Shown one piece after another: positions 1 to 64,000 of a DNA stretch of 64,000 bases. Under the pieces are notes generated by a model. That model did not search any database and was not told where the DNA came from. It worked only from the letters and a program-made list of their open reading frames with translations. How positions within the stretch are numbered: the first letter of the stretch is position 1; each line of letters starts with the position of its first letter. Source of the stretch: Candidatus Hydrogenedentes bacterium UBA6118 (GTDB taxonomy: Bacteria; Hydrogenedentota; Hydrogenedentia; Hydrogenedentales; SLHB01); NCBI GenBank assembly GCA_002422525.1, contig DIWA01000026.1, forward strand, positions 264,843 to 328,842, in the 5' to 3' direction. The position numbers and the translations under genes were made by a program.

Positions 1-597
1 CGTGTAGTCCTCTTTGTACGGCAGCGGATTCGTGCGACGCCACTGCGCATGCAGATACGCCGCATCGTCCGGCACGGGACACAGCGTGTAGTTGACCTGG
101 TAGAACAGGACCATGTCCTCATCCGCGATGTTCTCGACCGTGATGCGGCAGCGCTTGCGGAACGGCATGGTCCAGTAGCTGTTGAACGCGCTCCCGGGGT
201 TCACGCAGATGGGCAGCGAGTTCACGTGCGCATACGAACACCAGCCCTGGCAGAAGAAGTCGCCCATGGGCGTCTCGATGCTCGGCTGCTCCTCGTCGTC
301 CCAATAGAAGCGCAGAATCACATAGCGCCAGTGGCCGGAAGGCGTGAACCAGATCTGCTGGATCGCGCCCGGCCCCTCGATATCCGCGACCTCGAAAGTC
401 TTCCCTGCGGCGATGCTCACCGCGGGGCTGATCTTCCACGGCCGACCCAAATCGCGCGCCGCGTTGGCCCCGAGGCCCTCCGTCGCCATGCCGCCCTTGC
501 CCCGCTCCCCGCGATAGTTCTCCGCGGAAATCGAACGACTCTCCGCATCCGACAGCCGGAACAGATTGCCCAGATTGAGCTGAAGTCCGTCGAACAT
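1..597 (-). CDS. DUF2961 (GH172-like) family protein, N-terminal ~199 aa; the gene continues past the window start
   Basis: The minus-strand ORF starts with ATG at 597-595, preceded by GGGGAG. Its translation MFDGLQLNLGN...FYWDDEEQPSIETPMGDFFCQGW matches the DUF2961 signature (yWDgEe.PSvE.PlGDFFG.G). It is absent from the ORF track because it has no in-window stop. Confidence 0.55.
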   Translation of the reverse strand, partial: MFDGLQLNLGNLFRLSDAESRSISAENYRGERGKGGMATEGLGANAARDLGRPWKISPAVSIAAGKTFEVADIEGPGAIQQIWFTPSGHWRYVILRFYWDDEEQPSIETPMGDFFCQGWCSYAHVNSLPICVNPGSAFNSYWTMPFRKRCRITVENIADEDMVLFYQVNYTLCPVPDDAAYLHAQWRRTNPLPYKEDYT

Positions 598-754
598 CCT
601 TGCTCCCCTTTTGCAGAACGCCGCCAAGCGCGGGCGAACCGGAGACAACCTGCCCGGGCCGCGCAACATCCACGCGCTCCCCGCCTGGCCCGCGCATTGA
701 ACCACGATCCCCCCGACCGAATCCACACGCCCTCGCGCGGACGCGCGCCCATGC

Positions 755-1384
755 TCACGCCGTTGGCGTCTCCATGAACCGCGCCAGCGTGTCCAGAAAG
801 CGCTTGGCCCATGGACTCGCCTCGGCGACCTTCGCAGGCGAGATCACCTGGAGGATGTGGAACGATGGAACACCCTTCGCGTAGCGTCCGGATCGGCAAC
901 CAGCGCTGGCCTTCTCCAACCCCGAGAGAACGTCATCCTTGGCGATCGACTCGACGCGCGGGTTCTGCGGCAGCGCCTGCGGCCTGAAGTCCTTGCCGAA
1001 GAACGTGCACAGCACACCCTTGTCGGCCAGGAACCACGACTCCATGCAGACGACCATGAGGTGACAGTGATCATCCGTTGCGTTGGCCGGCTTGTCGAAC
1101 CGATCCTCCGGATTCCTCGCGAGGAAGGCCCACGGCGACGGCTCGTCGCCCACGGGACGCTCGCTGTCGATCAAAAGCAGCGCGACATCACCATCGCTGT
1201 GGGGGTGTTCGCAGGCCATCCTGAACCGATCGTGCGCGGCGCGCCGGGACCCGCAGGCGACAATTCTGGGCATACGGCCCTCAAAACCAGCCCTCTTCAG
1301 GAATCGACTGAAGCCTTCACGACAGAGGACATGGAGCGAGGCCGAGTCTCCGCCGCCCTCGACGTAGATTCGGACGGTCACCAC
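755..1384 (-). CDS. DUF4276 family protein (Toprim-like), putative nuclease partner of the upstream ABC ATPase
   Basis: 209 aa. N-terminal IYVEGGGD and LLLIDSERP are Toprim-like acidic motifs. Its start overlaps the ATPase stop by 7 nt, suggesting translational coupling. DUF4276 typically co-occurs with AAA_21 ATPases. Confidence 0.7.
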   Translation of the reverse strand: MVTVRIYVEGGGDSASLHVLCREGFSRFLKRAGFEGRMPRIVACGSRRAAHDRFRMACEHPHSDGDVALLLIDSERPVGDEPSPWAFLARNPEDRFDKPANATDDHCHLMVVCMESWFLADKGVLCTFFGKDFRPQALPQNPRVESIAKDDVLSGLEKASAGCRSGRYAKGVPSFHILQVISPAKVAEASPWAKRFLDTLARFMETPTA

Positions 1385-2553
1385 CGAGTCCCTCCGATCT
1401 CTCCGCTGGTCCAGAGCTCGCCCAACCGGTACTTCTCGAGCCAGGGCTTCAAGCGGTCCGGGTCGAGCCGCTTGACCTGCGTGCCGCCGTCAGCCTTCTC
1501 GCAGACCCGGACGAACCCGGCGTTGTCGTGGAAGGCGTCGACCAGGGCGGGCGAATGGGTGGTGACGATGAGTTGCGTTCGCTCGCTCGCGTCGAGCAGC
1601 AGATCCGCAATGCGGTGGGTCAGGTCGGGATGCAGCCCCAGCTCGGGCTCCTCGATGCAGACGAGCGGAGGAGGATCGTCGTCGCACAGCACCGCCAGCA
1701 GGCAGAGGTACCGCAAGGTCCCGTCGGACAAACGCGTGGCTGGAACGAAGAAGCGGTCCTCTTCGACCAGCACCTGCACGCGCCCGCTCTCGATCGTGAC
1801 ATCCAGGTCGCGAGCCTCAGCGTAGACCGCCCTGAACGCGTCGAGCAGCCGGTCCCGCGTCTGCTGCCTGAGTCGGAGTCGGTTGAGGACCAGCCCCAGA
1901 TTACGGGCATCCGGCTCAAGCCATCTGTTGGGAAGGTCCGCCGGCTGCGGCGTCCGCGGAGCGGTGTACCTCCCCAACGCCCAGTCGCGATAGATGCGGA
2001 TGTCGGAGAGCGTCTCGGCCAGCCGGGTGATCTCGGGGTAACTGTCCGGGTCGCGCCGTTGCGCCAGGATCGAACGTTCCGGGTCGATGTCCTCTCGCTT
2101 GAGCGTGCGCTCGCCCACGTCTTTCACGTTCAACACGGGCCGGTTGTTCTGATAGCGGTAGTAGAAGTACGGGTTCTCGTGGCCCGGGTACGGCTGAGCG
2201 TTCTCAATCCGCTCGTCGACGATCTCGAACCGCTTGCCCGACTCTGTGAACTCAATTCGGTAGCGGAGCGGCTGGCCGGGCCGGTCATCACCGCATGGAG
2301 TATCGATCACGACCTCGATCATCGCGATAGGGGTCCCCTCGGTCCCTTTCCAGAGCCAGTCTCGCACCCCTCCGCCCTCGCGGATGGGTTGGTTGATCTG
2401 CCCCGGCGCCGATTGCAGCAACGCGATGGCCTCCAGCAGGTTGGACTTGCCGGACGCATTGGGGCCGATGACCACGTTCAGACGGTCGAGCGGTATGACA
2501 TCGCTCTCCGGTCCAAACGAGAGCAGGTTCCGCATCTGGATGCTCTGGAGCAT
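1378..2553 (-). CDS. ABC-type (AAA_21) ATPase, OLD/AbiL/PARIS-AriA-like
   Basis: Motifs: Walker A GPNASGKSN, signature RLSDGTLRY, Walker B PLVCIEEPELGLHP, H-loop IVTTHSP, C-terminal YRLGELWTSGEIGG. Start ATG at 2553 has a GAAGGAGG RBS 7 nt upstream. The track ORF extends further upstream to 2625, but that N-terminal extension is not protein-like. Confidence 0.8.
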   Translation of the reverse strand: MLQSIQMRNLLSFGPESDVIPLDRLNVVIGPNASGKSNLLEAIALLQSAPGQINQPIREGGGVRDWLWKGTEGTPIAMIEVVIDTPCGDDRPGQPLRYRIEFTESGKRFEIVDERIENAQPYPGHENPYFYYRYQNNRPVLNVKDVGERTLKREDIDPERSILAQRRDPDSYPEITRLAETLSDIRIYRDWALGRYTAPRTPQPADLPNRWLEPDARNLGLVLNRLRLRQQTRDRLLDAFRAVYAEARDLDVTIESGRVQVLVEEDRFFVPATRLSDGTLRYLCLLAVLCDDDPPPLVCIEEPELGLHPDLTHRIADLLLDASERTQLIVTTHSPALVDAFHDNAGFVRVCEKADGGTQVKRLDPDRLKPWLEKYRLGELWTSGEIGGTRW

Positions 2554-2705
2554 GAATCCTCCTTCGGCCGCGCGCTCCCCGCCTGGCCCCACCCATTCAA
2601 CCACGATCCCCGCGACCGAATCCACACGCCCCCCGCGCGGATGCGCGCCCTACAGCATGGCCGTCGCAGCGTCGTGATCCACGCCGGGATGTAAGACCCC
2701 GGGCC

Positions 2706-3791
2706 GTGGGGTGTATTCTACGCTGGAAGCCGCAAGGACGCGGCGCCGAGACCGAGGATCGCGGAACCGTCGCAGTGGTGCATATCGGAAATCGTTCTAT
2801 CAGCCCGTCGCGTGCCGCGATCCGCTGGACGAGAGGCCTCGCGTGCTGCGCCCTTCTCTGTCTGGCCGCGGGTTGCCCGGTCGAGCCCCTGGACAGGCTG
2901 ACCCTGCCGGGGCCGTACACGGCCGTACTCGAGCTCGTCCACGTCGACGACGGCTGGCGCTATCCGCTCGACCTCAGCGTGATCTACCCGGATGCCGATC
3001 CTCCCGAGGGCGGCTGGCCCGTGATCCTCTTCTCTACCGGCTGGAACCAGGCCCGCGCCTCCTACGACGGCATGGCGTCGCAACTGGCCGAACACGGGTT
3101 CGTCGTCGTGATCCGGTATTTCCCCAGTCTCGGCATCTGGGACCTCGGGTTCGACCTCTTCGACCTGCATCTCGAGCAGTGCGACGCGGTCCTCGCCTGG
3201 TGCGCCGAGCAGAACGCGCTGCCCGGATCGCTCCTGTACGGCCGATGCGACATGACCCGCGTCGGGGCCACGGGCCATTCGATGGGCGGACACGTCTCGA
3301 TCGTCCTCGCCAAACGGGATCCGCGCGTTCAAGCCGTCGTATCCCTCGACGCGCTGGTCGACCGCCCCGGCCTCTACGCCGTGGGCGACCTGTCGGAGCT
3401 GCGCGCGCCGACGCTGTACATCGGCGCCGAGGAAGGCGGGCTCTGCTCAACGTTCACGCTGTCCATGGACGACCCCGTCTGGTTGTACGACTACACGCCG
3501 GCGCCCCGCCAGGAAATCCTGATCACTGGCGCGGATCACCTGGATTTCATCCAGCACCGCACCGGCGAACCGTTGATCGACACGCAACTGTGCAGCGTCG
3601 GCTCCGCGGACGGCTATCTTGTTCGAGACATCGCATCTCGGTATATGATCGGATGGTTCACCTATTTCCTGAAGCAGCGCCCGGAGTACCGAACCTATTT
3701 CGACGGCGCTTGCTCGCAGGAGGACGAACAGAGCGGCGCGGTCGCCATACGGCGGGCGCTCAACGAAACCGACTTGATTGGGGAACCATGA
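2706..3791 (+). CDS. alpha/beta hydrolase lipoprotein (chlorophyllase/dienelactone-hydrolase-like), paralog 1
   Basis: GATGHSMGG nucleophile elbow; lipobox LCLAAGC. The real start may be GTG at ~2775/2778, giving MVHIGNRSISPSRAAIRWTRGLACCALLCLAAGC. It is ~45% identical to the next gene. Its stop overlaps the next start (ATGA). Confidence 0.6.
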   Translation: MGCILRWKPQGRGAETEDRGTVAVVHIGNRSISPSRAAIRWTRGLACCALLCLAAGCPVEPLDRLTLPGPYTAVLELVHVDDGWRYPLDLSVIYPDADPPEGGWPVILFSTGWNQARASYDGMASQLAEHGFVVVIRYFPSLGIWDLGFDLFDLHLEQCDAVLAWCAEQNALPGSLLYGRCDMTRVGATGHSMGGHVSIVLAKRDPRVQAVVSLDALVDRPGLYAVGDLSELRAPTLYIGAEEGGLCSTFTLSMDDPVWLYDYTPAPRQEILITGADHLDFIQHRTGEPLIDTQLCSVGSADGYLVRDIASRYMIGWFTYFLKQRPEYRTYFDGACSQEDEQSGAVAIRRALNETDLIGEP

Positions 3792-4741
3792 CCACGCATC
3801 GACTTCGCCCCGCCGTCCTGTCTGTTCTAGTCGCTCTCGCTTCGGCGTTCGCGCTCTCCGGTTGCTTCCAGCCATCCTCGCTGGGCTTTCCAGGTCCATA
3901 CGAAGCCAGCGCTTACCACGAGACCTACGGCGAGGAAGCGCTCCCGCTCACCGTCTTCTATCCGGACACCAACCCGCCGCGGCGCAACCTGCCGACGATC
4001 ATCTTCACGCCGGGGTTCATCCAGCCGCGCGCGTCGTACGAAAGCTACGGGTGGCAACTGGCGCAATGGGGGTTCGTCGTGGTGATCCGCGCCTACCCCA
4101 GCCTCGGCTTCGGCGGCGTCGGCGACGCGCTCATCGATGACCACGTGATCGAGTGCGGCCGAATCATCGACTGGCTGGTCGAGGAGAACCGCCGCGAGGA
4201 CTCGCGCCTGTACGGCATGATCGACGAGACGCGCTTCGGCGTGGCCGGCCATAGCGTCGGCGCGTCCGTCTCCATCGCAACCGCCGTCACCGACCCCCGC
4301 ATCGACGCGATGGTCGCGCTCGACGTGGCGTACGACGGCGCCGACCTCGACGTGCTGGGCGCGTTGCCCGACACGCAGGCCGCCATGATGTACATTCGCG
4401 GCGACGCAGGCGGCCTCTGCGGACGGTCGCCGTTCGCCACCGTGCCCCTGATCGACTATTCCCCGCCGCCGTCCATCGAGGTCACGATCCGCGGCGCCGA
4501 CCACATGGACTTCCTCGACGGCCTGATCGGCCTTTATGACTTCGGCTACGAAGTCGTCTCGCTTTGCTCCGACGGCCCGGCCGACGAGGAGTGGGTGCGC
4601 GCCATGGCGACGAAGTACATGGTGGCGTGGTTCAACGTGTACTTGAAAGGGCAGGACGAATTCAGGGACTATTACGAGGGCGCTCGGGCGGACGAAGACG
4701 TTGCGGCGGATGCCGTCGATTTCGTCCGGGTTCTCGACTGA
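3788..4741 (+). CDS. alpha/beta hydrolase lipoprotein (chlorophyllase/dienelactone-hydrolase-like), paralog 2
   Basis: Signal peptide MTTHRLRPAVLSVLVALASAFALSGC; GVAGHSVGA GxSxG motif. It occupies the 3' half of the 676-aa track ORF; the 5' half of that ORF is Arg-rich nonsense. Confidence 0.75.
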   Translation: MTTHRLRPAVLSVLVALASAFALSGCFQPSSLGFPGPYEASAYHETYGEEALPLTVFYPDTNPPRRNLPTIIFTPGFIQPRASYESYGWQLAQWGFVVVIRAYPSLGFGGVGDALIDDHVIECGRIIDWLVEENRREDSRLYGMIDETRFGVAGHSVGASVSIATAVTDPRIDAMVALDVAYDGADLDVLGALPDTQAAMMYIRGDAGGLCGRSPFATVPLIDYSPPPSIEVTIRGADHMDFLDGLIGLYDFGYEVVSLCSDGPADEEWVRAMATKYMVAWFNVYLKGQDEFRDYYEGARADEDVAADAVDFVRVLD

Positions 4742-4795
4742 TGGCCGTAGTTTCGCCCAGGGGCGGCGGGGGCGCACCACGCGGAGACCAGCAAC

Positions 4796-5404
4796 ATGCC
4801 AGTAGCTAACGGCCTGCTGATCGGCTGCGTCGCGTTGTTGGCGTTGGCGGCGATCCTGACGCTGATCATCCTCGCGCCGCTGATCGTCTGGTCCTCGAAG
4901 CGCAAGAACCTCTTCATCACCGCCTGGCTGATCGTCGCCGGGGTGCTGGTCGTGCTCGCGATCGTGGGCGGCGCGGTCGGCATGCACAACAGCGCGCCGC
5001 CGATGCAGCCCATCGAACGCCAGATCGACATCACCGATGCGGAAGGCGCGCTCACCGTGAGCGGGTTCCACCTCGCCCCGCCGCAAAACGGCGCGGCGCG
5101 GCTGAACGTGCGCGTACGCAACGCTTCCGACGAACCCCGCTACCTCGGGGTCGAGTACTACGTCGATGCCGGGCAGGTGGCCAATATCTTCTCCCCCGGC
5201 GCCATGAGCCAGGCCCTGGTCGAGAAAGTCGCGCCGGGGTTCTCAGGAACGATCACATTCGATCTCGCCATGCCGCCGCTCGCCCGCGACAGCTCGCTCG
5301 TCATCGTGCTCGCCCGCTCCAGCGGTCCCGACGCAGGCGGCGTCCGCCTCGATCCGGAGTCGGAAGCGCTTTACCAAGAACGGATCCAGCTCACCGAGGA
5401 GTGA
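4796..5404 (+). CDS. hypothetical membrane protein (two N-terminal TM helices)
   Basis: Hydrophobic N-terminus LLIGCVALLALAAILTLIILAPLIVW and LIVAGVLVVLAIVGGAVG. Codon usage matches the genome. It is followed by a hairpin. Confidence 0.5.
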   Translation: MPVANGLLIGCVALLALAAILTLIILAPLIVWSSKRKNLFITAWLIVAGVLVVLAIVGGAVGMHNSAPPMQPIERQIDITDAEGALTVSGFHLAPPQNGAARLNVRVRNASDEPRYLGVEYYVDAGQVANIFSPGAMSQALVEKVAPGFSGTITFDLAMPPLARDSSLVIVLARSSGPDAGGVRLDPESEALYQERIQLTEE

Positions 5405-5423
5405 GGTGAGAGAGAACACCCGG

Positions 5424-5440
5424 CCCCGGCGCCGGGGTTT
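5424..5440 (+). terminator. putative intrinsic terminator hairpin CCCCGGCGCCGGGG followed by TTT
   Basis: A 14-nt perfect GC palindrome and a T-run lie 20 nt after the stop of the membrane protein gene. Confidence 0.35.
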
Positions 5441-5612
5441 GCGCGTTCGGCCGCGGCCGCGTATGATCCGCCCGGCGCACTGTCGATCGAATGCCTGACG
5501 CATGCCCGGCCGGTGCGCCCGGCCCGCTCCGCCGCACCAGAGCGCACGGATTCGCCAAGGGTCGCGTCCTCTCCGCCGCGATCCGTCTCCGACAGCAACG
5601 AAAGGAACTTCG

Positions 5613-7238
5613 ATGAGCGACCTTAAGCTCTCCCCGCTGAGCGACTACGCCCCCTTCCCCGGCCCGGTGGTGCTGATCATCATGGACGGCGTCGGCCTTG
5701 GCAAACGCGACGAGGCCGACGGCGTCTACATGGCCTATACGCCGGTGCTCGATCGCCTGCTGGAAGAGCCGGTCTATACGCAGCTCAAAGCGCACGGCAC
5801 GGCGGTCGGCCTGCCCACGGACGACGACATGGGCAACTCGGAAGTGGGACACAACGCGCTCGGCGCCGGACGCGTGTTCGCCCAGGGCGCCCGCCTCGTC
5901 AACGAGGCCATCCAATCCGGCGCGATCTTCGAAGGCGACGCCTGGAAGCAGATCGTCGAGCAGGCGAATGCGGGCGGCGCGGTGCATTTCATCGGCCTGC
6001 TGAGCGACGGCAACGTGCACAGCCACATCGACCACCTCTTCGCGTTGCTCGACCGCTGCGCCGAGGAAGGGTTCCAGCGCGTGCGCGTGCATCCGCTCGC
6101 CGACGGCCGCGACGTGGGCGAGAAGAGCGTGTTGGGCTACATCGAGGCGCTGGAAGCGCGGCTCGAAGCCCTGCGCAAGGACGGCCGCGACTACCGCATC
6201 GCCTCCGGCGGCGGCCGCATGGTCACCACCATGGACCGCTACGGCGCGAACTGGGGCGTGGTCGAGAACGGCTGGAAGGCCCACGTGCTCGGCGAAGGCC
6301 GCCCGTTCGCCAGCGCGGCCGAGGCCGTCCAGACCTACTACGACGAAGACCCGGACATCACCGACCAGTACCTGCCCAGCTTCGTCATCACCGAGAACGG
6401 CAAGCCCGTCGGCCCGATCGAGGATGGCGACGCGGTGGTGTTCTTCAATTTCCGCGGCGACCGCGCCATCGAGATCAGCCGCGCCTTCGAGGAAGAGGAC
6501 TTCGCCGAGTTCGACCGCGTGCGTTGGCCGAAGGTGTTCTACGCGGGCCTGATGCAGTACGACGGCGACGCGCACATCCCGAGCAATTACCTGGTGGAGC
6601 CCCCGGCCATCGACGGCACGATCAGCCAGTACCTCTGCGCCGCCGACGTGACCTCCTTCGCGATCGCCGAGACCCAGAAGTTCGGCCACGTGACCTACTT
6701 CTGGAACGGCAACAATTCCGGCTACATCGACGAGAAACTCGAGAAATACGTCGAGATCCCATCGGACCGCGTCACGTTTGAGAAGCGCCCCTGGATGAAG
6801 GCGGCGGAAATCACCGACGAGGCGATCGAAGCGGTGCGGAGCGGCGCGTACAAGTTCATCCGCATGAACTATGCCAATGGCGACATGGTCGGCCACACGG
6901 GCGTCCCCATCTCCGTGCGGATCGCGGTCGAGTCGGTCGACCTCGCGCTGCGGCAGCTCCTCCCGGTGATCGAGCGAGCCAGGGGCATCGTCGTGATCAC
7001 GGCGGACCACGGCAACGCAGACTGCATGTGGACCGAGAAGAAGGGCAAGCGCGAGCCGATGGTGGCGCATACGCTCAATCCCGTACCGTTCATCATCAAG
7101 GACTACTCGGGCGCGAACCCGTGGCGCATCGCGGGCGTCGCCGAGCCCGGACTGAGCAATGTCGCCGCGACCCTGCTGAACCTGCTGGGGTACGAGAAGC
7201 CGGAGGAATACGATCCGTCGATCGTGACGCGGTCGTAG
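5613..7238 (+). CDS. gpmI: 2,3-bisphosphoglycerate-independent phosphoglycerate mutase
   Basis: 541 aa. Motifs LIIMDGVGLG, MGNSEVGHNALGAGR, ITADHGNAD. RBS AAAGGAA before ATG 5613. Confidence 0.85.
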   Translation: MSDLKLSPLSDYAPFPGPVVLIIMDGVGLGKRDEADGVYMAYTPVLDRLLEEPVYTQLKAHGTAVGLPTDDDMGNSEVGHNALGAGRVFAQGARLVNEAIQSGAIFEGDAWKQIVEQANAGGAVHFIGLLSDGNVHSHIDHLFALLDRCAEEGFQRVRVHPLADGRDVGEKSVLGYIEALEARLEALRKDGRDYRIASGGGRMVTTMDRYGANWGVVENGWKAHVLGEGRPFASAAEAVQTYYDEDPDITDQYLPSFVITENGKPVGPIEDGDAVVFFNFRGDRAIEISRAFEEEDFAEFDRVRWPKVFYAGLMQYDGDAHIPSNYLVEPPAIDGTISQYLCAADVTSFAIAETQKFGHVTYFWNGNNSGYIDEKLEKYVEIPSDRVTFEKRPWMKAAEITDEAIEAVRSGAYKFIRMNYANGDMVGHTGVPISVRIAVESVDLALRQLLPVIERARGIVVITADHGNADCMWTEKKGKREPMVAHTLNPVPFIIKDYSGANPWRIAGVAEPGLSNVAATLLNLLGYEKPEEYDPSIVTRS

Positions 7239-7287
7239 CCGGGGGCCGCAGGATGCCCCGCGCCGCACGCGCGGCGGGAAGGAGTGC

Positions 7288-8274
7288 GTGATGTCGGACA
7301 ACCGTACGCGTTGGGGCGTGCTCGCCCCGGGACGCATCGCCCGCAAGTTCGCCGAGGCCGTGGGCGGCGCAGGCGACGCACTGGTCGCCGTGGGGTCGCG
7401 ATCGAAGGACCGCGCCGACGCCTTCGCCGACGAGTTCGACATCCCGCGCCGCTACGACAGCTACGCCGCGCTCGTTGCGGATCCCGACATCGACGCGATC
7501 TACGTATCGAGCCCGCACCCGTACCACCGCGACCATGCCGTGCTCGCGCTCGACGCCGGCAAGGCCGTCCTGTGCGAGAAGCCGATCGCCGTCAACGCGG
7601 CCCAGGCGCGCGACATCGTCGCCGCCGCCCGGCGCAACGGCAAGTTCGCCATGGAGGCGATGTGGTCCCGGTTCCTACCCATCGTCGCCCGGACGCGCGC
7701 CCTGATCGCCGAAGGCGCGATCGGCGCGCCCCGCATGGTGAGCGCCGACTTCGGGTTCCGCGCGAACGTCGATCCGAAAGGCCGCCTGTTCGACCCCGCC
7801 CTCGGCGGCGGCGGCCTGCTCGACGTCGGCTGCTACCCCGTCTCTTTCGCCCACATGATCCTCGGCAAGCCCGTCGAGGCGAAGGCCCTGGCCTGCCTCG
7901 GCGAGACCGGCGTCGACGAGCAGAACGTGGTCACGATGAAGTTCGCCGACGGCGCCCTCGCCGTCACGACCTCCGGCGTGCGGACCACCACCCCGCTCGA
8001 CGCCGTCGTCCTCGGAACCGACGGCCGCATCCGCATCCACAGCCCCTGGTTCGACGGCGTCGCGCTCACGCTCACGCGCCCCGGCGAGGAGGACCGGCGT
8101 ATCGAAGAGCCCCGCGTCGAGAACGGCTTCGAGTACGAGGTGCGCGAAGTCGCGCGCTGCCTCCGCGAAGGCCTCCTCGAGAGCCCCGTGCTCCCGCTCG
8201 ACGAGTCCGTGGCGATCATGGAGACCCTCGACCAGGCCCGCGCCCAGTGGGGCCTCCGCTACCCCATGGAATGA
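7288..8274 (+). CDS. Gfo/Idh/MocA family oxidoreductase
   Basis: N-terminal Rossmann WGVLAPGRIARKF, EKP motif (LCEKPIAV) and a C-terminal alpha/beta domain. Confidence 0.8.
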   Translation: MMSDNRTRWGVLAPGRIARKFAEAVGGAGDALVAVGSRSKDRADAFADEFDIPRRYDSYAALVADPDIDAIYVSSPHPYHRDHAVLALDAGKAVLCEKPIAVNAAQARDIVAAARRNGKFAMEAMWSRFLPIVARTRALIAEGAIGAPRMVSADFGFRANVDPKGRLFDPALGGGGLLDVGCYPVSFAHMILGKPVEAKALACLGETGVDEQNVVTMKFADGALAVTTSGVRTTTPLDAVVLGTDGRIRIHSPWFDGVALTLTRPGEEDRRIEEPRVENGFEYEVREVARCLREGLLESPVLPLDESVAIMETLDQARAQWGLRYPME

Positions 8275-8334
8275 TCCGAGGGGAGGGCCTGCGGCCTCGC
8301 ACGCCCTCCTCCGTCCTCACGGAACCGGCGCCTC

Positions 8335-8681
8335 CTACTCGCGCCCCGCGGCGCGTTCGGCGTCCTCCGCATACCGCTCGTACCAGGGCTTGCGCTCCGC
8401 CGCCTCCTCCGCGAGAGGGCTGTCGGGATACTCCGCCAGCAGCTCGCCCAGCACCCCCGCGGCGTCGTCGTGGCGCTGCGCAAAGCTGTAGGCCCGCGCC
8501 AGGTCGAGCATCACCTCGTCGCGCAACGCGAAGTCCGGCGCGTTGAGGTAGAGGTCCTCGAGTTCTCCCAGCGACGACTCGGTAAGACCGCCGACCGTGC
8601 AACGCTTGTGGCGCCCATAGAAGGCGTAGGCCGTGTCGGGGAACTCCGTCAGCAGTCGGCTCAGCGCGCCGCCCCGAGTCG
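8335..8681 (-). pseudogene. 3' (C-terminal) fragment of a type-1 secreted-array paralog, split by IS3 insertion
   Basis: Its DNA is ~90% identical to the 3' end of the gene at 14106-15080. It encodes ...LNAPDFALRDEVMLDLARAY...YPDSPLAEEAAERKPWYERYAEDAERAAGRE*. Homology ends exactly at the IS boundary. Confidence 0.7.
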
Positions 8682-8863
8682 TGCGCCTACCCCCAATCTT
8701 CGACCACGGATCGGCGATTTTAGGGTGGAACCTGCCGCCCTGTACGCCATGTCGTCGAGGCCCGTGAGCCGCGTGTCGGTGATGCCGTCGCGGAGTGGAG
8801 CCCGACCCCGAAGGGGCGGCCCGCAGGGCCGAGGGCGGAGCGCAGCGACGGCATCATGCGGTC

Positions 8864-9727
8864 TCATTTCCACCCCGCTCCTTGATGGAATACCTCAGCA
8901 GGGGTTCTCTTGTCCAGCGCGCTGTGTCTCCTTTCATAGTTGTAATAGTTGAACCATGCATCAAGCCCCCGGTGCAACTCATGTCCGTCGGCGTAGGACT
9001 TGGGATAGATCTCCTCATACTTCACCGACCACCACAGGCGCTCGATAAACACGTTGTCCAGAGCCCGTCCGCGACCGTCCATGCTGATCGCGATGCCTTT
9101 GTCCAGCAGCACGCGCGTGAAAGCCTGCGAAGTGAACTGCGAGCCCTGGTCCGTGTTGAAGATCTCGGGCGTGCCCCGGCTCAGCGCCCGCTCCAGGGCG
9201 ACCACGCAGAACAGGCCCTCAAGCGTGTTCGAGAGCTCCCATGCCAGCACGAAGCGACTGCGCCACTCCATGACCGCCGTCAGGTACATGAACCCATGAC
9301 GCATCGGAACGTAGGTGATGTCCGTGCTCCAGACCTGGTTCACCCGATCGATCCGCAGATCACGCAGCAAATAGGGGTAGATCACGTGTCCGGGCGCCGG
9401 CTTGCTCGTATGCGGCCCCGGCGTGATCGCCTGGAGCCCCATCCGCTGCATCAGCCGACTTACCCTCTTGCGGTTCACCGCGTGGCCCTGCTCCGCGAGC
9501 CAGTCCGTCATCCGCGGAGACCCGAACTCCGGATGGCGCATGTACTGCTCGTCGATGAGCCGCATCAGCACAAGGTTCTCTTCAGACTCCGGGGCGGGCA
9601 CGTAGTAGAAACTCGACCGAGGAACGCCTGCCAACCTGCATTGCCGCCGAACCGAGAGCCCGGCGCTGGAATCCACCCAGCCCCGGCGCGTTGAAAGCGG
9701 CAGGCTCATAGCTTTTTTTCCAGCCAC
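8864..9727 (-). CDS. IS3-family transposase OrfB (DDE/rve integrase domain)
   Basis: 287 aa with an rve-like core (...WSTDITYVPMRHGFMYLTAVMEW...FNTDQGSQFTS...ERLWWSVKYEEIY). Confidence 0.85.
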   Translation of the reverse strand: MAGKKAMSLPLSTRRGWVDSSAGLSVRRQCRLAGVPRSSFYYVPAPESEENLVLMRLIDEQYMRHPEFGSPRMTDWLAEQGHAVNRKRVSRLMQRMGLQAITPGPHTSKPAPGHVIYPYLLRDLRIDRVNQVWSTDITYVPMRHGFMYLTAVMEWRSRFVLAWELSNTLEGLFCVVALERALSRGTPEIFNTDQGSQFTSQAFTRVLLDKGIAISMDGRGRALDNVFIERLWWSVKYEEIYPKSYADGHELHRGLDAWFNYYNYERRHSALDKRTPAEVFHQGAGWK

Positions 9728-9990
9728 CGGATATCCATCTTCAACCGGCCGATCTCCTCGTAGAGCGGAGCCGTCAACTCCTCCTCGCTCTTGCCGCGCG
9801 CATCCTTGCCCGACGAGAACAACTCGGGAGCCTTCGTCACAAGCTGCTTCTTCCAGGTCGAGATCTGGTTGGGATGCACCTTGTACTCCGCCGCCAGCGC
9901 CGCCAGGGTCTTCACGCCCTTGACCGCCTCAAGCGCAACCTGAGCCTTGAACTTCTCCGTGAATGTCCGTCGTCGTCTTCCCACGTCCAT
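9706..9990 (-). CDS. IS3-family transposase OrfA (HTH); a -1 frameshift into OrfB is expected
   Basis: 94 aa with a leucine-zipper-like tail. The 22-nt overlap with orfB contains AAAAAAG. Confidence 0.8.
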   Translation of the reverse strand: MDVGRRRRTFTEKFKAQVALEAVKGVKTLAALAAEYKVHPNQISTWKKQLVTKAPELFSSGKDARGKSEEELTAPLYEEIGRLKMDIRWLEKKL

Positions 9991-10062
9991 GCGTCCTTTC
10001 CTACCAGCTCAAGGACGCAAATTCCACCTAAGCCCCTGGTCCGAAAATCGGGGGCAACCGCA

Positions 10063-10678
10063 TCGCGAACGAGTTGAGCTCGAACCCATTCGTCTTCAGC
10101 CCTTCCGTCCACAATGCCAGCGCCTCGCTCTCGCGACCTTCGGGCGCGCGCACCGTGATCTCCAGCCAGTTCGTCAGGACGCTCGGGCGCTTGCCGGCGG
10201 GCGCCTCCTGCCCGTCCGCCGGAGCCACCTGCACCTCCACCCGAAACCTGTGCACCCCTGGACGGTCCAGCACAAATGCGCTGGTCCCGCCGTACGCCGT
10301 CAGGAGGTCGCGTACCGTGTACGCCCCGCCCGGCGCCAGCTCGATGCGGTTGGCGCGGGAGTAAGATCCAGAGGACGCGCGGACGTAGCGCGCGTGCTCC
10401 TCGCTCCCCGGTCGCTGTTGGTACACCGTCGTGGAGCCGTCGCCAATCTCCCAGGGCGCGTTCACCCGCAGCGGATCCTGCGTGACGTTCGTCAGCGTCA
10501 GCTCCAACACCAGCGGTTCGCAGCACACATACGTCTGCTTCGGCGACCCGATGGTGTAGGCCACGCTTCCGGAAGCCGCGCCCGCCTCGCCGAACGCGGC
10601 CCCGCCCGCCAGCAACACGAGCCCCAGTGCAGCCGCGATGAACCACCCGCCGCCGTTTCTGCGTCTCTCTGCGTCCAT
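10063..10678 (-). pseudogene. 5' (N-terminal) fragment of the same type-1 paralog disrupted by IS3
   Basis: Signal peptide MDAERRRNGGGWFIAAALGLVLLAGGAAFG plus the SPKQTYVCCEPLVLELTLTNV domain, ~85% identical to the paralog at 14106-15080. The track ORF reads through into the IS to 10028. Confidence 0.7.
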
Positions 10679-10753
10679 GTCCGCCTCCCTGCCCCCAGTT
10701 CGTGCGTCTCCCCGTCACGGCGCCTCGCTGAGCATCTCCCTGATCCTCCCTCC

Positions 10754-11812
10754 TCACGGAACCGGCGGGTCTTCCTCGCCGCGGAGCAGGCGTTCGACGT
10801 ACTCCGTGTGGCGGCTGTCGGGGAAGCGCTCGCGCATCGCGTCGCAGATCTCCTGCGCCTCCGCCTCCATGTGCGCGCTCAGGTAGGCCTGCGTCAACTG
10901 CACCATCGCGCTGCTCAACAGCGGGAAGTCCGCCGCGTCCGCATCCCGCACGAACGCCTCGAACATCTCGACCCGCGACTGCTGCGCCTGCGCGATCCGC
11001 TGGCCCATCTCCGGGATCGGCGCTCGAGACGCTTCCAGAACGCTCCGGTGCGCTTCGCCGGCAACCCAGATCATCCGTTGATAGAGCCCGAACACCGTGT
11101 CTCCGAACTCCGTCGCCAGTCGCTCCCGCGCCTTCCGCGCCCTCTCCCGAACCGCAGGATCCCGGCTCCGGCCGCCGCGCAATACATCGCCGAACAGCGC
11201 ACTGGCGTCGCGATCCCGGCCTTGGGCCGCGACGACCTTGACCTCCAGCACGTTCGACCGAACCAACCTGCCGCAGTGCGCATCCGCCGTGTTCTCGGGG
11301 TCGGTCACGCAAGGCAGGTACGCGCACATGACCTCGTACACGCCCGTGCGAGTGAACGGGATTCCTGCCCCGGGACCCTGCGACCGGCCCACGTACTCCA
11401 GCAGCTTGCCGCCCTTCAGGGACGCGCCGGGCTCCACCAGCGCGATCTTCTCAGAGAAGTCATCGAAGAACTCCAACGGTCTCACGTCGTAGCCGTCGCC
11501 GTCCGGCTCGGTGATATGCACGTCCACGTTAGGTTCCAGGATCCATACGCTCTCCTCACCGGCATACGTGATCCGCCAGTCCAGGGCGAGCGGCTCGTTC
11601 GGCAGAAGGGTTGTTTTCGGCGAGGATACCGTCAGCGTGAACGGCAGATCCGGCGCCGCTTCGTCGTCGCCCATGCCGCTCCCGGTGTGCGCAAAGGGCG
11701 CGTCGCGCTCCACCGCATCACTAGCGAGGGACGAAACGGCCAGCACGGCGCAGAGCACCGTGCCGAACAGTCTGCGGCGACTGATGTTCCTGTCGCATCG
11801 CACCAGCATCAT
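10754..11812 (-). CDS. secreted paralog, type 2 (SPKTT beta-sandwich + FPDS helical tail family)
   Basis: Probable start at MMLVRCDRNISRRRLFGTVLCAVLAVSSLA (signal peptide); the track ORF starts with GTG at 11953. C-terminus ...EAFVRDADAADFPLLSSAM...RERFPDSRHTEYVERLLRGEEDPPVP. Paralogous to 16191-17243 and 17315-18376. Confidence 0.65.
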   Translation of the reverse strand: MMLVRCDRNISRRRLFGTVLCAVLAVSSLASDAVERDAPFAHTGSGMGDDEAAPDLPFTLTVSSPKTTLLPNEPLALDWRITYAGEESVWILEPNVDVHITEPDGDGYDVRPLEFFDDFSEKIALVEPGASLKGGKLLEYVGRSQGPGAGIPFTRTGVYEVMCAYLPCVTDPENTADAHCGRLVRSNVLEVKVVAAQGRDRDASALFGDVLRGGRSRDPAVRERARKARERLATEFGDTVFGLYQRMIWVAGEAHRSVLEASRAPIPEMGQRIAQAQQSRVEMFEAFVRDADAADFPLLSSAMVQLTQAYLSAHMEAEAQEICDAMRERFPDSRHTEYVERLLRGEEDPPVP

Positions 11813-11865
11813 CGTGATCACCTCCCTGTTTGGCCGCGCAAGACGACCATGCACTCCGCTACGTC

Positions 11866-13800
11866 CTAGTACGTGAAGTAGAATGCATTGCCTCGGATAT
11901 GGGCCTTGCATAGGTCGCAGAACGTTCCGGCTACGCCACTGCGCATCAGGCACACGTCTGCGGGATCTGGATGGTCTGCAAGGCCAAAGAAGTGGCCGAC
12001 CTCGTGCGCTGCGACGCGATCCGTCGTGAGCGCAAGGTCCTCGGAGATGCTCTCCACAAAGACAGCAGCGACAGGTGCTTCATCGTGGTGCAATGATGCG
12101 CCTCCCAAGACTCGCTCCTCGTCACATCCTGGGAAGCCCCCTTCAGGGTTGGGATCCCCGTCCCGCGCGTAACATGGGTCATAGCACACAACAACCTGCC
12201 CCGCCCAGTATCTGGCATCTGCCGGACTTCCGCAGTACTGCCTCAGGAACTCCGGCATGGCGTAGTTGTCGTCGCCACGGTAGACGTAGTCATAGTGACT
12301 GCTAGGGTCCCATGGGGCATACGCATGCACAGGCATATTCCGTCTGAACGGCACATCCGACGTGTCTTCCCCGGTATCGAACCTGGCCTCAATGTACGCC
12401 TCCTGAAGCGAGGCGACGATGGTGTCCGTCGGCGCGGGCGGAAGGGCGCCCCCCGGATCCGTGTCCTCCGTGTCTATCCGGTACGGGTCGCCCGACGACG
12501 CATTGGCGGTGATGTCAGGCGGCGTGCCGTGGAGCGTGAAGGCCGTGTCTGCCGAGTTCTGCCAAACGACATAGCGCCCTGGATCGAAGTCGGACCTGTT
12601 CGGATCGACAACCGCTCCGATGAGCTGATCGCAGCGGTAGGGCGTGACAAGCCACTCCGAGTGCGTCGGCCCCCAGTCCGCCGTGTCGTCCTCCAGGTAG
12701 CCCGAGCCCGTGTGGTGACTCGACAGAGCGGTGCTGTTCCCGGTAACGACGCCGAAAACCTCGCTGGGCGAAGGCGCCCCCATCGCGTCGCGTTCTATGT
12801 GCAGCGATCGCCACACGGTCAGCATCTCGGTCATGGCGCCGACGGGCGGCGTGAGCCCGTAGTCGGCCGAACCCTGCGAACCCAGCCCCGTCGAGTCGTT
12901 GATGCAAGCCGCGGTCACGCGGTAGTTGTCGCCCGGATTGAGGCTCACTACAAGCACTGCCTCTGCCACCCCGTTCGCGTCGGTGCTGGCGGTCACTGTT
13001 GTGCTGGCAGGTTCGCCCGCCCAGCCGCCAAGGCCGCGGTTGTCCGGACCGGTGACCCCCCCATTGGGATCGACCGGGGCGGTGGTCGACGACGGGTCGT
13101 CGACGTCCCAGACGCGAAAGTAGACCGTGATCCCGGCGATCGGCGGTTCGACTGTCGCCTTCACGCTCACGCGGTCCCTCCGACTCGGGTAGGCGTCGTT
13201 GTAGGTCAGTTTGTCTGGAAAGATGCGCTTGCTGCCGTTGTTGTTGGGACAGTCGTCGAGGTCCCGGTTGGTCGCATGGTGTTTCTGCCACACGACCTCC
13301 GTCACCGCGGCGAGCGCCAGTTGAACGCCGATCTGCCCCGAGGGATCGTCGGCGACAAGCCCCGGATCGTCGATGGTGCAGTGGGCCGCGTAGAGCCCCG
13401 GATCGAGATCCGCGGGCAGGGTCCACTTGCGCACCCAGTACCGATCCGTCGCGGCTGTCGTTCCGCCGTCCGTCGCCCACCCGGTGAAGGACACATAGTC
13501 GCCGTCCACCACGGGCACGGTCAGCATATAGTCGGTATCACTCATCGCGCCATACAGCCACAGCGTCTGCTGGAAAGCCCTCAGCATGAGCCGATGGACA
13601 CCGCCCACGCTCGGCACTTCATCCCCCGCGCCGTTCTGCACCTGGAGCTCGGTGTCCGCGATGTACGGAAACGGGAAGTACATCTGCGCATCGGTGACGC
13701 GCGGCGTCAGCCACAAGAGCGATGTCGCGAACACGCCCGTCGCGATCGCGGCCCACCGCGCCGCACGCCGTGCTCCTCCATTCAGCCTGGTTCTCTGCAT
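11866..13800 (-). CDS. secreted 644-aa protein with a snapalysin-like zinc-metalloprotease motif HEVGHFFGLADH near the C-terminus
   Basis: Signal peptide MQRTRLNGGARRAARWAAIATGVFATSLLWLTP. Long beta-rich body. HExxHxxGxxD(H) matches the M7/snapalysin consensus HETGHVLGLPDHY. It is embedded in the paralog array and preceded by a conserved promoter/leader. Confidence 0.7.
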   Translation of the reverse strand: MQRTRLNGGARRAARWAAIATGVFATSLLWLTPRVTDAQMYFPFPYIADTELQVQNGAGDEVPSVGGVHRLMLRAFQQTLWLYGAMSDTDYMLTVPVVDGDYVSFTGWATDGGTTAATDRYWVRKWTLPADLDPGLYAAHCTIDDPGLVADDPSGQIGVQLALAAVTEVVWQKHHATNRDLDDCPNNNGSKRIFPDKLTYNDAYPSRRDRVSVKATVEPPIAGITVYFRVWDVDDPSSTTAPVDPNGGVTGPDNRGLGGWAGEPASTTVTASTDANGVAEAVLVVSLNPGDNYRVTAACINDSTGLGSQGSADYGLTPPVGAMTEMLTVWRSLHIERDAMGAPSPSEVFGVVTGNSTALSSHHTGSGYLEDDTADWGPTHSEWLVTPYRCDQLIGAVVDPNRSDFDPGRYVVWQNSADTAFTLHGTPPDITANASSGDPYRIDTEDTDPGGALPPAPTDTIVASLQEAYIEARFDTGEDTSDVPFRRNMPVHAYAPWDPSSHYDYVYRGDDNYAMPEFLRQYCGSPADARYWAGQVVVCYDPCYARDGDPNPEGGFPGCDEERVLGGASLHHDEAPVAAVFVESISEDLALTTDRVAAHEVGHFFGLADHPDPADVCLMRSGVAGTFCDLCKAHIRGNAFYFTY

Positions 13801-13894
13801 GTCTCACGTCCTCCGTGGGAACCGCCGTTACAGAACATGCATGCCGTCTCCCGCCTCAGCGGGACGGCGAATGGGCTGAACTCCGGTCCGGCAA

Positions 13895-14011
13895 TCACCT
13901 CCCTCCAATCGGGAGGAACGCCGGGAAGAGACACGACACAGACGGGAAGGCCGAGCGACGGATGCGTCGCCCGAAGGGGGGATAGGCTGCTGTCAGTCCA
14001 GAAGGTCTCAT
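13895..14011 (-). pseudogene. relic 5' end of a type-2 paralog (38-codon ORF MRPSGLTAAYPPFGRRIRRS...), now the 5' leader of the metalloprotease gene
   Basis: Nearly identical to the first codons and 5' UTR of the gene at 17315-18376, then diverges and stops. Confidence 0.4.
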
Positions 14012-14057
14012 CGCACGGCGTCCCAGCCTCGCGCTGTATACCTCGGCCTATGCATCG

Positions 14058-14086
14058 ACTCTACACCGTATTGGATGGGCTGTCAA
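14058..14086 (-). promoter_or_regulatory. sigma70-type promoter TTGACA-17 bp-TAGAGT with an upstream A-tract (copy 2)
   Basis: On the minus strand: aaaaaaggtcTTGACAgcccatccaatacggtgTAGAGTcg. It is near-identical to the promoter at 18423-18451 and is an extreme AT-rich outlier in a ~70% GC region. Confidence 0.5.
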
Positions 14087-14105
14087 GACCTTTTTTCGGC
14101 GCCTC

Positions 14106-15080
14106 CTACTCGCCCTCCGCGGCCTCGCGCGCGGCGGCGCGTTCGGCATCCTCCGCATACCGCTCGTACCAGGGCTTGCGCTCCGCCGCCTCCTCCGCGA
14201 GAGGGCTGTCCGGATACTCCGCCAGCAACTCGCCCAACACCGCCGCGCCATCGCTGTAGCGTTGCGCGGATCTGTACGCCCGCGCCAGGTCGAGCATCAC
14301 CTCGTCGCGCAACGCGAAGTCCGGCGCGTTGAGGTAGAGGTCCTCGAGTTCTCCCAGCGACGACTCGGTAAGACCGCCGACCGTGCAACGTTTGTGGCGC
14401 CCATGGAAGGCGTAGACCGTATCGGGGAACTCGGTCAACAGCCGGCTCAGGGCGCCGCCCCGAGTCGCGAACGAGTTAAGGTCGAACCCATTCGTCTTCA
14501 GTCCTTCCGTCCACAATGCCAGCGCCTCGCTCTCGCGACCTTCGGGCGCGCGCACCGTGACCTCCAGCCAGTTCGTCAGAACGCTCGGGCGCTTGCCGGA
14601 GGGCGCGTCCTGCCCGTCCGCCGGCGCAAGCTGCGCCTCCACCCGAAACCTGTGCACGCCTGGACGGTCCAGCACAAACGCGCTGGTCCCGCCGTACGCC
14701 GTCAGGAGGTCGCGGACCGTGTACGCCCCGCCCGGCGCCAGCTCGACAATGTTGGGGGAGAGGTAATCGCTGAAGATCGCGGGGACGTAGCGTGCCTGTT
14801 CCTCGCTCCCCGGTCGCTGCTGGTACACCGTCGTGCGGCCGTCGCCAATGTCCCAGGGCGCGTTCACCTGCACCGGATCCTGCGTGACGTTCGTCAGCGT
14901 CAGCTCCAACACCAGCGGTTCGCAGCACACATACGTCTGCTTCGGCGACCTGATGGTGTAGGCCACGCTTCCGGAAGCCGCGCCCGCGTCGCCGAACGCG
15001 GCCCCGCCCGCCAGCAACACAAGCCCCGCCGCGGCCGCGATGAGCCACCCGCCGCCGTTCCTGTGTCTCTTCGTATTCAT
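14106..15080 (-). CDS. secreted paralog, type 1 (SPKQT beta-sandwich + YPDS helical tail), intact copy
   Basis: Signal peptide MNTKRHRNGGGWLIAAAAGLVLLAGGAAFG; GGGAGG RBS; tail LAEYPDSPLAEEAAERKPWYERYAEDAERAAAREAAEGE. Confidence 0.7.
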   Translation of the reverse strand: MNTKRHRNGGGWLIAAAAGLVLLAGGAAFGDAGAASGSVAYTIRSPKQTYVCCEPLVLELTLTNVTQDPVQVNAPWDIGDGRTTVYQQRPGSEEQARYVPAIFSDYLSPNIVELAPGGAYTVRDLLTAYGGTSAFVLDRPGVHRFRVEAQLAPADGQDAPSGKRPSVLTNWLEVTVRAPEGRESEALALWTEGLKTNGFDLNSFATRGGALSRLLTEFPDTVYAFHGRHKRCTVGGLTESSLGELEDLYLNAPDFALRDEVMLDLARAYRSAQRYSDGAAVLGELLAEYPDSPLAEEAAERKPWYERYAEDAERAAAREAAEGE

Positions 15081-15116
15081 GTCTACCTCCCTGCCCCCAG
15101 TTCGTGCCTTCCCCCG

Positions 15117-16115
15117 TCACCGCGCCTCGCGCGCGGCGGCGCGTTCGGCGTCCTCCGCATACCGCTCGTACCAGGGCTTGCGCTCCGCCGCCTCCTCCGC
15201 GAGAGGGCTGTCCGGATACTCGGCCAGCAACTCGCCCAGCACCGCCGCGCCATCGCTGTAGCGTTGCGCGGATCTGTACGCCCGCGCCAGGTCGAGCATC
15301 ACCTCGTCGCGCAACGCGAAGTCCGGCGCGTTGAGGTAGAGGTCCTCGAGGATCGCCTGCCGGCACGCCTCCTGCGAGCGCCCCTGCAACGTCGACTCGG
15401 GCAACGCGCCCCGCTTGGCCAGCGCGGACCGCGCGTGCCGCCCGTAGACCGTGTCCGGGTGATCCGCGACCAGCGCCGCGACCGCCTCATCGGACTGATC
15501 CAGCGATCCCAGGTCGAACGCAGCCCGCTGGAGCGCCGCCAGCCAGAGCGCCAAGGCCTCCGCGTCGCGGTCCGCCGGGGCGCCGACCGTCACCTGGACC
15601 TCGTTGCTCACGACGGCCGGCCAGCCCGACGCCGGCTTGCCGCCATCGCCGGAGTCCACCGTGAACCGCGCCCGGAACCGGTACGCGCCCGGCAACGCGA
15701 GAACGAACGGGTTGGCGCCTGCTCGGTCATCGGTCTCCATCGTCGCAAGGATCCCCCGCAGGCGGATCGCGCCGTCCGCGGCAAGCGGCGCCCGGAGCGG
15801 GACCATGAGGCTGAGGGTCGACGGCGGCTGGTACACGCGCCATTCCGCCTCGCCCGGACCGCACACCTCGATCATGAGGGGCGCCTGCCCGACCTGCGGC
15901 GGCAACGTCACCGTGAGCGCCCCCTCCGCGTCGGTCTCAAGCGCAACATCCAGCACGATGGGCTCACCGACGAGACACTGCGCGTCGCCGCTATGCCGGA
16001 GCGTCACGCGGATCGCGTCCGACGCGCACCACGCGGCCCCGCCCGCCAGCAACACAAGCCCCACTGCGGCCGCGATGAACCCGCCGCCGCCATTCCTGCG
16101 TCTCTTCGTGTTCAT
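15117..16115 (-). CDS. secreted paralog, type 1 variant (divergent middle, same signal peptide and tail)
   Basis: Probable start MNTKRRRNGGGGFIAAAVGLVLLAGGAAWCAS with the conserved GGGAGGCAGACATG leader. The C-terminal ~75 aa are near-identical to 14106-15080. Confidence 0.65.
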   Translation of the reverse strand: MNTKRRRNGGGGFIAAAVGLVLLAGGAAWCASDAIRVTLRHSGDAQCLVGEPIVLDVALETDAEGALTVTLPPQVGQAPLMIEVCGPGEAEWRVYQPPSTLSLMVPLRAPLAADGAIRLRGILATMETDDRAGANPFVLALPGAYRFRARFTVDSGDGGKPASGWPAVVSNEVQVTVGAPADRDAEALALWLAALQRAAFDLGSLDQSDEAVAALVADHPDTVYGRHARSALAKRGALPESTLQGRSQEACRQAILEDLYLNAPDFALRDEVMLDLARAYRSAQRYSDGAAVLGELLAEYPDSPLAEEAAERKPWYERYAEDAERAAAREAR

Positions 16116-16190
16116 GTCTGCCTCCCTGCCCCCAGTTCGTGCCTTCCCCCCGTCACGGCGTCTCCCGCGCATCTCCCTGATCCTCCGTCC

Positions 16191-17243
16191 TCACGGAACC
16201 GGCGGGTCCTCCTCGCCGCGAAGCAGGCGCTCGACATGCTCCGTGTGGCGGCTGTCCGGGAAGCGCTTGCGCATGGTCTCGCAGATCTCCTGCGCCTCCG
16301 CCTCCATGTGCGCGCTCAGGTAGGCCTGCGCCAACTGCTGCATCGCGCTGTCCAGCAGCGGGAAATCCGCCGCCTCCGCATCCCGCACGAACGCCTCGAA
16401 CATCTCGACCCGCGACTGCTGCGCCTGCGCCCGCGTATGCTCCACGTCCCGCGTGTCCGCATACCCGGCCGCGTGCACGCCCCAGCGCCCGGCCACGGCG
16501 ATGCGCGGCAGTCTCTCGTACAGCCCGAACACCGTGTCGCCGAACTCCGTCGCCAGTCGCTCCGCGGCCGCCGCGGCCTCCTCACGGGCCGCTTCCTTGG
16601 GGCTATAGGTCCCGAGCAGCACCGTCCGGTACAGCGCGCCCGCCTCGGCGTCGCGTCCCTTGGCCGGGTTCACTGTCACTGTGAGTACATTCGACCGGAC
16701 CAGCTTGCCCCGCCGCGACCCCGTGGCGCGATCCGGATCGGTCACCAAAGGGCCGAAGGCGCAGCGCACCTCGTACACGCCCGGTCGAGAGAACGGCACG
16801 ACCACAGGGGGGACGCCCCGCCGCGCAGCCGTCTGCAACAGCATGCCGCTCGCATGGACGTACCCCGGCTCGACCTGAACAGGAGGAGGCTGCGAGGTCA
16901 TGAAATGCGTCGTTTCCCGCAAGTTGTAGCCGGTTCCGCCCGGCTCGGTGATGTGCACCATCACCTCCGGCTTCCTGATCCAGATGGACTCGGAACCTGT
17001 GTAGGAAAGCCGCCAGTCCAGAACCAGCGGCTCGTTCGGCAGAAGCGTCGTCTTCGGCGACGATATCGTCAGCGTGAACGGGAGATCCGGCGCATTCTCC
17101 TCGTCCTTCGCGTACCTCAGCCACTGCTCGAAAGGGGCGTCCAGGTCGAGCCCGGCCGCCGCCGCAACCGGACAGACCAAGGCCGAGAGCACGACGATGC
17201 TCGCGACCAACCCTGCGTATCTGACTCTGCTCTCATCCGACAT
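16191..17243 (-). CDS. secreted paralog, type 2
   Basis: Signal peptide MSDESRVRYAGLVASIVVLSALVCPVAAAAG; SSPKTTLLPNEPLVLDW domain. The 3' ~230 nt are near-identical to the 3' end of 17315-18376. Confidence 0.7.
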   Translation of the reverse strand: MSDESRVRYAGLVASIVVLSALVCPVAAAAGLDLDAPFEQWLRYAKDEENAPDLPFTLTISSPKTTLLPNEPLVLDWRLSYTGSESIWIRKPEVMVHITEPGGTGYNLRETTHFMTSQPPPVQVEPGYVHASGMLLQTAARRGVPPVVVPFSRPGVYEVRCAFGPLVTDPDRATGSRRGKLVRSNVLTVTVNPAKGRDAEAGALYRTVLLGTYSPKEAAREEAAAAAERLATEFGDTVFGLYERLPRIAVAGRWGVHAAGYADTRDVEHTRAQAQQSRVEMFEAFVRDAEAADFPLLDSAMQQLAQAYLSAHMEAEAQEICETMRKRFPDSRHTEHVERLLRGEEDPPVP

Positions 17244-17314
17244 ACCGCATCCCTCCCGATCGAACAGACCCCATCGCGCCGCCGGAGTTCGCCCCTACTC
17301 GCCCTCCTCCGTGC

Positions 17315-18376
17315 TCACGGAACCGGCGGGTCCTCCTCGCCGCGGAGCAGGCGCTCGACGTACTCCGTGTGGCGGCTGTCCGGGAAGCGCTTACGCATGG
17401 TCTCGCAGATCTCCCGCGCCTCCGCCTCCATGTGCGCGCTCAGGTAGGCCTGCGCCAACTGCTGCATCGCGCTGTCCAGCAGCGGGAAATCCGCCGCCTC
17501 CGCATCCCGCACGAACGCCTCGAACATCTCCACCCGCGACTGCTGGGCTCTGCGCAGATCGCCCTGTCCGCCCCGGCTTGCCTCCCAGACGCCGTGCTCC
17601 GACGCCGCTGCAACCCGCGACTGCCGTTGGTAGAGCCCAAACACCGTGTCGCCGAACTCCGCAACCAACCGCTCCGCGGCGGACACTGACTCGTCGCGAC
17701 TGACCTGGCCGTCTCCATAGACACCGAACATGACCGTTCGGTACAACGCGCCCGCCTCGGCGTCGCGTCCCTTAGCGGGCTTCACGGTCACCGTCAGTAC
17801 GTTCGAGTGCACCGGCCTGCCGCCAACGGTCGCTTGGCGCGTCTCCGGGTCAGCCAACGCAGGCGCGAGCCTGCACTGAACCTGGTAGACGCCGGGCCGC
17901 GCGAAGGGTATGACCATCCGCGTCGCCGAGGGTTTGGAGACGATCTGCAGCAGCTTGCCGCCGGTCCGTACGCAGCCCGGTTCCATCGCCTCGACCACGG
18001 CGCGGTCGAAGTGCACATGCATCCACCGCTTCACGTCGTAGCCGTCGCCATCCGGCTCCGTGATGTGCACCTTCACGTCCGGCGCAACGACCCAGATCGT
18101 CTCATTCCCGGCATACGTGATCCGCCAGTCCAGGGCGAGCGGCTCGTTCGGCAGAAGGGTCGTCTTCGGCGACGAAATCGTCAGCGTCAACGACAGGTCC
18201 GGCGCCGCTTCGTCGTCGCCCATGCCGCTCCCGGTGTGCGCAGACGGCGCGTCGCGCTCCGCCGCGGTCGCAACCGGACAGAGCAATGCGAAGAGGAGAA
18301 CGGCGAGATGCACAGGCGAGCGACGGATGCGTCGCCCGGAGGGGGGATAGGCTGCTGTCATTCCTGAAGGTCTCAT
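17315..18376 (-). CDS. secreted paralog, type 2 (first gene of the array, directly after the conserved promoter)
   Basis: N-terminus MRPSGMTAAYPPSGRRIRRSPVHLAVLLFALLCPVATAA. Same domain organisation and the FPDSRHTEYVERLLRGEEDPPVP tail. Confidence 0.7.
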   Translation of the reverse strand: MRPSGMTAAYPPSGRRIRRSPVHLAVLLFALLCPVATAAERDAPSAHTGSGMGDDEAAPDLSLTLTISSPKTTLLPNEPLALDWRITYAGNETIWVVAPDVKVHITEPDGDGYDVKRWMHVHFDRAVVEAMEPGCVRTGGKLLQIVSKPSATRMVIPFARPGVYQVQCRLAPALADPETRQATVGGRPVHSNVLTVTVKPAKGRDAEAGALYRTVMFGVYGDGQVSRDESVSAAERLVAEFGDTVFGLYQRQSRVAAASEHGVWEASRGGQGDLRRAQQSRVEMFEAFVRDAEAADFPLLDSAMQQLAQAYLSAHMEAEAREICETMRKRFPDSRHTEYVERLLRGEEDPPVP

Positions 18377-18422
18377 CGCACGGCGTCCCTGCCTCGCGCT
18401 GGATACCTCGGCCTACGCGTCC

Positions 18423-18451
18423 ACTCTATGCCGTCTGCGCGCGGCTGTCAA
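18423..18451 (-). promoter_or_regulatory. sigma70-type promoter TTGACA-17 bp-TAGAGT with an upstream A-tract (copy 1), ~40-nt 5' UTR to ATG 18376
   Basis: On the minus strand: ggtaaaaaggtcTTGACAgccgcgcgcagacggcaTAGAGTggacg. It is duplicated at 14058-14086. Confidence 0.55.
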
Positions 18452-18569
18452 GACCTTTTTACCGGGCTCAGGCGCCCCGCAGACGGCAAAAGGCCCCGAC
18501 GCGGGGCGTCAGGGCCTCTGCAATGCGCCGCCGCTCCGTCGCGGAGGGCGGGATGTCTGCGTTCGCGGA

Positions 18570-19904
18570 CTAGATCTTCCAGCCTTCCCGATTGTCGCGG
18601 GTGAGCAGCGCGTTCGCCTCGGGGACGTTCGTCACCTGCATGTTGGCGGCGTCCCACTCGATGCGCTGGCCGGTGCGGACCGCGATGTTGCCCAGCAGCA
18701 CGATCTCGCTGAACGGACCGGAGTACTCGAAGTTCGAGCACGCGGCCGGTCCGCCCTTGCACGCGCGGAACCAATCCTCGTAGGGGCTGTTGTCGGGCAC
18801 GCGCTCGATGTACGGCTCGGGGACCACCACCGCGGCATTCTCCGATTCCGGATGCAGCCGCGGGTTGCCGCCATACGTGCCGCAGGACATGTAGCCCTTG
18901 GAGCCGATGAACAGCGTGCCGTTGTCGCCGTCGCCGAGCTTCTCCTCGGCCGGAATCCCCTCGGGACGCTCGGGCAGCTCGCCGCCGTCGTACCAGTAGA
19001 ACGTCAACGCGGGCCAGGTGCGGCCGTCGGCCTCGCGCTCGGGGAAGTCGTACCGGATGACCGACTTCACGGGCCCGCTCTGGGCGGTGTTGCCCTCCTG
19101 GCGAACGCACTCGACGGAGGTCGGCGCGCCGAGGTGCAGCGCCCAGTAGGCCGGGTCCATGATGTGGCAGGCCATGTCGCCGAGGGCGCCGCAGCCGAAG
19201 TCCCACCAGCCGCGCCAGTTGAACGGCGCATAGCCGGCGTTGTAGTCGCGATAGGGCGCCGGGCCGAGCCAGAGGTCCCAGTCCATGTGCGCGGGAACTT
19301 CCTCCGCCGGGAGCGGGTCGACGAGGCCCTGGGGCCAGATCGGCCGATCGGTCCAGCAGTGCACCTCGGTGACGTCGCCCAGCGCGCCGCTCCAGATCAC
19401 CTCGCAGAGCTGCCGCACGCCTTCGTCCGCGTGGCCCTGGTTGCCCATCTGCGTGGCCACGCCGTACCGCCGCGCCGCTTCAGTGAGCATGCGCGCCTCG
19501 GCGACGGTGTGCGTGAGGGGCTTCTGCACGTAGACGTGGATGCCTTGCTCCATCGCCGCCATCGCCGCGACGGCGTGCGTGTGGTCCGGCGTCGAGATCG
19601 TCACCGCGTCGATGTTCTCCTTCTCGAGCATCACGCGGAAGTCCTTGTAGTAGGTCGCGTTCGGGAAGTTGCGGATCGATTCGGCCGCGCGCACGTCGTC
19701 AACGTCGCACAACGCCACGACGTTGTGTCCGCGACAGGCCCAGATATCGCTGGCGCCTTTGCCGCCGACGCCGATGCCCGCGATGTTGAGCTTCTCGTTC
19801 GGCGAAGGCGCCGCCTTCGCGATGCGCGATCCGGTGGCGCACCCGGCCGCAGCCATCGCCGCGCCCATCAGGAACGTCCGTCGTGTGAACCGTCTGGATT
19901 TCAT
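18570..19904 (-). CDS. Gfo/Idh/MocA-family oxidoreductase with a Tat signal (GH109-like)
   Basis: Tat motif RRTFLMGAAMAAAG; Rossmann IAGIGVGGKG; VYVQKPLTHT. Confidence 0.85.
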   Translation of the reverse strand: MKSRRFTRRTFLMGAAMAAAGCATGSRIAKAAPSPNEKLNIAGIGVGGKGASDIWACRGHNVVALCDVDDVRAAESIRNFPNATYYKDFRVMLEKENIDAVTISTPDHTHAVAAMAAMEQGIHVYVQKPLTHTVAEARMLTEAARRYGVATQMGNQGHADEGVRQLCEVIWSGALGDVTEVHCWTDRPIWPQGLVDPLPAEEVPAHMDWDLWLGPAPYRDYNAGYAPFNWRGWWDFGCGALGDMACHIMDPAYWALHLGAPTSVECVRQEGNTAQSGPVKSVIRYDFPEREADGRTWPALTFYWYDGGELPERPEGIPAEEKLGDGDNGTLFIGSKGYMSCGTYGGNPRLHPESENAAVVVPEPYIERVPDNSPYEDWFRACKGGPAACSNFEYSGPFSEIVLLGNIAVRTGQRIEWDAANMQVTNVPEANALLTRDNREGWKI

Positions 19905-20042
19905 GTCTGCCCCTCATGCCAAGTCTGTTGTCGTGAAAACCACGGGTCGGCGCCACGCCGCCCGGCGTGGACAACACTCATACCCGGACAGCATACTCCA
20001 GGCTTGAAAACCTGTCAAAACGGACTGAGCTTCACGGGATCC

Positions 20043-22601
20043 ATGAGAACCACCGGCGCCAGGACTCCAGATGGACGGCGTTTGTCCGTCATTCCAGGGA
20101 AACGCCGCCCGTTCTCCGCCCCCGCCGCGCTGCTCGTGGTCCTGTGGCTGGTCGCAACGGCCGCCGCGGCCCAGCGCCCGCACCACACCCTGCGCCTCGC
20201 CCCCCTGCTCCACGCAGAGACGACGGACGCGGGAACGCTGCTGGTCTCCGACGTCGAGGCGGACGGCGCGCGCATCGCCTTCACCCTGGTGCGGCCCGAC
20301 GCGCCGCTTGCCTGGGTCGACGATGCGGGGCGGGACGCCTTCCTCGCGCAGGCGATCGCCGCGGCGGACGCGGCCGTGCAAGCGGGTCGCACCGGCCTCG
20401 CGCTGGACCTCGTCGCCGACTCGCCACGACACGCCGTCACGTGGGCCGGCTACGACCTTGACGCCACAACGCCCGACGCGATGGAGACGACCGCCCGCCG
20501 GTTCGGTCGCCGTCTCCGCCAGGCCATCGACGCCCGCGCGGCCCAAGCCGACCGACCGTTGGAAATCCTGTGCATCGAGGCGGATGCCGAGGCGACGGGC
20601 GTCCTCTGGTACGCCTTCTTCGAAGGCTTGGTCGACGGCGCCCGGTCCGGCAGCCGACCCGTCTACCTGATCACACAAGCCATTTCGGATGCGGCGGACC
20701 CGCTGGCGTGCATCCAGGCGACCGCGGGGCTGCGCCGACGTCTGCGCTGGTATACGCGCCTCGGCGACGCCGTGCACGACGCGGTCCGCATCGGCATGGC
20801 CGTGAGGTCCGATGCAGGCGACCCGGGGGCCTTCCCGTTGCACCTCGCGGCCCGGTGTTACAGCGAGACCTACGCGCTCTACGACGGTCCTCCCGAAGAC
20901 GCGCCGTTGGCGCCGGAGGCGCTCCCCTTCGACCCCACGACCATCGTCCGCATCGGGCCGTGGATCCGCGACGATCTGATCGGCTATGCGCTCCGAGACG
21001 AGGAGGGCGCGGCGCTAATCCTGTGGACCGGACTCCCGGAGCCGCTGCGCATCCCGAACCGCGACCGCCCGGTGACGGTGACGGACCTCGCGTCGGGCGG
21101 CGCGACGGAGATCGCGCCGGAGGAAGGCGGCGTCACGATTCCTCCGCAGGAAGGGGCGGTGCTGATTCGTCCGCTCCCGATGCAGGACTGGGGCCTGCCG
21201 GCCTGCCTCTGGGTCGACCTCGACGCCGGCGGCTTCTCGAACGCGCTCGAATGCGCGTGGGGCCTGACGAACCGCACCGGGTTCGCCCTGACGGGCTCCG
21301 TCGCGGCGACCGTATCGCGGCATGTGAGCATCCGGCCGAACGTGCAGCCGCTCGATCTGGGTCCGAACGACGATGTGATGGCGACGGGCATCGTGCGCGG
21401 GGCGTTCCGTCCCGGCGGTCTCGTCGAGATCAGCCTGAGCATCCACGCGCCCGAGGCCCCGGCGATCGCGGGTCTGTTCCGCTTCCCCTGTTACCAACGC
21501 GCCACGGCCTCCGCACGCCTGCGCAGTCCGATCACGGCGGCCCCGTTGCTCATCCCGCGCGAGGTCGACCCGGACCACGGAGCGCAGGTCGTCGCGGCAT
21601 CCGCGGCGGGCGAAATCGTGTGCCTGCGGACCGATGGCGCCGTGCGTTGGACGCACCGCCGCGCCGCGCCGTTCTCAGTCGGACCCGCGCTGGTCCGCGA
21701 CTGGCAGGGCGCCCCGCTCATCCTCACCTGCGACGATGCCGGGACCATCGAGGCGCGACATCCCTCCGGCGTGCCCGCGTGGAACGCGGACTTGGGCGGA
21801 CCGCCGTCGGTCGGGCCGATGCGCGTCGGCCATCTGCACGGGTTCCCGGGCGAGGAGATCGTGATCCCCCGACAGGACGGCGCGGTCGCGATCTTCCTGA
21901 ACACGGGCCAACTCCTGCGAAAACTGGATGCGAAAGGACGCAACCCCCGCCCGACGCTCGGGCCCGCGAGCGCGGCGGCCGGCGCGGACATCTACACCAT
22001 CGCCGAGGGCGACGAGGCCGTGCTGACCTGCTTCGAGCGCGGCGGACGCACGAAGTGGACGCACACGATCCGGATGACGCCCGCCTGCATGCCGCTCTTC
22101 ATCCCAACGCGCGACGACGAAGACGGGGCGGTCGTCGCAGTGGGGAGCACACGCGGCACGATCCAAGTGCGCGACGCCGTCGCGGGCGAGGTGCTGGCCG
22201 AGCGACGCATCCCCGGGGCGACGCCGGTAGTCGGGCTGGTCAGCGTGGACCTCGGCCCCGAGGTCGGGCCGATCCTCGTGGCGACGTCGGAGAGCGGCGT
22301 GCACGGGTATGCGCTTGACCTCGAACCGCTGTGGAGTCGCCCCCTCCCCAGCGCCGCCCCCGCCTGCGTCGTGCCGCTCATCGGCATCGGTCCGGGGCTC
22401 CTCATCCCCGGCGCGGACGGCGCCTTGCACCTCCTCACGGCGACAGGCGATCCGATCTGGACGAACCCCGAGGCGACCGGCGCGATCGTCGCGGCGCCCG
22501 CGGCCGGACCGCCCGACCTGGAGACGGGCGCGGTTACGGCGGCCTACGTCTCCAGGGACGGCGGCCTCCGCATCCTGCCCATCGAGGTCCCGGAATGGTA
22601 G
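20043..22601 (+). CDS. secreted hypothetical protein with C-terminal PQQ/BamB-like beta-propeller repeats
   Basis: Signal peptide ...RRPFSAPAALLVVLWLVATAAAAQ; repeated xDGAVRWTH / GRTKWTH / DPIWTN blades. It is the 3' portion of the 1249-aa track ORF, whose 5' part is antisense to the oxidoreductase. Confidence 0.6.
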   Translation: MRTTGARTPDGRRLSVIPGKRRPFSAPAALLVVLWLVATAAAAQRPHHTLRLAPLLHAETTDAGTLLVSDVEADGARIAFTLVRPDAPLAWVDDAGRDAFLAQAIAAADAAVQAGRTGLALDLVADSPRHAVTWAGYDLDATTPDAMETTARRFGRRLRQAIDARAAQADRPLEILCIEADAEATGVLWYAFFEGLVDGARSGSRPVYLITQAISDAADPLACIQATAGLRRRLRWYTRLGDAVHDAVRIGMAVRSDAGDPGAFPLHLAARCYSETYALYDGPPEDAPLAPEALPFDPTTIVRIGPWIRDDLIGYALRDEEGAALILWTGLPEPLRIPNRDRPVTVTDLASGGATEIAPEEGGVTIPPQEGAVLIRPLPMQDWGLPACLWVDLDAGGFSNALECAWGLTNRTGFALTGSVAATVSRHVSIRPNVQPLDLGPNDDVMATGIVRGAFRPGGLVEISLSIHAPEAPAIAGLFRFPCYQRATASARLRSPITAAPLLIPREVDPDHGAQVVAASAAGEIVCLRTDGAVRWTHRRAAPFSVGPALVRDWQGAPLILTCDDAGTIEARHPSGVPAWNADLGGPPSVGPMRVGHLHGFPGEEIVIPRQDGAVAIFLNTGQLLRKLDAKGRNPRPTLGPASAAAGADIYTIAEGDEAVLTCFERGGRTKWTHTIRMTPACMPLFIPTRDDEDGAVVAVGSTRGTIQVRDAVAGEVLAERRIPGATPVVGLVSVDLGPEVGPILVATSESGVHGYALDLEPLWSRPLPSAAPACVVPLIGIGPGLLIPGADGALHLLTATGDPIWTNPEATGAIVAAPAAGPPDLETGAVTAAYVSRDGGLRILPIEVPEW

Positions 22602-22628
22602 CTCCGGGAACGGCGCCCCGCGGCGCGT

Positions 22629-23408
22629 CTACGCCGGCCCTCGGCGCGCCTTGATCAGCAGAACCGTCGCCCAGCGAACGGGGATCATCGCCGCCTCAAT
22701 GCGGCAGACGACCACGAGGACGGCATTGAGGAGCCGCGCGATCGGCGCCAGCGCGACCAATCCGCGCGGCGGTCGCGCGCTGCGGGAAACGCCGTCCCCT
22801 TGCGGAAACACCCGCGACACGAGCAGCACCGTCGGGGCCATGATGCACTTCTCGAGCAGACCCAACACGCGCCTCGGCGGATCCGGAGCAAACCCCGCCT
22901 CGACCAGCCGCTCCCGCATCTCCGCGGCCTCGTACCGTCGGAAATGATCGACAAACCGGTCGTCCACGCCGAAGTACGCCGCCCGGTGCGGGAACGTCAC
23001 CGCCGCCGCGCCGTTCGGTTCGAGCACGCGCGCCATCTCGCCGATCGCCGCGCGGTCGTCGGCGACGTGTTCGAGCACTTCCGAGCACACGGCCTGGGCG
23101 AACGCGCCGTCGCGGAAGGGCAGGCGCGTGCAGTCCGCCGCGACATACCAGCCGCGGCCGTGGATGCGCCGCAACGTCGCGAGCGCCCGGGGCGACAGGT
23201 CGGAGTACACGATGCGGTCGACGTCGGTCAGGATGGGCGACATCCCGGCGCCGATCTCGAGGATCCGCCCGGCATTATGCCGATCCGGCAAGGCCGCGCG
23301 CACGGCCCGCTGACGGAGGCGGTAGTTGTAGAGGCTGTTCTTCAGCGTGACGTAGAAGTCCGCCGCGAAGAAATCCTCGAACCGGTCCTCCCGGGGCGGA
23401 CCGCTCAT
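22629..23408 (-). CDS. class I SAM-dependent methyltransferase
   Basis: Motif I ILEIGAGMSPI and VLEHVADD. The start at MSGPPREDRF overlaps the stop of the upstream GT2 gene (ATGA). Confidence 0.75.
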   Translation of the reverse strand: MSGPPREDRFEDFFAADFYVTLKNSLYNYRLRQRAVRAALPDRHNAGRILEIGAGMSPILTDVDRIVYSDLSPRALATLRRIHGRGWYVAADCTRLPFRDGAFAQAVCSEVLEHVADDRAAIGEMARVLEPNGAAAVTFPHRAAYFGVDDRFVDHFRRYEAAEMRERLVEAGFAPDPPRRVLGLLEKCIMAPTVLLVSRVFPQGDGVSRSARPPRGLVALAPIARLLNAVLVVVCRIEAAMIPVRWATVLLIKARRGPA

Positions 23409-24172
23409 CCCTGGGGCGCGTCGACCAGCGGCGGGAACAGCGGCGAGCGGACCAGCCCCCACTTCGCGAGTCGGTAGGTGGCGCCTACCCGCAGGCAGCC
23501 CAGCCCGTACCGCAAGCTGCGCCGGAAGTTGATCGACGACGCGTCATCGAAATACTTCGTCGGACACGTCACCTCGGCGATGGTGTGCCCGTGCCAGAGA
23601 ATCTGCGCCAGCATCTCGTTGTCGAACACGAAATCGTCGGAGTTCGCGCTCAGATCGAGCTGTTCGAGCAGGCTGCGCGAGAAGGCGCGGTAACCGGAGT
23701 GGTATTCGGACAGCTTCGCGCCGGTCAGCAGGTTCTCCGCGAGGGTGAGGAACCGGTTCGCCACGTATTTGTACAAGGGCATGCCCCCGCGCAGGGCACA
23801 GCCGCCGAGGATGCGCGACGCCAGCACGCAGGGATACAGCCCGTTCCCGATGATCGCCGCCACGGCCGGGATCAATTGCGGCGTGTATTGATAGTCCGGA
23901 TGGATCATGATCACGATGTCCGCGCCGGCCTCGAGTGCGAGCCGATAGCACGACTTCTGGTTCGCGCCATAGCCCGCGTTGCGCTCGTGTACATGCACCC
24001 GCGTGTGCGGCAGCGTTCGGGCGATCTCGACCGTCCGATCCGAACTCGCATCATCGACGAGAATCACCTCATCCACGATGCCCTGCGCAAGCACCTCCTC
24101 GTGCGTACGCACCAGGGTCTGCTCCGCGTTGTACGCGGGCATCACCACGACGACTTTCTGGTCTTGGTACAT
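23405..24172 (-). CDS. family-2 glycosyltransferase (polyprenyl-phosphate sugar synthase/DPM1-like)
   Basis: VVVMPAYNAE, ILVDDASSD, DxD and GT-A fold motifs. Confidence 0.8.
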   Translation of the reverse strand: MYQDQKVVVVMPAYNAEQTLVRTHEEVLAQGIVDEVILVDDASSDRTVEIARTLPHTRVHVHERNAGYGANQKSCYRLALEAGADIVIMIHPDYQYTPQLIPAVAAIIGNGLYPCVLASRILGGCALRGGMPLYKYVANRFLTLAENLLTGAKLSEYHSGYRAFSRSLLEQLDLSANSDDFVFDNEMLAQILWHGHTIAEVTCPTKYFDDASSINFRRSLRYGLGCLRVGATYRLAKWGLVRSPLFPPLVDAPQG

Positions 24173-24523
24173 CCTTCATTCCCTGGTGAGACGGACCCAT
24201 CCCGCGCATGGCATCGGTCGGCCGCGGACAGCTCTCCCGGAATGTGTCACAACCGGACCGTGCGCCGCAACCGCGGCCGGACCCGCTTCGATGCCTGCCG
24301 CGACAATCCGCTGTCCGTGATCGCCACGGTTGAACGCGCCCGCACGGCGCGTGGTACAGTCGCTGGCATCCCGTGCGCGCCGGGCGTCTCCTCGAACTGC
24401 TTGCGGATCCGCCGGGCCGCGACCGCCCTCGGCTTCTGGCGCCGACGGCGGCCCGGCGTGTAGGATGGCGGGCCTGCGCATCTCGCGCAACGGAACGAGC
24501 CAAACCCGAAGGAGAACTGGAGA

Positions 24524-25522
24524 ATGCCGTTCAACCCGGACCGGTATAAGGACATGCCCTACCGACGCTGCGGACGCAGCGGCCTCATGCTGCCCCCGAT
24601 CGCCTTGGGCCTGTGGCACAATTTCGGCGGCAAGGCCGACCACGACACCTGCCGCGCCATGCTGCGGACGGCGTTCGACTTGGGCGTCACCCATTTTGAC
24701 CTCGCGAACAACTACGGGCCGCCGCCCGGCGCCGCGGAGGAACGGTTCGGCCGCATCCTGCAGGAAGATTTCTCGGCCCACCGCGATGAACTGATCATCT
24801 CGACGAAGGCGGGGTACTACATGTGGCCGGGGCCGTACGGCGACTGGGGCAGCCGGAAGTACCTGATCGCGAGCATTGACCAGTCGCTCAAACGCATGGG
24901 CCTGGACTACGTGGACATCTTCTACTCGCATCGGCCCGACCCCAACACGCCGATGGAGGAGACGCTCGGCGCGCTCGAGCAGATCGTTCGCCAGGGCAAG
25001 GCGCTCTACGCCGGCATCAGCAGCTACAACGGCGCGCAATACGTGAAGGCCGCGGAGACGGTCGCGCGCCACGACTGGGCGCCGATCACGATCCATCAGC
25101 CCGTGTACAACATGCTGAACCGCTGGGTCGAGCACGACCTGCTCGACTACACCGAGGCCTACGGCGCGGGCGTGGCCGTGTTCTCGCCGCTCGCCCAGGG
25201 CATCCTCACGTCGAAGTACCTCGACCCGAGCCGGACGGTGCCGGAGCAGTCGCGCGCCGCCGATCCGGACAGTTTCCTGAACGCCGATGCGCTCACGCCG
25301 GAGCTGTTGGACAAGGTGCGCCGGCTCGCCAAGATCGCCGAGCGCCGCGGCCAGACCATGGCCCAGATGGCGTTGTCGTGGGTCCTGCGCGATCCGCGCG
25401 TCACCACGGCCATCATTGGCGCGCGCACGCCCGCGCAGATCGAGGATTGCGTCGGCTGCGTCAAGAACGTCAAGTTCGACGGCGACGAGCTGCGCGAGAT
25501 CGACGAGATCCTCGCGTCCTAG
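24524..25522 (+). CDS. aldo/keto reductase (YghZ/Tas-like)
   Basis: MPYRRCGRSGLMLPPIALGLWHNFG; IFYSHRPD; typical 332-aa AKR; GGAG RBS. Confidence 0.85.
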   Translation: MPFNPDRYKDMPYRRCGRSGLMLPPIALGLWHNFGGKADHDTCRAMLRTAFDLGVTHFDLANNYGPPPGAAEERFGRILQEDFSAHRDELIISTKAGYYMWPGPYGDWGSRKYLIASIDQSLKRMGLDYVDIFYSHRPDPNTPMEETLGALEQIVRQGKALYAGISSYNGAQYVKAAETVARHDWAPITIHQPVYNMLNRWVEHDLLDYTEAYGAGVAVFSPLAQGILTSKYLDPSRTVPEQSRAADPDSFLNADALTPELLDKVRRLAKIAERRGQTMAQMALSWVLRDPRVTTAIIGARTPAQIEDCVGCVKNVKFDGDELREIDEILAS

Positions 25523-25611
25523 CCGCCGCTCACCTCGCTGAACGCCGCGCGCCGTGGTCCCCTCCGCCACGGCGCGCGCTTGTTCTGCAACAGGTTACCG
25601 CTACGGCACGG

Positions 25612-28600
25612 TCAGTCGCGCCGATTGCGTCTACGGAGGGCCGCGACGCCCGCCCACACGACCATCGCCGCAGTCGCGGACAGCCCGACCGGCGCAAGCG
25701 GCAGCGAAGGCGCAGGCACGTCGTCCATCCGGAACGCCGCCTCGACGGTGATATCCGCCGTCACATCCACATCCCGGCGCGGATTCTGCGTCGAACCGTC
25801 CGACCATTGCTCGAACGTGTAGCCGACGTCCGCGTCGGCGCTGACTTCTTCGCCGTCCTCGCCATGCTCGACGGTCTGCTGAGACGGGCCGACGATCTCG
25901 CCCCCGACCCCCGCGGTGTAGGTCAGCGTGTAGGTCTTTTTCCGGAACTCGGCCGCGACCGTGATATCGCCCACCACGTTCACGTCCTGACGCGGGTTCG
26001 CCTGCGAGCCGTCCGACCACTGCACGAACTCATACCCATCGTCCGTAGTCACGCCCACCGGCGCCCCGTCCTCGCCATGCTCGACGGTCTGCGGCGACAG
26101 GCCGTCGATCGAACCGCCGACGCCCGCCGTGTAGGTCAGCGTGTAGGTCTTCTTCACGAACTGCGCCTGCACGCTGATGTCGCCGATCACGTTCACGTCC
26201 TGTCGCGGGTTCGCCTGCGAGCCGTCCGACCACTGGTCGAACGCATACCCGTCGTCCGGCGTCACGCCCACCGGCGCCCCGTCCTCGCCGTGCTCGACCG
26301 TCTGCGGCGACGGGCCGGCGATCTCGCCCCCGACGCCCGCCGTATAGGTCAGCGTGTAGGTCTTCCTCACGAACTGCGCCTCGACGTTGATATCCGCAGT
26401 CACGTTCAGATCCTGCCGCGGGTTCGCCTGCGAGCCGTCCGACCATTGGTCGAACGCGTAGCCGTCGTCCGGAACGGCGCTGACCTCTTCCCCGTCCTCG
26501 CCATAGTCGACGGTCTGCGGCGACGGGCCAGCGATCGAGCCTCCGACCCCCGCCGTATACGTGAGCTGGACTTGCGTACGTCTCGACGCGGGCGGTCCGG
26601 GCGTCGTCTCGACGTCATCGTCATTGCGCGCCACCACCGAGAAGACGTACTCCGTGGCCCCGGTCAGGCCGCTCACGACGACCGTGTCCCACACCGGAAC
26701 CGACCGCCACACGGCGACCGCGCCCAACGACCCGTCGCCCTGCACCCACTGCGACGTGGTCACGCATCGGATTGCATACTCCGTGCCCGCCGGGTTGCCG
26801 TCGGCCGAGTCGATCGCCACGGGGATCGTCGTGCGGGTCGGCGCCAGCGGGAACAGCGGCGCGAGCGGCGTCCCGGCGAGCGTGTACACCGACACCGGCG
26901 ACGTCTGGGGGCTCTCGCCGATGCCGTTGAAAGCGCTGATCTGACAAGTGTACATCGTATTGGGGAGCAGTCCGGTCTGCGTCCACTCCTCCACGTCGGG
27001 TCCCGTGTCATACGTTACTGTTCCTGGCGCCGTAGCGCCCGGCCCGGCGTACACGTTGAAGCCCAGCTCATCCGCCGCGGCGTCGTACCACGTCCACGTA
27101 GCTTGATCCGACAGGACGTCCTTCCATCCAGGATTGGTCGGCGCGGCGGGCGCGGTCCCGTACGAGACAACTCCAGTCCACAGCTCGCTGGTCTCGGTCA
27201 TCGATGCGCCCGGTATAGACGGAGGGAACGGTCCATAGGACTGCGCCATCTCAAAGCCGTCCCCTGGACTTCCGGGCGATCGGCTCGGCACGAAGGCGTG
27301 CGTGTCCGCCTGCCACGCGAACAGGTAGTCGCCGCTGTCCAGCCAGACCGAGGACGGCGTCCCGTCCACGACGGGGACCGTCACCCAGTGGTTCTCGGCG
27401 GTGTTGGACACGGACCCGCTCTCCCAGACAAGCGTCGGGGCCGCGCCGGACGTGTCGTACAGCCCCACGCGCACCGGACCCGCAGCGGTGTGCGAGTACA
27501 ACGCTACGCTCTGGAGCGCGCCGGACTCCGGCATCGTCAGCGGGGAGCCTTTGACATGCCCCGCCTGTGAGTTCAGCCCCACCTTGACCACCGTTCCAGG
27601 GCTCGTCACCGTGCCGAAGTAGCCGTAGCCGTGGCTCCCGTCAACCGCGCCGCAGTAGAGCAGCTCCTCGCCTGGATTCAGGGTCACGCTGTCAACGACC
27701 AAAGGCGGGTCGCCGCCGGCGCCGCCAGACACCTCCACCACCGTTGCCGGGTTGCTGAAGACCCCGTAGAAGAGGCTGCCGTTCACCGGGTAGTCGGAAC
27801 CGCAGGAAATCGACTGGCCGGGATCAAACGTGACGGCTCCCACGCGCGACGGCGGATCGCTCCCCGCGCCCAGATCCACCTTCACCACGATCCCCGGAGA
27901 TGTATACGTTCCAAAGTAGCCGAGGCCGTTTGGCGCGTCGAGCGCGGCGGTCTGGAGCATGTCCTCTCCCGGATTGAACGTCACCGCCCCAACGCGGGAC
28001 GGCGGATCGCTTCCCGCCCCGGGATCCACTTTCACCACCACACCGGGACTGGTCATGCAGCCGAAGTACGCGTGGCCGCCGACGGGATCGAACCCCGAGC
28101 ACAACAGATCATTCTCACCCGCGTTCAACGTCGTCGACCCCAGGCGCGCGGGCGGGTCGCTCCCCACGCCGAGATCGACCTTCACCACCGTGCCTGGACT
28201 CGTTCGCGTTCCGAACAAGGCGTACCCGTTGGCGGGATCGATCACAGCGCTCGATATACTATTCTCCCCGGGGTTCAACGTCAGCGCGCCGACGCGCGTC
28301 GGCGGGTCGTTCCCGGCCCCAAGGTCCACCTTCACGATCGAACCGGGCGACGTGTCCGTGCCGAAATAGGCGTATCCGTTGGCCACATCGATCACACCGC
28401 TGCCGATGCCGTCCTCACCGGGGTTCAGGGTCAACCCGCCGACGCGCGTCGGCGGGTCGTCTCCCGTCCCAAGATCGACTTTCACCACCACCCCGGGCGA
28501 AGTGCTCCCGCCGAAATACCCATACCCATTAACCGGGTCGACTACCACCGTGGTCAACCAGTTCTCGCCGGTGTTCAGGCCGGTGACATCCGTGCGGGCG

Positions 28601-29136
28601 AGTTGCCCGTTGACGTAGTTCGTGTCGCCTACAGCATCATTCCCGGCGATCGGGTCGCTGAACCGCAACGAACGGTCCGTGTACGTGCGACCCGCGCGAT
28701 CCGTCACGGTGATCGCGACGCGGTACCAGATCTCCTCGAGGCCGACCGCCGTCCATTCCGCCTGCCACAGACCGACCTCCGCGCCGTCCCGTACGCTCTT
28801 CGACGTCAAGGGTAGAATCGCAACGGGGGCCGTCTTCCGTGCCGCCCCCGACACGTCGTCGGGCCGGGATAACGTGTCCTCTCGCTCGATTCGCGCCTCA
28901 ACGGACGCCACGCCGGCCTTGGCCGTGACCGCCGCCTGGATGGTCGCCCGTTCCCCGTTCTTCAAGGAGGGCGCCGACAGGGTCGGCAAGATGTGTATCG
29001 TCCCGTCTCCGCTGCCGGGCAGTTCCCCCGTGAACGCCATCCGATGTGGCGTCTCGCCGTGCGCGAGAACGCCTCCCATCACCACCGCTAGAACCAACAG
29101 AAGCGCAGCACGCCGCACCACATCTCGTCTACACAT
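25612..29136 (-). CDS. large secreted PEP-CTERM protein with ~7 tandem 50-aa YFGTxTSPGxVVKVDLGAGSDPP repeats, an FN3-like region and 4 Listeria-Bacteroides (Flg_new) repeats
   Basis: Signal peptide MCRRDVVRRAALLLVLAVVMGGVLAHG. Four repeats ~KKTYTLTYTAGVGGxIxGxSPQTVEHGEDGxPVxVxPDDGYAFDQWSDGS. C-terminus VPAPSLPLAPVGLSATAAMVVWAGVAALRRRNRRD. Confidence 0.75.
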   Translation of the reverse strand: MCRRDVVRRAALLLVLAVVMGGVLAHGETPHRMAFTGELPGSGDGTIHILPTLSAPSLKNGERATIQAAVTAKAGVASVEARIEREDTLSRPDDVSGAARKTAPVAILPLTSKSVRDGAEVGLWQAEWTAVGLEEIWYRVAITVTDRAGRTYTDRSLRFSDPIAGNDAVGDTNYVNGQLARTDVTGLNTGENWLTTVVVDPVNGYGYFGGSTSPGVVVKVDLGTGDDPPTRVGGLTLNPGEDGIGSGVIDVANGYAYFGTDTSPGSIVKVDLGAGNDPPTRVGALTLNPGENSISSAVIDPANGYALFGTRTSPGTVVKVDLGVGSDPPARLGSTTLNAGENDLLCSGFDPVGGHAYFGCMTSPGVVVKVDPGAGSDPPSRVGAVTFNPGEDMLQTAALDAPNGLGYFGTYTSPGIVVKVDLGAGSDPPSRVGAVTFDPGQSISCGSDYPVNGSLFYGVFSNPATVVEVSGGAGGDPPLVVDSVTLNPGEELLYCGAVDGSHGYGYFGTVTSPGTVVKVGLNSQAGHVKGSPLTMPESGALQSVALYSHTAAGPVRVGLYDTSGAAPTLVWESGSVSNTAENHWVTVPVVDGTPSSVWLDSGDYLFAWQADTHAFVPSRSPGSPGDGFEMAQSYGPFPPSIPGASMTETSELWTGVVSYGTAPAAPTNPGWKDVLSDQATWTWYDAAADELGFNVYAGPGATAPGTVTYDTGPDVEEWTQTGLLPNTMYTCQISAFNGIGESPQTSPVSVYTLAGTPLAPLFPLAPTRTTIPVAIDSADGNPAGTEYAIRCVTTSQWVQGDGSLGAVAVWRSVPVWDTVVVSGLTGATEYVFSVVARNDDDVETTPGPPASRRTQVQLTYTAGVGGSIAGPSPQTVDYGEDGEEVSAVPDDGYAFDQWSDGSQANPRQDLNVTADINVEAQFVRKTYTLTYTAGVGGEIAGPSPQTVEHGEDGAPVGVTPDDGYAFDQWSDGSQANPRQDVNVIGDISVQAQFVKKTYTLTYTAGVGGSIDGLSPQTVEHGEDGAPVGVTTDDGYEFVQWSDGSQANPRQDVNVVGDITVAAEFRKKTYTLTYTAGVGGEIVGPSQQTVEHGEDGEEVSADADVGYTFEQWSDGSTQNPRRDVDVTADITVEAAFRMDDVPAPSLPLAPVGLSATAAMVVWAGVAALRRRNRRD

Positions 29137-29404
29137 CAGACGATTACTCCTCTCGGCGTTCTCGGGGCGCCCCTACCGGACACGAAGCCCGACATCTCAC
29201 AAAGACGCATCCTGCCCCGCCTGCCAACGCCGAATGCAGTATTGCAGGCAAGAACAGAATATGTCAATCACTACGTTTTATGTTAAAAACGAGCGATGTG
29301 CGCTCTCCGCCCTCTTGATGCTCCGCGCCGCCCGCTGGTATGGTCTCAAAGCGCGCGCCGAAGGTACGGGGACCATTCAGCGTATGCCTTCGTCAGGAGG
29401 AGCC

Positions 29405-31807
29405 ATGCCCATTCGTCTGCGAAACCTGCCCGTTCTTCCGGTCCTGCTGGTCGGCATCATCGCGATCCAACAGGCATTTCTGTTCTCGCTCAGCCGATCG
29501 ATACCTGCCCCGCCGGAGCCGACAGCCGCCCTCGAACCGGAGCCCGCGAGTCCTCTCGAGAGTCCGGCGTTCGTCAGAGACCCGATCGACCGCGCGGAAG
29601 CGCTGGACTTCATCCGCGAAGCGCAGTGGACGAGCTACCCCGCGCTGCGCCCGCCCTCGGATGCGCTCATCAAACACGCCCTGCGCTATGGCGGACCGGA
29701 CGCAGAGCCGCTGAGCTGGATGCAGGAGGCGACCGCGCAGCGCAACGCGAACGCCCATATCGAGGCGGCGCACGCGATCATCGACGGCGTCGCACGGGAT
29801 CGCACCTATCTGTCCTATATCATTCAGGAGATCGACGCCGTCGCCTACGACCTGGCCTTGACGCTCGTCCGCTCCGGCGAACGCGAGACAGCCCGAAACC
29901 TCATCTCCGCCTGCGCCGTCGCCTCGGGCGACCCCATCGCCTACCTGCGGCATACGCTGAACCGGATGCCGGATGAGGACATTGCCCGCCTGTGGCGAGA
30001 AGACCCCTACGCGGTGCTCGTCGACTTCGGCGAAGACGACACGCTCTTCCAGATCCGGAAGATGACGGATTTTCAGAACAGGGAATCGCTCCGGTGGACC
30101 AACGACCCGGACGAGAGCCTCCGCGGCGCCGCGAGCGTGCGCATCGCCGCCGGCGAACCGAACCGCGACGGCGCGCTCATGCTCGGATGGCGGGACCCGC
30201 TGATGCGGCTCTCCCCCGGCGCCGCGGGACTGCGCGTCTACGCCAAAGCGGAGCATCCGGATCCGGTGCAGGTCGCGGTCCTCGGGTCAGGCGCTTTCGG
30301 AAACGGACGCGAGTTCGCGTCGGTGTTTCGCATCCCGCTGCCGGACCACCGGGGCGACGGCTGGCTCTGTTTCGACACGGAGGCCGTCAGCGATGACCTG
30401 TTCAGCGCGGTGATCAACGGGTACGGCGCCTCCGAACCGTGGTCGATGCAGCATCTGCAACAGGGCGCCGTGACGCAGGCCAGGGCCTCGCTGAGGCTCA
30501 TCGGACTCGACATCCCGCCCAACGGTGCGAACCGCTACTGGCTGGACCGGGTGGAGCTGTACATCCCCGCGGGCAGTTGGACCGAACCCCCGACTGTACC
30601 GGACCTCTCCAGCTTCGGCCTCGGGTGGCGGCCTTCCGAGCACGACCTGCTCGCCGACGATGGCATGGACGACGCGACGCAGGAGCAACTGGCGGAGCTT
30701 GAGGCGCTCGGTTACCTCGGCGCCGTCAACGCCGCTCCGGCGACCTCGGGCGTCACCGTCCACGACACCACGAAGGCCTGGCCGGGGCTGAACCTCTACG
30801 TCAGCGGCCACGCCCCGGAACTGACCCTGATGGATATGGACGGCCGGATCCTCCACACGTGGCGCCCGAACTACGACCACCCGAACTGGCCCGAAGACCA
30901 CGCGCCCGAGGAGGAAATGGCCGACCGCCACTGGCGCCGCGGGCGCCTGTTCCCCAACGGCGACGTCCTGACCGTGCAGAGCGGCGAGCTGCTCGTGAAG
31001 ATGGACCGACACGGCGACATCCTCTGGGCGAAGCCCGGCGGCTACCACCACGACCTGCGCGTCATGGACGACGGGCGGATCTACGTCCTCTATCGCGAGT
31101 GGGAGCGCGTGGCCAACGGCGGGCCCGGTCGCGAGACGTTGGTGGACTACATCATGATCCTCGACGCCGACGGGAACGAGCTCCGGCGCGTCTCGCTGTT
31201 GCAGGCCCTGGAGGACTCGCCCTACGCCCCCGTGCTGGCGGATCTCGACTATGGCGGCGACATCCTCCACGCCAACTCGATCCAGGTGCTCGACGGGCAG
31301 CTCAGCGACCGCATCCCGGCGTTTCGCGAAGGCAACGTGATGGTCTGCATGCTGATGCCCAGCCTCGTCGCGGTGGTCGACATGGAGACGGAGCGAGTGG
31401 TGTGGGGGCAGACGGGGAAATGGCTGCATCCGCACGACCCGAAGCTGCTGCCCGACGACACGCTGATGATCTTCGACAACGCCGGCCCGTCGTGGCACTG
31501 GCTGCTGCCGCGGGCCTCCCGCGTCCTGATCTGCGACCCCGTCACCCTCGAGGTGACCTGGGACTACACCGGCGGCCCGGACCAGCCCTTCCATTCCAAC
31601 ACGAGCGGCGCCGCATGGCGTCTGCCGAACGACAACATCCTCATCTCCGAGACGAACAACGGACGCGCGTTCGAGGTCACCCGGGACAAGGAGATCGTGT
31701 GGGAGTACTTCAACCCGGAACGCAGCGGCGAGAATGACGAACTGATCGCGAACATCTTCGAGCTGGTCCGGTACCCCGAGGACTACGCGCAGACCTGGCT
31801 CCAGTAG
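29405..31807 (+). CDS. arylsulfotransferase (ASST)-family beta-propeller protein with an N-terminal membrane anchor
   Basis: GGAGG RBS; TM segment LPVLPVLLVGIIAIQQAFLF; ASST-like motifs GGYHHDLRVMDDG and DILHANSIQVLDG. Confidence 0.6.
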   Translation: MPIRLRNLPVLPVLLVGIIAIQQAFLFSLSRSIPAPPEPTAALEPEPASPLESPAFVRDPIDRAEALDFIREAQWTSYPALRPPSDALIKHALRYGGPDAEPLSWMQEATAQRNANAHIEAAHAIIDGVARDRTYLSYIIQEIDAVAYDLALTLVRSGERETARNLISACAVASGDPIAYLRHTLNRMPDEDIARLWREDPYAVLVDFGEDDTLFQIRKMTDFQNRESLRWTNDPDESLRGAASVRIAAGEPNRDGALMLGWRDPLMRLSPGAAGLRVYAKAEHPDPVQVAVLGSGAFGNGREFASVFRIPLPDHRGDGWLCFDTEAVSDDLFSAVINGYGASEPWSMQHLQQGAVTQARASLRLIGLDIPPNGANRYWLDRVELYIPAGSWTEPPTVPDLSSFGLGWRPSEHDLLADDGMDDATQEQLAELEALGYLGAVNAAPATSGVTVHDTTKAWPGLNLYVSGHAPELTLMDMDGRILHTWRPNYDHPNWPEDHAPEEEMADRHWRRGRLFPNGDVLTVQSGELLVKMDRHGDILWAKPGGYHHDLRVMDDGRIYVLYREWERVANGGPGRETLVDYIMILDADGNELRRVSLLQALEDSPYAPVLADLDYGGDILHANSIQVLDGQLSDRIPAFREGNVMVCMLMPSLVAVVDMETERVVWGQTGKWLHPHDPKLLPDDTLMIFDNAGPSWHWLLPRASRVLICDPVTLEVTWDYTGGPDQPFHSNTSGAAWRLPNDNILISETNNGRAFEVTRDKEIVWEYFNPERSGENDELIANIFELVRYPEDYAQTWLQ

Positions 31808-31921
31808 CGGCCGATTCGCCCCCAGCCTACAGCGACTGAGACGAAGCGGCGGGGCCGACTATCAAGCCGACCCCGCCGTGCATGTCCTCAACGGTCACCC
31901 TGAGCAGGCGCCGATTGCCGA

Positions 31922-33346
31922 TTACGGGGTCTCCCACAGGAGATGGGGATACTGGCCCGCGGCGATCCCCCAAGTATTGGCGAAGTCCCAACCCGCGCCG
32001 GTGTACGTGGCCTGCTTCTTCATGTCGGCGGTGGTCTTGCCCACGCCCCCGACCGACGACGCCTGGCCGCTCGTGTCCACATCCCAGAAGCTGGCGGAGG
32101 CGGTATCGGAGTTGGATCGGCCGATCAGACCGCCGGCGTGCTCAAGCCCCTGCACAAGCCCCGCCGAATAGCAGCGCGCCACGGTTCCCGTGGTTGTGAA
32201 GGACTCCTCGGACGCGTTCACCGTGATCGTCGCGGGCCACAGCGCCTTGTCTGTAAGGCCCTCGGCCAGCAGCCGGGTCCAGCGCCCCGTGTTGCCCGTC
32301 AGGCCGCCGACGCCGCGGCTGCCGATGACGGACCCCAGCGCGTAGCAGTCCGCGACTTCAGACAGGTTCGCCCCGACGAGCCCGCCGACGTGGCCATAGA
32401 ACGGCCCGCCCGCCGCGGTGTGGATCAGCGTGCCCGCCACCGGGCCGTCCGCACAGGAGCGCACGATAGCGCCGCCGAACGCGTCGCCCACAAGTCCGCC
32501 GACATCGCCGTGGCCCGAGACCGCGCCCATGGCCGCGCATTCCGTCACCTGCGTGAGCACCGCGGACCCGATCAGCCCGCCGGCGCCATAGGTCCCGGCT
32601 ACGTCCACCTCAGCGGTGCAACGCCGCACTTCCGCCATGTCGGCCAGGCCCGCCAAAGCCCCGGTGTCGGCGCCGCCGGTCACGCTTCCGTCCACGAGAT
32701 GCACCTTCTCAACGACCGCGCCCGGGCCCAGATAGCCGAACAGCCCCACCGAAGAGGCGTTCGGCCGGTTGATATGCAGCCCGGTGATCACGCGACCATT
32801 GCCCTCCAGCTTGCCGTAGAAGGCGTTGGTCGGGTTGTTCACGTCGCCCGATCCGATCGGGGCGAATCCCGCGCCGTTGTTCCAGTCCGCCGTGGCGGAC
32901 GCGTCGATGTTCGCCGTGAGCTTGTAGCGCGCGTTGAGCGGATACGCGGCATCCCGCCCGATCTTCTGGAGATCCTCAACCGACGCGATTGCGATCGGTT
33001 GCTCCATCGTCGGCTCGGGGCCTTTGGACAGGAACAGCTTGATGCTATGCACCGCGACGACTTCCGCCCCGGCCGCCGGCTCCGTGCGAACAACCCTACC
33101 GGGGGGCGAAGCGTCGCTGAACTCGCCCGCCGCGACATCGACCTCCTCAATGCCGTGGCTTTCCACCTCCGCCATCGCCTCGTACAGCGTCAGCCCCGTA
33201 AAGTCCGGGACGGTCACCCTGACCGAGGAAGGACACCCGAACAACGCCCCGCTGCACAACAGAACGAGCGCTATCGAGGCAAGAGCCGCCCCTGCGTTCA
33301 CTCCAGCGACCCTCAGCCCGTTGCGTGTTTCCCCAAGATGCGTCAT
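31922..33346 (-). CDS. lipoprotein with a PASTA-like domain and multiple GLUG motifs
   Basis: Lipobox LLCSGALFGC. PASTA-like VTVPDFTGLTLYEAMAEVESHGIE...KLFLSKG. Repeated GGLIG/GGLVG/GGLTG units. Confidence 0.65.
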   Translation of the reverse strand: MTHLGETRNGLRVAGVNAGAALASIALVLLCSGALFGCPSSVRVTVPDFTGLTLYEAMAEVESHGIEEVDVAAGEFSDASPPGRVVRTEPAAGAEVVAVHSIKLFLSKGPEPTMEQPIAIASVEDLQKIGRDAAYPLNARYKLTANIDASATADWNNGAGFAPIGSGDVNNPTNAFYGKLEGNGRVITGLHINRPNASSVGLFGYLGPGAVVEKVHLVDGSVTGGADTGALAGLADMAEVRRCTAEVDVAGTYGAGGLIGSAVLTQVTECAAMGAVSGHGDVGGLVGDAFGGAIVRSCADGPVAGTLIHTAAGGPFYGHVGGLVGANLSEVADCYALGSVIGSRGVGGLTGNTGRWTRLLAEGLTDKALWPATITVNASEESFTTTGTVARCYSAGLVQGLEHAGGLIGRSNSDTASASFWDVDTSGQASSVGGVGKTTADMKKQATYTGAGWDFANTWGIAAGQYPHLLWETP

Positions 33347-33578
33347 GCCGTTGTCTCCCGTCCATCCCCGGACCCGACCCGCCTGCTGCGTCGCCCGACG
33401 CCGCGCGATATGCCGGCCCGTTCCGTCGGTCTGTTCAGTATACACACTTCCCGCTATTGCCGGTAGCGTCGGCCGCACGCCCGCAGAACCGCGCAGACCT
33501 GCATGCGCCCAGTATAGATCGCCTTCTGGAAAAGCGCTACACATACGCGCCCGCCGCGCGTCGCGCACCGACGTCGCC

Positions 33579-34433
33579 TCATTCCTTCCCCGCAACCCGG
33601 TCGAACGCGAATTCGAGGATCCGCCGGGCGTCCGCATACTCCGTGAAATGCCCCAGCTCCTCGCGGTGGATGATCAGGATGTCGCGCTCGAGCGCCCGCA
33701 GCACGCCCGCAAGCCGCAGCACGCTCTCCGGCGGTACGCTCTCGTCCTGACCGGAGACGGTCGCGCCGATGGGCATGGTGAGACGTTCGGGCCAGTACTC
33801 GGCGCTGCGCCGCTTGTACTCCTCCGGGATCGCCGCCTTGGTCCCGCCAAACGACTCCATGATCGCGTCCTGGAAGTTCTCGTACTCCAGCAGGTTGGCC
33901 GTCCCGTTCATCGAGGCCGCCGCATCGACCAGATCCGGGTGCATGGCGGCGAAACTCAGCGCGGCGGTCCCCCCCATCGATCCGCCGGACAAGATGATGC
34001 GCTCCACGCCGTAGTCCCGCTTGACCTCGGCGATGACCTGCACCACGTCGGCCTCCGCCGCCGGACCCATCCACGAAGTCGTCGCGCGGTAGTCGGGCGA
34101 AACGCACACCGCGTTCCGCTCACGCCCGACATCGAGCACCGCGCGACACTCGTCGCGGGCTTGCCGCACGAGCTGCCATCGGTCGGAACCATGTCCGTGC
34201 AGGAAGAACAGCGCGACCCGCGGCGGGCCGTCGGCGCCCTCCTCCGGCGGCGCGACGACGACGTACCGCTGCTCCGTGCCGTCATAGTCCGCCACGAACG
34301 CGACGTCCCGCTCGCCCTCCCGCGGAACCTCCGCGCCGCCGTCGTCGCTTGCCGCAGCCGCCAACGACATCGCTCCCATCACGCACAACACCGTCATCCT
34401 GAACACGCCTCTCCTCCGGGTTGTCTTCACCAT
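33579..34433 (-). CDS. secreted alpha/beta-hydrolase esterase (prolyl-oligopeptidase/dienelactone-hydrolase fold)
   Basis: Signal peptide MTVLCVMGAMSLAAAAS (alternative start ~34397). LSGGSMGG nucleophile elbow and a later His. Confidence 0.7.
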   Translation of the reverse strand: MVKTTRRRGVFRMTVLCVMGAMSLAAAASDDGGAEVPREGERDVAFVADYDGTEQRYVVVAPPEEGADGPPRVALFFLHGHGSDRWQLVRQARDECRAVLDVGRERNAVCVSPDYRATTSWMGPAAEADVVQVIAEVKRDYGVERIILSGGSMGGTAALSFAAMHPDLVDAAASMNGTANLLEYENFQDAIMESFGGTKAAIPEEYKRRSAEYWPERLTMPIGATVSGQDESVPPESVLRLAGVLRALERDILIIHREELGHFTEYADARRILEFAFDRVAGKE

Positions 34434-34586
34434 GAAAGTATATGCCGGGCGACGGGTCTACTCCGAGTGCGTCGTCTTCGCATCGCCCTGCAATGCCCTC
34501 GGGGAATACGTAGACCGCACGCCCGCGTTTTGCTGTATGAAACCAGATCCGCTATACTGAAGCATTGGAGAAGTGCCAACCCGCAC

Positions 34587-35489
34587 CTACGGCTCGTCCC
34601 ACTTCTCTATCTGACGCCAGTCGCGCGTCGGCTGGTAACCAAGCAGCTTCTTAGCTTTGCGGATGTCGAACGCCGGCGCCTCAGGGTTCGCCTCGTAGTA
34701 GGACTTGTCCCGCACTTGCGGAAGCTCATCGTAAATTCGCTTCAACACGTCGAGCGTCGGCTCGCCGTAGAACGTCGTATCGGCCATGATATAGAACGCC
34801 TCGAACGGGATCGGCTCATCGCCCTTGAACGTGTACTGCGTCGCCAGGCGCACCGCCTGGGCGACGTCGTGCGCCGACACATAGCACCCGAACCAGGGCT
34901 TCTCCGCCCGTTCGCCGCGCCGGAACGGCTCGATCATCGCCGTCAGGGCTTCCGCTTCCTTCCGCATCCACACGCCGCAGTACCGCAGCGAGATCCCTTC
35001 GATCTTGTGGGCGCGGGCGAAGTTCTCGACCATCTCCTCCCCGAACCGCTTCGTAAAGCTGTAGCTCTCGTGCGGCCACAGCGGGTGCGCCTCGTCGATC
35101 GGCAGATACTCGGGACGCAACACAACGTCGTGGATGCCGAAACCCGCTGAGGATTCGCTGCCCGCGTAGACGATCCGCTTCACCCCGTTTTCGCGGGCGG
35201 CCTCGACCACGTTGAAGCACGTCACCATATTGACGGCCATCACCTTCTCGCCGGGGTCTACAAACGCGTTCGGAATCGCGGCGAGATGCACCACGGTGTC
35301 GTAGCCCCGCAACGCACGGATCGTCTCCTCCTTGTTCATCAGGTCGCAGCGGACGAAGTCCACCCCGTCGGGCAGCTTGGCCGGCTCCCGGACATCCAGC
35401 ACCGTGTGCGGAATGTTGTGCGCCGCGAGATCCGCCACAACGTACTCGCCTACGCCGCCCGCGCCGCCAGTCACCAGAATCTTGCTCAT
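34587..35489 (-). CDS. NAD-dependent epimerase/dehydratase (SDR) family protein
   Basis: ILVTGGAGGVGEYVV Rossmann motif; YxxxK region. Confidence 0.8.
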   Translation of the reverse strand: MSKILVTGGAGGVGEYVVADLAAHNIPHTVLDVREPAKLPDGVDFVRCDLMNKEETIRALRGYDTVVHLAAIPNAFVDPGEKVMAVNMVTCFNVVEAARENGVKRIVYAGSESSAGFGIHDVVLRPEYLPIDEAHPLWPHESYSFTKRFGEEMVENFARAHKIEGISLRYCGVWMRKEAEALTAMIEPFRRGERAEKPWFGCYVSAHDVAQAVRLATQYTFKGDEPIPFEAFYIMADTTFYGEPTLDVLKRIYDELPQVRDKSYYEANPEAPAFDIRKAKKLLGYQPTRDWRQIEKWDEP

Positions 35490-36067
35490 GTTGCGTCTCC
35501 TGACTCGTTACCGTGTTCCACTTCAGCAGCAGTATGCCCGCCGATGCGACAGGCCCCGTCCCTACACACAACGGCGGCCCGCCGCATCGGATCACCGGTC
35601 ACTCCGGCTTCGCCGCCCCGCCTGGGCGATGGCGGCGCATCACCCTCATTCAAGCGCCTTGCGCAGCGACGCAATCGCCCGCGCCACCTTCTCTCGATGC
35701 GCCTCGATCGGAGCCGGGTCCCACGTGAACTCGGTCGTCGAGGCCGTGATCTCCGCCGGGGTCTCCAACAGCCCGCGGTAGGGATCGAGATCCAGACCTC
35801 TCCGGCCTCTTCGCCGGTTCCGCGCATGCCGAGAGACCGACGCTCGACAGCGCCTTCCTCGAGCCACACGCCGTCTCCCGCATCGAGATGCCAACCATCC
35901 GGCCCGTCGTCGCCGTCCTCGAAGGACGGATTCGGAACTTCGACCGGCCCGGCCGACGCTATCGGCGCATACAGCATGGCCGGAATCAGCAGGCCTGCGA
36001 TCGCCGCGCAGACCGCCGGCCCGCCACGTATAGTCCCCTCAAATCGACGCACACCACGCATCGTCAT
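35486..36067 (-). pseudogene. small secreted protein gene with an apparent frameshift
   Basis: The N-terminus is protein-like (MTMRG...AGPVEVPNPSFEDGDDGPDGWHLDAGDGVWLEEG) but becomes Arg-rich nonsense. A second frame (35646-35894) resumes with a protein-like ...LDLDPYRGLLETPAEITASTTEFTWDPAPIEAHREKVARAIASLRKALE*. The junction is near ~35800-35815. Confidence 0.3.
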
Positions 36068-36088
36068 CCGTCTCCCCCTCGGTCTCGC

Positions 36089-37096
36089 TTATATCCCTCG
36101 CTCGGCGATGACCGCGCGTTCCCAGTCGACCAGCTCCAGCGCCTCCGTGGACGACTGCGCCGTCCCGTTCGTCGGCGCCTCTCCACGCGCGATACAGTCC
36201 AGGAAGTAGGCCTGCTCCCCGGCGTACCCGTCGCCCTCACAATTATCCAGCGCTTCCGTCGCGCCGTTCGCGTCGTACACCCGCAGGTTCATGTCCACGG
36301 ACGACTCGAACACGAGCGTCGCCTTCTCGCACACGATGCGGAACCCCATGCGGAAGGGATACGGAGCCGGATGGCCCCAACCGCCTTCGATCGTCACGAC
36401 GGGCCCGTCGGCATACTGGTACAGCGCATTCGCCTGCTCGATGCCTTCCTTCCCGTTGCGTACGCCGACCGCCTCAATGGACTTGGGCCGCCCGAACAGG
36501 TAGTTCACGAAATCGACGTCGTGTACGTGCAGATCGAGGATCGCGCCGCCCGACAGCCGCTCGTCCATGAGCCAGCCTTGCCAGGCCCACGCGGGTTTCG
36601 GAGACGTCCGGATGAAATGCGCATGCCGCACCGCCCCATACGTCCCCTGGCGCACGAACTCCGCGGCCTTCATGTACGCCGGCCAGAACCGCAGGCAATG
36701 GCCGACCATGAACGCGCGGTCGCTTCCTGCGATCGCCTCGCAGATCGCCCGCCCTTCCTCGCCGGACAACGCGAGCGGCTTCTCGCAAAGCACGTGCTTC
36801 CCCGCCTTGATCGCGGCGATGGCCAGATCCTTGTGCAGATACGTCGGCACGGCGACGATCACCGCGTCGACGTCCGCCTCCGCCAGCAGCGCCTCGCCCG
36901 ACGCGTACGTCGCCACGCCGTCCAGGCTCGTGTCGCCCGACACCTCCAGGTTCCCGGCCGCGCCCCGGCCCGCCAGGTTCTCCGGCTCCTTGTCCGCAAC
37001 CGCCGTCAGCTCGGCCAGCCCGCCCCGCCGAAGCGTGGCAAGATGCATCCGGCCGATGAATCCGAGCCCGATCAGGCCCACTTTGGTCTTGGTCAT
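36089..37096 (-). CDS. Gfo/Idh/MocA family oxidoreductase
   Basis: MTKTKVGLIGLGFIGRMH; LCEKPLAL; GGAGGAAG RBS. ATGA overlap with the upstream gene. Confidence 0.8.
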   Translation of the reverse strand: MTKTKVGLIGLGFIGRMHLATLRRGGLAELTAVADKEPENLAGRGAAGNLEVSGDTSLDGVATYASGEALLAEADVDAVIVAVPTYLHKDLAIAAIKAGKHVLCEKPLALSGEEGRAICEAIAGSDRAFMVGHCLRFWPAYMKAAEFVRQGTYGAVRHAHFIRTSPKPAWAWQGWLMDERLSGGAILDLHVHDVDFVNYLFGRPKSIEAVGVRNGKEGIEQANALYQYADGPVVTIEGGWGHPAPYPFRMGFRIVCEKATLVFESSVDMNLRVYDANGATEALDNCEGDGYAGEQAYFLDCIARGEAPTNGTAQSSTEALELVDWERAVIAERGI

Positions 37097-39264
37097 GGCT
37101 TCGCTTCCTCCATCTCGATCTCGTACGCGCCCGTCGCGAAGTCGACGGTCACGCGAACGCCATTGCTGAACGTCGTACGCTGCTTCGTGCGTTCGGCGTT
37201 GAGAAACTCGTGGTTCACCATCTCCGCGAACGCACACCGCTCCGCGAGCGCGGCCGCCTCATGGACTCGGGCGATCTGCTCCGCGTCGGCCTCAGCCTCC
37301 CCATACGGCGGCGTCGCGTAGGGCGCGCCGGCGTTCAGCAAGCAAAGCAGCCGCCCGCTCAGCTCATTGGGGATGCCCCAGCCGCCGCGTTCGCCCATGT
37401 CCCACGGCGTGATGAGCGCGTCGTGGTAGACCAGGTTGAACAGCGGAATCGGGATGCCGAACGCCTCCGCGCCGCTCCACACTTGCGGGAACGGGTTCAC
37501 CGCGAACGGGGCATGGTGCACGAGGTCCAGCGTCGCCATGAACGCGTCCGTCGGTTCTTCGGAGCTCACGACGTAGCCCCGGGCGCGCAGCAGCTCAAAG
37601 CACTTCTTGCGGTACGCAAGGCACTCCGACCGCGTCACGCGCGCCCCCGGCTGCGCACTCTCGTCCATCGGCAACACGCTGAACACGTCCAGGTACGCGC
37701 CTTCCACGGGAATCCCGTGGTCTCGGAAGAGGTCGTGGTTGCGGCGCACGTACTCCGGGGCGTACCGCGGACTGAGCACCGTCTGCGGCCCGCCGCACCA
37801 CTGCGACACCTCGAAGCGCTTGCCCGACACATCCGTCGCGGCCAGCCGCTCGTCATACGACGCCGCATTCAGGTAGAAGTCGCGATACTGGTCGTGCACC
37901 GCGAACAGATAGTCCAACTCCCGGCACGTCTCGCCGAACCGTCGCAGACCGTCCCAGCCGCCCTGCTCATAGCCTGCGGGCAAGGGATCCGGATGCGCGC
38001 TGTCGTAGCCATGGAACCCCCAGCCGTCCAGATGCACGTAGGCCCGGTCGATGCCGCCCGCCTTGAGCCTGCGCAGGCTCTGAGCCAGCTCGTCGAAGGT
38101 CAGGAGCTGGTGGTTCGCCTCCTCGCGCTCTTTGCGGTACAGAGAGGCCTCGGGCACGTAGTGGTACAGCGCGCCGAGGTGCACGATCGGAGTCCCGATC
38201 ATCCGCTTGAGCGCCGGCGTGCGCACGCACTTCTCCGCCAACGACACAAACCGCCCGCTCTCCATCACATGCTGCCGGTACCGCTTCGCCAGGCTTACGT
38301 ACGTCGCGTCTTCTTCCAGCACGTAGCGGATGGTCCGCACGTAGCCCACCTGCCCGAGGCTGGCGTACCAGCGCGGCCCGAGGCGCGTCGGCCCGCCGGC
38401 CGGATGAACGCACACGCCGCCGGCATCCTCCGCCGTATCGAAGATCCCCATGATGCCGTGGCCGTCCACGATGTGCCCGAACCACGGCATGTAGAACTCG
38501 CGGCTGCTCGTGAGCCCGCCGTACATCAACTCCTGATGCCAGTCTCCCGGGATCAGGATCCCCTGCATCACCGGACACACCGACATCGCGCGCGCGTCCG
38601 CGGGCAGGACCACCGGCTTCGGCCAGTTAACCGAGTGCAGCGACGCGCCCGTCTCGTCCGCCGCGACGTCGAACGTCACTTCCCCCTCACGCACATACGC
38701 GGTCACGTACAGCGTGAATCCCGGCAGGGCGTCGAACTCCCCGAACGTCATCCGCATGCCCGCGCTGTAGCCCGTGTGAAACGCCTCGGCCTTGCGAACG
38801 CCGGCGGCGAGTAACGGCAACCGGCCCTCCGCATTGTCGTAGAGCACGTCGTCTTCCGCGCTCGCCATGAACCGCCACTCCGTCGCGGGCGTCGTGATCG
38901 ACACCGAGAGATCGTTTCGATCCACGGCCAGCGTCACGGTCGGCGTCCGCACGGTCCACGCCTCCGCGGTCTCCTCGAAATCCCCCGGGGCGCGCTCGGG
39001 CCGCTCCGCCGCATGCGCCCACAGCCAACCCCGCACCGCATCCATCTCGCGATACAGCGCGTTCACCCCGTCGCCGTCCTTCGCGCCGCCGTCGAGACGC
39101 TCGCGAAGCGCTTCCAGCCTCTCCGCGCGCTCCTCCGCGAACTCCGCGGCGACCTCGATGCGCTGCAGCGCCTCATAGTGCCGCTCGAGCGTGTCCAAAC
39201 GCGCCGCAATCTCTTCCGCCGCTCCCCCGCTCATCATCACCATGACCAACGCCCACATACGCAT
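37093..39264 (-). CDS. hypothetical secreted protein, putative glycoside hydrolase (unassigned family)
   Basis: 723 aa with a signal-like N-terminus MRMWALVMVMMSGGAAEE. Translationally coupled to the oxidoreductase. No family recognised from sequence alone. Confidence 0.55.
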   Translation of the reverse strand: MRMWALVMVMMSGGAAEEIAARLDTLERHYEALQRIEVAAEFAEERAERLEALRERLDGGAKDGDGVNALYREMDAVRGWLWAHAAERPERAPGDFEETAEAWTVRTPTVTLAVDRNDLSVSITTPATEWRFMASAEDDVLYDNAEGRLPLLAAGVRKAEAFHTGYSAGMRMTFGEFDALPGFTLYVTAYVREGEVTFDVAADETGASLHSVNWPKPVVLPADARAMSVCPVMQGILIPGDWHQELMYGGLTSSREFYMPWFGHIVDGHGIMGIFDTAEDAGGVCVHPAGGPTRLGPRWYASLGQVGYVRTIRYVLEEDATYVSLAKRYRQHVMESGRFVSLAEKCVRTPALKRMIGTPIVHLGALYHYVPEASLYRKEREEANHQLLTFDELAQSLRRLKAGGIDRAYVHLDGWGFHGYDSAHPDPLPAGYEQGGWDGLRRFGETCRELDYLFAVHDQYRDFYLNAASYDERLAATDVSGKRFEVSQWCGGPQTVLSPRYAPEYVRRNHDLFRDHGIPVEGAYLDVFSVLPMDESAQPGARVTRSECLAYRKKCFELLRARGYVVSSEEPTDAFMATLDLVHHAPFAVNPFPQVWSGAEAFGIPIPLFNLVYHDALITPWDMGERGGWGIPNELSGRLLCLLNAGAPYATPPYGEAEADAEQIARVHEAAALAERCAFAEMVNHEFLNAERTKQRTTFSNGVRVTVDFATGAYEIEMEEAKP

Positions 39265-39327
39265 CGCTCCTTGCGTTCCCGGCGGCGGTTCTCCGCCGCC
39301 CGCATCCCTCGGTCTGGTATAGTGAAC

Positions 39328-39376
39328 GGCGAGCCTGGGCCGGCCGCTGGTCTCACTAATGACCCAGGCTCGCCGC
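39328..39376. repeat. inverted repeat GCGAGCCTGGG ... CCCAGGCTCGC (11-bp stem, ~25-nt loop) in the intergenic region
   Basis: Read directly from the sequence; it lies between convergently/tandemly arranged minus-strand genes. Confidence 0.4.
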
Positions 39377-39570
39377 CGTCGACTGATCCGACAGGGATCA
39401 GCCGAAACTCGGCAGCGCCGCTCCGCCCGTCCGCCGACGCGAGGCCAACGCGCCGAGGTGAAGCGTACACTGGTATGCGCATTCCCTGCGCCTCAGTTCA
39501 ATGACCAAGGCGAGGGCCGGCCTCGCCATGGGGCGGCCCGGAGGATGCTCGCCAGGCCGGCCGCGGCGAA

Positions 39571-40075
39571 TCAGCCGAATCCGCCGTACTTCCACATCCA
39601 CATGTAGACGAATTGTCCGAGGTTGTCGCCGTACTCGTTCGGGGGCTCATTCCACACGGGGAACTTCTGCCCGTAGCGAACGAATTCGACGTGCCCGTCC
39701 ATGTACAGCACGTTCGATCCGCCCGGAACGTGGTTGAAGTAGGCCACGGGGTTCGTGCCGACGGCGTACTCCTGCTGGTCGCCGCCTTGTTCGGACGACG
39801 CCCACGCATCGAACATCACGGGCAGGGCGGTCTGCGCCGTGGCGCCGCTCGCCGGGTTGTTGATGTCCGTGATGAAGAACCGCTCGATGCCTTCCTTCAG
39901 GCGAGGATAGGTCGACGGCATCGGGCTGCCGTCAAGGTCGTGGCTCGCCATGATCCACGAATGGCTCGTGCGGAGCGCCTCAAGCACAAATCCCGGTACG
40001 TCGATCTGTCCGAGGCTGCCGAACGCCGCGACATGGCGCCCCCGGACGGCGCCCACATGCCCCCCTGGTGCGGTC
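39571..40075 (-). CDS. DUF1559 (H-X9-DG) family protein, C-terminal region only; possibly truncated or frameshifted
   Basis: C-terminal GGSNVLYMDGHVEFVRYG matches the DUF1559 H-X9-DG motif. No prepilin-type N-terminus. The upstream part of the ORF overlaps the sialidase gene and contains C6/G5 homopolymers. Confidence 0.35.
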
Positions 40076-41317
40076 TCAGTCGTGCACGTCGTGCAGCAGC
40101 GCCAGGGGGAATCGACAGGTCGCGATGTGCTCTTTGTTGACCGAACAGACCACAACCACGACACCTTCGACTACGGCCAGATGCGGGTAGCCGTAGCGTC
40201 CCCCTTTGAACAACCCGTCGAACTCGGGCGGCGTCGCGGGCGCGTCGCCGACGATGTAGTGCCGATCGAACGTGACGCCGTCCTCGCTCAACGCCAGCAC
40301 CAGCGGCGTGCGCGCGCCGATCGCCTCGGGATCCGGGGTGCTCAACGCGAAGAACCGCCCGTCGGGCAAGCGGCCGAACTGGTGGCGGCTGCAGTTGTCC
40401 GTGAACGCCGTGGGCCGGACCCGCGCCCACGTCTCGCCGTTGTCGCGGCTCTGCGTGCAGGCGAGGCGGTTGCGCGGCGTACGCAGCATCATGTGGACGA
40501 CGCCGTCATCCGTCTGAAACCACGACCCCTCGCAATAACCGATGCCCTCGGGGTCGATCTTCAGCGCCCGCTGGAAACCCGCCGAGTCATCGACGTGCCC
40601 CGGCGGCACGCCGGGCAGCGTCGCGACGCGCCAGCCGCGCAGGCCGGTGGGATCGTCCGTGTAGGCGAACGTCGCGTTGGCCGGCATCAGCAAGCGACCG
40701 TTCGCCAGCGGCCGCGGGCCGAGGTTGAACACGACCCCGTCCACCACCTTTTCCGCGGCGCCCCACGTCTCGCCGCCGTCAACCGACTGCACCGCCATGC
40801 AGCGCGTGTCCACATGCGCTGCGTCCGCCGGAGGGCGCCCGCCTTCCGACGTGAGGCCGTCTTGGGCGTACCCATACACGCCGAAATAGGCCGTGATCGT
40901 CAACGGCGCGTCCGCCGAGGCGCGGTACGCATACAACCCCGTCGCCGTACACACCTCCCCGTCGGCGGCGATCGAGCGCGTCGCCTCGATCACGCGGGGC
41001 GCGGCCCACGTCGCCCCCTTGTCCGTCGACCGCGTGAACCACACCTCCTGCCCCACGTCATCCTCGTGCGCCCGGCCGCTCGAGAAGGTCGCATACAACA
41101 CGCCGTCGGCGACGATCACATGGGGATGGTGGTGATACGACCGCCCCGGCCGGGCCCGCTGAATAGTCGTCTCCTCCAACCTCAGGCGCACCGTCGTCGC
41201 CTCGCCCCACCGGTTCGTGATGGGCGCTGCGTTTCCCCTGTCCTCGATGGCCTGGCCCCAAGCCGACGCCGTCAACGCGACCCCCATCAACGCATGCCAC
41301 ACAGCCGAGCTCCGCAT
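40076..41317 (-). CDS. BNR-repeat exo-alpha-sialidase-like glycosyl hydrolase (GH33-like)
   Basis: Signal peptide MRSSAVWHALMGVALTASAWGQA. BNR/Asp-box repeats STDKGATW, SVDGGETW, SRDNGETW. Confidence 0.75.
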   Translation of the reverse strand: MRSSAVWHALMGVALTASAWGQAIEDRGNAAPITNRWGEATTVRLRLEETTIQRARPGRSYHHHPHVIVADGVLYATFSSGRAHEDDVGQEVWFTRSTDKGATWAAPRVIEATRSIAADGEVCTATGLYAYRASADAPLTITAYFGVYGYAQDGLTSEGGRPPADAAHVDTRCMAVQSVDGGETWGAAEKVVDGVVFNLGPRPLANGRLLMPANATFAYTDDPTGLRGWRVATLPGVPPGHVDDSAGFQRALKIDPEGIGYCEGSWFQTDDGVVHMMLRTPRNRLACTQSRDNGETWARVRPTAFTDNCSRHQFGRLPDGRFFALSTPDPEAIGARTPLVLALSEDGVTFDRHYIVGDAPATPPEFDGLFKGGRYGYPHLAVVEGVVVVVCSVNKEHIATCRFPLALLHDVHD

Positions 41318-41503
41318 CGTCCCTGCACCTCCCTGGGGTAGATCCATCCTGGTCCGCCTGCATACCCTGCTGCAGCGAGGCATCGGCCGTCAACCGCGCA
41401 CGCCCTCAGACCTTGCCCCGAGGCGCCCGTTTCGGTCATTCTGCCTCCGGTGCGGGCCGCGGTCCGCATCAAGACGCATGGAAAGAAGAAGGGAGCAGTA
41501 CGC

Positions 41504-43135
41504 ATGAAGTGGAAGTCAATCTCGGCCCTGGTCGCAGCAGCAGGTCTGTGCTGCGGCGCCGTCGCCATCGCGCAAGAGGCGCCCGCGGACACAGCGGAGA
41601 CGCCCGCCGCAACGTCCGCCCCCCGCGAAGATGACATCCGCCTCGGCTACGCCTACTTCGTTGAGCGCATGGTGGGGAGCTGGAACACGAACGGCTTCAT
41701 CTCCCGCGTCCGCCGCAACCTCCGCCGCGACCTGCCCATCATGGCGTCGGTCGGAGCGCCGGCGGTCAAACTCTGTCTCTGTCCGCCGTTCGCCGGCCTG
41801 CGCTACCAGGAAGGGCAAGGCGCGGAGGTGGACGTCGAAACGCTCGAAGCGAGCACGCGGAACATGGTGACGATCATCCGCCAGTTCGCCGACCACGGCA
41901 TCCCGGTCGTCATCGACTTCGTGCTGAACGACTACTATCTGCGCGGACCCAACGGCTGGATCCCCAACAATGACCCGGACTGGTACCAGTACGCCTACGA
42001 GCCGATGGGCTTTCCCGAAGGGGCGCAGCGGATGGCGCGCGACTTCGCGGAATGGGAGTCGGCCTTTGTCGAGGCGTTTCGCGAAGCCGACGTCGAACGT
42101 CACATCCTGTACTACAACCTCTTCACCGAGGCGAACTACTCGTTCCGTCCCTACGCGAAGGATGTAACGAGCTGCGTCGTGCGCACCGTGCTCGCATCCG
42201 TCAACGTGCCGGACGACAAGCGCGTGGCGGACGCCTATCCCCACACCGACGCGCAGCATCTTGCAGACGACGTTGCGGCGGTCGGCAAGCCGCTGGCGCT
42301 CACGGAAGTGCATGCCTATCCGGACGTCGCGGACGTTGACCTGCCCGCCGAGTTCGCCCACGTAAAGGCCCTGTTCCCCGGGATCCGCGTCGAGTTGGGG
42401 GAGATCGGCGGCAGTTACTGCGCGACCGGCGAGGATGAGTTCGCGGAAGCCAGGACCCTCCGCGATGCGCTCGACGCCGCCCACGACGCCGGCGCCCGGC
42501 TCGCGTTCAATTGGGGGCTCTGGGATGCCGACGAGGAGCTGGTCTGCGGCGAAGGGTTCGACGGGTTGCGCGTCGGAACGGGGTTTTCGCCGGGGCGTCC
42601 GCGGGCCACGTGGGGAGACATCGTCGACCGCTACAGCGCGTTGCCGGGCGGCGATTTCGAGACCGATTGCAGCGGCTGGACGGCCGCGACCGAGTGGGAC
42701 GCCGAGGTCCCGATCACACACTGCGGACCCGACGTCGGCGGCGCCGCGACGGGCCGCCATTTCATCCGCATGGAGACCGTGCAGCAAGAGGCCCACGAGG
42801 TCAACTCGCCGTCCTTCGCCATCGACGGCACGCATCTCGCCGTCAGCGCGTATCTCCGCGGCGACTGCGACGCCGCGTTCGTCCACGTGGACTACCGCGA
42901 CGAATCCGGCTGGAACTGGCAGACGAACCGCGCACCGCTGATCAAGAAGGCGGTCCTGCCCGAGACGAACCGATTCCACCAGATCCAGGACCTGTGGGGC
43001 GGCGAGGTCTTCCGTTTGCCCGACGGAACCCGCGAGGCCCGTCTGCGGTTCGTGATCTACGCCCGCACGGCCGACGACCACCACCAACTCGACATCGACG
43101 CCGTCGCGGTGAACGCCTTCACGCCGCTGGAGTGA
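41504..43135 (+). CDS. secreted glycoside hydrolase (GH5-like TIM barrel) with a C-terminal CBM4/9-like domain
   Basis: Signal peptide MKWKSISALVAAAGLCCGAVAIAQEA. NWG/ELGEIGG catalytic-like motifs. C-terminal GGDFETDCSGWT... beta-sandwich. Confidence 0.6.
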   Translation: MKWKSISALVAAAGLCCGAVAIAQEAPADTAETPAATSAPREDDIRLGYAYFVERMVGSWNTNGFISRVRRNLRRDLPIMASVGAPAVKLCLCPPFAGLRYQEGQGAEVDVETLEASTRNMVTIIRQFADHGIPVVIDFVLNDYYLRGPNGWIPNNDPDWYQYAYEPMGFPEGAQRMARDFAEWESAFVEAFREADVERHILYYNLFTEANYSFRPYAKDVTSCVVRTVLASVNVPDDKRVADAYPHTDAQHLADDVAAVGKPLALTEVHAYPDVADVDLPAEFAHVKALFPGIRVELGEIGGSYCATGEDEFAEARTLRDALDAAHDAGARLAFNWGLWDADEELVCGEGFDGLRVGTGFSPGRPRATWGDIVDRYSALPGGDFETDCSGWTAATEWDAEVPITHCGPDVGGAATGRHFIRMETVQQEAHEVNSPSFAIDGTHLAVSAYLRGDCDAAFVHVDYRDESGWNWQTNRAPLIKKAVLPETNRFHQIQDLWGGEVFRLPDGTREARLRFVIYARTADDHHQLDIDAVAVNAFTPLE

Positions 43136-43162
43136 CCGCTGCCGTCGCGATGCTGGCCGTGG

Positions 43163-43900
43163 TCAGCCCTCCCCCCGCGCGGCCGGAAGCAGCTCGGCGG
43201 GGCGATTGGTGCAGATCTTGTCGACGCCGAGCCCACGCCAACGCGGCAGCTCGGCAGGATCGTCGATCACCCACGCGTTCACGCGGAGGCCGGATTCGTG
43301 CGCTTCGGCGACCAGGGTCGTGTCCACGGTGTTGCGCTCGGCGTGGATCCACGGGATGCCGAGCCGCCGGGCCACCGGCAGGATCTCGAGGCCGCGGCCG
43401 ATGCAGGCCAGGGTGATCTCCGGGGCGAGCGCACGCACTTCGAGCAGCGGCTCGACCTCGAACGAGGACACGAGGCAGTCCTTCTCGCGCCCGAACGCGC
43501 GAAGCAGCTTCACCAAGCGCTCGGCCACGTCGAACCCTTGCGCAAACGCTTTGATCTCGACGTTGACCCGCGTGTCGCGCGATGCCGCAAGTTCGAACAC
43601 TTCCTCAAGCAGCGGGATTCGCTCGCCGGCGAACTCCGGATCGAACCAACTCCCCGCATCCAGGCGCCGCAGCTCCTCCGCCGTGAAGTCGGACACCGCC
43701 CCCGCGCCGTTCGTCGTTCGGTCGAGCGTGTCGTCGTGGATCACCATCAACGCGCCGTCCTTGGCGGGATGGATATCCAGCTCGGTCCACCTGACGCCGA
43801 GGTCGAACGCGCGCTGAAAAGCGGCCAGGGTGTTCTCGGGCGCATTGGCGCTGTCGCCGCGGTGGGCTTCGATGACCGGATGGGCGTCTGTACTGCTCAT
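43163..43900 (-). CDS. glycerophosphodiester phosphodiesterase
   Basis: HPVIEAHRGDSANAPENTLAAF, ELDIHPAKDG (GDPD motifs). Confidence 0.8.
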   Translation of the reverse strand: MSSTDAHPVIEAHRGDSANAPENTLAAFQRAFDLGVRWTELDIHPAKDGALMVIHDDTLDRTTNGAGAVSDFTAEELRRLDAGSWFDPEFAGERIPLLEEVFELAASRDTRVNVEIKAFAQGFDVAERLVKLLRAFGREKDCLVSSFEVEPLLEVRALAPEITLACIGRGLEILPVARRLGIPWIHAERNTVDTTLVAEAHESGLRVNAWVIDDPAELPRWRGLGVDKICTNRPAELLPAARGEG

Positions 43901-44178
43901 GGGGGGACTCCATTACACACAGTCCTGCTTCGATACACGATTCGCTTGCCGCGCAGCATAGCACAGCCCCCGGGTTGCGCCATCGCGCCGTCCGTTCCGA
44001 CATGCCCGCTCGCTACGACGCCGCGCGGTCGTGCGCGTCCTTGCGGGGTCTCCGAACCGGGTCTACAATGGCCTCGACGGCGTGCGGCGGCGATCGCGGT
44101 GATCGGTCGCCGCGCACAAGCGCCGCGCACAACGTGAGGTTGAGACGTGTACGACACAGACCGCGGGAGTGATCTGCA

Positions 44179-45597
44179 ATGGCTGCTACGGACAAGAAGA
44201 TGACGTTCGGACTGATCGTGGGCAATCGGGGCTTCTTCCCCGACGCGCTGGCGAAGGAGGGCCGCGAGGTCCTGATGCGGATCCTCGACAAGCTGGGATA
44301 CGGCGTGATCGTCCCCTCGCCGCAAGACGCCAAGTTCGGCTGCGTCGAGACCTGGCCCGAGTCGCGCGCGTGCGCGGACCTGTTCAAGAAGCATCGCGAC
44401 GAGATCGACGGCGTGATCGTCACCTTGCCGAACTTCGGCGAGGAGCGCGGCATCGCGGATGCGCTGAAGCTGGCGGGGCTCGACGTGCCGGTGCTGGTCC
44501 ACGCGTGGGATGACGACGCCGACAAAATGACGATCCAGCATCGCCGCGACTCGTTCTGCGGAAAGATGAGCACGTGCGCGAACCTCACGCAGTACGGCAT
44601 CCCCTTCTCGCTCACCCGACGGCACACCATGGCGCCGGAGACGCCGGAGTTCGAAGAAGAGCTCCGGGGCTTCGCGGCCGTGTGCCGCGTGGTCAACGGG
44701 CTGTCCAACTGCCGCGTCGGGGCGATCGGCGCACGTCCGGCCGCCTTCAACACGGTGCGCTACAGCGAGAAGCTGCTCGAGGAATCGGGGATCAGCGTCG
44801 AGACGCTCGACCTTTCCGAGGTGTTCGGCCGGGCGGCGCGGCTGTCTGACACGGACGCGGCGGTGAAGGAGCGGCTCGCGGCGATCGAAGCGTATGTGCC
44901 CGCGAAGGGCATCCCGCAAGAGGCGCTGCTCAAGATGGCCAAGCTGGCGACGGTGGTCCAGCAATGGATCGACGCCGACGACCTCGACATCACCGCCGTG
45001 CAGTGCTGGACCTCGCTCGAGGAGTTCTACGGCGTCGTCCCCTGTACGGTGATGAGCATGCTGAGCGACCAGCTCCGGTCCTCCGCCTGCGAGGTGGACG
45101 TGTGCGGCGCGGTCGCCATGCATGCGCTCGCGCTGGCGTCCGAGACGCCCAGTTTCCTGCTCGACTGGAACAACAACTACGGCACGGACCCCGACAAGTG
45201 CGTGTGCTTCCACTGCTCGAACCTGCCCAAGAGCGTGCTCGAGGAGCCGACGATGGATTACCAGGAGATCATCGCCGGGTCCGTGGGCAAGGAGAATACG
45301 TTCGGCACGATGGTCGGGCGGATCAAGGCGGGTCCGATGACCTACTGCCGCGTCTCGACGCTCGATGTCGAGGGCTGCGTCGGCGCTTATCTCGGCGAGG
45401 GCCGGTTCACGGCGGACCGGGTGTCCACATTCGGCGGCTACGGCGTGGCGGAGATCCCGAACATGCAGGGCCTGCTCCAGCACATCTGCCGAAACGGCTT
45501 CGAGCACCACGTCGCCGCGAGCCACAGCCGCAGCGCCCGCGCCGTGCACGAGGCGTTCGACACCTATCTCGGCTGGGATGTGTACTGGCACATGTGA
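44179..45597 (+). CDS. L-fucose/L-arabinose isomerase-family sugar isomerase
   Basis: 472 aa. FucI-like architecture (N-terminal Rossmann-like MTFGLIVGNRGFFP, C-terminal metal-binding half). Confidence 0.55.
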   Translation: MAATDKKMTFGLIVGNRGFFPDALAKEGREVLMRILDKLGYGVIVPSPQDAKFGCVETWPESRACADLFKKHRDEIDGVIVTLPNFGEERGIADALKLAGLDVPVLVHAWDDDADKMTIQHRRDSFCGKMSTCANLTQYGIPFSLTRRHTMAPETPEFEEELRGFAAVCRVVNGLSNCRVGAIGARPAAFNTVRYSEKLLEESGISVETLDLSEVFGRAARLSDTDAAVKERLAAIEAYVPAKGIPQEALLKMAKLATVVQQWIDADDLDITAVQCWTSLEEFYGVVPCTVMSMLSDQLRSSACEVDVCGAVAMHALALASETPSFLLDWNNNYGTDPDKCVCFHCSNLPKSVLEEPTMDYQEIIAGSVGKENTFGTMVGRIKAGPMTYCRVSTLDVEGCVGAYLGEGRFTADRVSTFGGYGVAEIPNMQGLLQHICRNGFEHHVAASHSRSARAVHEAFDTYLGWDVYWHM

Positions 45598-45663
45598 GCC
45601 GCGCATCGGCCGGAGGCGGGGTCTCGCGCCTCGCCTCCGCCGTCGCGACGCCCGTCCGCGGGC

Positions 45664-47073
45664 TCAGAACTCCGCCGACTTCGGCGTGCGCGGGAAGGGG
45701 ATCACGTCGCGGATGTTCGCCATCCCCGTCGCGAACTGGACGGTCCGCTCGAAACCCAGACCAAACCCCGCGTGGGGAACCGTGCCGTAGCGGCGCAGGT
45801 CCACATACCACCAGTAGGCCTCCGGGTCGAGCCCGCATTCCGCCATCCGCCGCAGCAGCACATCGCGCCGCTCTTCGCGCTGACTCCCGCCGATGATCTC
45901 TCCGATCTTCGGGGCCAGCACGTCCATCGCCGCCACGGTCCGCTCGTCGTCGTTCAGGCGCATGTAGAACGCCTTGATGTCCTTCGGGTAGTCGTACACG
46001 ATCACCGGCCGACCCACGAGCTTCTCGGTCAGATACCGCTCATGCTCGCTCTGCAGGTCCAGCCCCCACGCCACGGGCAGTTCGAACGCCTCGCCGGACT
46101 GCTCGAGCGCGCGAACGGCCTCCGTGTAGCTCATCCGCTCGAAGGGGCTCGCCACGATGTGTTCGAGCGTCGCGATCGCCGTGTCGTCCACCCACTGGTT
46201 GAACAACGCCATGTCCTCGGGGCAGCGTTCGAGCACGGCGGCGAACAGCGCCTTGATGTACGCCTCCGCGAGGTCCATGTCGCCCTCGAGATCGCAGAAG
46301 GCCATCTCCGGCTCGATCATCCAGAACTCCGCCAGATGCCGCGACGTGTTCGAGTTCTCCGCGCGGAACGTCGGCCCGAACGTGTAGACGTTCGTCAGGG
46401 CGCACGCGTACGTCTCCGCGACCAACTGCCCGCTGACGGTCAGGTAGGTCTTGCGCCCGAAGAAGTCCTCGGCGTAGTCCACGCCGCCGTCGGCCTCGCG
46501 CGGCGGCGCCGCCGGGTCCAGCGTCGTCACCTGAAACATCGCCCCGGCGCCCTCACAGTCGCTCGCGGTGATGATCGGCGCGTGCAGATAGAGAAAGCCC
46601 TGGCCCTGGAAGAACTCATGCGTGGCGTAGGCGAGCTGGTTCCGCACCCGCGCGACCGCCCCGAACACGTTCGACCGCGCCCGTAGATGCGCGATCTCCC
46701 GCAGGAACTCCATGCTGTGCCGCTTCTTCTGCATCGGGTACGCGTCGGGCTGCTCGACCCACCCCAAGACCTCGATCGCCGTCGCGGCGATCTCGACGTT
46801 CTGGCCCTTGCCCGGCGACTCCCGCAGTTCGCCTTCCACGCGCACGCTGCACCCCGTGGTCAGGCGCAGCACCTCGGATTCGTAGTTCGGCAGCGATCCA
46901 TCGGCGACCACCTGTATGCCCCGCACGCAAGACCCGTCGTTCACCTCGATGAACGAGAACCCGCCCTTCGAGTCGCGCCGCGTGCGCACCCACCCCTGCA
47001 CCTCCGCGCGCGCGCCGTAGTCCGTGCGCTGCAACAGCGCCTTGACCCGCCGCTCGGCATCCACTGTCCTCAT
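45664..47073 (-). CDS. asnS: asparagine--tRNA ligase
   Basis: Class II motif 2 [21 protein letters not shown]; motif 3 [10 protein letters not shown]; GGSQREER. Confidence 0.9.
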
Positions 47074-47416
47074 GCGTAGTCCTGTCCTTTCCGCCCCTTA
47101 GATTGGCGTCCACGCGCCCCGTCGGGCCGGATTATATCGCCGCGAGCAGCGCCGCGCCACCGAGACGGCCCGAGCGCCCCGGCATGTCCGGACCCTGTGT
47201 TCAGGACAGTTATGTACTGAACGCTTGTGTCATGCGACCGGACGCCCGCGGCTGGCCTGCTCCTGTCGGCAACCCAGACAAAAACCCGCAAACCTGCCCT
47301 GCGTAGCGCGTTACAGCCGATCCATTCCCCGCGATCCGCCGCCCGGCGCCCTTGGCATATATCATGCTTCAACTTGGGAACCACTGCGAACGAATCCCGA
47401 CGACCCCCGGCGCCCC

Positions 47417-47782
47417 ATGGCAATCATCGTGGTCATAGAAGACGAGCCGGTCTTGCGGCTGACGTTTCGGCACATTCTCGAAGCCGAAGGGCACGAAGTG
47501 TGGGAGGCCGACAACGGCCGTACGGGACTCGCCCTCTGCCGCAGCAAGCGGCCCGACCTCGTTATCACCGACCTGATCATGCCCGAGCTGACCGGCGCCG
47601 AGGCCGTGACCATCCTCGACCGCGAACTCCCGAACACCCCGGTCATCGCGATGTCCGGCATGGAATCCGACGTGCCGGAGGAGATCGCCGAGCGGACCGC
47701 GCGGTTCCGGTTCGTGCTCAAGCCCGTGAAGCCGCAGACCCTGCGCACCCTCGTCGGTACAATGCTCGCGCCGGGCGCGTGA
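47417..47782 (+). CDS. single-domain response regulator (CheY-like receiver)
   Basis: IIVVIEDEP, DLVITDLIMPELTG, IAMSG. Confidence 0.75.
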   Translation: MAIIVVIEDEPVLRLTFRHILEAEGHEVWEADNGRTGLALCRSKRPDLVITDLIMPELTGAEAVTILDRELPNTPVIAMSGMESDVPEEIAERTARFRFVLKPVKPQTLRTLVGTMLAPGA

Positions 47783-47956
47783 GCCCAAGCGCCGGCGCGC
47801 CGCTGCAGACCGCCCTCCCGACGGATCCCATGTGTCCCGTTTGACGTCCGACCGTCCCCGTGCTACGGTGCGGACGCCCGCGCGCACGGGCCAGATCGCG
47901 GACCGAGTGCGCGGCGCGCCGACCGGTCGGCGGAGTGAAGGGGGTTTGACGCACGC

Positions 47957-48706
47957 ATGGTATCCACCTGGGTCGTGACGCCGTGCTACAACGAAGAGCG
48001 GCGCTTGCCCGTGAAGGCGTTCGAGGCCTATCTGGCCGAGCGCGATGACGTCGGGTTCTGCTTCGTCGACGCCAACAGCGACGACGACACGGGGCCGCTT
48101 CTGCGCGAGATCGTTGCGCGCCATCCGGACCGCACCGCGTTCACCGCCACGCCGGGACGCCACGGCAAAGCCCAGGCCGTCCGCGCGGGCGTGTTGCACG
48201 CATGCGAACTGCCCGGGGTCGAGCGCATCGGCTACTGGGACGCCGACCTGGCCGCCCCGCTCTCGGAAGTCACCCGCTTCATCGCGCTGTTCCACGAGCG
48301 GCCGGAAGTCCGGTTCGTCTGCGGCGCGCGCGTGCGACGGCTCGGCGCGCGGATCGCACGGCCCGCCGTACGCCGCTATCTCGGCCGCGCATTCGCCACC
48401 GCCGCCGGACGCCTCCTCCACATGCCCGTGTACGACACGCAGTGCGGCGCGAAGATGCTGGACGCCGCGCTCGCCGCCGAGCTCTTCGCGGAACCCTTCC
48501 TCTCACAATGGGTGTTCGACGTCGAGCTGCTCGCCCGGGCCCGACGCCGCTTGGGCGACGCCTTCCCCGAGGCCGTCGTCGAGCTGCCGCTGGAGGCGTG
48601 GGAAGAGGTCGCGGGATCGCGGCTTCGGCCAATCGACTTCCTCTGGGCCGGCGTACAGCTCGTGCGCATCGCCGCGAAGTACCGCCGTCCCGCGGCGCGA
48701 GATTAG
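47957..48706 (+). CDS. family-2 glycosyltransferase (ArnC/GtrB/DPM1-like polyprenyl-phosphate sugar synthase)
   Basis: VVTPCYNEE, FVDANSDD, YWDADL. Confidence 0.75.
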   Translation: MVSTWVVTPCYNEERRLPVKAFEAYLAERDDVGFCFVDANSDDDTGPLLREIVARHPDRTAFTATPGRHGKAQAVRAGVLHACELPGVERIGYWDADLAAPLSEVTRFIALFHERPEVRFVCGARVRRLGARIARPAVRRYLGRAFATAAGRLLHMPVYDTQCGAKMLDAALAAELFAEPFLSQWVFDVELLARARRRLGDAFPEAVVELPLEAWEEVAGSRLRPIDFLWAGVQLVRIAAKYRRPAARD

Positions 48707-48786
48707 CGGAACCTTCCCGCCTCTGCTATCATGCGCGCGCTCTGCGGCGGGCAACCGCGGACCAACCGGCCGGAGGTTCACAGCGC

Positions 48787-49590
48787 GTGGTCTACATCAA
48801 AGCGATTCTGCTCGGCATTGTTGAAGGCTTCACGGAATTCCTGCCAATCAGCAGCACAGGCCACCTGGTGCTCGTCGAGGACTACCTGAGCCTCGACCAG
48901 GGCCAAGCGTTCACCAACACCTTCCACGTGGCCATCCAGTTGCCCGCCATCGCGGCGGTCGTGGTGTACTTCTGGTCACGGCTCTGGCCGTTCAGCGGGC
49001 CCCGTGAGGCGCAACGCCAACGGCTGCTGCTCTGGACGAAGATCATCGTCGCCGTGCTGCCCGCCATCGTGCTGGGACTGCTGTTCGACGACCTGATCGA
49101 GGCCCATCTGCTCTCCCCGGTCCCCGTGGCGATCGCCCTGCTGGTCGGCGGGATCATCCTGATCGCCATCGAGCGCCGGCATTCGGTCGCCCGCCTGACC
49201 ACGACGGAAGCCCTGCCGTACCTCACCGCGCTATGGATCGGCTTCTTCCAGTGCCTGGCCATGATACCCGGCACTTCGCGCTCTGCGTCGACCATCATCG
49301 GCGCGATGCTGCTCGGGGCGTCCCGGCCCGTCGCGGCGGAGTTCTCCTTCTTCCTGGCGATCCCCACCATGCTCGGCGCGACCACGCTCACCCTGGCCAA
49401 GCACAGCGGCGGGTTCACCCCGCGGCAGTGGGCCCTGCTGGCCATCGGCGGCATCGTGTCGTTCGTCACCGCCTATGCGGTCATCGCCGCATTCATGGGC
49501 TACATTCGCAAGCACGACTTCCAGGTGTTCGGCTACTACCGCATCGTCCTCGGCGCGATCGTACTCCTCGCCTGGCTATTCCGCGGATAG
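48787..49590 (+). CDS. uppP: undecaprenyl-diphosphatase
   Basis: GTG start. LLGIVEGFTEFLPISSTGHL and IPGTSRSASTIIG motifs. 8 TM helices. 267 aa. Confidence 0.85.
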   Translation: MVYIKAILLGIVEGFTEFLPISSTGHLVLVEDYLSLDQGQAFTNTFHVAIQLPAIAAVVVYFWSRLWPFSGPREAQRQRLLLWTKIIVAVLPAIVLGLLFDDLIEAHLLSPVPVAIALLVGGIILIAIERRHSVARLTTTEALPYLTALWIGFFQCLAMIPGTSRSASTIIGAMLLGASRPVAAEFSFFLAIPTMLGATTLTLAKHSGGFTPRQWALLAIGGIVSFVTAYAVIAAFMGYIRKHDFQVFGYYRIVLGAIVLLAWLFRG

Positions 49591-49607
49591 GCGCACCGAC
49601 GCGCCGC

Positions 49608-51767
49608 TCAGTAGCGCCCTTCAGGAACCAGTTCCAGACCGGTGTACCCGGAGAGCTGGTTGATCGTGAAGCTCTTGACCACGGTGTGCCCGCGCTTCAC
49701 GTCGTACGTGCCCAGGCACATGCCCTCTTCGAACACCCCGTTCTGCACGAGAAACTCGATCCACATCCGCGCCCGCTCCGCGTCGCCGCCCGTGACGAAC
49801 AGCCCGTCGCGTCCGACCAGCTCCTCCCAGCCGCCCCAGAGGTCGTACTGGTTCATGCGGCGCTGAATCGGGATGCAGTACGCGCGCGGACGCCCCGGCG
49901 CGTAGAACGCGAGCCACGCGGTGAGCTGGTAGCGATCGCTGAACAGGAACGGCCCCTCGTCGGGGTCATAGTCCAGCGCTTCCAGCGCGGCGCCCAGCTC
50001 GCGCCCGCCCCGCAGCTTGTTCGTCGGGTCGTCGTCCGGATCGATCTCCATCCCGAGCAGATGGAGACGATCGTCGCGTTCATCCAGGCTCGGTTCGGCC
50101 CCGAGCAGGTAGATCACGTCCGTGGACCGCGCCGCCGCGCCGAGCAGGCACCCCAACGCGATCCCGGCGGCCAGCAGCCGTGTCATCCCGCGCCCGCGAG
50201 GGCGCTGCACCCAGGCCCAGCCGAGGGCGATGGCCGCGGCCGGATACGCCGCCACGGGCCAGTTCGCCTGCGGCGGCCGCGTGAACGACACGACCAGGTA
50301 GAACGCGAACAGCACGCCGAAGCACAGGAGCAGGTAGGCCGCATCGCGATCCGCCCGCGCCTTGCGCGCGCATTGCCACACCGCCCACGCGAACAAGCCG
50401 AACAGGATCGGCGACACCACGCCCCCCGCCTGCGCGCCAAGGAACTCGGCGACCTGCGCCAACGACCGGCCGAGCGACCAGCCGCCCTCATCCAGGCCGA
50501 TCGCGGCGGTGTGGCGGAACGACACCCAGTCGTGCTGCGCGTTCCAGTAGATCACGCCGGTCTGCAGCGCGACCGCGATCAACAGCGCGAGCCACGGCCC
50601 GCGCGTGCGGAGACTGCGTCGGTCCACGAGGATCAGGTACAGCGCGAAGCTCAGGAGCAGCACGGCCATGGTGAACTTGGACAGCATGCCCAGCCCCAAC
50701 GCCGCGCCCGTGAGCGCCCACATGCCGCGCTCGCCCGCCGCCGCACGGTGGAACGCGTACATCGCCAACAGCCAGAAGAACACCAGGATCGGGTCGATCG
50801 TGATGAGCGCAGACCCGACCCACGTCGCGGGCATGGCCAACGCCGCAATCGCCGCCACGAGCGCCGCCCGTTCGCTCTGCGCGATCCGCAACGTCAGCGC
50901 GTAGACCAGCGCGAGCGCCCCCGCGGACAGGAGCATCGCCGCGCTGCGAATCGCCGTTTCGTTGTTGCCCCCCGCGCTGGCGAAGATGCCAATGACATAG
51001 GCCACCATCGGCGGTTTGCTGTAGTAACAGAGGTCGAGCCGGCGCGACCAGTCCCAGTACTGCGCCTCGTCGCCCGCCAAGTCGAACACGCCGAGGTAGA
51101 GGAACGCGAAGGTCGACGCGACCCAGATCCCCAAGATCCAATGGAAAACCTTCCGCTCGGGCGCATAGCTCGGTCGGGCCGTCTCGGGCGCTCCCGGCGG
51201 ACCCCAGATCCGCGCCACGAGCCAGAACGCGCACCGGTAGGCTGCGTACCCCGCCGCGGCGCCCCATGCATATCCCGCCAACACCTGGCTGGGGTAGTGG
51301 TTGCCCGTGTAGACCCGCGAAAGCCCCACCATCAGCGCGATCGGCACGCACAACCACGCCGTCCGCCGTCGGACAAGGAACAGCACGACCGCCGCGGCCG
51401 CCGCGTTGGCCGCGTGCGACGAAGGCATGCCATGGCTCTTTCGGTTGTCGAACGGGTACCACTCCGACTGGTACACGATCCACTGCCCGCTCCGGTGCAG
51501 ATGCACCGAGTCTTCCCGGGCATACGGGCGCTCCTGCTGAAACAACGGCTTGAAGACGCGCTCCGATCCCAAGTCCGCCGCCGCCGCCGCCAACACGACC
51601 GCGAGAACCACGGTCCGCGCATGGCGCCCGCCGAAGTAGCACACCAGCGCCGCCGCCAGCGCGCCCGGAATCACCACATAGTTCTTGTCCGAGAACACCG
51701 GCATGACCGCATCGAGCAGCGGAGATCGGAGGGTGTCATTGATGAAATGAAACAGCCACGCATCCAT
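49608..51767 (-). CDS. fusion protein: N-terminal PAP2 lipid phosphatase + C-terminal GT83/ArnT-PMT-like polyprenyl-phosphate-sugar-dependent glycosyltransferase
   Basis: PAP2 motifs KPLFQQERPY, PSSHAANAAA, SRVYTGNHYPSQV. ArnT-like DEAQYWDWSRRLDLCYYSKPPMVAYV followed by ~10 TM helices and a periplasmic C-terminal domain. Confidence 0.75.
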   Translation of the reverse strand: MDAWLFHFINDTLRSPLLDAVMPVFSDKNYVVIPGALAAALVCYFGGRHARTVVLAVVLAAAAADLGSERVFKPLFQQERPYAREDSVHLHRSGQWIVYQSEWYPFDNRKSHGMPSSHAANAAAAAVVLFLVRRRTAWLCVPIALMVGLSRVYTGNHYPSQVLAGYAWGAAAGYAAYRCAFWLVARIWGPPGAPETARPSYAPERKVFHWILGIWVASTFAFLYLGVFDLAGDEAQYWDWSRRLDLCYYSKPPMVAYVIGIFASAGGNNETAIRSAAMLLSAGALALVYALTLRIAQSERAALVAAIAALAMPATWVGSALITIDPILVFFWLLAMYAFHRAAAGERGMWALTGAALGLGMLSKFTMAVLLLSFALYLILVDRRSLRTRGPWLALLIAVALQTGVIYWNAQHDWVSFRHTAAIGLDEGGWSLGRSLAQVAEFLGAQAGGVVSPILFGLFAWAVWQCARKARADRDAAYLLLCFGVLFAFYLVVSFTRPPQANWPVAAYPAAAIALGWAWVQRPRGRGMTRLLAAGIALGCLLGAAARSTDVIYLLGAEPSLDERDDRLHLLGMEIDPDDDPTNKLRGGRELGAALEALDYDPDEGPFLFSDRYQLTAWLAFYAPGRPRAYCIPIQRRMNQYDLWGGWEELVGRDGLFVTGGDAERARMWIEFLVQNGVFEEGMCLGTYDVKRGHTVVKSFTINQLSGYTGLELVPEGRY

Positions 51768-51810
51768 GCGCGCGAGTATACGGAAACCCGTAGAGACGAT
51801 CCACGAACGG

Positions 51811-51927
51811 CCCTGCCCCGCGTCCCATGCCGGTTACCCGTAGGGGCGATTCACGAATCGCCCAGCCCCGCGTCCCCCCGATCACCGTAGGGGCGATTCA
51901 CGAATCGCCCCATTGACGAATCGCCCC
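51811..51927. repeat. two ~48-bp tandem repeats, each containing a perfect 20-22-bp palindrome GGGGCGATTCACGAATCGCCCC (plus a degenerate third copy)
   Basis: Read directly from the sequence. Palindrome centres lie ~84 and ~131 bp upstream of the PAP2-GT83 ATG and just 3' of ssrA. No T-run follows. Confidence 0.5.
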
Positions 51928-51974
51928 ATTCTATGCGAATGGCTCCGACTTGCCAGCCGAAGCCTTGGCGAAAA

Positions 51975-52331
51975 TGGTGGAGGCGGCGGGAATCGAACCC
52001 GCGTCCGAAGGTGCATCGACGTAAGCGTCTACGTGTGTAGCCCGTCCTTTAGGATTCGCCGCCTTGGACCGCGTCGGGCTCGCTGACCAAGGCCGCTAGG
52101 CGGAGGACGTACTCTCCACCGACGGCTCCGCCGTCCCTCGGCTTCGAGGCCTGCTGTCGACGCCTTAGCCCCCTAGCAGGCGGTCAGGGGTAAGACGGGA
52201 GGCCTAAGTTAGGCCGCCATTGCCAAAGGTTCGTTGGCAGTTGTGAAATGATCGGCTTTTTACGAGGCCAGCCGACCAACCTCGACACGCAACTCACGCT
52301 TCATCACCCCCGTCGAAACCTTGTCGCCCCC
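51975..52331 (-). ncRNA. ssrA: tmRNA (transfer-messenger RNA)
   Basis: 5' GGGGGCGACAAGGTTTCGACGGGGG and 3' GGGTTCGATTCCCGCCGCCTCCACCA. Internal tag ORF GCC AAC GAA CCT TTG GCA ATG GCG GCC TAA encodes ANEPLAMAA. Confidence 0.8.
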
Positions 52332-52524
52332 ACTTGAAGGGAAGGCCGGGCGCGGTGAACCGCCGCGCCGAAGGGGAAATCGCGCTGTCCATAGTATGCC
52401 ATACACGCCCACGGAACGCCAATCGCCCCGACCCGACGAAGTTCGCGTTCAGTCTCCGCATACCCGTAGGATAGGGACTCCGCGTCGGGCGGAGAGGCGC
52501 ACGGAGCGCAGGGAGGCCGGAGAT

Positions 52525-53634
52525 ATGTGGCAGCGAGTGGTGTTGGCGAGCGTGTTGGCGACGGCGTCCGCGTCGGCGCAGGAAACGGCGGACGTTCCGG
52601 CGCAGGCCGCCCCGGACCGCGGGGACGATATCCTGGTCGGCGTGTCGTACTTCGCCGGGTGGTGGGAAGCGCAGCCGAACAAGTGGACCCGCCGCGACGG
52701 GTCCGACTGGCGTCCCGACTTCCCCGAGCGGATCCCGGTACTGGGCCAGTACAACGCGCAGGACGTGATGAACCGCGAGATCGTCGCCGCGGCCGAGTAC
52801 GGGGTCGACTTCTTCATGATCCTGTGGTACCCGAAGCCGGGCGGCGAGCACCCGGAGCCGAACGCGGCGAACCTCGAACGCGGGCTGCTCGACTTCATGG
52901 CCTCCCCCGAGGCGCACCGCATGAAGTTCATGGTCGAGTTCTGCAACCACCGCCCCTACAACGTGCGCACGGATGAAGACTGGGAAGCCTGCATCGAGGT
53001 CTTCCTCAAGGCCTTCGCCCATCCGAGTCATCTTCGCATCGACGGCAAGATCCCCATCAAGGTCCACAGCTCGTGGGACTTCTATCGCGACGCGGATGAG
53101 GATGTAGAAGTCTGCCGGGCGCGGATCGAGCGGCTGCGCGAGGCCGCGCGCGACGCCGGTCTGGGCGAGCTGCTCGTAGGCGTCGGCGTCGGCGGCCAAG
53201 GGGCGATCGGTCCGGACAACTGGGTCGTGGGCATGTTCGACTGGACCGGCACGTACATGGACCTGCCGCAGCTCGAGCAGCGGGAGGAAGACTACCCCTA
53301 CGAAGAGCTCACGGGGTTCGCGCGGACGGGCCGTCTCATGCACGCCCAGGGGCCGCTGCCGTACGTGCCTTACCTGCCGTCGGGCTGGAACCCGCGCCCG
53401 TGGTCGGATCCGCGCGCGAGCTTCGCCCTGCCGACGCGGGCGCAATGGACGGCGACGCTCGAGGAGCTGCGGCAAGACCTGATCGCGCAGCCGAACTTGG
53501 GCTTCCCGGGACGCCCGGCGTTCACGATCTACGCCTGGAACGAGTTCGGCGAGGGCGGCATGGTCGCGCCGACCGCGGGCGAGCAGTACATGAAGCTCGA
53601 GGCAATCCGCGACGTGTTCAAGCCCCAGCGCTGA
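52525..53634 (+). CDS. secreted hypothetical protein, putative glycoside hydrolase (TIM-barrel-like)
   Basis: Signal peptide MWQRVVLASVLATASASAQE with a GGGAGG RBS. No confident family. The track ORF starts upstream at TTG 52321, overlapping ssrA. Confidence 0.55.
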   Translation: MWQRVVLASVLATASASAQETADVPAQAAPDRGDDILVGVSYFAGWWEAQPNKWTRRDGSDWRPDFPERIPVLGQYNAQDVMNREIVAAAEYGVDFFMILWYPKPGGEHPEPNAANLERGLLDFMASPEAHRMKFMVEFCNHRPYNVRTDEDWEACIEVFLKAFAHPSHLRIDGKIPIKVHSSWDFYRDADEDVEVCRARIERLREAARDAGLGELLVGVGVGGQGAIGPDNWVVGMFDWTGTYMDLPQLEQREEDYPYEELTGFARTGRLMHAQGPLPYVPYLPSGWNPRPWSDPRASFALPTRAQWTATLEELRQDLIAQPNLGFPGRPAFTIYAWNEFGEGGMVAPTAGEQYMKLEAIRDVFKPQR

Positions 53635-53664
53635 CGCGCGCAACGAACCCGAGGAGGTCTCCAG

Positions 53665-56448
53665 ATGATCCGACGCGCAAGTCTGTGGTTGACGCTGGCC
53701 TGCGGCTGCATCGGCGCGGCGCACGCGGGGGAGTTCGTCACAATCGACGAAGAGACGGGGCTGTTCCGCAAGGGCGACGAGCGCTTCTCGCTGCTTTCCG
53801 TCACCTACGTGCAGCCGGCCGGCGAGCGCACCGGGGCGAACGCGGGCGCGATCAATATCTTCGACTTTGATCTAACCCGCATCGCGGACGACTTCCGCCA
53901 TATGCGGCGCTTGGGCGTCGGGGCGATCTACATGCGCATCGGCACGGGCTTCTTCCTCACCCAGGAGGGCGCGTGGCGACGCCTCGACGATCCCTACCAC
54001 GGCGTGCTCGATCCCGACGGCGCGCGCGCAGCCAACGACACGCGACTCGCCGCGGCGGCCGCGCAGGGGATCGGCCCGTTCACCTACAACTATGAGCTGT
54101 TCGACTATCTCCTCGACTGCGCCGAGGACACCGGGATCTACGTGGTCCCGATGATCATGGACAACTGGAGCAGACCGCGGAAGCACGACCTCGGCGAGCG
54201 CCTCTCCGCCGTCACCAACGCGGAGACTTGGCAGAGCCTCATCTCGGATTGGCGACAGATCCTCTCGCGTTACAGCGACCGCACGGCCATCATCGGCTAC
54301 CTCCTCGAAGGCGAGACCTTCACGCTGCGCCCCTGGGACGAGCGCAACTGGCATTTCCTCGCACCGGACGGCCCCGAGCTGAAGGTGCACCCCGCGCAAC
54401 TCGCTCATGACGATCCCGAGCTGCGCACGGACTTCCAGCAGTTCCTGCAAGCCCGCCATGGCGACATCGGCACGTTCAAGGCGCGCCTGAACCACGGCTA
54501 CGACCGTGCGCAGGTCACATACACCGGGCCCGACGCGGCGACGCCCCGCTATCCCTTCGCTCCGGACGCTTTCGCGGAGGCTGCATCCCTCGCCGACGTC
54601 CCCCTGCCGACTGTAGAGCGCGGTCGCGGCGACGACGGCCCCGGCCCGGGCGCCCACTTCCCCTGGTGGCGCAACGTCCCGTTCGACCCCCTCTGGGTCG
54701 AGTTCGCCTACTTCAAGAGCTGGATCTACAACGACCGGCTCAACGAACTGATCGCCGCGCTGCGCGAGGTCTGCCCGAACCACCTCTTCTTCCACAGCGC
54801 CGCGTGGGACGGCGCGCCGGTGTGGCACCCGTTCTACATCCCTTGGGACCACGGCGCGTTGGACTGCGAGGTCGCCCTGCACGGGGGCGGCTACACGCTC
54901 TCGCATACCCTCGCCCAACCGCTCACGTTCGACCCGTACGAAGGCCACATCGAGCTCTATCAGTCCGTCGGGTGCTTCCGTCCATTCCTCCGCGCGCCCG
55001 GCGTTCCCCACATGTTCGGCATGGGCGAGGGCGGCCTCGCCTTCGAAAGCAACGACGACGACGCCACGCCGGTCACGGAGGCCGACGAGGCCGTCTGGAC
55101 GACCGCGCTGCTGGTCGACAACTTCGGCTCAGGCGCGGGCTTCGTCAATCTGTGGGACTGGAGCGTCGTAACCGGGTTGTCGCACGACGATCCGACGCTG
55201 CACGACCATCTCGTGACCGAATCGATGCGGGCGCTGTCCGAGGCGATCGAGGGGCGCACCTTCACGGAGTCCGCGGCGCGCGTCCTGATCCTCGCCAACG
55301 GCCCCATGCTGAACTCGCTAATGAAACAGCTCGCGTACGACAACCTCCGCGTGCTGTCGAGCGCCCTGGCGACCGCCCACTACAGCTTCGACATCGTGAC
55401 CACCGACGAGATCGCATTCGGGGCGGAAACGGGCAAGGTCGACCTTAACGGCTACGACGCGGTCCTCATCCCGGAGCTGTTCACCCTGCCCGACGCGCGC
55501 CTCTCGGGGGCGGCGCCCATCGGGGCCGCGCCTGCCGAAGGTCTGTGGGAGATGCTGACGCGCTGGGCCGACGCCGCGCCCGGCCGCGTGCTCGTGTTCG
55601 GCGCAACAGGCATGCGCGACGCGTGGTTCAACCCGATCGGTACGCTGCCGGAGGCGTTCCAGAGGCTCACCGGCGTCGACGGCGTCGGGCCTTTGGTGCG
55701 GCGCGACGGCGCGGCGACCTGGACCGCCGACGAGGCCGTGCTGCAGACCACACTCAACGGCGTATTCACCCACACCGTGCAGGTCGCGGACGGCGGCGCG
55801 GCGCCTTGGTTGGTCGACGGCGACCAGACACTCGGCGCGCGTCGCATCCTTGCCAATGGGTCGCGGGTCTGCGTCATGGGCTTCCCGCTTGGATTGACCT
55901 GGCCTTCCTACATCGAGGAGTCGGTATCCGGCGGCGGCCTCAACACGGACCTTGACTTGGCCGCGCTCGCGGGGTTCTACGCAGACGTGCTCACGGCCGC
56001 CGGCGTCGCGCCGGACTACGACGCGCCGCCCGACGTCGTGGCCTATCTCTCGGGCGACGCCGAGGTCCTCCTGATGCGCCGGACCATCACCTCCGACGAC
56101 GACGGCCCGCTGTGGGTCGCGCATCCGCGCATCGGCGGACGCCTGTACGCGGACGCGACCACGGAGGTCTCCGGATCGGAAGGCGAGGCGCGGGTCATCG
56201 TAGCCGACGCCGGCGTGGACCGGGCCGCTATCCTGCGCGCGGTCGGCCGCATCGAGCTGCTCGACGAGGGTCCCGTCTCTGCGTCCGTTTCGACGAAGCC
56301 GGACGGCCGCCATCGCATCGAGATCACCGGCGGCGCGGCCGCACGCCTCATCACCCCCTCCGGCGTCGCGCACACCCTGGACCCGCCTTCTGCCGGGGCC
56401 GCCCGCACGCTCACGCTGACCGAAGCCGGCGAACGCATCGCCGACTAG
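53665..56448 (+). CDS. secreted glycoside hydrolase, GH42-like beta-galactosidase family (catalytic TIM barrel + trimerisation-like domain)
   Basis: Signal peptide MIRRASLWLTLACGCIGAAHA. Domain order resembles GH42, with a class-I glutamine-amidotransferase-like middle domain (DIVTTDE...YDAVLIPE). Confidence 0.55.
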   Translation: MIRRASLWLTLACGCIGAAHAGEFVTIDEETGLFRKGDERFSLLSVTYVQPAGERTGANAGAINIFDFDLTRIADDFRHMRRLGVGAIYMRIGTGFFLTQEGAWRRLDDPYHGVLDPDGARAANDTRLAAAAAQGIGPFTYNYELFDYLLDCAEDTGIYVVPMIMDNWSRPRKHDLGERLSAVTNAETWQSLISDWRQILSRYSDRTAIIGYLLEGETFTLRPWDERNWHFLAPDGPELKVHPAQLAHDDPELRTDFQQFLQARHGDIGTFKARLNHGYDRAQVTYTGPDAATPRYPFAPDAFAEAASLADVPLPTVERGRGDDGPGPGAHFPWWRNVPFDPLWVEFAYFKSWIYNDRLNELIAALREVCPNHLFFHSAAWDGAPVWHPFYIPWDHGALDCEVALHGGGYTLSHTLAQPLTFDPYEGHIELYQSVGCFRPFLRAPGVPHMFGMGEGGLAFESNDDDATPVTEADEAVWTTALLVDNFGSGAGFVNLWDWSVVTGLSHDDPTLHDHLVTESMRALSEAIEGRTFTESAARVLILANGPMLNSLMKQLAYDNLRVLSSALATAHYSFDIVTTDEIAFGAETGKVDLNGYDAVLIPELFTLPDARLSGAAPIGAAPAEGLWEMLTRWADAAPGRVLVFGATGMRDAWFNPIGTLPEAFQRLTGVDGVGPLVRRDGAATWTADEAVLQTTLNGVFTHTVQVADGGAAPWLVDGDQTLGARRILANGSRVCVMGFPLGLTWPSYIEESVSGGGLNTDLDLAALAGFYADVLTAAGVAPDYDAPPDVVAYLSGDAEVLLMRRTITSDDDGPLWVAHPRIGGRLYADATTEVSGSEGEARVIVADAGVDRAAILRAVGRIELLDEGPVSASVSTKPDGRHRIEITGGAAARLITPSGVAHTLDPPSAGAARTLTLTEAGERIAD

Positions 56449-56527
56449 ACCTCACGCGGATCAGAACGAGGGGACCCCGCGAGGTCCCCTCGTGATGCAC
56501 CAGAGTCAAACGTCCCGTCGCCCGACG

Positions 56528-59716
<3,189 letters not shown>

Positions 59717-59867
59717 TCAGCCCGTGCGCGACGAAGCCCATCTTACCAGCACCCACCCCTTGCGAGCGAGACCGCGCAACGGGCGTCCGGGCGACTTGCG
59801 GAACCGCGTCCCTATCGCACACTATCCAGAGGAGGCCGCAGCAGTGCGGCGAGACGGAGGGCGTGAC

Positions 59868-60272
59868 ATGGACGAACAGACGACGCCGCCCGACGGATCG
59901 GCGGCGCCCGAGAACTCCCTCGAGACGTTGCGCCACGAGATCGACGCGGAGCTCGCGGCCGCCCGCCAGGAGGCGGAACGACTGCGGGCGATGGCGGACG
60001 AGGCCGCGAAGGAGGAGGCCGCCCTGCACGAGAAGGCCGAGGCGCTGCGAGCATCGACGCAGCCGCCGGCCGAGCCGGAGAAAGCAGCCCCGGATGCGCA
60101 GGCCGCCCCGAAGGGTGAGGAGGAACCGGCGGAGAAGCCGGCCGAACCCGTGGAGCCGCCTGCGGAAACGACGGCGGGAGCGCCTGAAGCGCCTGAAGCG
60201 CCTGAAGCCCCCGCGCCGCGACGCGGCCTGCTCGCCAGGGTGAAGGGGTTCATGCGTCGCAAGCGCCCCTAA
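59868..60272 (+). CDS. small Ala/Glu/Pro-rich low-complexity protein (coiled-coil N-terminus, APEAPEAPEAP repeat, basic C-terminal tail)
   Basis: GGAGGG RBS. Composition is consistent with a real but disordered protein. Confidence 0.45.
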   Translation: MDEQTTPPDGSAAPENSLETLRHEIDAELAAARQEAERLRAMADEAAKEEAALHEKAEALRASTQPPAEPEKAAPDAQAAPKGEEEPAEKPAEPVEPPAETTAGAPEAPEAPEAPAPRRGLLARVKGFMRRKRP

Positions 60273-60338
60273 CGACGACGGGCCTCCGCCGCGAAGGAAG
60301 AGGCCCGCCGATGGCGCCGAAAACGCTCGCCGATCGCG

Positions 60339-60704
60339 TCAGCGCTTCATGCGGTTCACGACGCGGGTCAGCCAGAGATCCAGGTAGTCGCGCCCCAGCT
60401 CCCGCGCCACGTCGATGCCGTGCTCGCGGCCGTACTCGATCGCTGTGCGCAGGGCCATGTCGCGCGCATGCTTGCGTTCGGCATCCGTCAAGCGGCCGTC
60501 TTCGCGTCCCGCCTTGATCCCCTGCACGTAGGCGCGATAGGTCGCCTCGACGCCCGCCTCCAGCGCCTCGACGGCCCGTTCCAGCCGCAGCGCCCGCGCC
60601 CGCACATGCCACTCGCTCGACTTGAACGCTGTCCAGATCGCTCCAAGCACGCCGCCGAGCAGCGTCAGGCCGGTCTCTCCGGTCAACAATGCAGTCAAAT
60701 CCAT
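60339..60704 (-). CDS. small membrane-anchored helical protein (holin/spanin-like?)
   Basis: N-terminal TM LTALLTGETGLTLLGGVLGAIWTAF, then charged helices. Directly downstream of the M15-like peptidase. Confidence 0.45.
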   Translation of the reverse strand: MDLTALLTGETGLTLLGGVLGAIWTAFKSSEWHVRARALRLERAVEALEAGVEATYRAYVQGIKAGREDGRLTDAERKHARDMALRTAIEYGREHGIDVARELGRDYLDLWLTRVVNRMKR

Positions 60705-60733
60705 CGTGTCGTCTCCCTTCGTGGCGCCCCGGC

Positions 60734-61195
60734 TTACCGTGCGCGATCGCGGTTGTCCGCGTGCACGTGGCCGTCGGCGTAGTCGTCCTTCACCCAGTCG
60801 AAATGGCGGCGGCAGACCCGCCCCAGTTCACGTTGCGGGATGCGCCGCCGCCCGTTAGCCGTCATGGCGACGAGGTCCGCGGCGATTCCCCCGTGCCGGC
60901 TCAGGTGTTTGCTGTTGCGGGCGACGGCCCCGCCCTGATCGGTCCAGCCCAGGCATGCGGCGAGGCGCTCGAGATCCCGCTGCGTGCGCACCGCGTCCGT
61001 GATGATCACCCAGACCTCCTCGCCCGCCGCGGCGCACAGGTCGCGCCGGACCCGCTCGAGCGACGCCAACGCACTCGCATGCACCATGGCCAGGCCCTCG
61101 CCGTTCTCGAACTCGCGCAGACGAAAGTGGCTCACCGCCTCGCCATCGATCTCCGCCAGCAGCCTCACATCGTTTCGCCCTGTCAGTCCGCTCAT
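60734..61195 (-). CDS. peptidase M15-family (VanY/L-Ala-D-Glu peptidase-like) zinc hydrolase, possible endolysin
   Basis: SKHLSRHGGIAADL (SxHxxGxAxD) and DGHVHAD motifs. GGGGAGG RBS. The track ORF extends upstream through Arg-rich non-coding-like sequence. Confidence 0.5.
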   Translation of the reverse strand: MSGLTGRNDVRLLAEIDGEAVSHFRLREFENGEGLAMVHASALASLERVRRDLCAAAGEEVWVIITDAVRTQRDLERLAACLGWTDQGGAVARNSKHLSRHGGIAADLVAMTANGRRRIPQRELGRVCRRHFDWVKDDYADGHVHADNRDRAR

Positions 61196-61212
61196 GCCGT
61201 CGTCCTCCCCGT

Positions 61213-61734
61213 TCACACGAACGTGCGCGCGTCGACGATCCACCCGTCGACGCCGTTGTCCGCGTCCAGGATCCGCGTCATGCCCGGACGGCAACGGATA
61301 TGCGCCAGGGCGATGCCGCCTTGCTCCGGTTCGGGCGCAACCGGCGACGCGGCCTCGCCCCCCGTCCGCAGCCGGATATCCCACGCATCCAGCCGGGCCT
61401 CCACGAGATCGATGCGCGGATCCGTCGTCGGCGGGGCGATTTGCGCGCTGCTCCGCGCCTCGTCCATCCGAAACGGCAGCCCGTCGATGAACGCCCACCC
61501 CGCCCCGACGTCCACGGCCAACGACGGCGGCGAAGCGGCGCGCACCCCCAGGTCATCCGTCGTCACGCCGCGCAGCACCCCGTCGCCTCCGCCCCATGCG
61601 CGGCAGACCAGGAAATGCAGCATCTCAAGCGCCGCTTCGATGCGGTCGTCCCACTGGTTGAACTTGGCCGAGGCCACCGGCCGTTCCTGATAGGCCCAGG
61701 TCGTCTTCACATAGGCTCCGCCCCGTATCGGCAC
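61213..61734 (-). CDS. hypothetical protein
   Basis: 173-aa ORF, operonic with its neighbours. No recognisable motifs. Confidence 0.4.
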   Translation of the reverse strand: MPIRGGAYVKTTWAYQERPVASAKFNQWDDRIEAALEMLHFLVCRAWGGGDGVLRGVTTDDLGVRAASPPSLAVDVGAGWAFIDGLPFRMDEARSSAQIAPPTTDPRIDLVEARLDAWDIRLRTGGEAASPVAPEPEQGGIALAHIRCRPGMTRILDADNGVDGWIVDARTFV

Positions 61735-61764
61735 AATTCGCCCCTCCTTTTCGGTTGTGCTGGG

Positions 61765-63516
61765 TCAATCCAGGTGATGCGCGCCGTCCAGCCCAACGGC
61801 GTCGTCGTCCAGCCGGAACTGCCGCACGGTCCGGGCCGACGGCTGGCTTCGCGTCATGAAGGCGATCGGGTCCGCCACGGATCGCAGCGGCGATGTGAGC
61901 CGCACCGTCGTGCTTACTCGACGACCCGCGATGAGGTGCCGCACCTCGTCCACGCGTCCCACGAGCCGATCCGCGTAACGCCCGCCCCACAGCCCGTCGA
62001 CCGGAGGCGCGACCCGACGCAGCTCCGCGCCGCGCACCTCCACGAGGTCCCCCACGCTGATGTCCGTTCGCCCGCGATAGAACGTGATCTCGGCTGAGAT
62101 GCGCGGGTACGCGACGTCGTCGAGCAGCGCCTCGACCAACAGGTCGGCGTCGTCGGCCTGACTCAGGGCCCGATAGACCAGCCCGCGCTCCTGCACGCCC
62201 ACGGCCCGCACGCTCGCCTCGCGCGTGTAGACCGACGCCAGGCGTTCTCCGTCCGGGCCGCCCGCGAACGCGATGCGGTTGGCCGCGGCGACCAGGTCCT
62301 CGCCGAATGTCACGCCGCACACGACCGGGTCGCGCACCACAACATGATCCGGCGCACCCGGTCGGCGCAGACGGATGCCGCCTTCGTCGTCGAGCGACCA
62401 GATCGATCCGCCCGCCATGTACGCGAGCGCCGTCGCGAGTTCGAGCGCACCGCCTTCCGCATCGAACCGCGCGATGGTCTCGGGCCGCGCTTCGATGCTC
62501 TCACGATGCGGTCCGGCGTAGCTGAAGAAGTCCTTCAGGGCCAACGCCGGCGCGAGCCTGCGTCCGTGGCCCGGCAGCGCCACGCCCGCCTGCCCCAGTT
62601 CGATCAGCGCGGCGTTGAAGCACGCGCCGCCGCCGAAGGCCAGGCCGACATACCGTCCGTCCGCGTCGATTCGGTTCGCGAACCCGCCCGTCTGGTCGCG
62701 GTACGAATCCAGTTCGATGTGCGAGACGCCCTTCGTATCGATGAGGGCCTGCAAGGTCTCGCGCGACGCCTCCGCCCGCACGGCGTACCCGCTCGCGGCG
62801 TACCGAGCCGCCGACCAGCCGACCGTGTCCGGATGCCGCGCCGTCGCTTCCCCGTTCAGCGCGACCTCCTCGCAGTCGACCCCGAGCAACCGCAGATCCG
62901 GCCAGGCGCCCCCGTCCACGCGAAGCCCCGCGATCGTCCGGCCGTCGCGCGCATGGGCCGCCGACGCGTCGATGCGGTCCGGCCCGACCCAGCTTCCCGA
63001 ATCGACGCCCCCGACCGGCAGCGCGTCGGCCGCGTTCTGTCGTGCCAGGAACTTGGCCCACTCGCGCTCCGCCCCCTCCGGATACGCCGTGTGGTCCACG
63101 TAAGCGTGCAACCGGTTCGGCGCGGCCTGCACCAGATCCCGCAGCAGACTCGTCGCCTCGCGGTGCCGGAACGCACCCGCAACGACATCGTTCAGCCCGA
63201 GCGCAGGGATCGCCGCATCAAACGCCGTGACCCGATGCATCGACACGTACCGGTCGACCAGCCGCTTCCGCGCATCGCTCCACTGCGGCGCCGTGCCGAC
63301 GACAGGCGCATCGATGATCCGCCGACCCGCCATCGCGACCCGAACGCGGTACCCGGGCGCGAGCTGTTCGACGTCCGGCGGCAGCAACCCCCGCGCGATG
63401 TCGGGGCGATCGGGCGCGGTGCGGATGATCTCGAGCAACGGCACGCGCTCGTAGCGCGCCGCGCACAACCCGTCGGGCCGAAACGCTTCCACGCGATAGG
63501 CGATCTGGTCGACCAT
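61765..63516 (-). CDS. hypothetical protein with an SNase-like segment (phage-structural-like?)
   Basis: Start MVDQIAYRVEAF with a GGGGGGAG RBS. DADGRYVGLAFGGGACFNAALIELGQAGVA resembles the staphylococcal-nuclease C-terminal motif. Confidence 0.45.
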   Translation of the reverse strand: MVDQIAYRVEAFRPDGLCAARYERVPLLEIIRTAPDRPDIARGLLPPDVEQLAPGYRVRVAMAGRRIIDAPVVGTAPQWSDARKRLVDRYVSMHRVTAFDAAIPALGLNDVVAGAFRHREATSLLRDLVQAAPNRLHAYVDHTAYPEGAEREWAKFLARQNAADALPVGGVDSGSWVGPDRIDASAAHARDGRTIAGLRVDGGAWPDLRLLGVDCEEVALNGEATARHPDTVGWSAARYAASGYAVRAEASRETLQALIDTKGVSHIELDSYRDQTGGFANRIDADGRYVGLAFGGGACFNAALIELGQAGVALPGHGRRLAPALALKDFFSYAGPHRESIEARPETIARFDAEGGALELATALAYMAGGSIWSLDDEGGIRLRRPGAPDHVVVRDPVVCGVTFGEDLVAAANRIAFAGGPDGERLASVYTREASVRAVGVQERGLVYRALSQADDADLLVEALLDDVAYPRISAEITFYRGRTDISVGDLVEVRGAELRRVAPPVDGLWGGRYADRLVGRVDEVRHLIAGRRVSTTVRLTSPLRSVADPIAFMTRSQPSARTVRQFRLDDDAVGLDGAHHLD

Positions 63517-63526
63517 GCTCCCCCCT

Positions 63527-64000
63527 TTACCACCACCGATGCCGGTAGGCGATCGTCGCGGCGGCTTCGTGCGGCGTGCTCGGGTCGCCGCGGTAGACCA
63601 ACGTCGTTCCCCCGGGCGACACGAGCGGAAACGCGCCGAACGCATAGGGCGTCACGTCCGCGTCGTCCAACAGCGCCCGCCCTTCCGCGGCATCGAACAG
63701 CAGCAGGCTCCCTGCATGCACGATGCCGTCATAGACGATGCGCCGCTCGTCGTCATCCAGCGCCGGGTAGACGAGATCCGTCACGGCGGTCAGCGTCACG
63801 ATAGGACGCGCCGACGCGTTGCCGTCGGTATCCAGCGCACAGGTCGCGCCGTCCCCGTCGATCGCCCACGTGACCGTGACCGCGTCGGTCGATTCCTCGA
63901 ACGGGTCGCGCGCGCCGAGCTTGAGTTCGAAGGAGCCCGTGCGACCGCTGGCATCGATCTCGCGCGTGTACGCATCCCGACGCACCCGCAGCCGCCGACC
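63527..64000 (-). CDS. hypothetical protein, C-terminal part (start lies beyond the window end)
   Basis: ORF ends ...AYRHRWW*, 10 nt upstream of the next gene's RBS. Confidence 0.4.
   Translation of the reverse strand, partial: GRRLRVRRDAYTREIDASGRTGSFELKLGARDPFEESTDAVTVTWAIDGDGATCALDTDGNASARPIVTLTAVTDLVYPALDDDERRIVYDGIVHAGSLLLFDAAEGRALLDDADVTPYAFGAFPLVSPGGTTLVYRGDPSTPHEAAATIAYRHRWW

Follow-up and report, generated by a model that had tools for sequence, protein, structure and literature searches.

Organization of the two-gene module

The window, i.e. the whole 64,000 nt stretch of DNA analysed here from Candidatus Hydrogenedentes bacterium UBA6118, carries a two-gene module spanning nt 755–2553, with an ABC ATPase gene first and a DUF4276 gene second, both on the minus strand and exactly at the coordinates given in an earlier note on this DNA. 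The ATPase ORF (nt 1378–2553) starts with an ATG at nt 2553, ends with a TGA stop codon (nt 1378–1380) and codes for a 391 aa ABC ATPase of the Pfam family AAA_21. The DUF4276 ORF (nt 755–1384, stop codon at nt 755–757) codes for a predicted Toprim-fold, metal-dependent nuclease, the putative effector, of 209 aa admitting translation from the GTG codon at nt 1384, or of 208 aa from the GTG at nt 1381. The pair is a member of HEC-01, a candidate anti-phage family already catalogued in PADLOC, the two products being HEC-01A and HEC-01B, respectively. The same protein pair is present on public metagenome contigs of 130–348 kb, where the gene callers chose the second GTG as the start of the DUF4276 gene, giving a 4-nt GTGA overlap.

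As read from the sequence, the stop codon of the ATPase gene lies inside the start of the DUF4276 gene in the heptanucleotide GTGGTGA (nt 1378–1384, minus strand), so that the two ORFs overlap by 7 nt if GTG 1384 is used and by 4 nt if GTG 1381 is used. The same overlapped arrangement is found in homologous HEC-01 loci. The earlier note had described the two genes as translationally coupled; the overlap is confirmed and is consistent with coupling, which we infer from it.

A Shine-Dalgarno sequence GGAGG (nt 2558–2562, minus strand) is located 4 nt 5′ of the ATG of the ATPase gene and is kept in a sister lineage, L004 (as GGGAGG), and in a third set of close copies, L173. The ATPase frame is open in-frame up to a GTG at nt 2625, and this longer start was rejected, having no support from homologues and crossing one of the direct repeats described below. 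The start was placed at nt 2553 because homologues from many phyla begin at MLxSIQ, here MLQSIQ.

The ATPase

The Pfam AAA_21 model matched the ATPase over its entire length (E 4.3e-40, model positions 1–304 of 304), as did the PADLOC HEC-01A model PDLC04177 (E 2.9e-171, 567.8 bits, residues 1–391, model positions 4–393 of 393). The protein is an ABC ATPase with a head of the SMC/Rad50 type and no coiled coil. In an alignment with 30 homologues from several phyla (61–72% identity), each of the ABC motifs contained invariant residues, namely G30, N32, G35, K36 and S37 of the Walker A, Q165 of the Q-loop, the signature L275-S-D-G-T279, C299, I300, E302 and P303 of the Walker B, and the H-loop T331-T-H-S334, in accordance with the assignment of the first gene as an AAA_21 ATPase with a full set of ABC motifs. 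The mean column identity across phyla in this alignment was 72%.

On structural comparison, AriA or OLD were no nearer to the ATPase than Rad50, SMC or PtuA. The NCBIfam matches all stayed below threshold: MAD3 (NF047739) reached 82.9 of the 420 bits needed and RecF 29 of 172, and identity as a RecF equivalog was rejected on the latter score. The PADLOC models for mad3 (E 6.6e-28) and AbiLi (E 2.3e-25) matched the protein partially.

The DUF4276 protein

The second protein matched Pfam DUF4276 (E 5.3e-19, model positions 1–191 of 192), a family counting 1,858 representatives (50% clustering, E ≤ 1e-3), nearly all of about 200 aa, as well as the PADLOC HEC-01B model PDLC04201 (E 2.4e-72, residues 1–204, model positions 1–200 of 202). 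Thus the PADLOC models, whose use the earlier note had recommended, gave full-length matches for both proteins. All ten of the families that the DUF4276 protein matched in PADLOC at E ≤ 1 were HEC-01B models, with no match at this threshold to the AriB, AbiLii, Old or mad4 models. No match to DUF4435 or Toprim_Old was obtained in Pfam at E ≤ 1. NCBIfam gave no match, and a profile search of the PDB retrieved no sequence match at E ≤ 10, AriB included, so that the link with Toprim required a structural comparison.

The AlphaFold model of the protein (pLDDT 94.9, pTM 0.90) displays a three-layer alpha/beta fold with a four-stranded parallel sheet (strands 4–10, 40–45, 67–73 and 107–110), as is typical of Toprim. 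Its best structural matches are nucleases, in the order OLD, AriB and GajA; the Foldseek top match, TsOLD, is weak (E 0.12), and RecR is absent among the 60 structural matches listed. Five acidic residues, E9, D73, E75, E115 and D121, are invariant across 50 DUF4276 homologues, thus bearing out the Toprim-like acidic motifs reported for this 209 aa protein. In the model E9 lies near the end of strand 1, and D73 and E75 at the end of strand 3, in agreement with the positions of the Toprim motifs (a Glu after strand 1 and a DxD after strand 3) taken from PMC12065111, with D73-S-E75 as a DxE variant. The same paper placed DUF4276 in the Toprim superfamily and called Mad4 a DUF4276 homologue, and Payne et al. 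(bioRxiv 10.1101/2024.01.29.577857), who also described a conserved metal site, assigned HEC-01B to Toprim. The DUF4276 protein, as modelled, has a Toprim fold, in agreement with both reports. The earlier note would have abandoned its proposal had DUF4276 proved unrelated to Toprim; the modelled fold, the best structural matches in the OLD family and the location of E9, D73 and E75 at Toprim positions, in agreement with PMC12065111, argue that the relationship exists.

Direct repeats bracketing the module

The module is bracketed exactly by two copies of a direct repeat of about 82 nt, approximately 90% identical to each other. The upstream copy (nt 2568–2650) ends 14 nt short of the start codon of the ATPase gene, and the downstream copy (nt 670–750) begins 4 nt past the stop codon of the DUF4276 gene, 5′ of the GH172 gene (ATG at nt 598, minus strand). 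Their local alignment score was 117, against 22.5 ± 2.6 for shuffled sequences, and the 33-nt core of the repeat occurs in two copies only in the 64-kb window, with none expected by chance. In L004 the module lies in the same bracket, with copies identical at 71 of 71 positions, and both ends of the isolated 1,926-nt L173 contig fall in the repeat core, consistent with the same bracket. At several positions the two copies agree within one genome and differ from those of the other genome; repeat copies of one genome are thus more alike than orthologous copies, which points to concerted evolution by exchange between copies.

The repeat was found at none of the seven other HEC-01 loci examined for flanking repeats, nor by exact-pattern scans of metagenome and genome contig collections. 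A site empty of the module was sought by means of the two neighbouring genes. The 160 loci retrieved with GH172 (≤72% identity) included none with shared synteny and none with HEC-01, and no empty site was found through the three homologue clusters of the neighbouring PETase-like hydrolase; a relative of this hydrolase (53% identity) is preceded by DHDPS, with neither GH172 nor the module on its 4-kb contig. The predicted RNA folds of the repeat were not significant (z-scores from −1.7 to +1.0), no Rfam family matched it, and scans for sigma-70 promoters and terminators gave nothing relevant.

The repeat bracket is the only unexplained feature of the locus, and may be the scar of an insertion, a promoter region present in duplicate or a substrate for recombination. 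A further and rather improbable reading is that the repeats are not a passive scar and would act as the working ends of a cassette devoid of its own recombinase, which loops out and re-inserts by recombination between the repeats. If so, the two genes would form a minimal defence module that comes and goes as a whole at a housekeeping site, immunity would be switched on and off at the population level, and a general route would be available for two-gene defence islets to move without mobility genes of their own.

Genomic neighbourhood

One flank of the module contains two tandem PETase/chlorophyllase-like hydrolases (nt 2775–3791 and 3788–4741, plus strand; approximately 42% identical, with a 4-nt overlap), a 202 aa protein, iPGM and a Gfo/Idh/MocA oxidoreductase. 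On the other flank, GH172, GH42 and infC-rpmI-rplT are followed by additional housekeeping genes. The 10 kb around the module contain no second defence system gene, and a Pfam search of 20 of the larger ORFs between approximately 11.9 and 53.6 kb revealed no restriction, BREX or other defence gene. The module stands alone among metabolic genes, and the description of its flanks as metabolic and unrelated is correct.

Other features of the window were also recorded. The PETase-like hydrolase family is very rare, with three clusters at E ≤ 1e-20 in a collection of 5.8 billion proteins. An IS3-family transposase (HTH_Tnp_1 and rve domains; nt 8864–9990, minus strand) lies approximately 6.3 kb from the module. 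Beside it begins an array of six paralogous ORFs (nt 10028–18376, minus strand), five of 324–353 aa and one of 217 aa, split by a 644 aa ORF; the paralogues form two subfamilies (49–85% identity within and 25–39% between), their N-termini are hydrophobic and signal-peptide-like, and none of the four scanned matched Pfam. The 217 aa ORF (nt 10028–10678, minus strand), adjacent to the transposase, is 85% identical to residues 1–207 of the 324 aa ORF at nt 14106–15080, of which it looks like a truncated copy. A full-length tmRNA (nt 51975–52331, minus strand; RF00023, 176.5 bits) was the only feature of the window to exceed an Rfam gathering score.

Homologous loci and distribution

Eight distinct HEC-01 loci were sampled: three lie in BREX, four are solitary and one has the ATPase without the nuclease. 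In P. aeruginosa the pair (65% and 47% identity for ATPase and nuclease, respectively) is inserted in a type 1 BREX locus, between PglX/SduA_C-like genes and PglZ; on a contig whose ATPase sequence is named ‘Malikia spinosa’ it also lies in BREX, before PglZ-BrxL; and on an IMG/VR contig it is found in a locus with DUF6079, an N6_N4 methylase, an SNF2 helicase and PglZ. The solitary copies, four of the eight with the source lineage included, occupy housekeeping contexts: one adjoins MoxR/BatA, one follows thrS-infC-rpmI-rplT-pheST-ihfA in Pseudomonas sp. NFIX10, and one lies among LpxK, PfkB and glycosyltransferase genes of the LPS-core type. HEC-01 copies thus divide into those embedded in BREX and those solitary in housekeeping neighbourhoods, a point that could guide work on the family. 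In the remaining locus (L011, nt 10001–11185) a HEC-01A homologue (65% identity) is present without any DUF4276 gene.

Three side observations emerged from these loci. The L011 HEC-01A homologue is convergent with a gene for a 1,018 aa AAA_11/AAA_12 helicase carrying an MTES_1575 domain. Two of the HEC-01-bearing BREX loci (L177, nt 863–2520; L176, nt 10078–11618) possess a second, shorter AAA_21 ATPase (344–381 aa) followed by a 169–171 aa protein without Pfam match, which may represent another embedded ATPase-plus-effector pair. Finally, the solitary copies of the source lineage (L001, nt 17302–18534) and of Pseudomonas sp. NFIX10 (L179, nt 2312–3505) are both within about 5–6 kb of infC-rpmI-rplT; in two unrelated genomes, this proximity may be a coincidence or a shared insertion neighbourhood.

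The family is spread patchily across phyla, with ATPase identities of 60–72%, and the GC content of the module is 5–8 points below that of the flanks in three of the four solitary loci and 3 points below in the source lineage. Both observations fit horizontal transfer. The module had no match by tblastn in 50,697 phage records or in 72,556 plasmids and none in PHROG; a single match was retrieved from the 2.9 million contigs of IMG/VR.

Selection and divergence

L004 retains the module at the same site. Compared with this lineage, identity was 93–98% for the flanking proteins, 95.6% for the ATPase and only 84.5% for the nuclease, and dN/dS since the split was 0.085 for the ATPase, 0.23 for the nuclease and 0.07–0.23 for the neighbours, with the dN of the nuclease four-fold above that of the neighbours. 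Since both dN/dS values are well below 1, ATPase and nuclease are maintained by purifying selection, and pseudogene status was rejected on the same ground. The nuclease diverges faster in every pair of loci compared, with ATPase and nuclease identities of 67/57%, 65/47% and 60/48%. The reverse would be expected of an ATPase that followed variable phage proteins; its high conservation and slower evolution speak against such a sensor, a point that could guide work on HEC-01.

Proposed function and alternative explanations

HEC-01 stands for Hma-embedded candidate 01, an ABC ATPase with a TOPRIM-like protein found inside Hma systems by Payne et al. (bioRxiv 10.1101/2024.01.29.577857). Its published defence record is mixed and consists of two E. 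coli tests, both on other representatives: that of Payne et al. failed to protect against either a subset of BASEL or classic coliphages, and one from cold-seep metagenomes is reported to have made E. coli B resistant to one or more of T4, T5 and T7 (PMC12881386).

On balance, we consider it likely that the locus is a stand-alone, horizontally spread HEC-01 accessory module, whose most probable role is defence against phages or mobile elements. This reading is supported by the full-length matches to both HEC-01 models, the invariant ABC motifs, the conserved metal site of HEC-01B and the purifying selection on both genes, as well as by the nesting of homologues in BREX (‘guilt by embedding’) and the protection of E. 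coli B. On the contrary, the negative test of Payne et al. speaks against defence, as do the location of half of the sampled loci in housekeeping contexts outside defence islands, the ATPase being unusually conserved for a presumed phage sensor and slower to evolve than its nuclease, and the near absence of HEC-01 from phages, with no plasmid match, unlike PARIS.

If HEC-01 works like PARIS, OLD and Gabija, its ATPase would dimerise or oligomerise on ATP and act as both sensor and regulator, holding or gating the HEC-01B nuclease, which an infection cue would free or activate. HEC-01B might then cut nucleic acid by two-metal chemistry and so halt the replication of the phage, perhaps at the expense of the host cell. 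The substrate could be DNA, as for OLD and GajA, or tRNA or another RNA, as for AriB, and the structural ranking is compatible with either.

Among the alternatives, the module might be a selfish addiction cassette of toxin-antitoxin type, with a Toprim toxin checked by the ATPase and no dedicated anti-phage role. The Pfam text for AAA_21 (‘putative AbiEii toxin, Type IV TA system’), the small size of the module, its overlapping genes, horizontal spread and insertion in unrelated contexts, and the one locus that keeps the ATPase without the nuclease would all suit such a cassette. However, toxin-antitoxin and abortive-infection roles are not exclusive, the BREX embedding and the reported protection favour immunity, and none of the 72,556 plasmids, where addiction modules are common, matched the module, so that we regard this reading as unlikely.

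A second alternative is a RecF/RecR-like or Rad50-like pair for DNA repair or maintenance, in which the SMC/Rad50-type ATPase would act with the Toprim protein on chromosomal DNA, with a housekeeping or stress role and not one in immunity. This appears improbable in view of the RecF score of 29 bits against the required 172, of a Toprim protein whose best matches are OLD, AriB and GajA, with RecR not among the 60 listed, of the patchy occurrence across phyla with a near-identical architecture nested in BREX loci, of the module GC below that of the flanks and of the one published anti-phage phenotype (PMC12881386). A decaying, non-functional remnant of a defence system that has lost its partners (e.g. 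BREX or Hma), suggested by the solitary state of the module here, whereas HEC-01 was discovered embedded in larger systems, and by the raised dN of the nuclease, is very improbable, both frames being intact with all motif residues present, under dN/dS values of 0.085 and 0.23, and the module being retained at the same site in L004. The locus offers a clean, intact and stand-alone example of a candidate defence family with a mixed experimental record, and its near absence from phages and lack of plasmid matches, unlike PARIS, could guide further work on HEC-01.

Comparison with known systems

The earlier note had seen in the module a split architecture like that of PARIS, AbiL and OLD. The analogy holds, and membership in these systems does not, the only PADLOC models matched by the second protein at E ≤ 1 being those of HEC-01B. 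In PARIS, AriB is held by a hexamer of AriA until Ocr is sensed and, once free, cleaves tRNA-Lys (PMC11464382). The idea of an Ocr-like trigger for the present module, raised in the earlier note, is speculative. AriB is a DUF4435 protein of 305 aa, whereas the effector described here is a DUF4276 protein of 209 aa without any match to the AriB model, and membership in PARIS was rejected on this ground; AriA, at 464 aa, is also longer than the 391 aa ATPase and does not appear to be the ATPase nearest to it. In addition, unlike PARIS, HEC-01 is scarcely found in phages and satellites and gave no plasmid match.

In the OLD proteins, both of class 1 (P2 Old, TsOLD) and class 2 (BpOLD), and in GajA, ATPase and Toprim are fused in one protein, whereas here they are encoded by two separate, overlapping ORFs. 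GajA of Gabija moreover works with the GajB helicase, and no UvrD-like helicase is found within 10 kb of the module; with ATPase and Toprim unfused and no helicase, membership in OLD or Gabija was rejected.

MADS (Mad3/Mad4) and AbiL, with MADS3-4 and AbiL being grouped with PARIS in the literature, share this layout, having an AAA_15/21 ABC ATPase beside a protein of the Toprim superfamily, as in the present module. However, the MAD3 score of 82.9 bits is far below its cut-off of 420, which led us to reject membership in MADS, and neither a mad4 match nor adjacent MADS genes or a methyltransferase were found. For AbiL, the AbiLi match is only partial and AbiLii gave no match to the DUF4276 protein at E ≤ 1, and membership was likewise rejected. 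PARIS/AbiL/OLD-like is thus to be read as an analogy, a likeness of architecture and not membership.

HEC-01, on the contrary, pairs the two protein families in the order seen at nt 755–2553, their genes overlapping in the same way. Two differences concern the setting: HEC-01 as discovered is embedded in Hma, whereas this copy lies outside any Hma, BREX or RM system, and the direct repeats of approximately 82 nt that bracket it are found at none of the HEC-01 loci examined elsewhere. Embedding in a multi-gene defence system is, however, a feature of how HEC-01 was discovered and not a stated criterion of the family. The locus is what a PADLOC run would label as HEC-01, and the current picture of ABC-ATPase/Toprim immunity is unchanged by it.

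What the first reader, a model, noticed from the sequence alone, without database searches (positions are those of the whole stretch)
8335..18470. Tandem array of seven paralogous secreted proteins (two sub-families) with an embedded snapalysin-motif protein: candidate undescribed secreted multigene system
Seven same-strand genes encode proteins sharing a signal peptide, an 'SPK(T/Q)T...EPL' beta-sandwich domain and a helical C-terminus ending in 'FPDS/YPDS'. One copy is split by an IS. Two sub-families alternate. Type 1 ends ...LAEYPDSPLAEEAAERKPWYERYAEDAERAAARE; type 2 ends ...RKRFPDSRHTEYVERLLRGEEDPPVP. A 644-aa secreted protein with an HExxHxxGxxDH zinc motif sits in the middle. Intergenic regions are short and modular, with conserved RBS/leader blocks. 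I could not recognise the family as any named system. Its organisation is a strongly expressed, rapidly diversifying secreted family plus a protease. That would fit a protease substrate or inhibitor set, a surface-variation family or an adhesin family.
Basis: partly seen in the sequence, partly recalled or inferred. Interest (0 to 1): 0.85.

Follow-up and report, generated by a model that had tools for sequence, protein, structure and literature searches.

The report
Variable metalloprotease plus partner-gene array
The cluster is an expanded local copy of a widespread but undescribed two-gene unit: an exported zinc protease whose catalytic end differs between strains, followed by an exported partner protein that changes with it and probably blocks it.

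Summary
On the minus strand of 8335-18451 there are six paralogous exported proteins (T family), not seven. Five are intact and one is split by an IS3-family element. A 644-aa metzincin-type protease (MP) sits among them. Two identical promoter blocks divide the region into P-T2a-T2b-T1a-T1b and P-MP-T2c-T1c::IS.

The family is not lineage-restricted. A profile search finds 1,203 protein clusters. In 58 of 80 genome loci from several phyla that hold an MP homologue, a T gene starts directly downstream on the same strand.

Among close strains, MP residues 1-480 are 91-100% identical, but the catalytic domain (481-644) is only about 50% identical. Each of the four catalytic variants seen is followed by a different T gene. 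In T the beta-sandwich varies (17-55% identity) and the C-terminal TPR is constant (79-95% within a type). The beta-sandwich resembles two protease-binding domains, B. subtilis IPI and the AsaP1 propeptide.

Best reading: a polymorphic protease with a cognate inhibitor or immunity partner, plus orphan partner genes. A dedicated chaperone is the main rival. No function was tested. This is a new variant of a known kind.

The parts
18423..18451 (-). Promoter-like site P1 (TTGACA-17-TAGAGT) upstream of T2a
   Evidence: This is one of only two sigma-70-like sites in 8000-19000. It lies inside the duplicated 151-nt block 18317-18467 (D8).
17315..18376 (-). T2a, a 353-aa type-2 partner protein. It is an orphan here; its close relative follows protease variant B in another strain.
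   Evidence: ORF. It is 60-61% identical to T2b and T2c. L003 carries MP variant B followed by a T gene 85% (aa) / 95% (nt) identical to T2a. dN/dS is 0.17-0.44 in the beta-sandwich and N-terminal helical region.
16191..17243 (-). T2b, a 350-aa type-2 partner protein. It is an orphan here; its relative follows protease variant E in L093.
   Evidence: L093 holds an MP with the P0015-type catalytic domain, then a T2b-like gene (90%), then a T1b-like gene.
15117..16115 (-). T1a, a 332-aa type-1 partner protein (the ORF is open up to 16172)
   Evidence: JGI aa. Against T1b its beta-sandwich is 30% identical and its C-terminal TPR 95%.
14106..15080 (-). T1b, a 324-aa type-1 partner protein, and the one that was modelled. 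Signal-like segment aa 1-35, beta-sandwich aa 39-177, helical/TPR aa 182-322.
13952..14102 (-). Second copy of the promoter/leader block. P2 lies at 14058-14086. The block also holds the first ~20 codons of a T2a-like start, giving a 38-codon ORF at 13895-14011.
   Evidence: The block is 87% identical to 18317-18467 (D8). Sequence, promoter. The same block precedes MP in L003.
11866..13800 (-). MP, a 644-aa exported multi-domain metzincin-type metallopeptidase. It has a signal-like N-terminus, an Ig-like domain (about aa 160-340, nt 12781-13323) and a C-terminal catalytic domain.
11866..12360 (-). Polymorphic catalytic module of MP (aa 481-644). It starts at the conserved DVPFRRN motif and holds HEVGHFFGLADH (nt 11971-12006) and the Met-turn CLM.
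   Evidence: aa 1-480 are 91-100% identical to P0015, P0016 and L093, while aa 481-644 are 50-52% identical. P0017 diverges from about aa 330.
10754..11812 (-). T2c, a 352-aa type-2 partner protein directly downstream of MP. It is the presumed cognate partner of catalytic variant A.
   Evidence: Its position matches the conserved MP-then-T arrangement seen in 58 of 80 loci.
10063..10678 (-). T1c, 5' part (type 1), interrupted by the IS
   Evidence: 86% identical (aa) to T1b residues 1-207. Junction.
8682..10062 (-). IS3-family insertion sequence (orfA 9706-9990, orfB 8864-9727). It is not part of the system but disrupts T1c.
   Evidence: Pfam HTH_Tnp_1, HTH_21, rve and rve_3. Terminal inverted repeats and a CGA duplication.
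8335..8681 (-). T1c, 3' part (type 1)
   Evidence: 92% identical (aa) to T1b residues 206-319. Joining it to the 5' part gives an intact 319-aa ORF.
8302..8342 (-). Repeated 41-nt gene-end/RBS block. Other copies lie at 10739, 16176 and 17300. This copy is a remnant at the array's end.
   Evidence: (D9).

Best explanation
The locus is a recombination-prone array built from a widespread two-gene cassette.

**The two genes**
- Gene 1 (MP) is a Sec-exported protein with a conserved N-terminal and Ig-like trunk. Its C-terminal metzincin catalytic domain is swapped between strains.
- Gene 2 (T) lies immediately downstream and is also exported. Its variable N-terminal beta-sandwich, of the IPI / AsaP1-propeptide type, changes together with the protease domain. 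Its C-terminal TPR module stays constant.

**Proposed mechanism (inferred)**
The T beta-sandwich binds and blocks the catalytic domain of its cognate MP in the periplasm. It would act as a specific inhibitor or immunity protein.

**This window**
- It holds one complete cassette, MP(variant A)-T2c-T1c, with T1c recently hit by an IS.
- It also holds four orphan partner genes (T2a, T2b, T1a, T1b) behind a duplicated copy of the cassette promoter.
- Relatives of T2a and T2b sit behind other MP variants in other strains. The orphans would then protect against protease variants made by neighbours.

**Shown versus inferred**
- Shown: the gene anatomy, the homology, the folds, the conserved adjacency, the strain polymorphism and the pairing of variants.
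- Inferred: binding, inhibition, the compartment, and any role in competition.
For: 1. **Conserved adjacency from the MP side.** In 58 of 80 genome loci with an MP homologue, a T-family ORF starts within -200..+600 nt downstream on the same strand. The loci come from Planctomycetota, Acidobacteriota, Verrucomicrobiota, Nitrospirales, Hydrogenedentota, Armatimonadota and Cyanaurora. Three further loci have no downstream DNA, and about five more give weak hits.
2. **Conserved adjacency from the T side.** Four T proteins were sampled first. Three have an MP directly upstream and one sits in a T-T-T array.
3. **A self-contained pair.** No third gene recurs around the pair; the largest cluster of flanking ORFs occurs in 3 of 80 loci. 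Alternating (MP-T)n arrays exist. One apparent in-frame MP-T fusion exists in L041.
4. **Strain polymorphism of MP.** aa 1-480 are 91-100% identical across strains, while the catalytic domain after DVPFRRN is about 50% identical. All variants keep HExxH and the CLM Met-turn.
5. **One-to-one pairing of variants.** Variant A is followed by T2c, B by a T2a-like gene, E by a T2b-like gene, and C by a P0069-like T.
6. **The variable parts abut.** The T beta-sandwich is 17-55% identical between paralogues, against 79-95% for the C-terminal TPR within a type. The variable part of MP therefore adjoins the variable part of T, flanked by constant arms.
7. **Co-divergence.** Across 59 pairs, r(MP catalytic, T beta-sandwich) = 0.59. 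The partial r given the MP mid region is 0.43, with 0 of 500 permutations reaching it. The reverse partial r is 0.18.
9. **Same compartment.** MP and all T proteins have N-terminal signal-like segments.
10. **Orphan T genes are maintained.** They are intact, and dN/dS is 0.1-0.5 in most regions.
Against: - No binding or inhibition was tested, and no complex model could be made.
- The beta-sandwich similarity is at Ig-fold level with borderline E-values. The IPI authors themselves caution that such matches may reflect only the all-beta fold, and IPI did not inhibit metallopeptidases (PMC3901451).
- A 300-aa protein with a TPR domain looks more like a chaperone or adaptor than a classical small inhibitor.
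- The co-divergence of the MP catalytic domain and the T beta-sandwich could arise from physical linkage alone, since they are adjacent on the DNA.
- The pairing of variants rests on four short metagenome contigs.
- All catalytic variants share one fold, unlike classical polymorphic toxins.
- No delivery machinery is linked.
- dN/dS gives no clear sign of positive selection.
Confidence: 0.5

Rival explanations
1. T is a dedicated chaperone, trans-acting propeptide or secretion factor for MP. It would resemble CpaB for the Acinetobacter metzincin CpaA, or lipase-specific foldases. It holds or folds the catalytic domain in the periplasm until export. Inhibition would be a by-product, and the orphan copies would be leftovers of recombination.
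For: - The TPR domain is typical of chaperones and adaptors; the closest matches are BamD and CpoB.
- CpaB is encoded next to cpaA, binds it in the periplasm, and its tail blocks the active site (PMC7542363).
- The AsaP1 pro-region match suits a folding propeptide supplied in trans.
- The tight MP-T adjacency fits this model equally well.
Against: - Four orphan T genes are kept intact, with a dedicated promoter and purifying selection. T-only arrays such as L088 also exist. Neither is expected for a one-to-one chaperone.
- The hypervariability of the catalytic domain itself still needs an outside selective force.
- T has no membrane anchor like that of CpaB.
Confidence: 0.25
2. T proteins are substrates or processed cargo of MP. 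They could be pro-proteins cleaved to release their C-terminal tails, or adaptors that deliver substrates to MP.
For: The adjacency is conserved. The tails are distinct and type-specific. The status of IPI as inhibitor versus competing substrate was itself debated (PMC3901451).
Against: The constant part of T is the tail and TPR, while the part that co-varies with the protease is a folded beta-sandwich. No conserved cleavage motif was seen. Substrates do not normally co-vary one-to-one with enzyme variants.
Confidence: 0.1
3. The array is a surface-variation or adhesin family, or a set of ordinary TPR envelope proteins, and the protease is only a neighbour by chance.
For: The proteins have an Ig-like domain and are exported. 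Copy number varies between strains.
Against: The protease link holds across phyla and from both sides. There are no anchoring signals, repeats or cell-wall domains. No copies lie elsewhere in the window.
Confidence: 0.04

Closest known systems
Polymorphic toxin-immunity cassettes (CDI, Rhs, colicin E-Im type; Zhang et al. 2012, PMC3482391)
   Same: A conserved N-terminal trunk carries a strain-variable C-terminal enzymatic domain that begins at a short conserved motif (here DVPFRRN). The protective gene lies immediately downstream and changes with it. There are extra orphan protective genes. The locus sits between conserved housekeeping flanks and differs between strains.
   Different: All variants are one fold (metzincin), not a menagerie of toxins. 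Only a Sec signal is present, with no T5SS, T6SS or T7SS, Rhs or filamentous domains. The partner is exported and large (beta-sandwich plus TPR). The listed Tox-MPTase families have no assigned immunity protein, and MP does not hit the Pfam Tox-MPTase models. Toxicity is untested.
Secreted metzincin with an adjacent periplasmic inhibitor (serralysin/AprA with Inh/AprI; own knowledge)
   Same: An exported metzincin is encoded with a signal-peptide-bearing inhibitor in the same operon. The inhibitor is thought to protect the producer's periplasm.
   Different: Inh/AprI is a small beta-barrel unrelated to T. There is no strain-level cassette polymorphism and there are no orphan arrays.
CpaA-CpaB of Acinetobacter (PMC7542363, PMC4713064)
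   Different: CpaB is membrane-anchored, not TPR and not IPI-like. It is needed for type II secretion. It is not polymorphic and not amplified.
B. subtilis IPI (BsuPI, PF12690; 3isy) and the AsaP1 propeptide (2x3a)
   Same: These are the best solved matches of the T beta-sandwich, by both structure and sequence profile. Both bind a peptidase. The reading of AsaP1 residues 40-152 as the inhibitory pro-region is from my own knowledge.
   Different: IPI targets a subtilisin and is a single domain not linked to its protease gene (PMC3901451). The AsaP1 domain is fused in cis, N-terminal to an aspzincin. The window's T proteins show no PF12690 hit at E<=1. Relatives score 14-18 bits against a cut-off of 22.9.
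Orphan immunity gene arrays (e.g. downstream of CDI/Rhs loci; acquired interbacterial defence clusters in Bacteroidales; own knowledge)
   Same: There are several divergent protective genes without their cognate toxin, kept intact, near mobile elements.
   Different: Here all orphans belong to one family, share homogenised 3' ends and sit under a duplicated cassette promoter.

Membership tests
Metzincin metallopeptidases (MP) | Extended zinc motif HExxHxxGxx(H/D) | tested here: met
   HEVGHFFGLADH lies at aa 599-610. Relatives have either H or D at the third-ligand position.
Metzincin metallopeptidases (MP) | Met-turn downstream of the zinc motif | tested here: met
   CLM lies at aa 617-619 and is conserved in all four strain variants. 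Its position is consistent, but its 3D placement was not inspected.
Metzincin metallopeptidases (MP) | Catalytic-domain fold | tested here: met
Snapalysin (M7) | Family-level sequence score | tested here: not met
   Pfam M7 gives 16 bits against a cut-off of 25. NCBIfam snapalysin gives 18.6 bits against 300. Only the zinc-motif region aligns, and the protein is 644 aa and multi-domain rather than about 130 aa.
Pfam Tox-MPTase2-5 toxin domains | Match to the family models | tested here: not met
   MP has no hit at E<=1, and its 31 relatives have none at E<=0.01. Only Reprolysin_2-5, DUF4953, M10 and M43 appear. Tox-MPTase1 could not be tested because no model was found in the library output.
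Polymorphic toxin system | Conserved N-terminal region with a C-terminal domain that varies between strains | tested here: met
   Identity is 91-100% for aa 1-480 against about 50% for aa 481-644. Four variants were seen.
Polymorphic toxin system | Cognate immunity gene immediately downstream that co-varies with the toxin domain | tested here: inconclusive
   Adjacency is met (58 of 80 loci), and four variants pair with four T types. The immunity function itself is untested, and the pairing sample is small.
Polymorphic toxin system | Toxicity to a target cell and a delivery route | not testable with these tools
   Only a Sec-type N-terminus was seen, and there is no linked secretion gene.
BsuPI / IPI-like domain (PF12690) for the T beta-sandwich | Family-level sequence score | tested here: not met
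   The window T proteins have no hit. Relatives P0098 and P0051 score 17.9 and 14.2 bits against a cut-off of 22.9. The T profile against the 3isy sequence gives E 6e-4 to 7e-3.
BsuPI / IPI-like domain (PF12690) for the T beta-sandwich | Fold | tested here: met
TPR (TPR_6; YbgF/CpoB and BamD-like) for the T C-terminus | TPR sequence signature and fold | tested here: met
IS3 family (the inserted element) | orfA (HTH) and orfB (rve) overlapping, TG..CA inverted repeats, 3-bp target duplication | tested here: met

The most novel reading that the evidence does not exclude
The MP-T pair is a previously unrecognised class of interbacterial (or anti-eukaryote) conflict system that spans several phyla. 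A Sec/T2SS-exported metzincin effector acts on the envelope and has a recombining catalytic 'warhead'. A periplasmic IPI-like/TPR immunity protein neutralises it with variant specificity. Genomes accumulate orphan immunity genes against the variants of their neighbours. The constant arms, the MP trunk and the T TPR, serve as built-in recombination sites for cassette exchange.
Probability: 0.3. Interest if true: 0.8.

Novelty: new variant of a known kind. Interest (0 to 1): 0.62.

Why it matters
If the partner is a variant-specific inhibitor, this would be the first protease-based polymorphic effector/immunity pair with a defined immunity family. It would be found mainly in poorly studied, mostly uncultured phyla: Planctomycetota, Acidobacteriota and Verrucomicrobiota.

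It would name two large unannotated protein families. One is the T family, with about 1,200 clusters at 50% identity. The other is the MP trunk. It would also provide natural sets of matched metzincin-inhibitor pairs for studying specificity.

It gives a clear case of how a variable cassette can be framed by constant coding arms in two adjacent genes.

Even under the chaperone reading, it defines a new dedicated partner family for exported metzincins.

Tried and rejected
- **Word-indexed homologue searches** suggested a tiny lineage-restricted family. The exhaustive profile search overturned this.
- **afdb50 fold library** was unavailable.
- **Metagenome scans.** The scan with A1 returned one trivial locus.
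- **Family libraries.** Pfam, NCBIfam and PADLOC gave no family assignment for T, and PADLOC gave none for MP.
- **Literature searches** for BsuPI with metalloprotease, for metzincin with Planctomycetes and immunity, and for the AsaP1 propeptide found no description of this pair.
- **Third conserved gene.** A search around the pair found nothing.
- **Selection.** dN/dS gave no clear positive selection.
- **RNA.** No riboswitch or structured RNA in the leaders reached Rfam thresholds. The only RNA hit in the window is a tmRNA.
- **Organism.** It could not be named. Its closest MP relatives outside its own species group are from Phycisphaerae and other Planctomycetota.
- **Snapalysin membership** was rejected on score and architecture.
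- **Ordinary scattered TPR lipoproteins** was rejected because of the protease linkage.


Full report
**1. What is in the sequence**

All relevant genes lie on the minus strand of a 65-70% G+C region. Reading 5' to 3' on that strand, the order is:
- a TTGACA-17-TAGAGT promoter-like site (18451-18423)
- T2a (17315-18376, 353 aa)
- T2b (16191-17243, 350 aa)
- T1a (15117-16115, 332 aa)
- T1b (14106-15080, 324 aa)
- a second, identical promoter-like site (14086-14058)
- MP (11866-13800, 644 aa)
- T2c (10754-11812, 352 aa)
- T1c, split into 10063-10678 and 8335-8681 by a 1381-bp IS3-family element (8682-10062)

The two promoter hits are the only ones in 8000-19000. Both lie in a duplicated 151-nt block, 13952-14102 and 18317-18467, which are 87% identical. 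The block also carries the leader and the first ~20 codons of T2a. The array therefore consists of two units: P-T2a-T2b-T1a-T1b and P-MP-T2c-T1c.

Spacers between genes are 36-75 nt. They carry GGGAGG ribosome-binding sites and repeated gene-end/leader blocks.

The IS has TG..CA inverted repeats and a CGA target duplication. Removing it restores an intact 319-aa T1c.

tblastn shows six paralogues and no others in the window. Types 1 and 2 are 26-31% identical, with E down to 1e-18. The rest of the description holds.

**2. What the proteins are**

T proteins:
- They have no family-level match in Pfam, NCBIfam or PADLOC. Only sub-threshold TPR_6/YfiO hits appear at the C-terminus.
- An AF2 model of T1b (pLDDT 81, pTM 0.79) shows a disordered signal-like N-terminus, a beta-sandwich (aa 39-177) and a helical/TPR domain (aa 182-322).
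- A sequence profile of the family recovers the same two entries as the only credible beta-sandwich hits in the PDB. IPI scores E 6e-4. AsaP1 residues 40-152, its pro-region, score E 2.5e-3 to 7e-3. CpoB (E 1e-6) and BamD (E 2e-4) are recovered for the TPR.

MP:
- It carries HEVGHFFGLADH followed by a CLM Met-turn.
- Its central part matches intimin-type Ig domains.
- It is a metzincin but not a snapalysin-family member; its scores are far below the cut-offs.

**3. The family is not rare, and the protease link is the rule**

The word-indexed searches found only about 13 T relatives. An exhaustive profile search found 1,203 clusters at E<=1e-3 and 131 at E<=1e-10. Most are 300-350 aa and align over their full length.

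MP relatives occur in Planctomycetota (many Phycisphaerae), Acidobacteriota, Verrucomicrobiota, Nitrospirales, Hydrogenedentota, Armatimonadota, a Gloeobacter-like cyanobacterium and others.

I scanned the flanks of 80 such genome loci with a T-family HMM. In 58 loci a T ORF starts within -200..+600 nt of the end of the MP ORF on the same strand. Three loci lack downstream DNA, and about five more give weak hits. Several loci are alternating (MP-T)n arrays. One locus, L041, has MP and T in a single ORF.

Sampling from the T side gave the same picture. Three of four T proteins have an MP directly upstream, and the fourth sits in a T-T-T array. No third gene recurs near the pair. The functional unit is therefore a self-contained MP-T pair.

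**4. Polymorphism and pairing**

Close relatives of this genome in other samples carry MP proteins that are 91-100% identical over aa 1-480. After the conserved DVPFRRN motif they are only about 50% identical. P0017 diverges from about aa 330. All variants keep the zinc motif and the Met-turn.

Each catalytic variant is followed by a different T gene:

| Catalytic variant | Source | Downstream T gene(s) |
|---|---|---|
| A | window | T2c |
| B | L003 | T2a-like (95% nt identity) |
| E | L093, same as P0015 | T2b-like (90%), then T1b-like |
| C | L002 | P0069-like, then P0050-like |

T2a and T2b in the window are thus partners of protease variants that this genome lacks.

The same chromosomal site, between two GFO/IDH/MocA genes, holds different arrays in different strains.

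Within T, the beta-sandwich is the variable part (17-55% identity). The last ~85 residues are nearly constant within a type (79-95%). The variable 3' end of MP and the variable 5' part of T therefore form one contiguous cassette framed by constant coding arms.

Across 59 MP-T pairs, divergence of the T beta-sandwich tracks the MP catalytic domain (r 0.59). The partial r, given the MP mid region, is 0.43, and none of 500 permutations reached it. This is higher than its tracking of the MP mid region (partial r 0.18). Physical linkage alone could contribute to this.

The orphan T genes are intact, and dN/dS is 0.1-0.5 in most regions. The highest value in a sizeable region is 0.84, for the T1b/T1c beta-sandwich; the only value above 1 is 1.76, over 32 codons of the truncated T2a/L003 C-terminus.

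**5. Mechanism**

The best-supported reading is that T is the cognate binding partner of the MP catalytic domain. It would most likely be a variant-specific inhibitor or immunity protein acting in the periplasm, with the orphans widening protection. The supports are:
- the conserved order
- the cassette co-variation
- the shared export signals
- the IPI / AsaP1-propeptide-like fold
- the maintained orphans

The main rival, which is not exclusive, is a dedicated chaperone or trans-propeptide. The model is CpaB, which is encoded next to the metzincin CpaA, binds it in the periplasm and plugs its active site (PMC7542363). The TPR domain and the CpaA structural match favour that view. The orphan arrays and the hypervariable warhead argue against it being the whole story. 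Substrate and surface-variation readings are weak.

Binding, inhibition, localisation, expression and any role in competition are all inferred.

**6. Relation to known systems**

The architecture parallels polymorphic toxin-immunity cassettes (PMC3482391). It differs in four ways:
- it has a single-fold warhead
- it has only a Sec signal
- its partner is exported and large
- it has no linked delivery system

That survey lists Tox-MPTase families without immunity partners, and MP does not match the Pfam Tox-MPTase models. It also parallels serralysin-Inh (own knowledge) and CpaA-CpaB, but T is unrelated to those partners. I found no description of this pair in the literature searched.

I rate it a new variant of a known kind, with interest 0.62.

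Noticed in passing
window 51975-52331 (-): A tmRNA gene with the tag peptide ANEPLAMAA. It is the only Rfam or ARAGORN hit in the window.
   Followed up: no
window 8682-10062: An IS3-family element. orfA and orfB overlap by 22 nt, which suggests a programmed frameshift. It has imperfect 25-nt inverted repeats and a CGA target duplication. The clean junction suggests a recent insertion.
   Followed up: yes
window 13895-14011 (-): A 38-codon ORF upstream of MP. Its first ~20 codons copy the start of T2a. The same block precedes MP in strain L003, so the T2a N-terminus may derive from this leader through a deletion or fusion. A role as a leader peptide was not examined.
   Followed up: partly
L041 9407-12037 (Thermoanaerobaculia MAG DASZEM010000001.1): MP and a T-like beta-sandwich/helical region lie in one 877-aa ORF, with the T signal-like segment retained internally. 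This is either a natural fusion or a lost stop codon.
   Followed up: partly
L005 / L029 (Phycisphaerae, 308-kb contig): A long array with three MP genes and four or five T genes, interrupted by an IS1595-family transposase. This is another case of a mobile element inside such an array.
   Followed up: no
proteins P0192, P0098, P0115: The T-type beta-sandwich also occurs as 3-5 or more tandem copies in giant proteins without the TPR part. In one protein it follows a HEAT-repeat region, and that protein ends with a transmembrane segment.
   Followed up: no
window 18570-19904 (-) and 7288-8274 (+): The array is bracketed by two GFO/IDH/MocA oxidoreductase genes. One is glycoside-3-dehydrogenase-like with a TAT-type signal. 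The same flanks border different arrays in other strains (L003, L092).
   Followed up: partly
MP aa 241-280 (window about 12961-13080): A second, smaller variable patch (58-62% identity) lies in the otherwise near-identical Ig-like trunk of MP in close strains.
   Followed up: no

Follow-up and report, generated by a model that had tools for sequence, protein, structure and literature searches.

A probable exported, multidomain metzincin-clan zinc endopeptidase encoded next to a linked family of apparently exported β-sandwich-TPR proteins

Snapalysin (M7; 1C7K, 4HX3), a single-domain Streptomyces enzyme of ~132 residues, carries the motif HExxHxxGxxD with Asp as third ligand. Only one helix remains of its C-terminal subdomain, and the spacing from the third ligand to a downstream Met is ~10 residues (PMC3890501). 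Archaemetzincins (M54; 3ZVS, 4AXQ) are cytoplasmic proteins of ~160-190 residues with a Cys4 zinc finger. Their fingerprint is HEXXHXXGXXHCX4CXMX17CXXC, the tail after the motif is short, no protease activity was detected in vitro for archaemetzincins with intact motifs, and the archaemetzincin-type CarG acts non-proteolytically (PMC3427221). The minizincins (M94, Acel_2062-like; 3E11) are single domains of ~115 residues with HEXXHXXGXXD near the C-terminus and no Met-turn (PMC3890501). With respect to gene arrangement, KLIKK peptidases of Tannerella forsythia are encoded next to the genes of their cognate inhibitors, the potempins (PMC9890683).

The window, i.e. the whole stretch of 64,000 nucleotides analysed here, encodes a protein, P, that shares features with each of these systems. 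The best explanation, to which we assign a probability of about 0.65, is that P is an exported, multidomain metzincin-clan zinc endopeptidase with a linked exported partner, N. Public gene callers predict the identical 644-aa product on JGI, NCBI and Logan contigs as well. The features of P are listed in window coordinates, with the basis of each assignment in brackets.

11866..13800, minus strand: protease gene P, 644 aa plus stop codon (ORF list)
13687..13800, minus strand: putative signal peptide, residues 1-38 (sequence reading and crude hydropathy test)
13327..13686, minus strand: clade-specific N-terminal region, residues 39-158 (pLDDT below 50)
12826..13326, minus strand: Ig-like β-sandwich, residues ~159-325 (pLDDT 82-96; Foldseek)
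11869..12825, minus strand: predicted metzincin-like catalytic domain, residues ~326-644 (predicted models, Foldseek, profile against PDB)
11971..12006, minus strand: zinc motif HEVGHFFGLADH, residues 599-610 (ORF translation, family conservation)
11944..11946, minus strand: M619, putative Met-turn methionine, 10 residues past D609 (spacing in the family)
11908..11952, minus strand: C617...C628-x-x-C631, with H610 (family profile aligned to archaemetzincin 3zvs)
11893..11895, minus strand: R636 of the C-terminal helix, near-invariant (at least 90% conserved)

Residues 1-38, which start with MQRTRLNGGARRAARW, resemble a signal peptide with a basic n-region, a hydrophobic core (WAAIATGVFATSLLWL) and then TDA|Q. 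The resemblance was judged by a crude hydropathy test only, which returned signal-peptide-like N-termini for 75/139 proteases and 36/38 partners, as against 5/139 control segments. On reading, RRAARW is a poor fit to the twin-arginine consensus, and a Tat signal was discarded. The following region (residues 39-158) aligned solely with the closest homologues, P0002-P0005; N-terminal regions differ among family members, with Dicty_CTDC, Big_1 and PKD domains among them. The adjoining Ig-like β-sandwich is the best-conserved part of the family (CPNNGxKRIFPDK, VYFRVWDVDDP, GPDNRG, QPGDNYR) and was matched by Foldseek to intimin D0-D1, ester-bond adhesin domains and the Calx-β domain CBD1. D232, D235, D253 and N292 of this domain do not vary across 145 sequences, and this Asp/Asn cluster suggests Ca2+ binding. 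The description of the protein body as beta-rich in the first-pass annotation holds for the confidently modelled sandwich at residues ~160-350; the model of residues 1-158 is of low confidence.

For the C-terminal part, residues 322-644 were modelled on their own (pTM 0.77), since the Foldseek search with the full-length model was swamped by the Ig-like domain and uninformative on the catalytic part. The predicted elements run from strand β1 (LTVWRSLHIERDAM, 327-340) through a poorly modelled insertion (~345-455), a backing helix (459-466), strands at 470-474, 531-539, 567-570 and 577-581 and the active-site helix (593-605) to a Met-containing loop and the C-terminal helix (629-643), the strands being assigned to β1-β5 from the order of elements and not from coordinates. 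Over the whole of P, the poorly modelled stretches comprise residues 1-158, 359-433, 489-512 and 543-564. Nearly all of the top 50 Foldseek matches in the PDB were metzincin catalytic domains, all of them weak, with MMP-11 as the best (E 0.06, prob 0.90) and profragilysin-3, MMP-12/13, ADAM10, leishmanolysin and ulilysin among the others. The best structural coverage was obtained with snapalysin (4hx3), with a TM of 0.48 (normalised to snapalysin) and an rmsd of 4.1 Å over ~125/133 residues. Matches in a viral structure library, several of the named ones being zinc metalloproteases, were weak throughout and given no weight.

A single-sequence search of the PDB with P returned no matches. With the family profile, the PDB matches were weak and exclusively metzincin-clan zincins; the best, archaemetzincin (E 0.003), was aligned over the stretch between β5 and the terminal IR, and the alignments with ADAMTS-4 and fragilysin-like proteins reached ~50 residues upstream of HExxH. 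Taken singly, none of these structural or sequence matches is significant. Weak Reprolysin_5 matches were found for 14/46 members (best E 1.2e-6). No Pfam or NCBIfam model reached its cut-off on P, which is therefore not a member of M7: Pfam Peptidase_M7 (PF02031) scored 16 bits where 25 are required (E 0.013; profile positions 77-113 only) and NCBIfam snapalysin (NF033628) 18.6 bits against 300, both over residues 592-629 only. M7 was matched in just 2/46 family members, and membership was rejected at every threshold tested; the likeness to M7 proposed in the first-pass annotation is real, but weak and below threshold. The NCBIfam archaemetzincin model NF033823 gave 11.6 bits against 145. Matrixins (M10; PF00413, 15.3 vs 24) and reprolysins/adamalysins (M12B; PF13688, 12.7 vs 27; PF13582, 12.7 vs 22.4) stayed below the Pfam gathering thresholds and were likewise rejected, as was a minizincin (3e11, weak profile match, E 0.014), given the Met-turn candidate, the further helix and the multidomain build of P. 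P does carry the motif of the metzincin clan (HEVGHFFGLAD) and a Met downstream of it (M619).

The motif starts at H599 and is of the extended form HExxHxxGxx(H/D) over residues 599-609; G606 and H610 also belong to it. H599 and H603 would be zinc ligands, E600 the general base and D609 the third ligand, in agreement with the Asp originally noted at this position. Among 36 homologues collected independently of the motif, conservation of H599, E600 and H603 is at least 90%, and HExxH is kept in 166/178 relatives, so that a chance match can be dismissed; the 12 relatives without HExxH comprise 9 contig-end fragments and 3 degenerate sequences (HDVGH, HEMGA, HEVAR). With the motif in a predicted helix and conserved in relatives, both points on which the first-pass annotation had made its proposal depend came out in its favour. 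At the canonical third-ligand position (second His +6), H is found in 63 and D in 27 members; since these together account for just 90/166, the third-ligand loop is variable, and since His outnumbers Asp, the Asp of P is a feature of its clade. If the following three positions are included, H or D is present in 141/166 members, and G stands three positions past the second His in 105/166.

The 34 residues that remain after the motif, PDPADVCLMRSGVAGTFCDLCKAHIRGNAFYFTY, equal the family median, and short tails are normal in snapalysin and archaemetzincin (PMC3890501, PMC3427221), so that the context of the motif is not the atypical one it had been taken for. M619 is the first Met of the tail and was rightly singled out as a potential Met-turn: it lies at the expected place, and a Met is found 7-35 residues past the second His in 145/166 members (median distance 14). 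A hydrophobic-Arg pair occurs within the last 22 residues of 164/166 members, and R636 is matched to the terminal KIR in the alignment with archaemetzincin. A C-terminal sorting domain was rejected, as the chain ends in the last helix of the catalytic domain and the NCBIfam GlyGly-CTERM match spans the motif only.

The best sequence match for this tail is archaemetzincin, not snapalysin. Archaemetzincin aligns with the family at β5, HExxHxxGxxH, C-x-M and the chain-terminal F-C-x-x-C-x-x-x-I-R, but P does not match the archaemetzincin fingerprint: D-H replaces H-C, followed by x6-C-x-M-x8-C-x-x-C. Three of the four Cys positions are thereby kept, with His at the fourth, and the spacing from Met to CxxC is 8 residues in P as against 17 in archaemetzincin. 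The full HCx4CxM...CxxC motif is carried by few members, and CxM and CxxC occur together in just 7/166. Equivalent in position to the Cys4 zinc finger of archaemetzincin, C617, C628 and C631 together with H610 may constitute a structural metal site or a disulfide. P further differs from archaemetzincins in its predicted export, and from snapalysin in its length, its conserved β-sandwich and its ~110-residue insertion in the catalytic domain.

P belongs to a large unnamed family, which comprises no fewer than 3,400 sequence clusters: a threshold of E<=1e-3 gave 3,439 cluster representatives, and one of E<=1e-30 gave 1,565. The module of ~450 residues comprising β-sandwich and catalytic domain always ends at the C-terminus of the protein, and the hosts found here are solely uncultured Planctomycetota, Acidobacteriota and PVC-group genomes. 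A third homologue search seeded with 145 diverse sequences yielded no new proteins, a cluster look-up returned neither names nor accessions for the family, a literature search found no account of it, and PADLOC matched no defence-system models for P or N.

We consider that the motif probably marks a complete, active zinc protease domain at the C-terminal end of P. The first-pass annotation had instead contemplated a minimal or novel zincin fold, and it appears very improbable that P has such a fold, without a normal N-terminal subdomain, or is a true snapalysin (M7) relative with N-terminal fusions. The local HExGHxxGLxDH, the Asp ligand and the Met ten residues on are as in snapalysin, the M7/snapalysin models are the best single-sequence family matches, and snapalysin is almost wholly covered by the Foldseek alignment; yet the scores lie far under the cut-offs, archaemetzincin, ADAMTS and fragilysin-like proteins score equally or better with the family profile, the prevailing third ligand of the family is His, and the predicted upstream strands and backing helix would make up a full-size N-terminal subdomain, as in ordinary metzincins. 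The suggestion that N-terminal elements complete the catalytic domain is borne out in this ordinary sense only, the sheet and backing helix (residues ~326-598) preceding the HExxH helix. Somewhat less improbable, but still quite unlikely, is a catalytically inactive metzincin-fold protein acting as a decoy, a binding protein or a CarG-like regulator, to which the inactivity of archaemetzincins with intact motifs and the non-proteolytic CarG lend precedent (PMC3427221), as do, within the family, the variable third-ligand position and the stronger conservation of the β-sandwich over the catalytic domain. An inactive decoy, likewise raised in the first-pass annotation, is disfavoured by the conservation of the catalytic Glu, both His, the H/D ligand and the Met. 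With the terminal Arg also retained and degenerate motifs in only 3/178 members, selection on catalysis in the remaining members is indicated, and an exported location would suit a transcription-factor role poorly.

The neighbouring genes of the N family are a conserved, tightly linked partner family, a finding that is new here. The window contains seven partner copies and a single protease gene, and the features on the partner side are as follows.

10754..11812, minus strand: partner gene N, 352 aa, 53 bp downstream of P (ORF list, gene calls, linkage)
10028..10678, minus strand: N paralog, 216-aa ORF, truncated by an IS3 insertion (C-terminal part at 8338-8679)
17315-18223, minus strand: N paralog, 302 aa, upstream of P (gene call)
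16191-17243, minus strand: N paralog, 350 aa, upstream of P (gene call)
15117-16115, minus strand: N paralog, 332 aa, upstream of P (gene call)
14106-15080, minus strand: N paralog, 324 aa, upstream of P (gene call)
13945..14090, minus strand: promoter-like site (TTGACA-17-TAGAGT) plus leader block, within the 305 bp between P and the next gene upstream (sequence)

The paralogs share pairwise identities of 26-62% and fall into two subtypes. Residues 1-207 of the truncated copy are 85% identical to the 324-aa paralog, residues 206-319 of which match 8338-8679 at 92%. The promoter and leader block is duplicated at 18310-18455, upstream of the first paralog, with the two promoter-like sites at ~14058-14086 and ~18423-18451; as the shared leader was without a match in Rfam and its predicted folding did not surpass that of shuffled sequences, a structured RNA element was rejected and the block retained as a duplicated promoter and leader. 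N is built from a putative signal peptide, a β-sandwich and a YbgF/CpoB-type TPR domain; over ~105 residues, the N-family profile matches the TPR of CpoB 6g5s (E 1.1e-8) and 2xev (E 1.5e-6). The full-length equivalog TIGR02795 is missed at 16.5 bits against 90.1, and N therefore shares only this domain with CpoB/YbgF and is not a CpoB orthologue. Of 51 protease genes with enough downstream sequence, 32 are followed by an N gene in the same orientation, whose start lies between -155 and +71 bp from the protease gene (median ~10 bp), and 19/51 testable genes have no N-family partner. Each of the 43 N matches shares the strand of the protease, the background ORFs being divided between plus (706) and minus (832). 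Several phyla have P-N-P-N arrays, P-N-N is also seen, and partner families differ in some clades. PGxY is the sole near-invariant motif in the N-family alignment A6.

What the partner does is a matter of graded likelihood, the favoured though tentative reading, by analogy, being a periplasmic latency factor of its cognate protease. As in the KLIKK/potempin pairs, a secreted peptidase gene adjoins the gene of an exported cognate partner, and the unit recurs for several peptidases of one genome; unlike the potempin genes, which lie upstream of the peptidase and encode lipoproteins of 98-132 residues, N lies downstream and encodes 270-400 residues with a β-sandwich and TPR. Serralysin with Inh/AprI is another adjacent protease-inhibitor gene pair. 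A simple 1:1 inhibitor model fits poorly, because seven partners face one protease in the window. These seven paralogs of two subtypes, the P-N-N arrangements elsewhere and the apparent export of both proteins would be in keeping with the first-pass suggestion that the partners are substrates or cargo and P a dedicated maturation enzyme for β-sandwich-TPR paralogs. We regard this as unlikely: the dominant arrangement elsewhere is 1:1, repeated as P-N-P-N, which suggests cognate pairing and not one enzyme for many substrates, alignment A6 shows no conserved motif resembling a cleavage site, and the partners are folded two-domain proteins, unlike precursor peptides. Of similarly low likelihood is an adaptor or substrate-recruiting subunit whose TPR would tether P to envelope machinery or present substrates, a part played by the fused TPR domain in BepA/YfgC. 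This periplasmic M48 metalloprotease likewise combines an HExxH protease with a periplasmic TPR module related to BamD/YbgF-type repeats, but is a gluzincin with the TPR domain fused in cis, whereas P is metzincin-like and the TPR resides on the separate protein N. The homology of the helical half of N to the periplasmic TPR proteins CpoB/YbgF and BamD and the tight translational coupling of P and N, which fits a stoichiometric complex, speak for an adaptor; the differing partner families in some clades argue against conserved envelope docking.

Under the preferred reading of P as an exported endopeptidase, the signal peptide and the clade-specific region would be followed by the conserved Ig-like β-sandwich, probably binding Ca2+, and by a complete catalytic domain in the C-terminal ~320 residues, with its sheet and backing helix upstream of the motif and interrupted by the insertion. 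The catalytic zinc would be bound by H599, H603 and D609, with E600 serving as general base and M619 providing the Met-turn under the metal; the domain would be closed by one C-terminal helix that stops near R636, giving a minimal C-terminal subdomain as in snapalysin and archaemetzincin. In this clade, H610, C617, C628 and C631 may serve as the site of a second, structural metal or of a disulfide. The partner would bind the cognate protease in the periplasm as an inhibitor or chaperone. It is possible, if rather doubtful, that P and the downstream β-sandwich-TPR protein form an undescribed two-gene secreted-protease module, common among uncultured Planctomycetota, Acidobacteriota and PVC-group bacteria. 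The partner would then represent a new class of cognate proteinaceous metzincin regulator, as latency factor, inhibitor or chaperone, that diversifies with the protease in P-N-P-N arrays, and the enzyme would depend, with Ca2+, on its conserved Asp-rich β-sandwich as an obligatory component.

That the motif lies near the C-terminus, the point from which the first-pass annotation set out, is, soberingly, ordinary among small metzincins. If the preferred reading of P is true, several thousand sequence clusters without name, Pfam/NCBIfam model or annotation, from abundant, uncultured soil, sediment and wastewater bacteria, become metzincin-type peptidases with a defined architecture of β-sandwich, catalytic domain with insertion and minimal C-terminal subdomain. 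A tail of archaemetzincin type in an exported bacterial enzyme would bear on the proposal that archaemetzincin is near the ancestral metzincin (PMC3890501). The conserved downstream partner provides a directly testable hypothesis on how these hosts restrain their secreted proteases, and might furnish a novel kind of protein inhibitor or chaperone for metzincins, the clan of MMPs and ADAMs.

The protease gene (P) encodes a 644-residue protein. Public gene callers predict the identical product on six contigs of metagenomic origin, among them one of 130 kb from JGI and one of 348 kb from NCBI.

11866-13800, minus strand: P, 644 residues (ORF list)

The motif HEVGHFFGLADH occupies residues 599-610 and is followed by a 34-residue tail, PDPADVCLMRSGVAGTFCDLCKAHIRGNAFYFTY, which confirms the first-pass annotation in placing a snapalysin-like (M7) motif near the C-terminus. 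The N-terminus comprises a basic stretch and a hydrophobic core followed by TDA|Q, consistent with export in a crude hydropathy test.

In a search blind to the motif, H599, E600 and H603 were at least 90% conserved among 36 homologues; judged by this conservation, the HExxH motif is no chance match. In an exhaustive profile search, 3,439 cluster representatives passed E ≤ 1e-3, and 1,565 passed E ≤ 1e-30; in nearly all of the 150 matches listed, a conserved module of ~450 residues stops at the end of the protein. HExxH lies close to the C-terminus in 166 of the 178 family sequences in hand, the other 12 being contig-end fragments (9) or degenerate (HDVGH, HEMGA, HEVAR). The median tail beyond the 12-residue motif is 34 residues, as in the query, a Met follows the second His by 7-35 residues in 145/166 members, and in 164/166 the last 22 residues include a hydrophobic-Arg pair, which in P contains R636. 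Because these family-wide counts agree, the near-C-terminal motif is a family property. The earlier interpretation is upheld in part: the motif stands where it was placed, and the context regarded as atypical is ordinary. The sixth position past the second His, the canonical third-ligand site, is His in 63 and Asp in 27 of the 166 members, and H or D occurs there or at the next three positions in 141; the Asp third ligand is a feature of the query's clade.

Structure prediction yielded a full-length model (pTM 0.65), in which the β-sandwich at ~160-350 and later core elements are confident and residues 1-158 and several loops poorly predicted, and a second model of residues 322-644, based on an 88-sequence alignment (pTM 0.77). 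Both are concordant on the order of elements, listed here in full-length numbering:

residues 327-340: long strand LTVWRSLHIERDAM, among the family's most conserved stretches
residues ~345-455 (window 12436-12768, minus strand): insertion, poorly modelled
residues 459-466: helix
residues 470-474, 531-539, 567-570 and 577-581: strands
residues 593-605: HExxH-bearing helix
between the HExxH helix and the terminal helix: loop with D609 and M619
residues 629-643: terminal helix

This predicted order is that of a metzincin catalytic domain; we infer the assignment of the strands to β1-β5 from element order. The insertion of ~110 residues, variable and with a pLDDT of 35-56, separates the first strand from the backing helix and contains a near-invariant G408 and a DDD motif (445-447) directly before that helix.

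When the C-terminal model was compared with the PDB using Foldseek, the top 50 matches were almost exclusively metzincin catalytic domains, none at E ≤ 1e-3. The lowest E value was 0.06, for MMP-11 (probability 0.90), with further matches to profragilysin-3, MMP-12/13, ADAM10, leishmanolysin and ulilysin. For snapalysin (4hx3) the alignment spanned ~125 of 133 snapalysin residues, with a TM of 0.48 and an rmsd of 4.1 Å. The family profile likewise found only metzincin-clan zincins among PDB sequences (E 0.003-0.3). Single-sequence matches to Pfam and NCBIfam models (M7, M10, reprolysin, snapalysin, archaemetzincin) were all below cut-off and limited to the motif region, and weak Reprolysin_5 matches occurred in 14 of 46 relatives (best E 1.2e-6). 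P misses the membership thresholds of M7, M54, M10 and M12B, and differs from M94, which has no Met-turn, in its putative Met-turn at M619. It resembles a small metzincin built into a larger protein that is exported.

The best profile alignment was with archaemetzincin; it starts at β5, takes in HExxHxxGxxH and C-x-M, and extends as far as a chain-terminal F-C-x-x-C-x-x-x-I-R. The corresponding tail of P reads ...VCLM...FCDLCKAHIR. The archaemetzincin fingerprint HEXXHXXGXXHCX4CXMX17CXXC provides a Cys4 structural zinc site below the catalytic site, where other metzincins have disulfides (PMC3427221).

11908-11973, minus strand: H610, C617, C628 and C631 (His-Cys3 cluster), equivalent to the archaemetzincin Cys4 zinc finger positions

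Given this equivalence, a structural metal site or disulfide is plausible in P. CxM and CxxC occur together in only 7/166 members, which belong to the clade of the query or are isolated cases elsewhere in the family; four of the seven (P0075, P0086, P0128, P0133) have four cysteines arranged much as in archaemetzincin.

Conservation in the family is highest in the β-sandwich (residues ~159-325), with the motifs CPNNGxKRIFPDK, VYFRVWDVDDP, GPDNRG and QPGDNYR; D232, D235, D253 and N292 are invariant across 145 sequences. Its structural neighbours are Ig-like domains, namely intimin D0-D1, ester-bond adhesin repeats and the Ca2+-binding Calx-β CBD1, and the Asp/Asn cluster suggests Ca2+ binding. 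As it is always found with the catalytic domain, the β-sandwich is probably part of the functional enzyme.

The combined evidence supports P as an exported zinc endopeptidase. In the chemistry proposed, H599, H603 and D609 would hold the catalytic zinc and E600 would serve to polarise the water, with M619 supporting the zinc site and the terminal helix closing off the catalytic domain. P could also be an inactive pseudo-enzyme, as archaemetzincins were inactive in vitro (PMC3427221), but the conservation of the motif across the family makes this less likely.

The unexpected result was the linkage of P to a paralogous family of exported proteins (N). Six N paralogs, intact or truncated, surround P on the same strand, the one directly downstream beginning 53 bp after it. 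A seventh paralog (8338-10678) is split by an IS3-family element, and a 305-bp gap with a promoter-like site precedes P.

13945-14090 and 18310-18455, minus strand: duplicated block of ~150 nt, ~93% identical, one copy upstream of P and one upstream of the first N paralog
10058-10678, minus strand: split paralog, N-terminal part, 85% identical to residues 1-207 of the 324-aa paralog
9706-9990 (orfA) and 8864-9727 (orfB), minus strand: IS3-family element within the split paralog
8338-8679, minus strand: split paralog, C-terminal part, 92% identical to residues 206-319 of the 324-aa paralog

Both block copies carry an identical promoter-like site (TTGACA-17-TAGAGT) and a leader of ~110 nt, which suggests two co-regulated transcription units; the block matched nothing in Rfam, and its RNA folding was not significant. 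Elsewhere in the window, the products of two tandem genes (~2775-4741, plus strand; L001:19060-21026) have precomputed Pfam matches to α/β-hydrolases of PETase, chlorophyllase and dienelactone-hydrolase-like type.

When species-representative genomes were scanned, 55 P-family loci were recovered, all from uncultured MAGs, of Phycisphaerae and other Planctomycetota, Acidobacteriota, Verrucomicrobiota and other PVC-group bacteria, Armatimonadota and a few others. These were searched with a profile built by iteration from the paralogs in the window. All 43 matches lay on the protease strand (background ORFs: 706 plus, 832 minus), all but two directly behind a protease or another partner gene. Of the P genes, 51 have a complete C-terminus and 900 bp or more of sequence beyond it; N followed in 32 of these, at a distance of -155 to +71 bp (median ~10 bp). 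Among the other 19, several are coupled tightly to a different downstream gene, also for a signal-peptide protein (L042:1741-2514, L044:6396-7016, L049:7564-8826, L055:7473-8729; the L042 product is similar to that of L044, and L049 to L055), a hint that other partner families exist in Verrucomicrobiota and Alphaproteobacteria. Tandem P-N-P-N arrays in other MAGs (L005, L008, L011, L015, L016, L017, L019, L033) indicate duplication of P and N together, as one unit. Short protease-like ORFs (~200-230 aa) matching the P-family profile are also present in L005 and L015, and in L005, a Phycisphaerae MAG, a second, very large metzincin-containing protein (13682-18529, minus strand; >2,034 aa; Astacin, β-helix and FG-GAP Pfam matches) is encoded ~3 kb downstream of the P homologue.

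A signal peptide was found in 36/38 N proteins by a crude hydropathy test, followed by a β-sandwich (EPxxLxVxLxN, LxPG, FxxPGxY) and a helical half homologous to the CpoB/YbgF TPR domain (E 1.1e-8 and 1.5e-6; BamD weaker). BepA has a TPR domain, and N might be an adaptor of this kind; as substrate or cargo of P, N would fit the seven partners per one protease in the window. Tight coupling, repeated 1:1 pairs and known protease-inhibitor pairs favour N as a cognate periplasmic latency factor, an inhibitor or chaperone of P, to which we give a probability of about one in three. Serralysins provide one precedent for such protease-inhibitor pairing. Another is the pairing of potempins with KLIKK peptidases (PMC9890683).

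Within the limits of the resources searched, the P family had no name, no Pfam/NCBIfam model and no paper describing it. We rate it as a new family of the metzincin clan, characterised by a fixed β-sandwich and catalytic module and a conserved partner gene; that P and N may together form a new protease-regulator module is a tentative reading.

Follow-up and report, generated by a model that had tools for sequence, protein, structure and literature searches.

A predicted sigma70-type promoter within a duplicated 144-nt cassette ahead of a variable secreted-protein gene cluster in an uncultured bacterium

The minus-strand site at 18451-18423 of the 64,000-nucleotide stretch of DNA analyzed here (the window) is very probably a functional promoter of the ordinary sigma70 type, judging by its sequence and context. 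An earlier note had described TTGACA-17-TAGAGT with an upstream A-tract on this strand, ahead of the first gene of an array; rereading of the sequence confirmed the coordinates. Assignment of the site as the promoter of the array is well supported by its position, by the footprint left in a duplicate of the site, by a census of the window, and by conservation in four other metagenome contigs. The duplicate, at 14086-14058, and a block of ~100 nt past the -10 element that the two copies share, ATG included, are new relative to the earlier note. We assign a probability of roughly 0.8 to the reading as a whole, in which the site (P1) would be an RpoD-type promoter that drives the array and belongs to a cassette whose second copy carries an internal promoter (P2), the copies recombining with each other.

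Position and composition of the P1 site

P1 reads ggtAAAAAggtcTTGACAgccgcgcgcagacggcaTAGAGTggacg on the minus strand, in the wider context ggtAAAAAggtcTTGACAgccgcgcgcagacggcaTAGAGTggacgcgtagg (Table 1). It shares the strand of the array and sits in the 193-nt gap between the stop codon of an oxidoreductase gene (18570) and the ATG at 18376, which is the first in-frame ATG of a 353-codon open reading frame (ORF) and lies 46 nt past the P1 -10 hexamer and 40 nt past the predicted start at 18416. The features of a sigma70 promoter are present at P1: hexamers that include A2 and T6, a spacer within 16-18 bp, and an intergenic position facing a gene. The spacer is 17 bp in both window copies and in all four copies from other samples. 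P1 lacks an extended -10 TG, and no rpoD gene was identified within the window.

A tract of five A's (18460-18456) lies 5' of the P1 -35 hexamer. The consensus for the proximal subsite of the UP element, AAAAAARNR, is that of E. coli. Numbered from TTGACA, AAAAAGG at site 1 and AAAAAAGG at site 2 match 7/9 and 8/9 positions of this consensus, which may not be that of the host. The flank directly upstream of the A-tract varies even among copies with the same (type-A) spacer (cctgagcccggt versus tccgcgtcggcg), and the upstream edge of the functional unit is therefore likely to be the A-tract itself. On the other side, a C-purine-T triplet is centered 7 nt past the -10 hexamer in all six copies considered below, though three of the six discriminator positions vary. 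A Y-R-Y "start" element centered 7 bp past the -10 was the start site in 93% of the variants of an E. coli library (PMC12641261), and the match to this element leads us to predict transcription starts at G18416 for P1 and A14051 for P2.

Table 1. Features of the P1 region and the downstream gene cluster (window coordinates)
Feature	Coordinates	Strand	Description
Terminator-like hairpin	18486..18517	-	AGGCCCTGACGC-CCC-GCGTCGGGGCCT, then TTTG; 3' of the Gfo/Idh/MocA oxidoreductase gene (18570-19904)
Inverted repeat, upstream arm	18478..18488	-	TGCCGTCTGCG; 11 bp, perfect; just past the terminator-like hairpin
Cassette copy 1	18317..18460	-	UP-like tract, -35, spacer, -10, 5'UTR, ATG, 20 signal-peptide codons
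UP-like tract	18452..18460	-	AAAAAGGTC; abuts the -35 upstream; invariant in six copies
-35 hexamer	18451-18446	-	TTGACA; 6/6 consensus positions; invariant in six copies
P1 spacer, type A	18429..18445	-	GCCGCGCGCAGACGGCA; 17 nt; 8/17 positions differ from the type-B spacer
Inverted repeat, downstream arm	18439-18429	-	CGCAGACGGCA; 11 bases of the type-A spacer
-10 hexamer	18428-18423	-	TAGAGT; 4/6 consensus positions, T1, A2 and T6 kept; invariant in six copies
Discriminator and predicted start triplet	18415..18422	-	GGACGC; triplet C18417-G18416-T18415; predicted start G18416
Predicted 5'UTR	18377..18416	-	40 nt; Shine-Dalgarno-like GAGG 18395-18392 and AGGGA 18390-18386
First array gene	17315..18376	-	353 aa; signal peptide MRPSGMTAAYPPSGRRIRRS-PVHLAVLLFALLCPVATAA, beta-sandwich, then TPR-like helical domain
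Array gene 2	16191-17243	-	Paralogue of gene 1
Array gene 3	15117-16115/16172	-	Paralogue of gene 1
Array gene 4	14106-15080	-	Paralogue of gene 1
Cassette copy 2	13952..14095	-	P2: -35 TTGACA 14086-14081, -10 TAGAGT 14063-14058, predicted start A14051, ATG 14011
Upstream ORF	13895..14011	-	38 codons, MRPSGLTAAYPPFGRRIRRSAFPSVSCLFPAFLPIGGR*; opened by the copy-2 cassette ATG
644-aa secreted protein gene	11866..13800	-	After P2; HEVGHFFGLAD zinc-binding motif near the C-terminus; metzincin/snapalysin-like
Further paralogues	8300..11812	-	Past the 644-aa gene; 10754-11812 intact; second one split, 10028-10678 (N-terminal) and ~8300-8640 (C-terminal)

The site had also been described as an AT island, a description that the base composition does not bear out. 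The 29 nt are 62.1% GC against 67.8% for the window; owing to a spacer of 82% GC, they fall only to the 31st percentile among all stretches of that length. With the A-tract included (43 nt), the value falls to 58.1%, the 11th percentile, and nearby coding windows reach the same local minimum (57.5%). The accompanying judgment that the site was very unlikely to have arisen by chance stands in part. The exact pattern with at most one mismatch was found twice where 0.08 occurrences were expected per window; a lone site with at least 10/12 consensus positions would be unremarkable in 64 kb, and it is the context that decides.

That context comes from a census of both strands of the whole 64-kb window, with a crude gene map corrected by means of gene calls publicly available for this organism. 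Four sites matched at least 10/12 consensus positions (29267-29238, 20018-19990, 18451-18423, and 14086-14058, all with a perfect TTGACA) compared with 0.49 expected per 64 kb, and none of 100 first-order Markov shuffles reached four such sites, their maximum being three. All four are intergenic, in a window that is 20% non-coding, and face the start of a same-strand gene 47-258 nt away; 7/9 of the sites with at least 9/12 matches are likewise intergenic and gene-facing. Intergenic and coding DNA have the same GC content (0.677 versus 0.678), so the census is not explained by AT-rich intergenic DNA or another artefact of composition. The location and orientation of the four best matches suggest that the organism uses canonical -35/-10 promoters, P1 among them. 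The region upstream of the tmRNA gene, which failed as an internal control, counts against this conclusion, with only a weak match (TTGGCG-18-CATACT). At the site upstream of the oxidoreductase gene (20018-19990), both hexamers are kept in another strain while the spacer and flanks have changed.

Several features near these sites were observed in passing. The 138-nt gap at 19905-20042, between the oxidoreductase gene and a gene for a PQQ/beta-propeller-like protein, holds a divergent promoter pair overlapping back to back, TTGACA-17-TATGCT on the minus strand and TGGACA-18-CATACT on the plus strand, of which the minus-strand hexamers are conserved in contig L008. The gene at 25612-29136 (-) encodes a 1174-aa fn3/Flg_new repeat protein and has its own site, TTGACA-18-AATACT, at 29267-29238 with an AT-rich upstream region; it contains two internal tandem-repeat arrays, with 213-nt units at 25640-26566 and ~150-nt units at 27671-28498. 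The tmRNA gene itself lies at 51975-52331 (-) (Rfam RF00023, 176.5 bits), with two tandem 46-nt repeats, 83% identical, just downstream at 51781-51876.

The duplicated cassette and the genes that it precedes

P1 forms the 5' end of a 144-nt direct repeat with only two copies in the window (nhmmer E=5e-48). The second copy lies 4365 nt downstream of the first, and the pair brackets four paralogous genes. Because the core is identical in both, the gene cluster appears to have two promoters. The spacer of P2, designated type B, reads GCCCATCCAATACGGTG. Between the copies there are no changes in AAAAAGGTC (0/9), TTGACA (0/6), or TAGAGT (0/6), compared with 8/17 in the spacer, 3/7 in the next 7 nt (the discriminator and predicted +1), and 5/99 in the leader that follows. 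The elements expected to contact RNA polymerase (A-tract/GGTC, -35, and -10) therefore differ at 0/21 positions and the spacer plus discriminator at 11/24 (Fisher p=2.8e-4), a conservation beyond that of non-contact positions, at shallow depth and with the spacer change possibly due in part to a single event. If the arm of an inverted repeat that lies within the spacer is counted as one templated mutation, the footprint becomes 4/12 versus 0/21 (hand-computed Fisher p ~0.012), which is weaker and points in the same direction. We rejected the possibility that the block is the terminus of a mobile element with an outward-facing promoter: it lacks both terminal inverted repeats and target duplications, and its end falls inside an ORF.

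The 20 codons of the cassette specify MRPSGMTAAYPPSGRRIRRS, the positively charged beginning of a signal peptide, which at site 1 continues as a hydrophobic core and then an Ala-rich end, and the N-terminus of the first array protein aligns with the signal peptides of its paralogues. AGGGA stands 9 nt ahead of the ATG at 18376. The public gene call (L002 9021-9929, equal to window 17315-18223) starts 51 codons later, at Met52, and gives a 302-aa protein that omits the signal peptide; in contig L008, the cassette ATG is called as a gene start, in frame with a different paralogue. The longer form of the first array gene, beginning at 18376, is probably the correct one.

An AlphaFold2 model of the first array protein has a mean pLDDT of 80, with residues 1-55 of low confidence or disordered, strands within residues 63-198, and helices at residues 203-345. 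A Foldseek search of this model against the PDB returned only generic Ig/FnIII/MG/CARDB beta-sandwich matches (TM 0.2-0.27). The Pfam and NCBIfam collections gave no match to the protein, and sub-threshold TPR matches appeared on other array members only. The family is small at close range, with only five clusters, and a sensitive profile search found ~300 unannotated distant relatives of the array proteins.

The array genes are separated by gaps of 71 nt (genes 1 and 2), 18 nt (genes 2 and 3, or 75 nt if gene 3 begins at its annotated start, 16115), and 36 nt (genes 3 and 4), and no promoter- or terminator-like site was found in these gaps. Cassette copy 2 starts 11 nt past the stop codon of the fourth gene (14106-14108). 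A terminator scan found none between that gene and P2, so the transcription unit probably continues past the array. The 38-codon ORF opened by the copy-2 ATG ends, with the residues GGAGGGAGGTGA, ~95 nt ahead of the 644-aa gene and inside its predicted 5'UTR of ~250 nt. It is intact in three strains, including those of contigs L006 and L007, and every substitution in its second half alters an amino acid; it may be the decayed remnant of a signal peptide. The 644-aa protein has no Pfam match and a weak NCBIfam match to snapalysin over residues 593-629 (E=0.0013, far under the curated cutoff).

The cluster is hypervariable. Between strains, the first array gene varies at the level of the paralogue, and the 644-aa gene is a mosaic across contigs L005, L006, and L007: its first ~1 kb is 96-100% identical at the nucleotide level, and large stretches of the rest (in some strains the 3' half, in others the last ~600-700 nt) are ~45-65% identical and essentially unalignable. 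We considered whether the site-2 leader is exceptionally conserved, given that the protein in L007 is 61% identical, and rejected this, since the first ~1 kb of the gene is equally conserved and only the 3' half diverges. Further downstream, an IS3-family insertion of ~1.38 kb (~8640-10030) splits an array paralogue; the repeat offsets on its two sides (5786 versus 4402) differ by 1384 bp, and it carries transposase genes at 8864-9727 and 9724-10008 (-), with rve and HTH_21 domains in the former.

If P1 works as E. coli promoters do, the C-terminal domain of the alpha subunit may contact the A-tract, sigma region 4 would bind TTGACA, and sigma region 2 would melt the DNA at TAGAGT. Transcription would then start at G18416 and yield an mRNA with a 40-nt 5'UTR, whose first cistron encodes a secreted protein with a beta-sandwich and a TPR-like domain and is followed by those of three paralogues. 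P2 would serve as an internal booster promoter for the metzincin-like 644-aa gene and the further paralogues beyond it, and the two cassettes, as direct repeats, would recombine in the region past the -10 hexamer.

Copies in other metagenomes and alternative explanations

Six copies of the cassette, from five samples (two in the window and four on other contigs), all keep AAAAAGGTCTTGACAGCC and TAGAGT. An exact-match scan for the leader core found nothing in the reference-genome collection, and the same pattern yielded one extra copy, L009, in the metagenome collection; contigs L001, L003, and L004 carry array-internal genes without the promoter and are uninformative. In L008, the oxidoreductase gene is followed by a type-A promoter and then by a paralogue different from that in the window, in frame with the cassette ATG. 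L006 has the oxidoreductase gene, a type-A promoter, and directly the 644-aa gene; L009 has the oxidoreductase gene and a type-A promoter; and in L007 a paralogue precedes a type-B promoter and a homologue of the 644-aa gene.

Types A and B differ by nine fixed positions, eight in the spacer and one at the first base of the discriminator. Over 78 leader positions, L009 (type A) and L007 (type B) differ at one, and the two type-B copies differ at six. This pattern suggests that exchange between cassettes falls downstream of the -10 hexamer and that the spacer side does not exchange. That the UP-like tract, -35, and -10 are identical in both types despite lying on the spacer side is the strongest evidence that selection acts on them. 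Recombination between direct-repeat cassettes would account for the fusion of different genes to the same cassette in different strains. The arrangement in L006 fits a crossover between the repeats that deleted the four bracketed genes, and fits equally a state that preceded the duplication.

The depth of these comparisons is shallow, the oxidoreductase gene being 92-99% identical at the nucleotide level across strains. Relative to the three strains that carry it, its third codon positions are 87-92% identical and its first and second positions 97-98%. The 44-nt promoter core is 95.5-97.7% identical to those strains, with 1-2/44 changes, all past the -10 (in the discriminator and predicted +1). 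With strains this close, and with site 2 a duplicate of site 1, the six copies amount to less independent evidence than their number suggests. The host is uncultured, and the contigs come from metagenomes of hydrocarbon-degrading methanogenic enrichments. Its asparaginyl-tRNA synthetase is 77-78% identical to those of Planctomycetota and Sumerlaeota metagenome-assembled genomes, the closest relatives that carry a name. The nearest oxidoreductases in reference genomes are only 50-61% identical and come from mixed phyla, so there is no deeper synteny to footprint.

The resemblance to a promoter could in principle be a chance match or an artefact of recent duplication, the hexamers being the same because the duplication is recent and the spacer having changed in one multi-base event; the array would then be transcribed from elsewhere, for example by read-through from the oxidoreductase promoter at 20018-19990. 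Consistent with this, the leader divergence between types A and B is no greater than that between strains, and the type-A spacer arm matches the reverse complement of nearby sequence exactly, as template switching predicts. Read-through would have to pass the terminator-like hairpin, whose 12-nt arms (18491-18502 and 18506-18517) are 92% complementary around a 3-nt loop and run into TTTTG if the last T of the stem is included. With a run of only four T's it fell under the T-run threshold of our terminator scan; L008, L006, and L009 retain the hairpin with a weaker T-run. We predict that it divides P1 from the upstream gene and counted it in favor of the promoter. We consider an artefact improbable, since types A and B differ at four fixed positions beyond the repeat arm and at none of the 21 contact positions, the boundary of the block lies exactly at the A-tract, the best consensus matches of the window are all at the 5' ends of genes, and the C-purine-T triplet is held at +7 while the discriminator varies.

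The remaining alternatives accept P1 as real or shift the emphasis to the RNA. The inverted repeat brackets the -35 hexamer, with arms 38 nt apart and one of them inside the spacer, which leaves room for regulation of P1. It might be the site of a regulator, which would argue against the constitutive transcription that the earlier note proposed, or the trace of a template switch. If TGCCGTCTGCG and CGCAGACGGCA are operator half-sites, a repressor or activator would act at P1 and not at P2. Only 7/1000 Markov shuffles reached or exceeded an inverted repeat of this length with one arm at that position; the repeat is kept at 11 bp in L008 and L009 and at 9 bp in L006 and is absent from both type-B copies, and conservation of the ~100-nt leader would also fit regulation. 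The arms, however, are 49 bp apart from center to center, a distance atypical of dimer operators, and there is no adjacent regulator gene. Among strains this closely related, conservation of the repeat carries no weight, and the neighboring terminator palindrome or template switching could have produced it as a by-product. Regulation of this kind is thus possible but doubtful. It is very unlikely that the conserved ~100 nt past the -10 is instead a cis-regulatory RNA, such as a riboswitch or attenuator-like leader, that matters more than the promoter. The 95% identity of type-A and type-B copies over 99 nt and an invariant 9-bp hairpin (GGGCGACGC/GCGUCGCUC) ~40 nt into the ORF would fit such an RNA. 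The leader, however, had no match in Rfam, either at the gathering threshold across the whole window or at E values up to 10 across 13700-18600, where only chance matches (COG3860 RNA and SNORA77) appeared. It folded no better than shuffled sequences (z of +0.15 and -0.23), and 0/29 pairs predicted from an alignment of five copies showed a compensatory change. The region also stays in frame with two different paralogues as a 5'UTR and signal-peptide codons, and exchange between the cassettes accounts for its high identity. By these tests the leader is not a structured RNA and reads as a 5'UTR followed by signal-peptide codons. We therefore retain the interpretation of P1 as an ordinary promoter within a recombining cassette.

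Comparison with known systems

As a promoter, P1 is of a kind already known and matters little beyond annotation; what the analysis adds is the second copy, the structure of the cassette, the predicted starts, and the evidence of recombination between cassettes. The analysis also defines the probable transcription unit and what is probably the true start codon of the first array gene. Through unequal recombination between its direct-repeat copies, the duplicated cassette would offer a concrete way for a strain-variable cluster of secreted-protein genes to gain and lose genes.

The cassette resembles the expression sites of variable surface-protein systems in that one promoter, leader, and signal-peptide start is joined to three different genes across strains, the downstream genes of the cluster are hypervariable, and leaders exchange between copies. 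Unlike those systems, the cluster has no identified recombinase, invertible segment, or silent cassettes, and programmed switching is unsupported; ordinary unequal homologous recombination between direct repeats explains the pattern equally well. The cassette could still be a portable module for expression and secretion, whose exchange changes which member of the hypervariable family (or the metzincin-like gene) adjoins the oxidoreductase gene at the expressed position. The three strains with three genes, the one strain without the four bracketed genes, and the leader variants shared across types fit this idea, which we regard as a long shot; if true, an uncultured Planctomycetota-like bacterium would be varying its repertoire of secreted proteins through recombination.

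P2 resembles internal operon promoters and segmental promoter duplications in its identical core, its co-directional cluster, the lack of an intervening terminator, and its origin in a duplicated block. It differs from them in that the unit is a precise 144-nt cassette of promoter, 5'UTR, start codon, and signal-peptide codons and not a whole gene, and in that the copy-2 ATG opens just a 38-codon upstream ORF before an unrelated gene.

Promoters recognized by sigma70 (RpoD/group 1) through -35 and -10 hexamers with a proximal UP element were defined in E. coli, rrnB P1 being one example. P1 departs from their consensus in its -10 hexamer, in the lack of an extended -10 TG, and in its GC-rich spacer and discriminator. 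Its host belongs to an uncultured high-GC lineage, so that recognition by the primary sigma factor, like the start site and strength, is predicted with a consensus that is that of E. coli and may not be the host's; the quality of the hexamers predicts good binding of RNA polymerase only by this analogy. P1 nevertheless shares with the E. coli promoters TTGACA, the preferred 17-nt spacer, TAnnnT, an A-tract at ~-45 to -40 that resembles AAAAAARNR, and a Y-R-Y triplet 7 nt past the -10 (PMC12641261). It thereby extends the canonical TTGACA-17-TAnnnT architecture, with A-tract and Y-R-Y triplet, to an uncultured high-GC lineage without a close reference genome.
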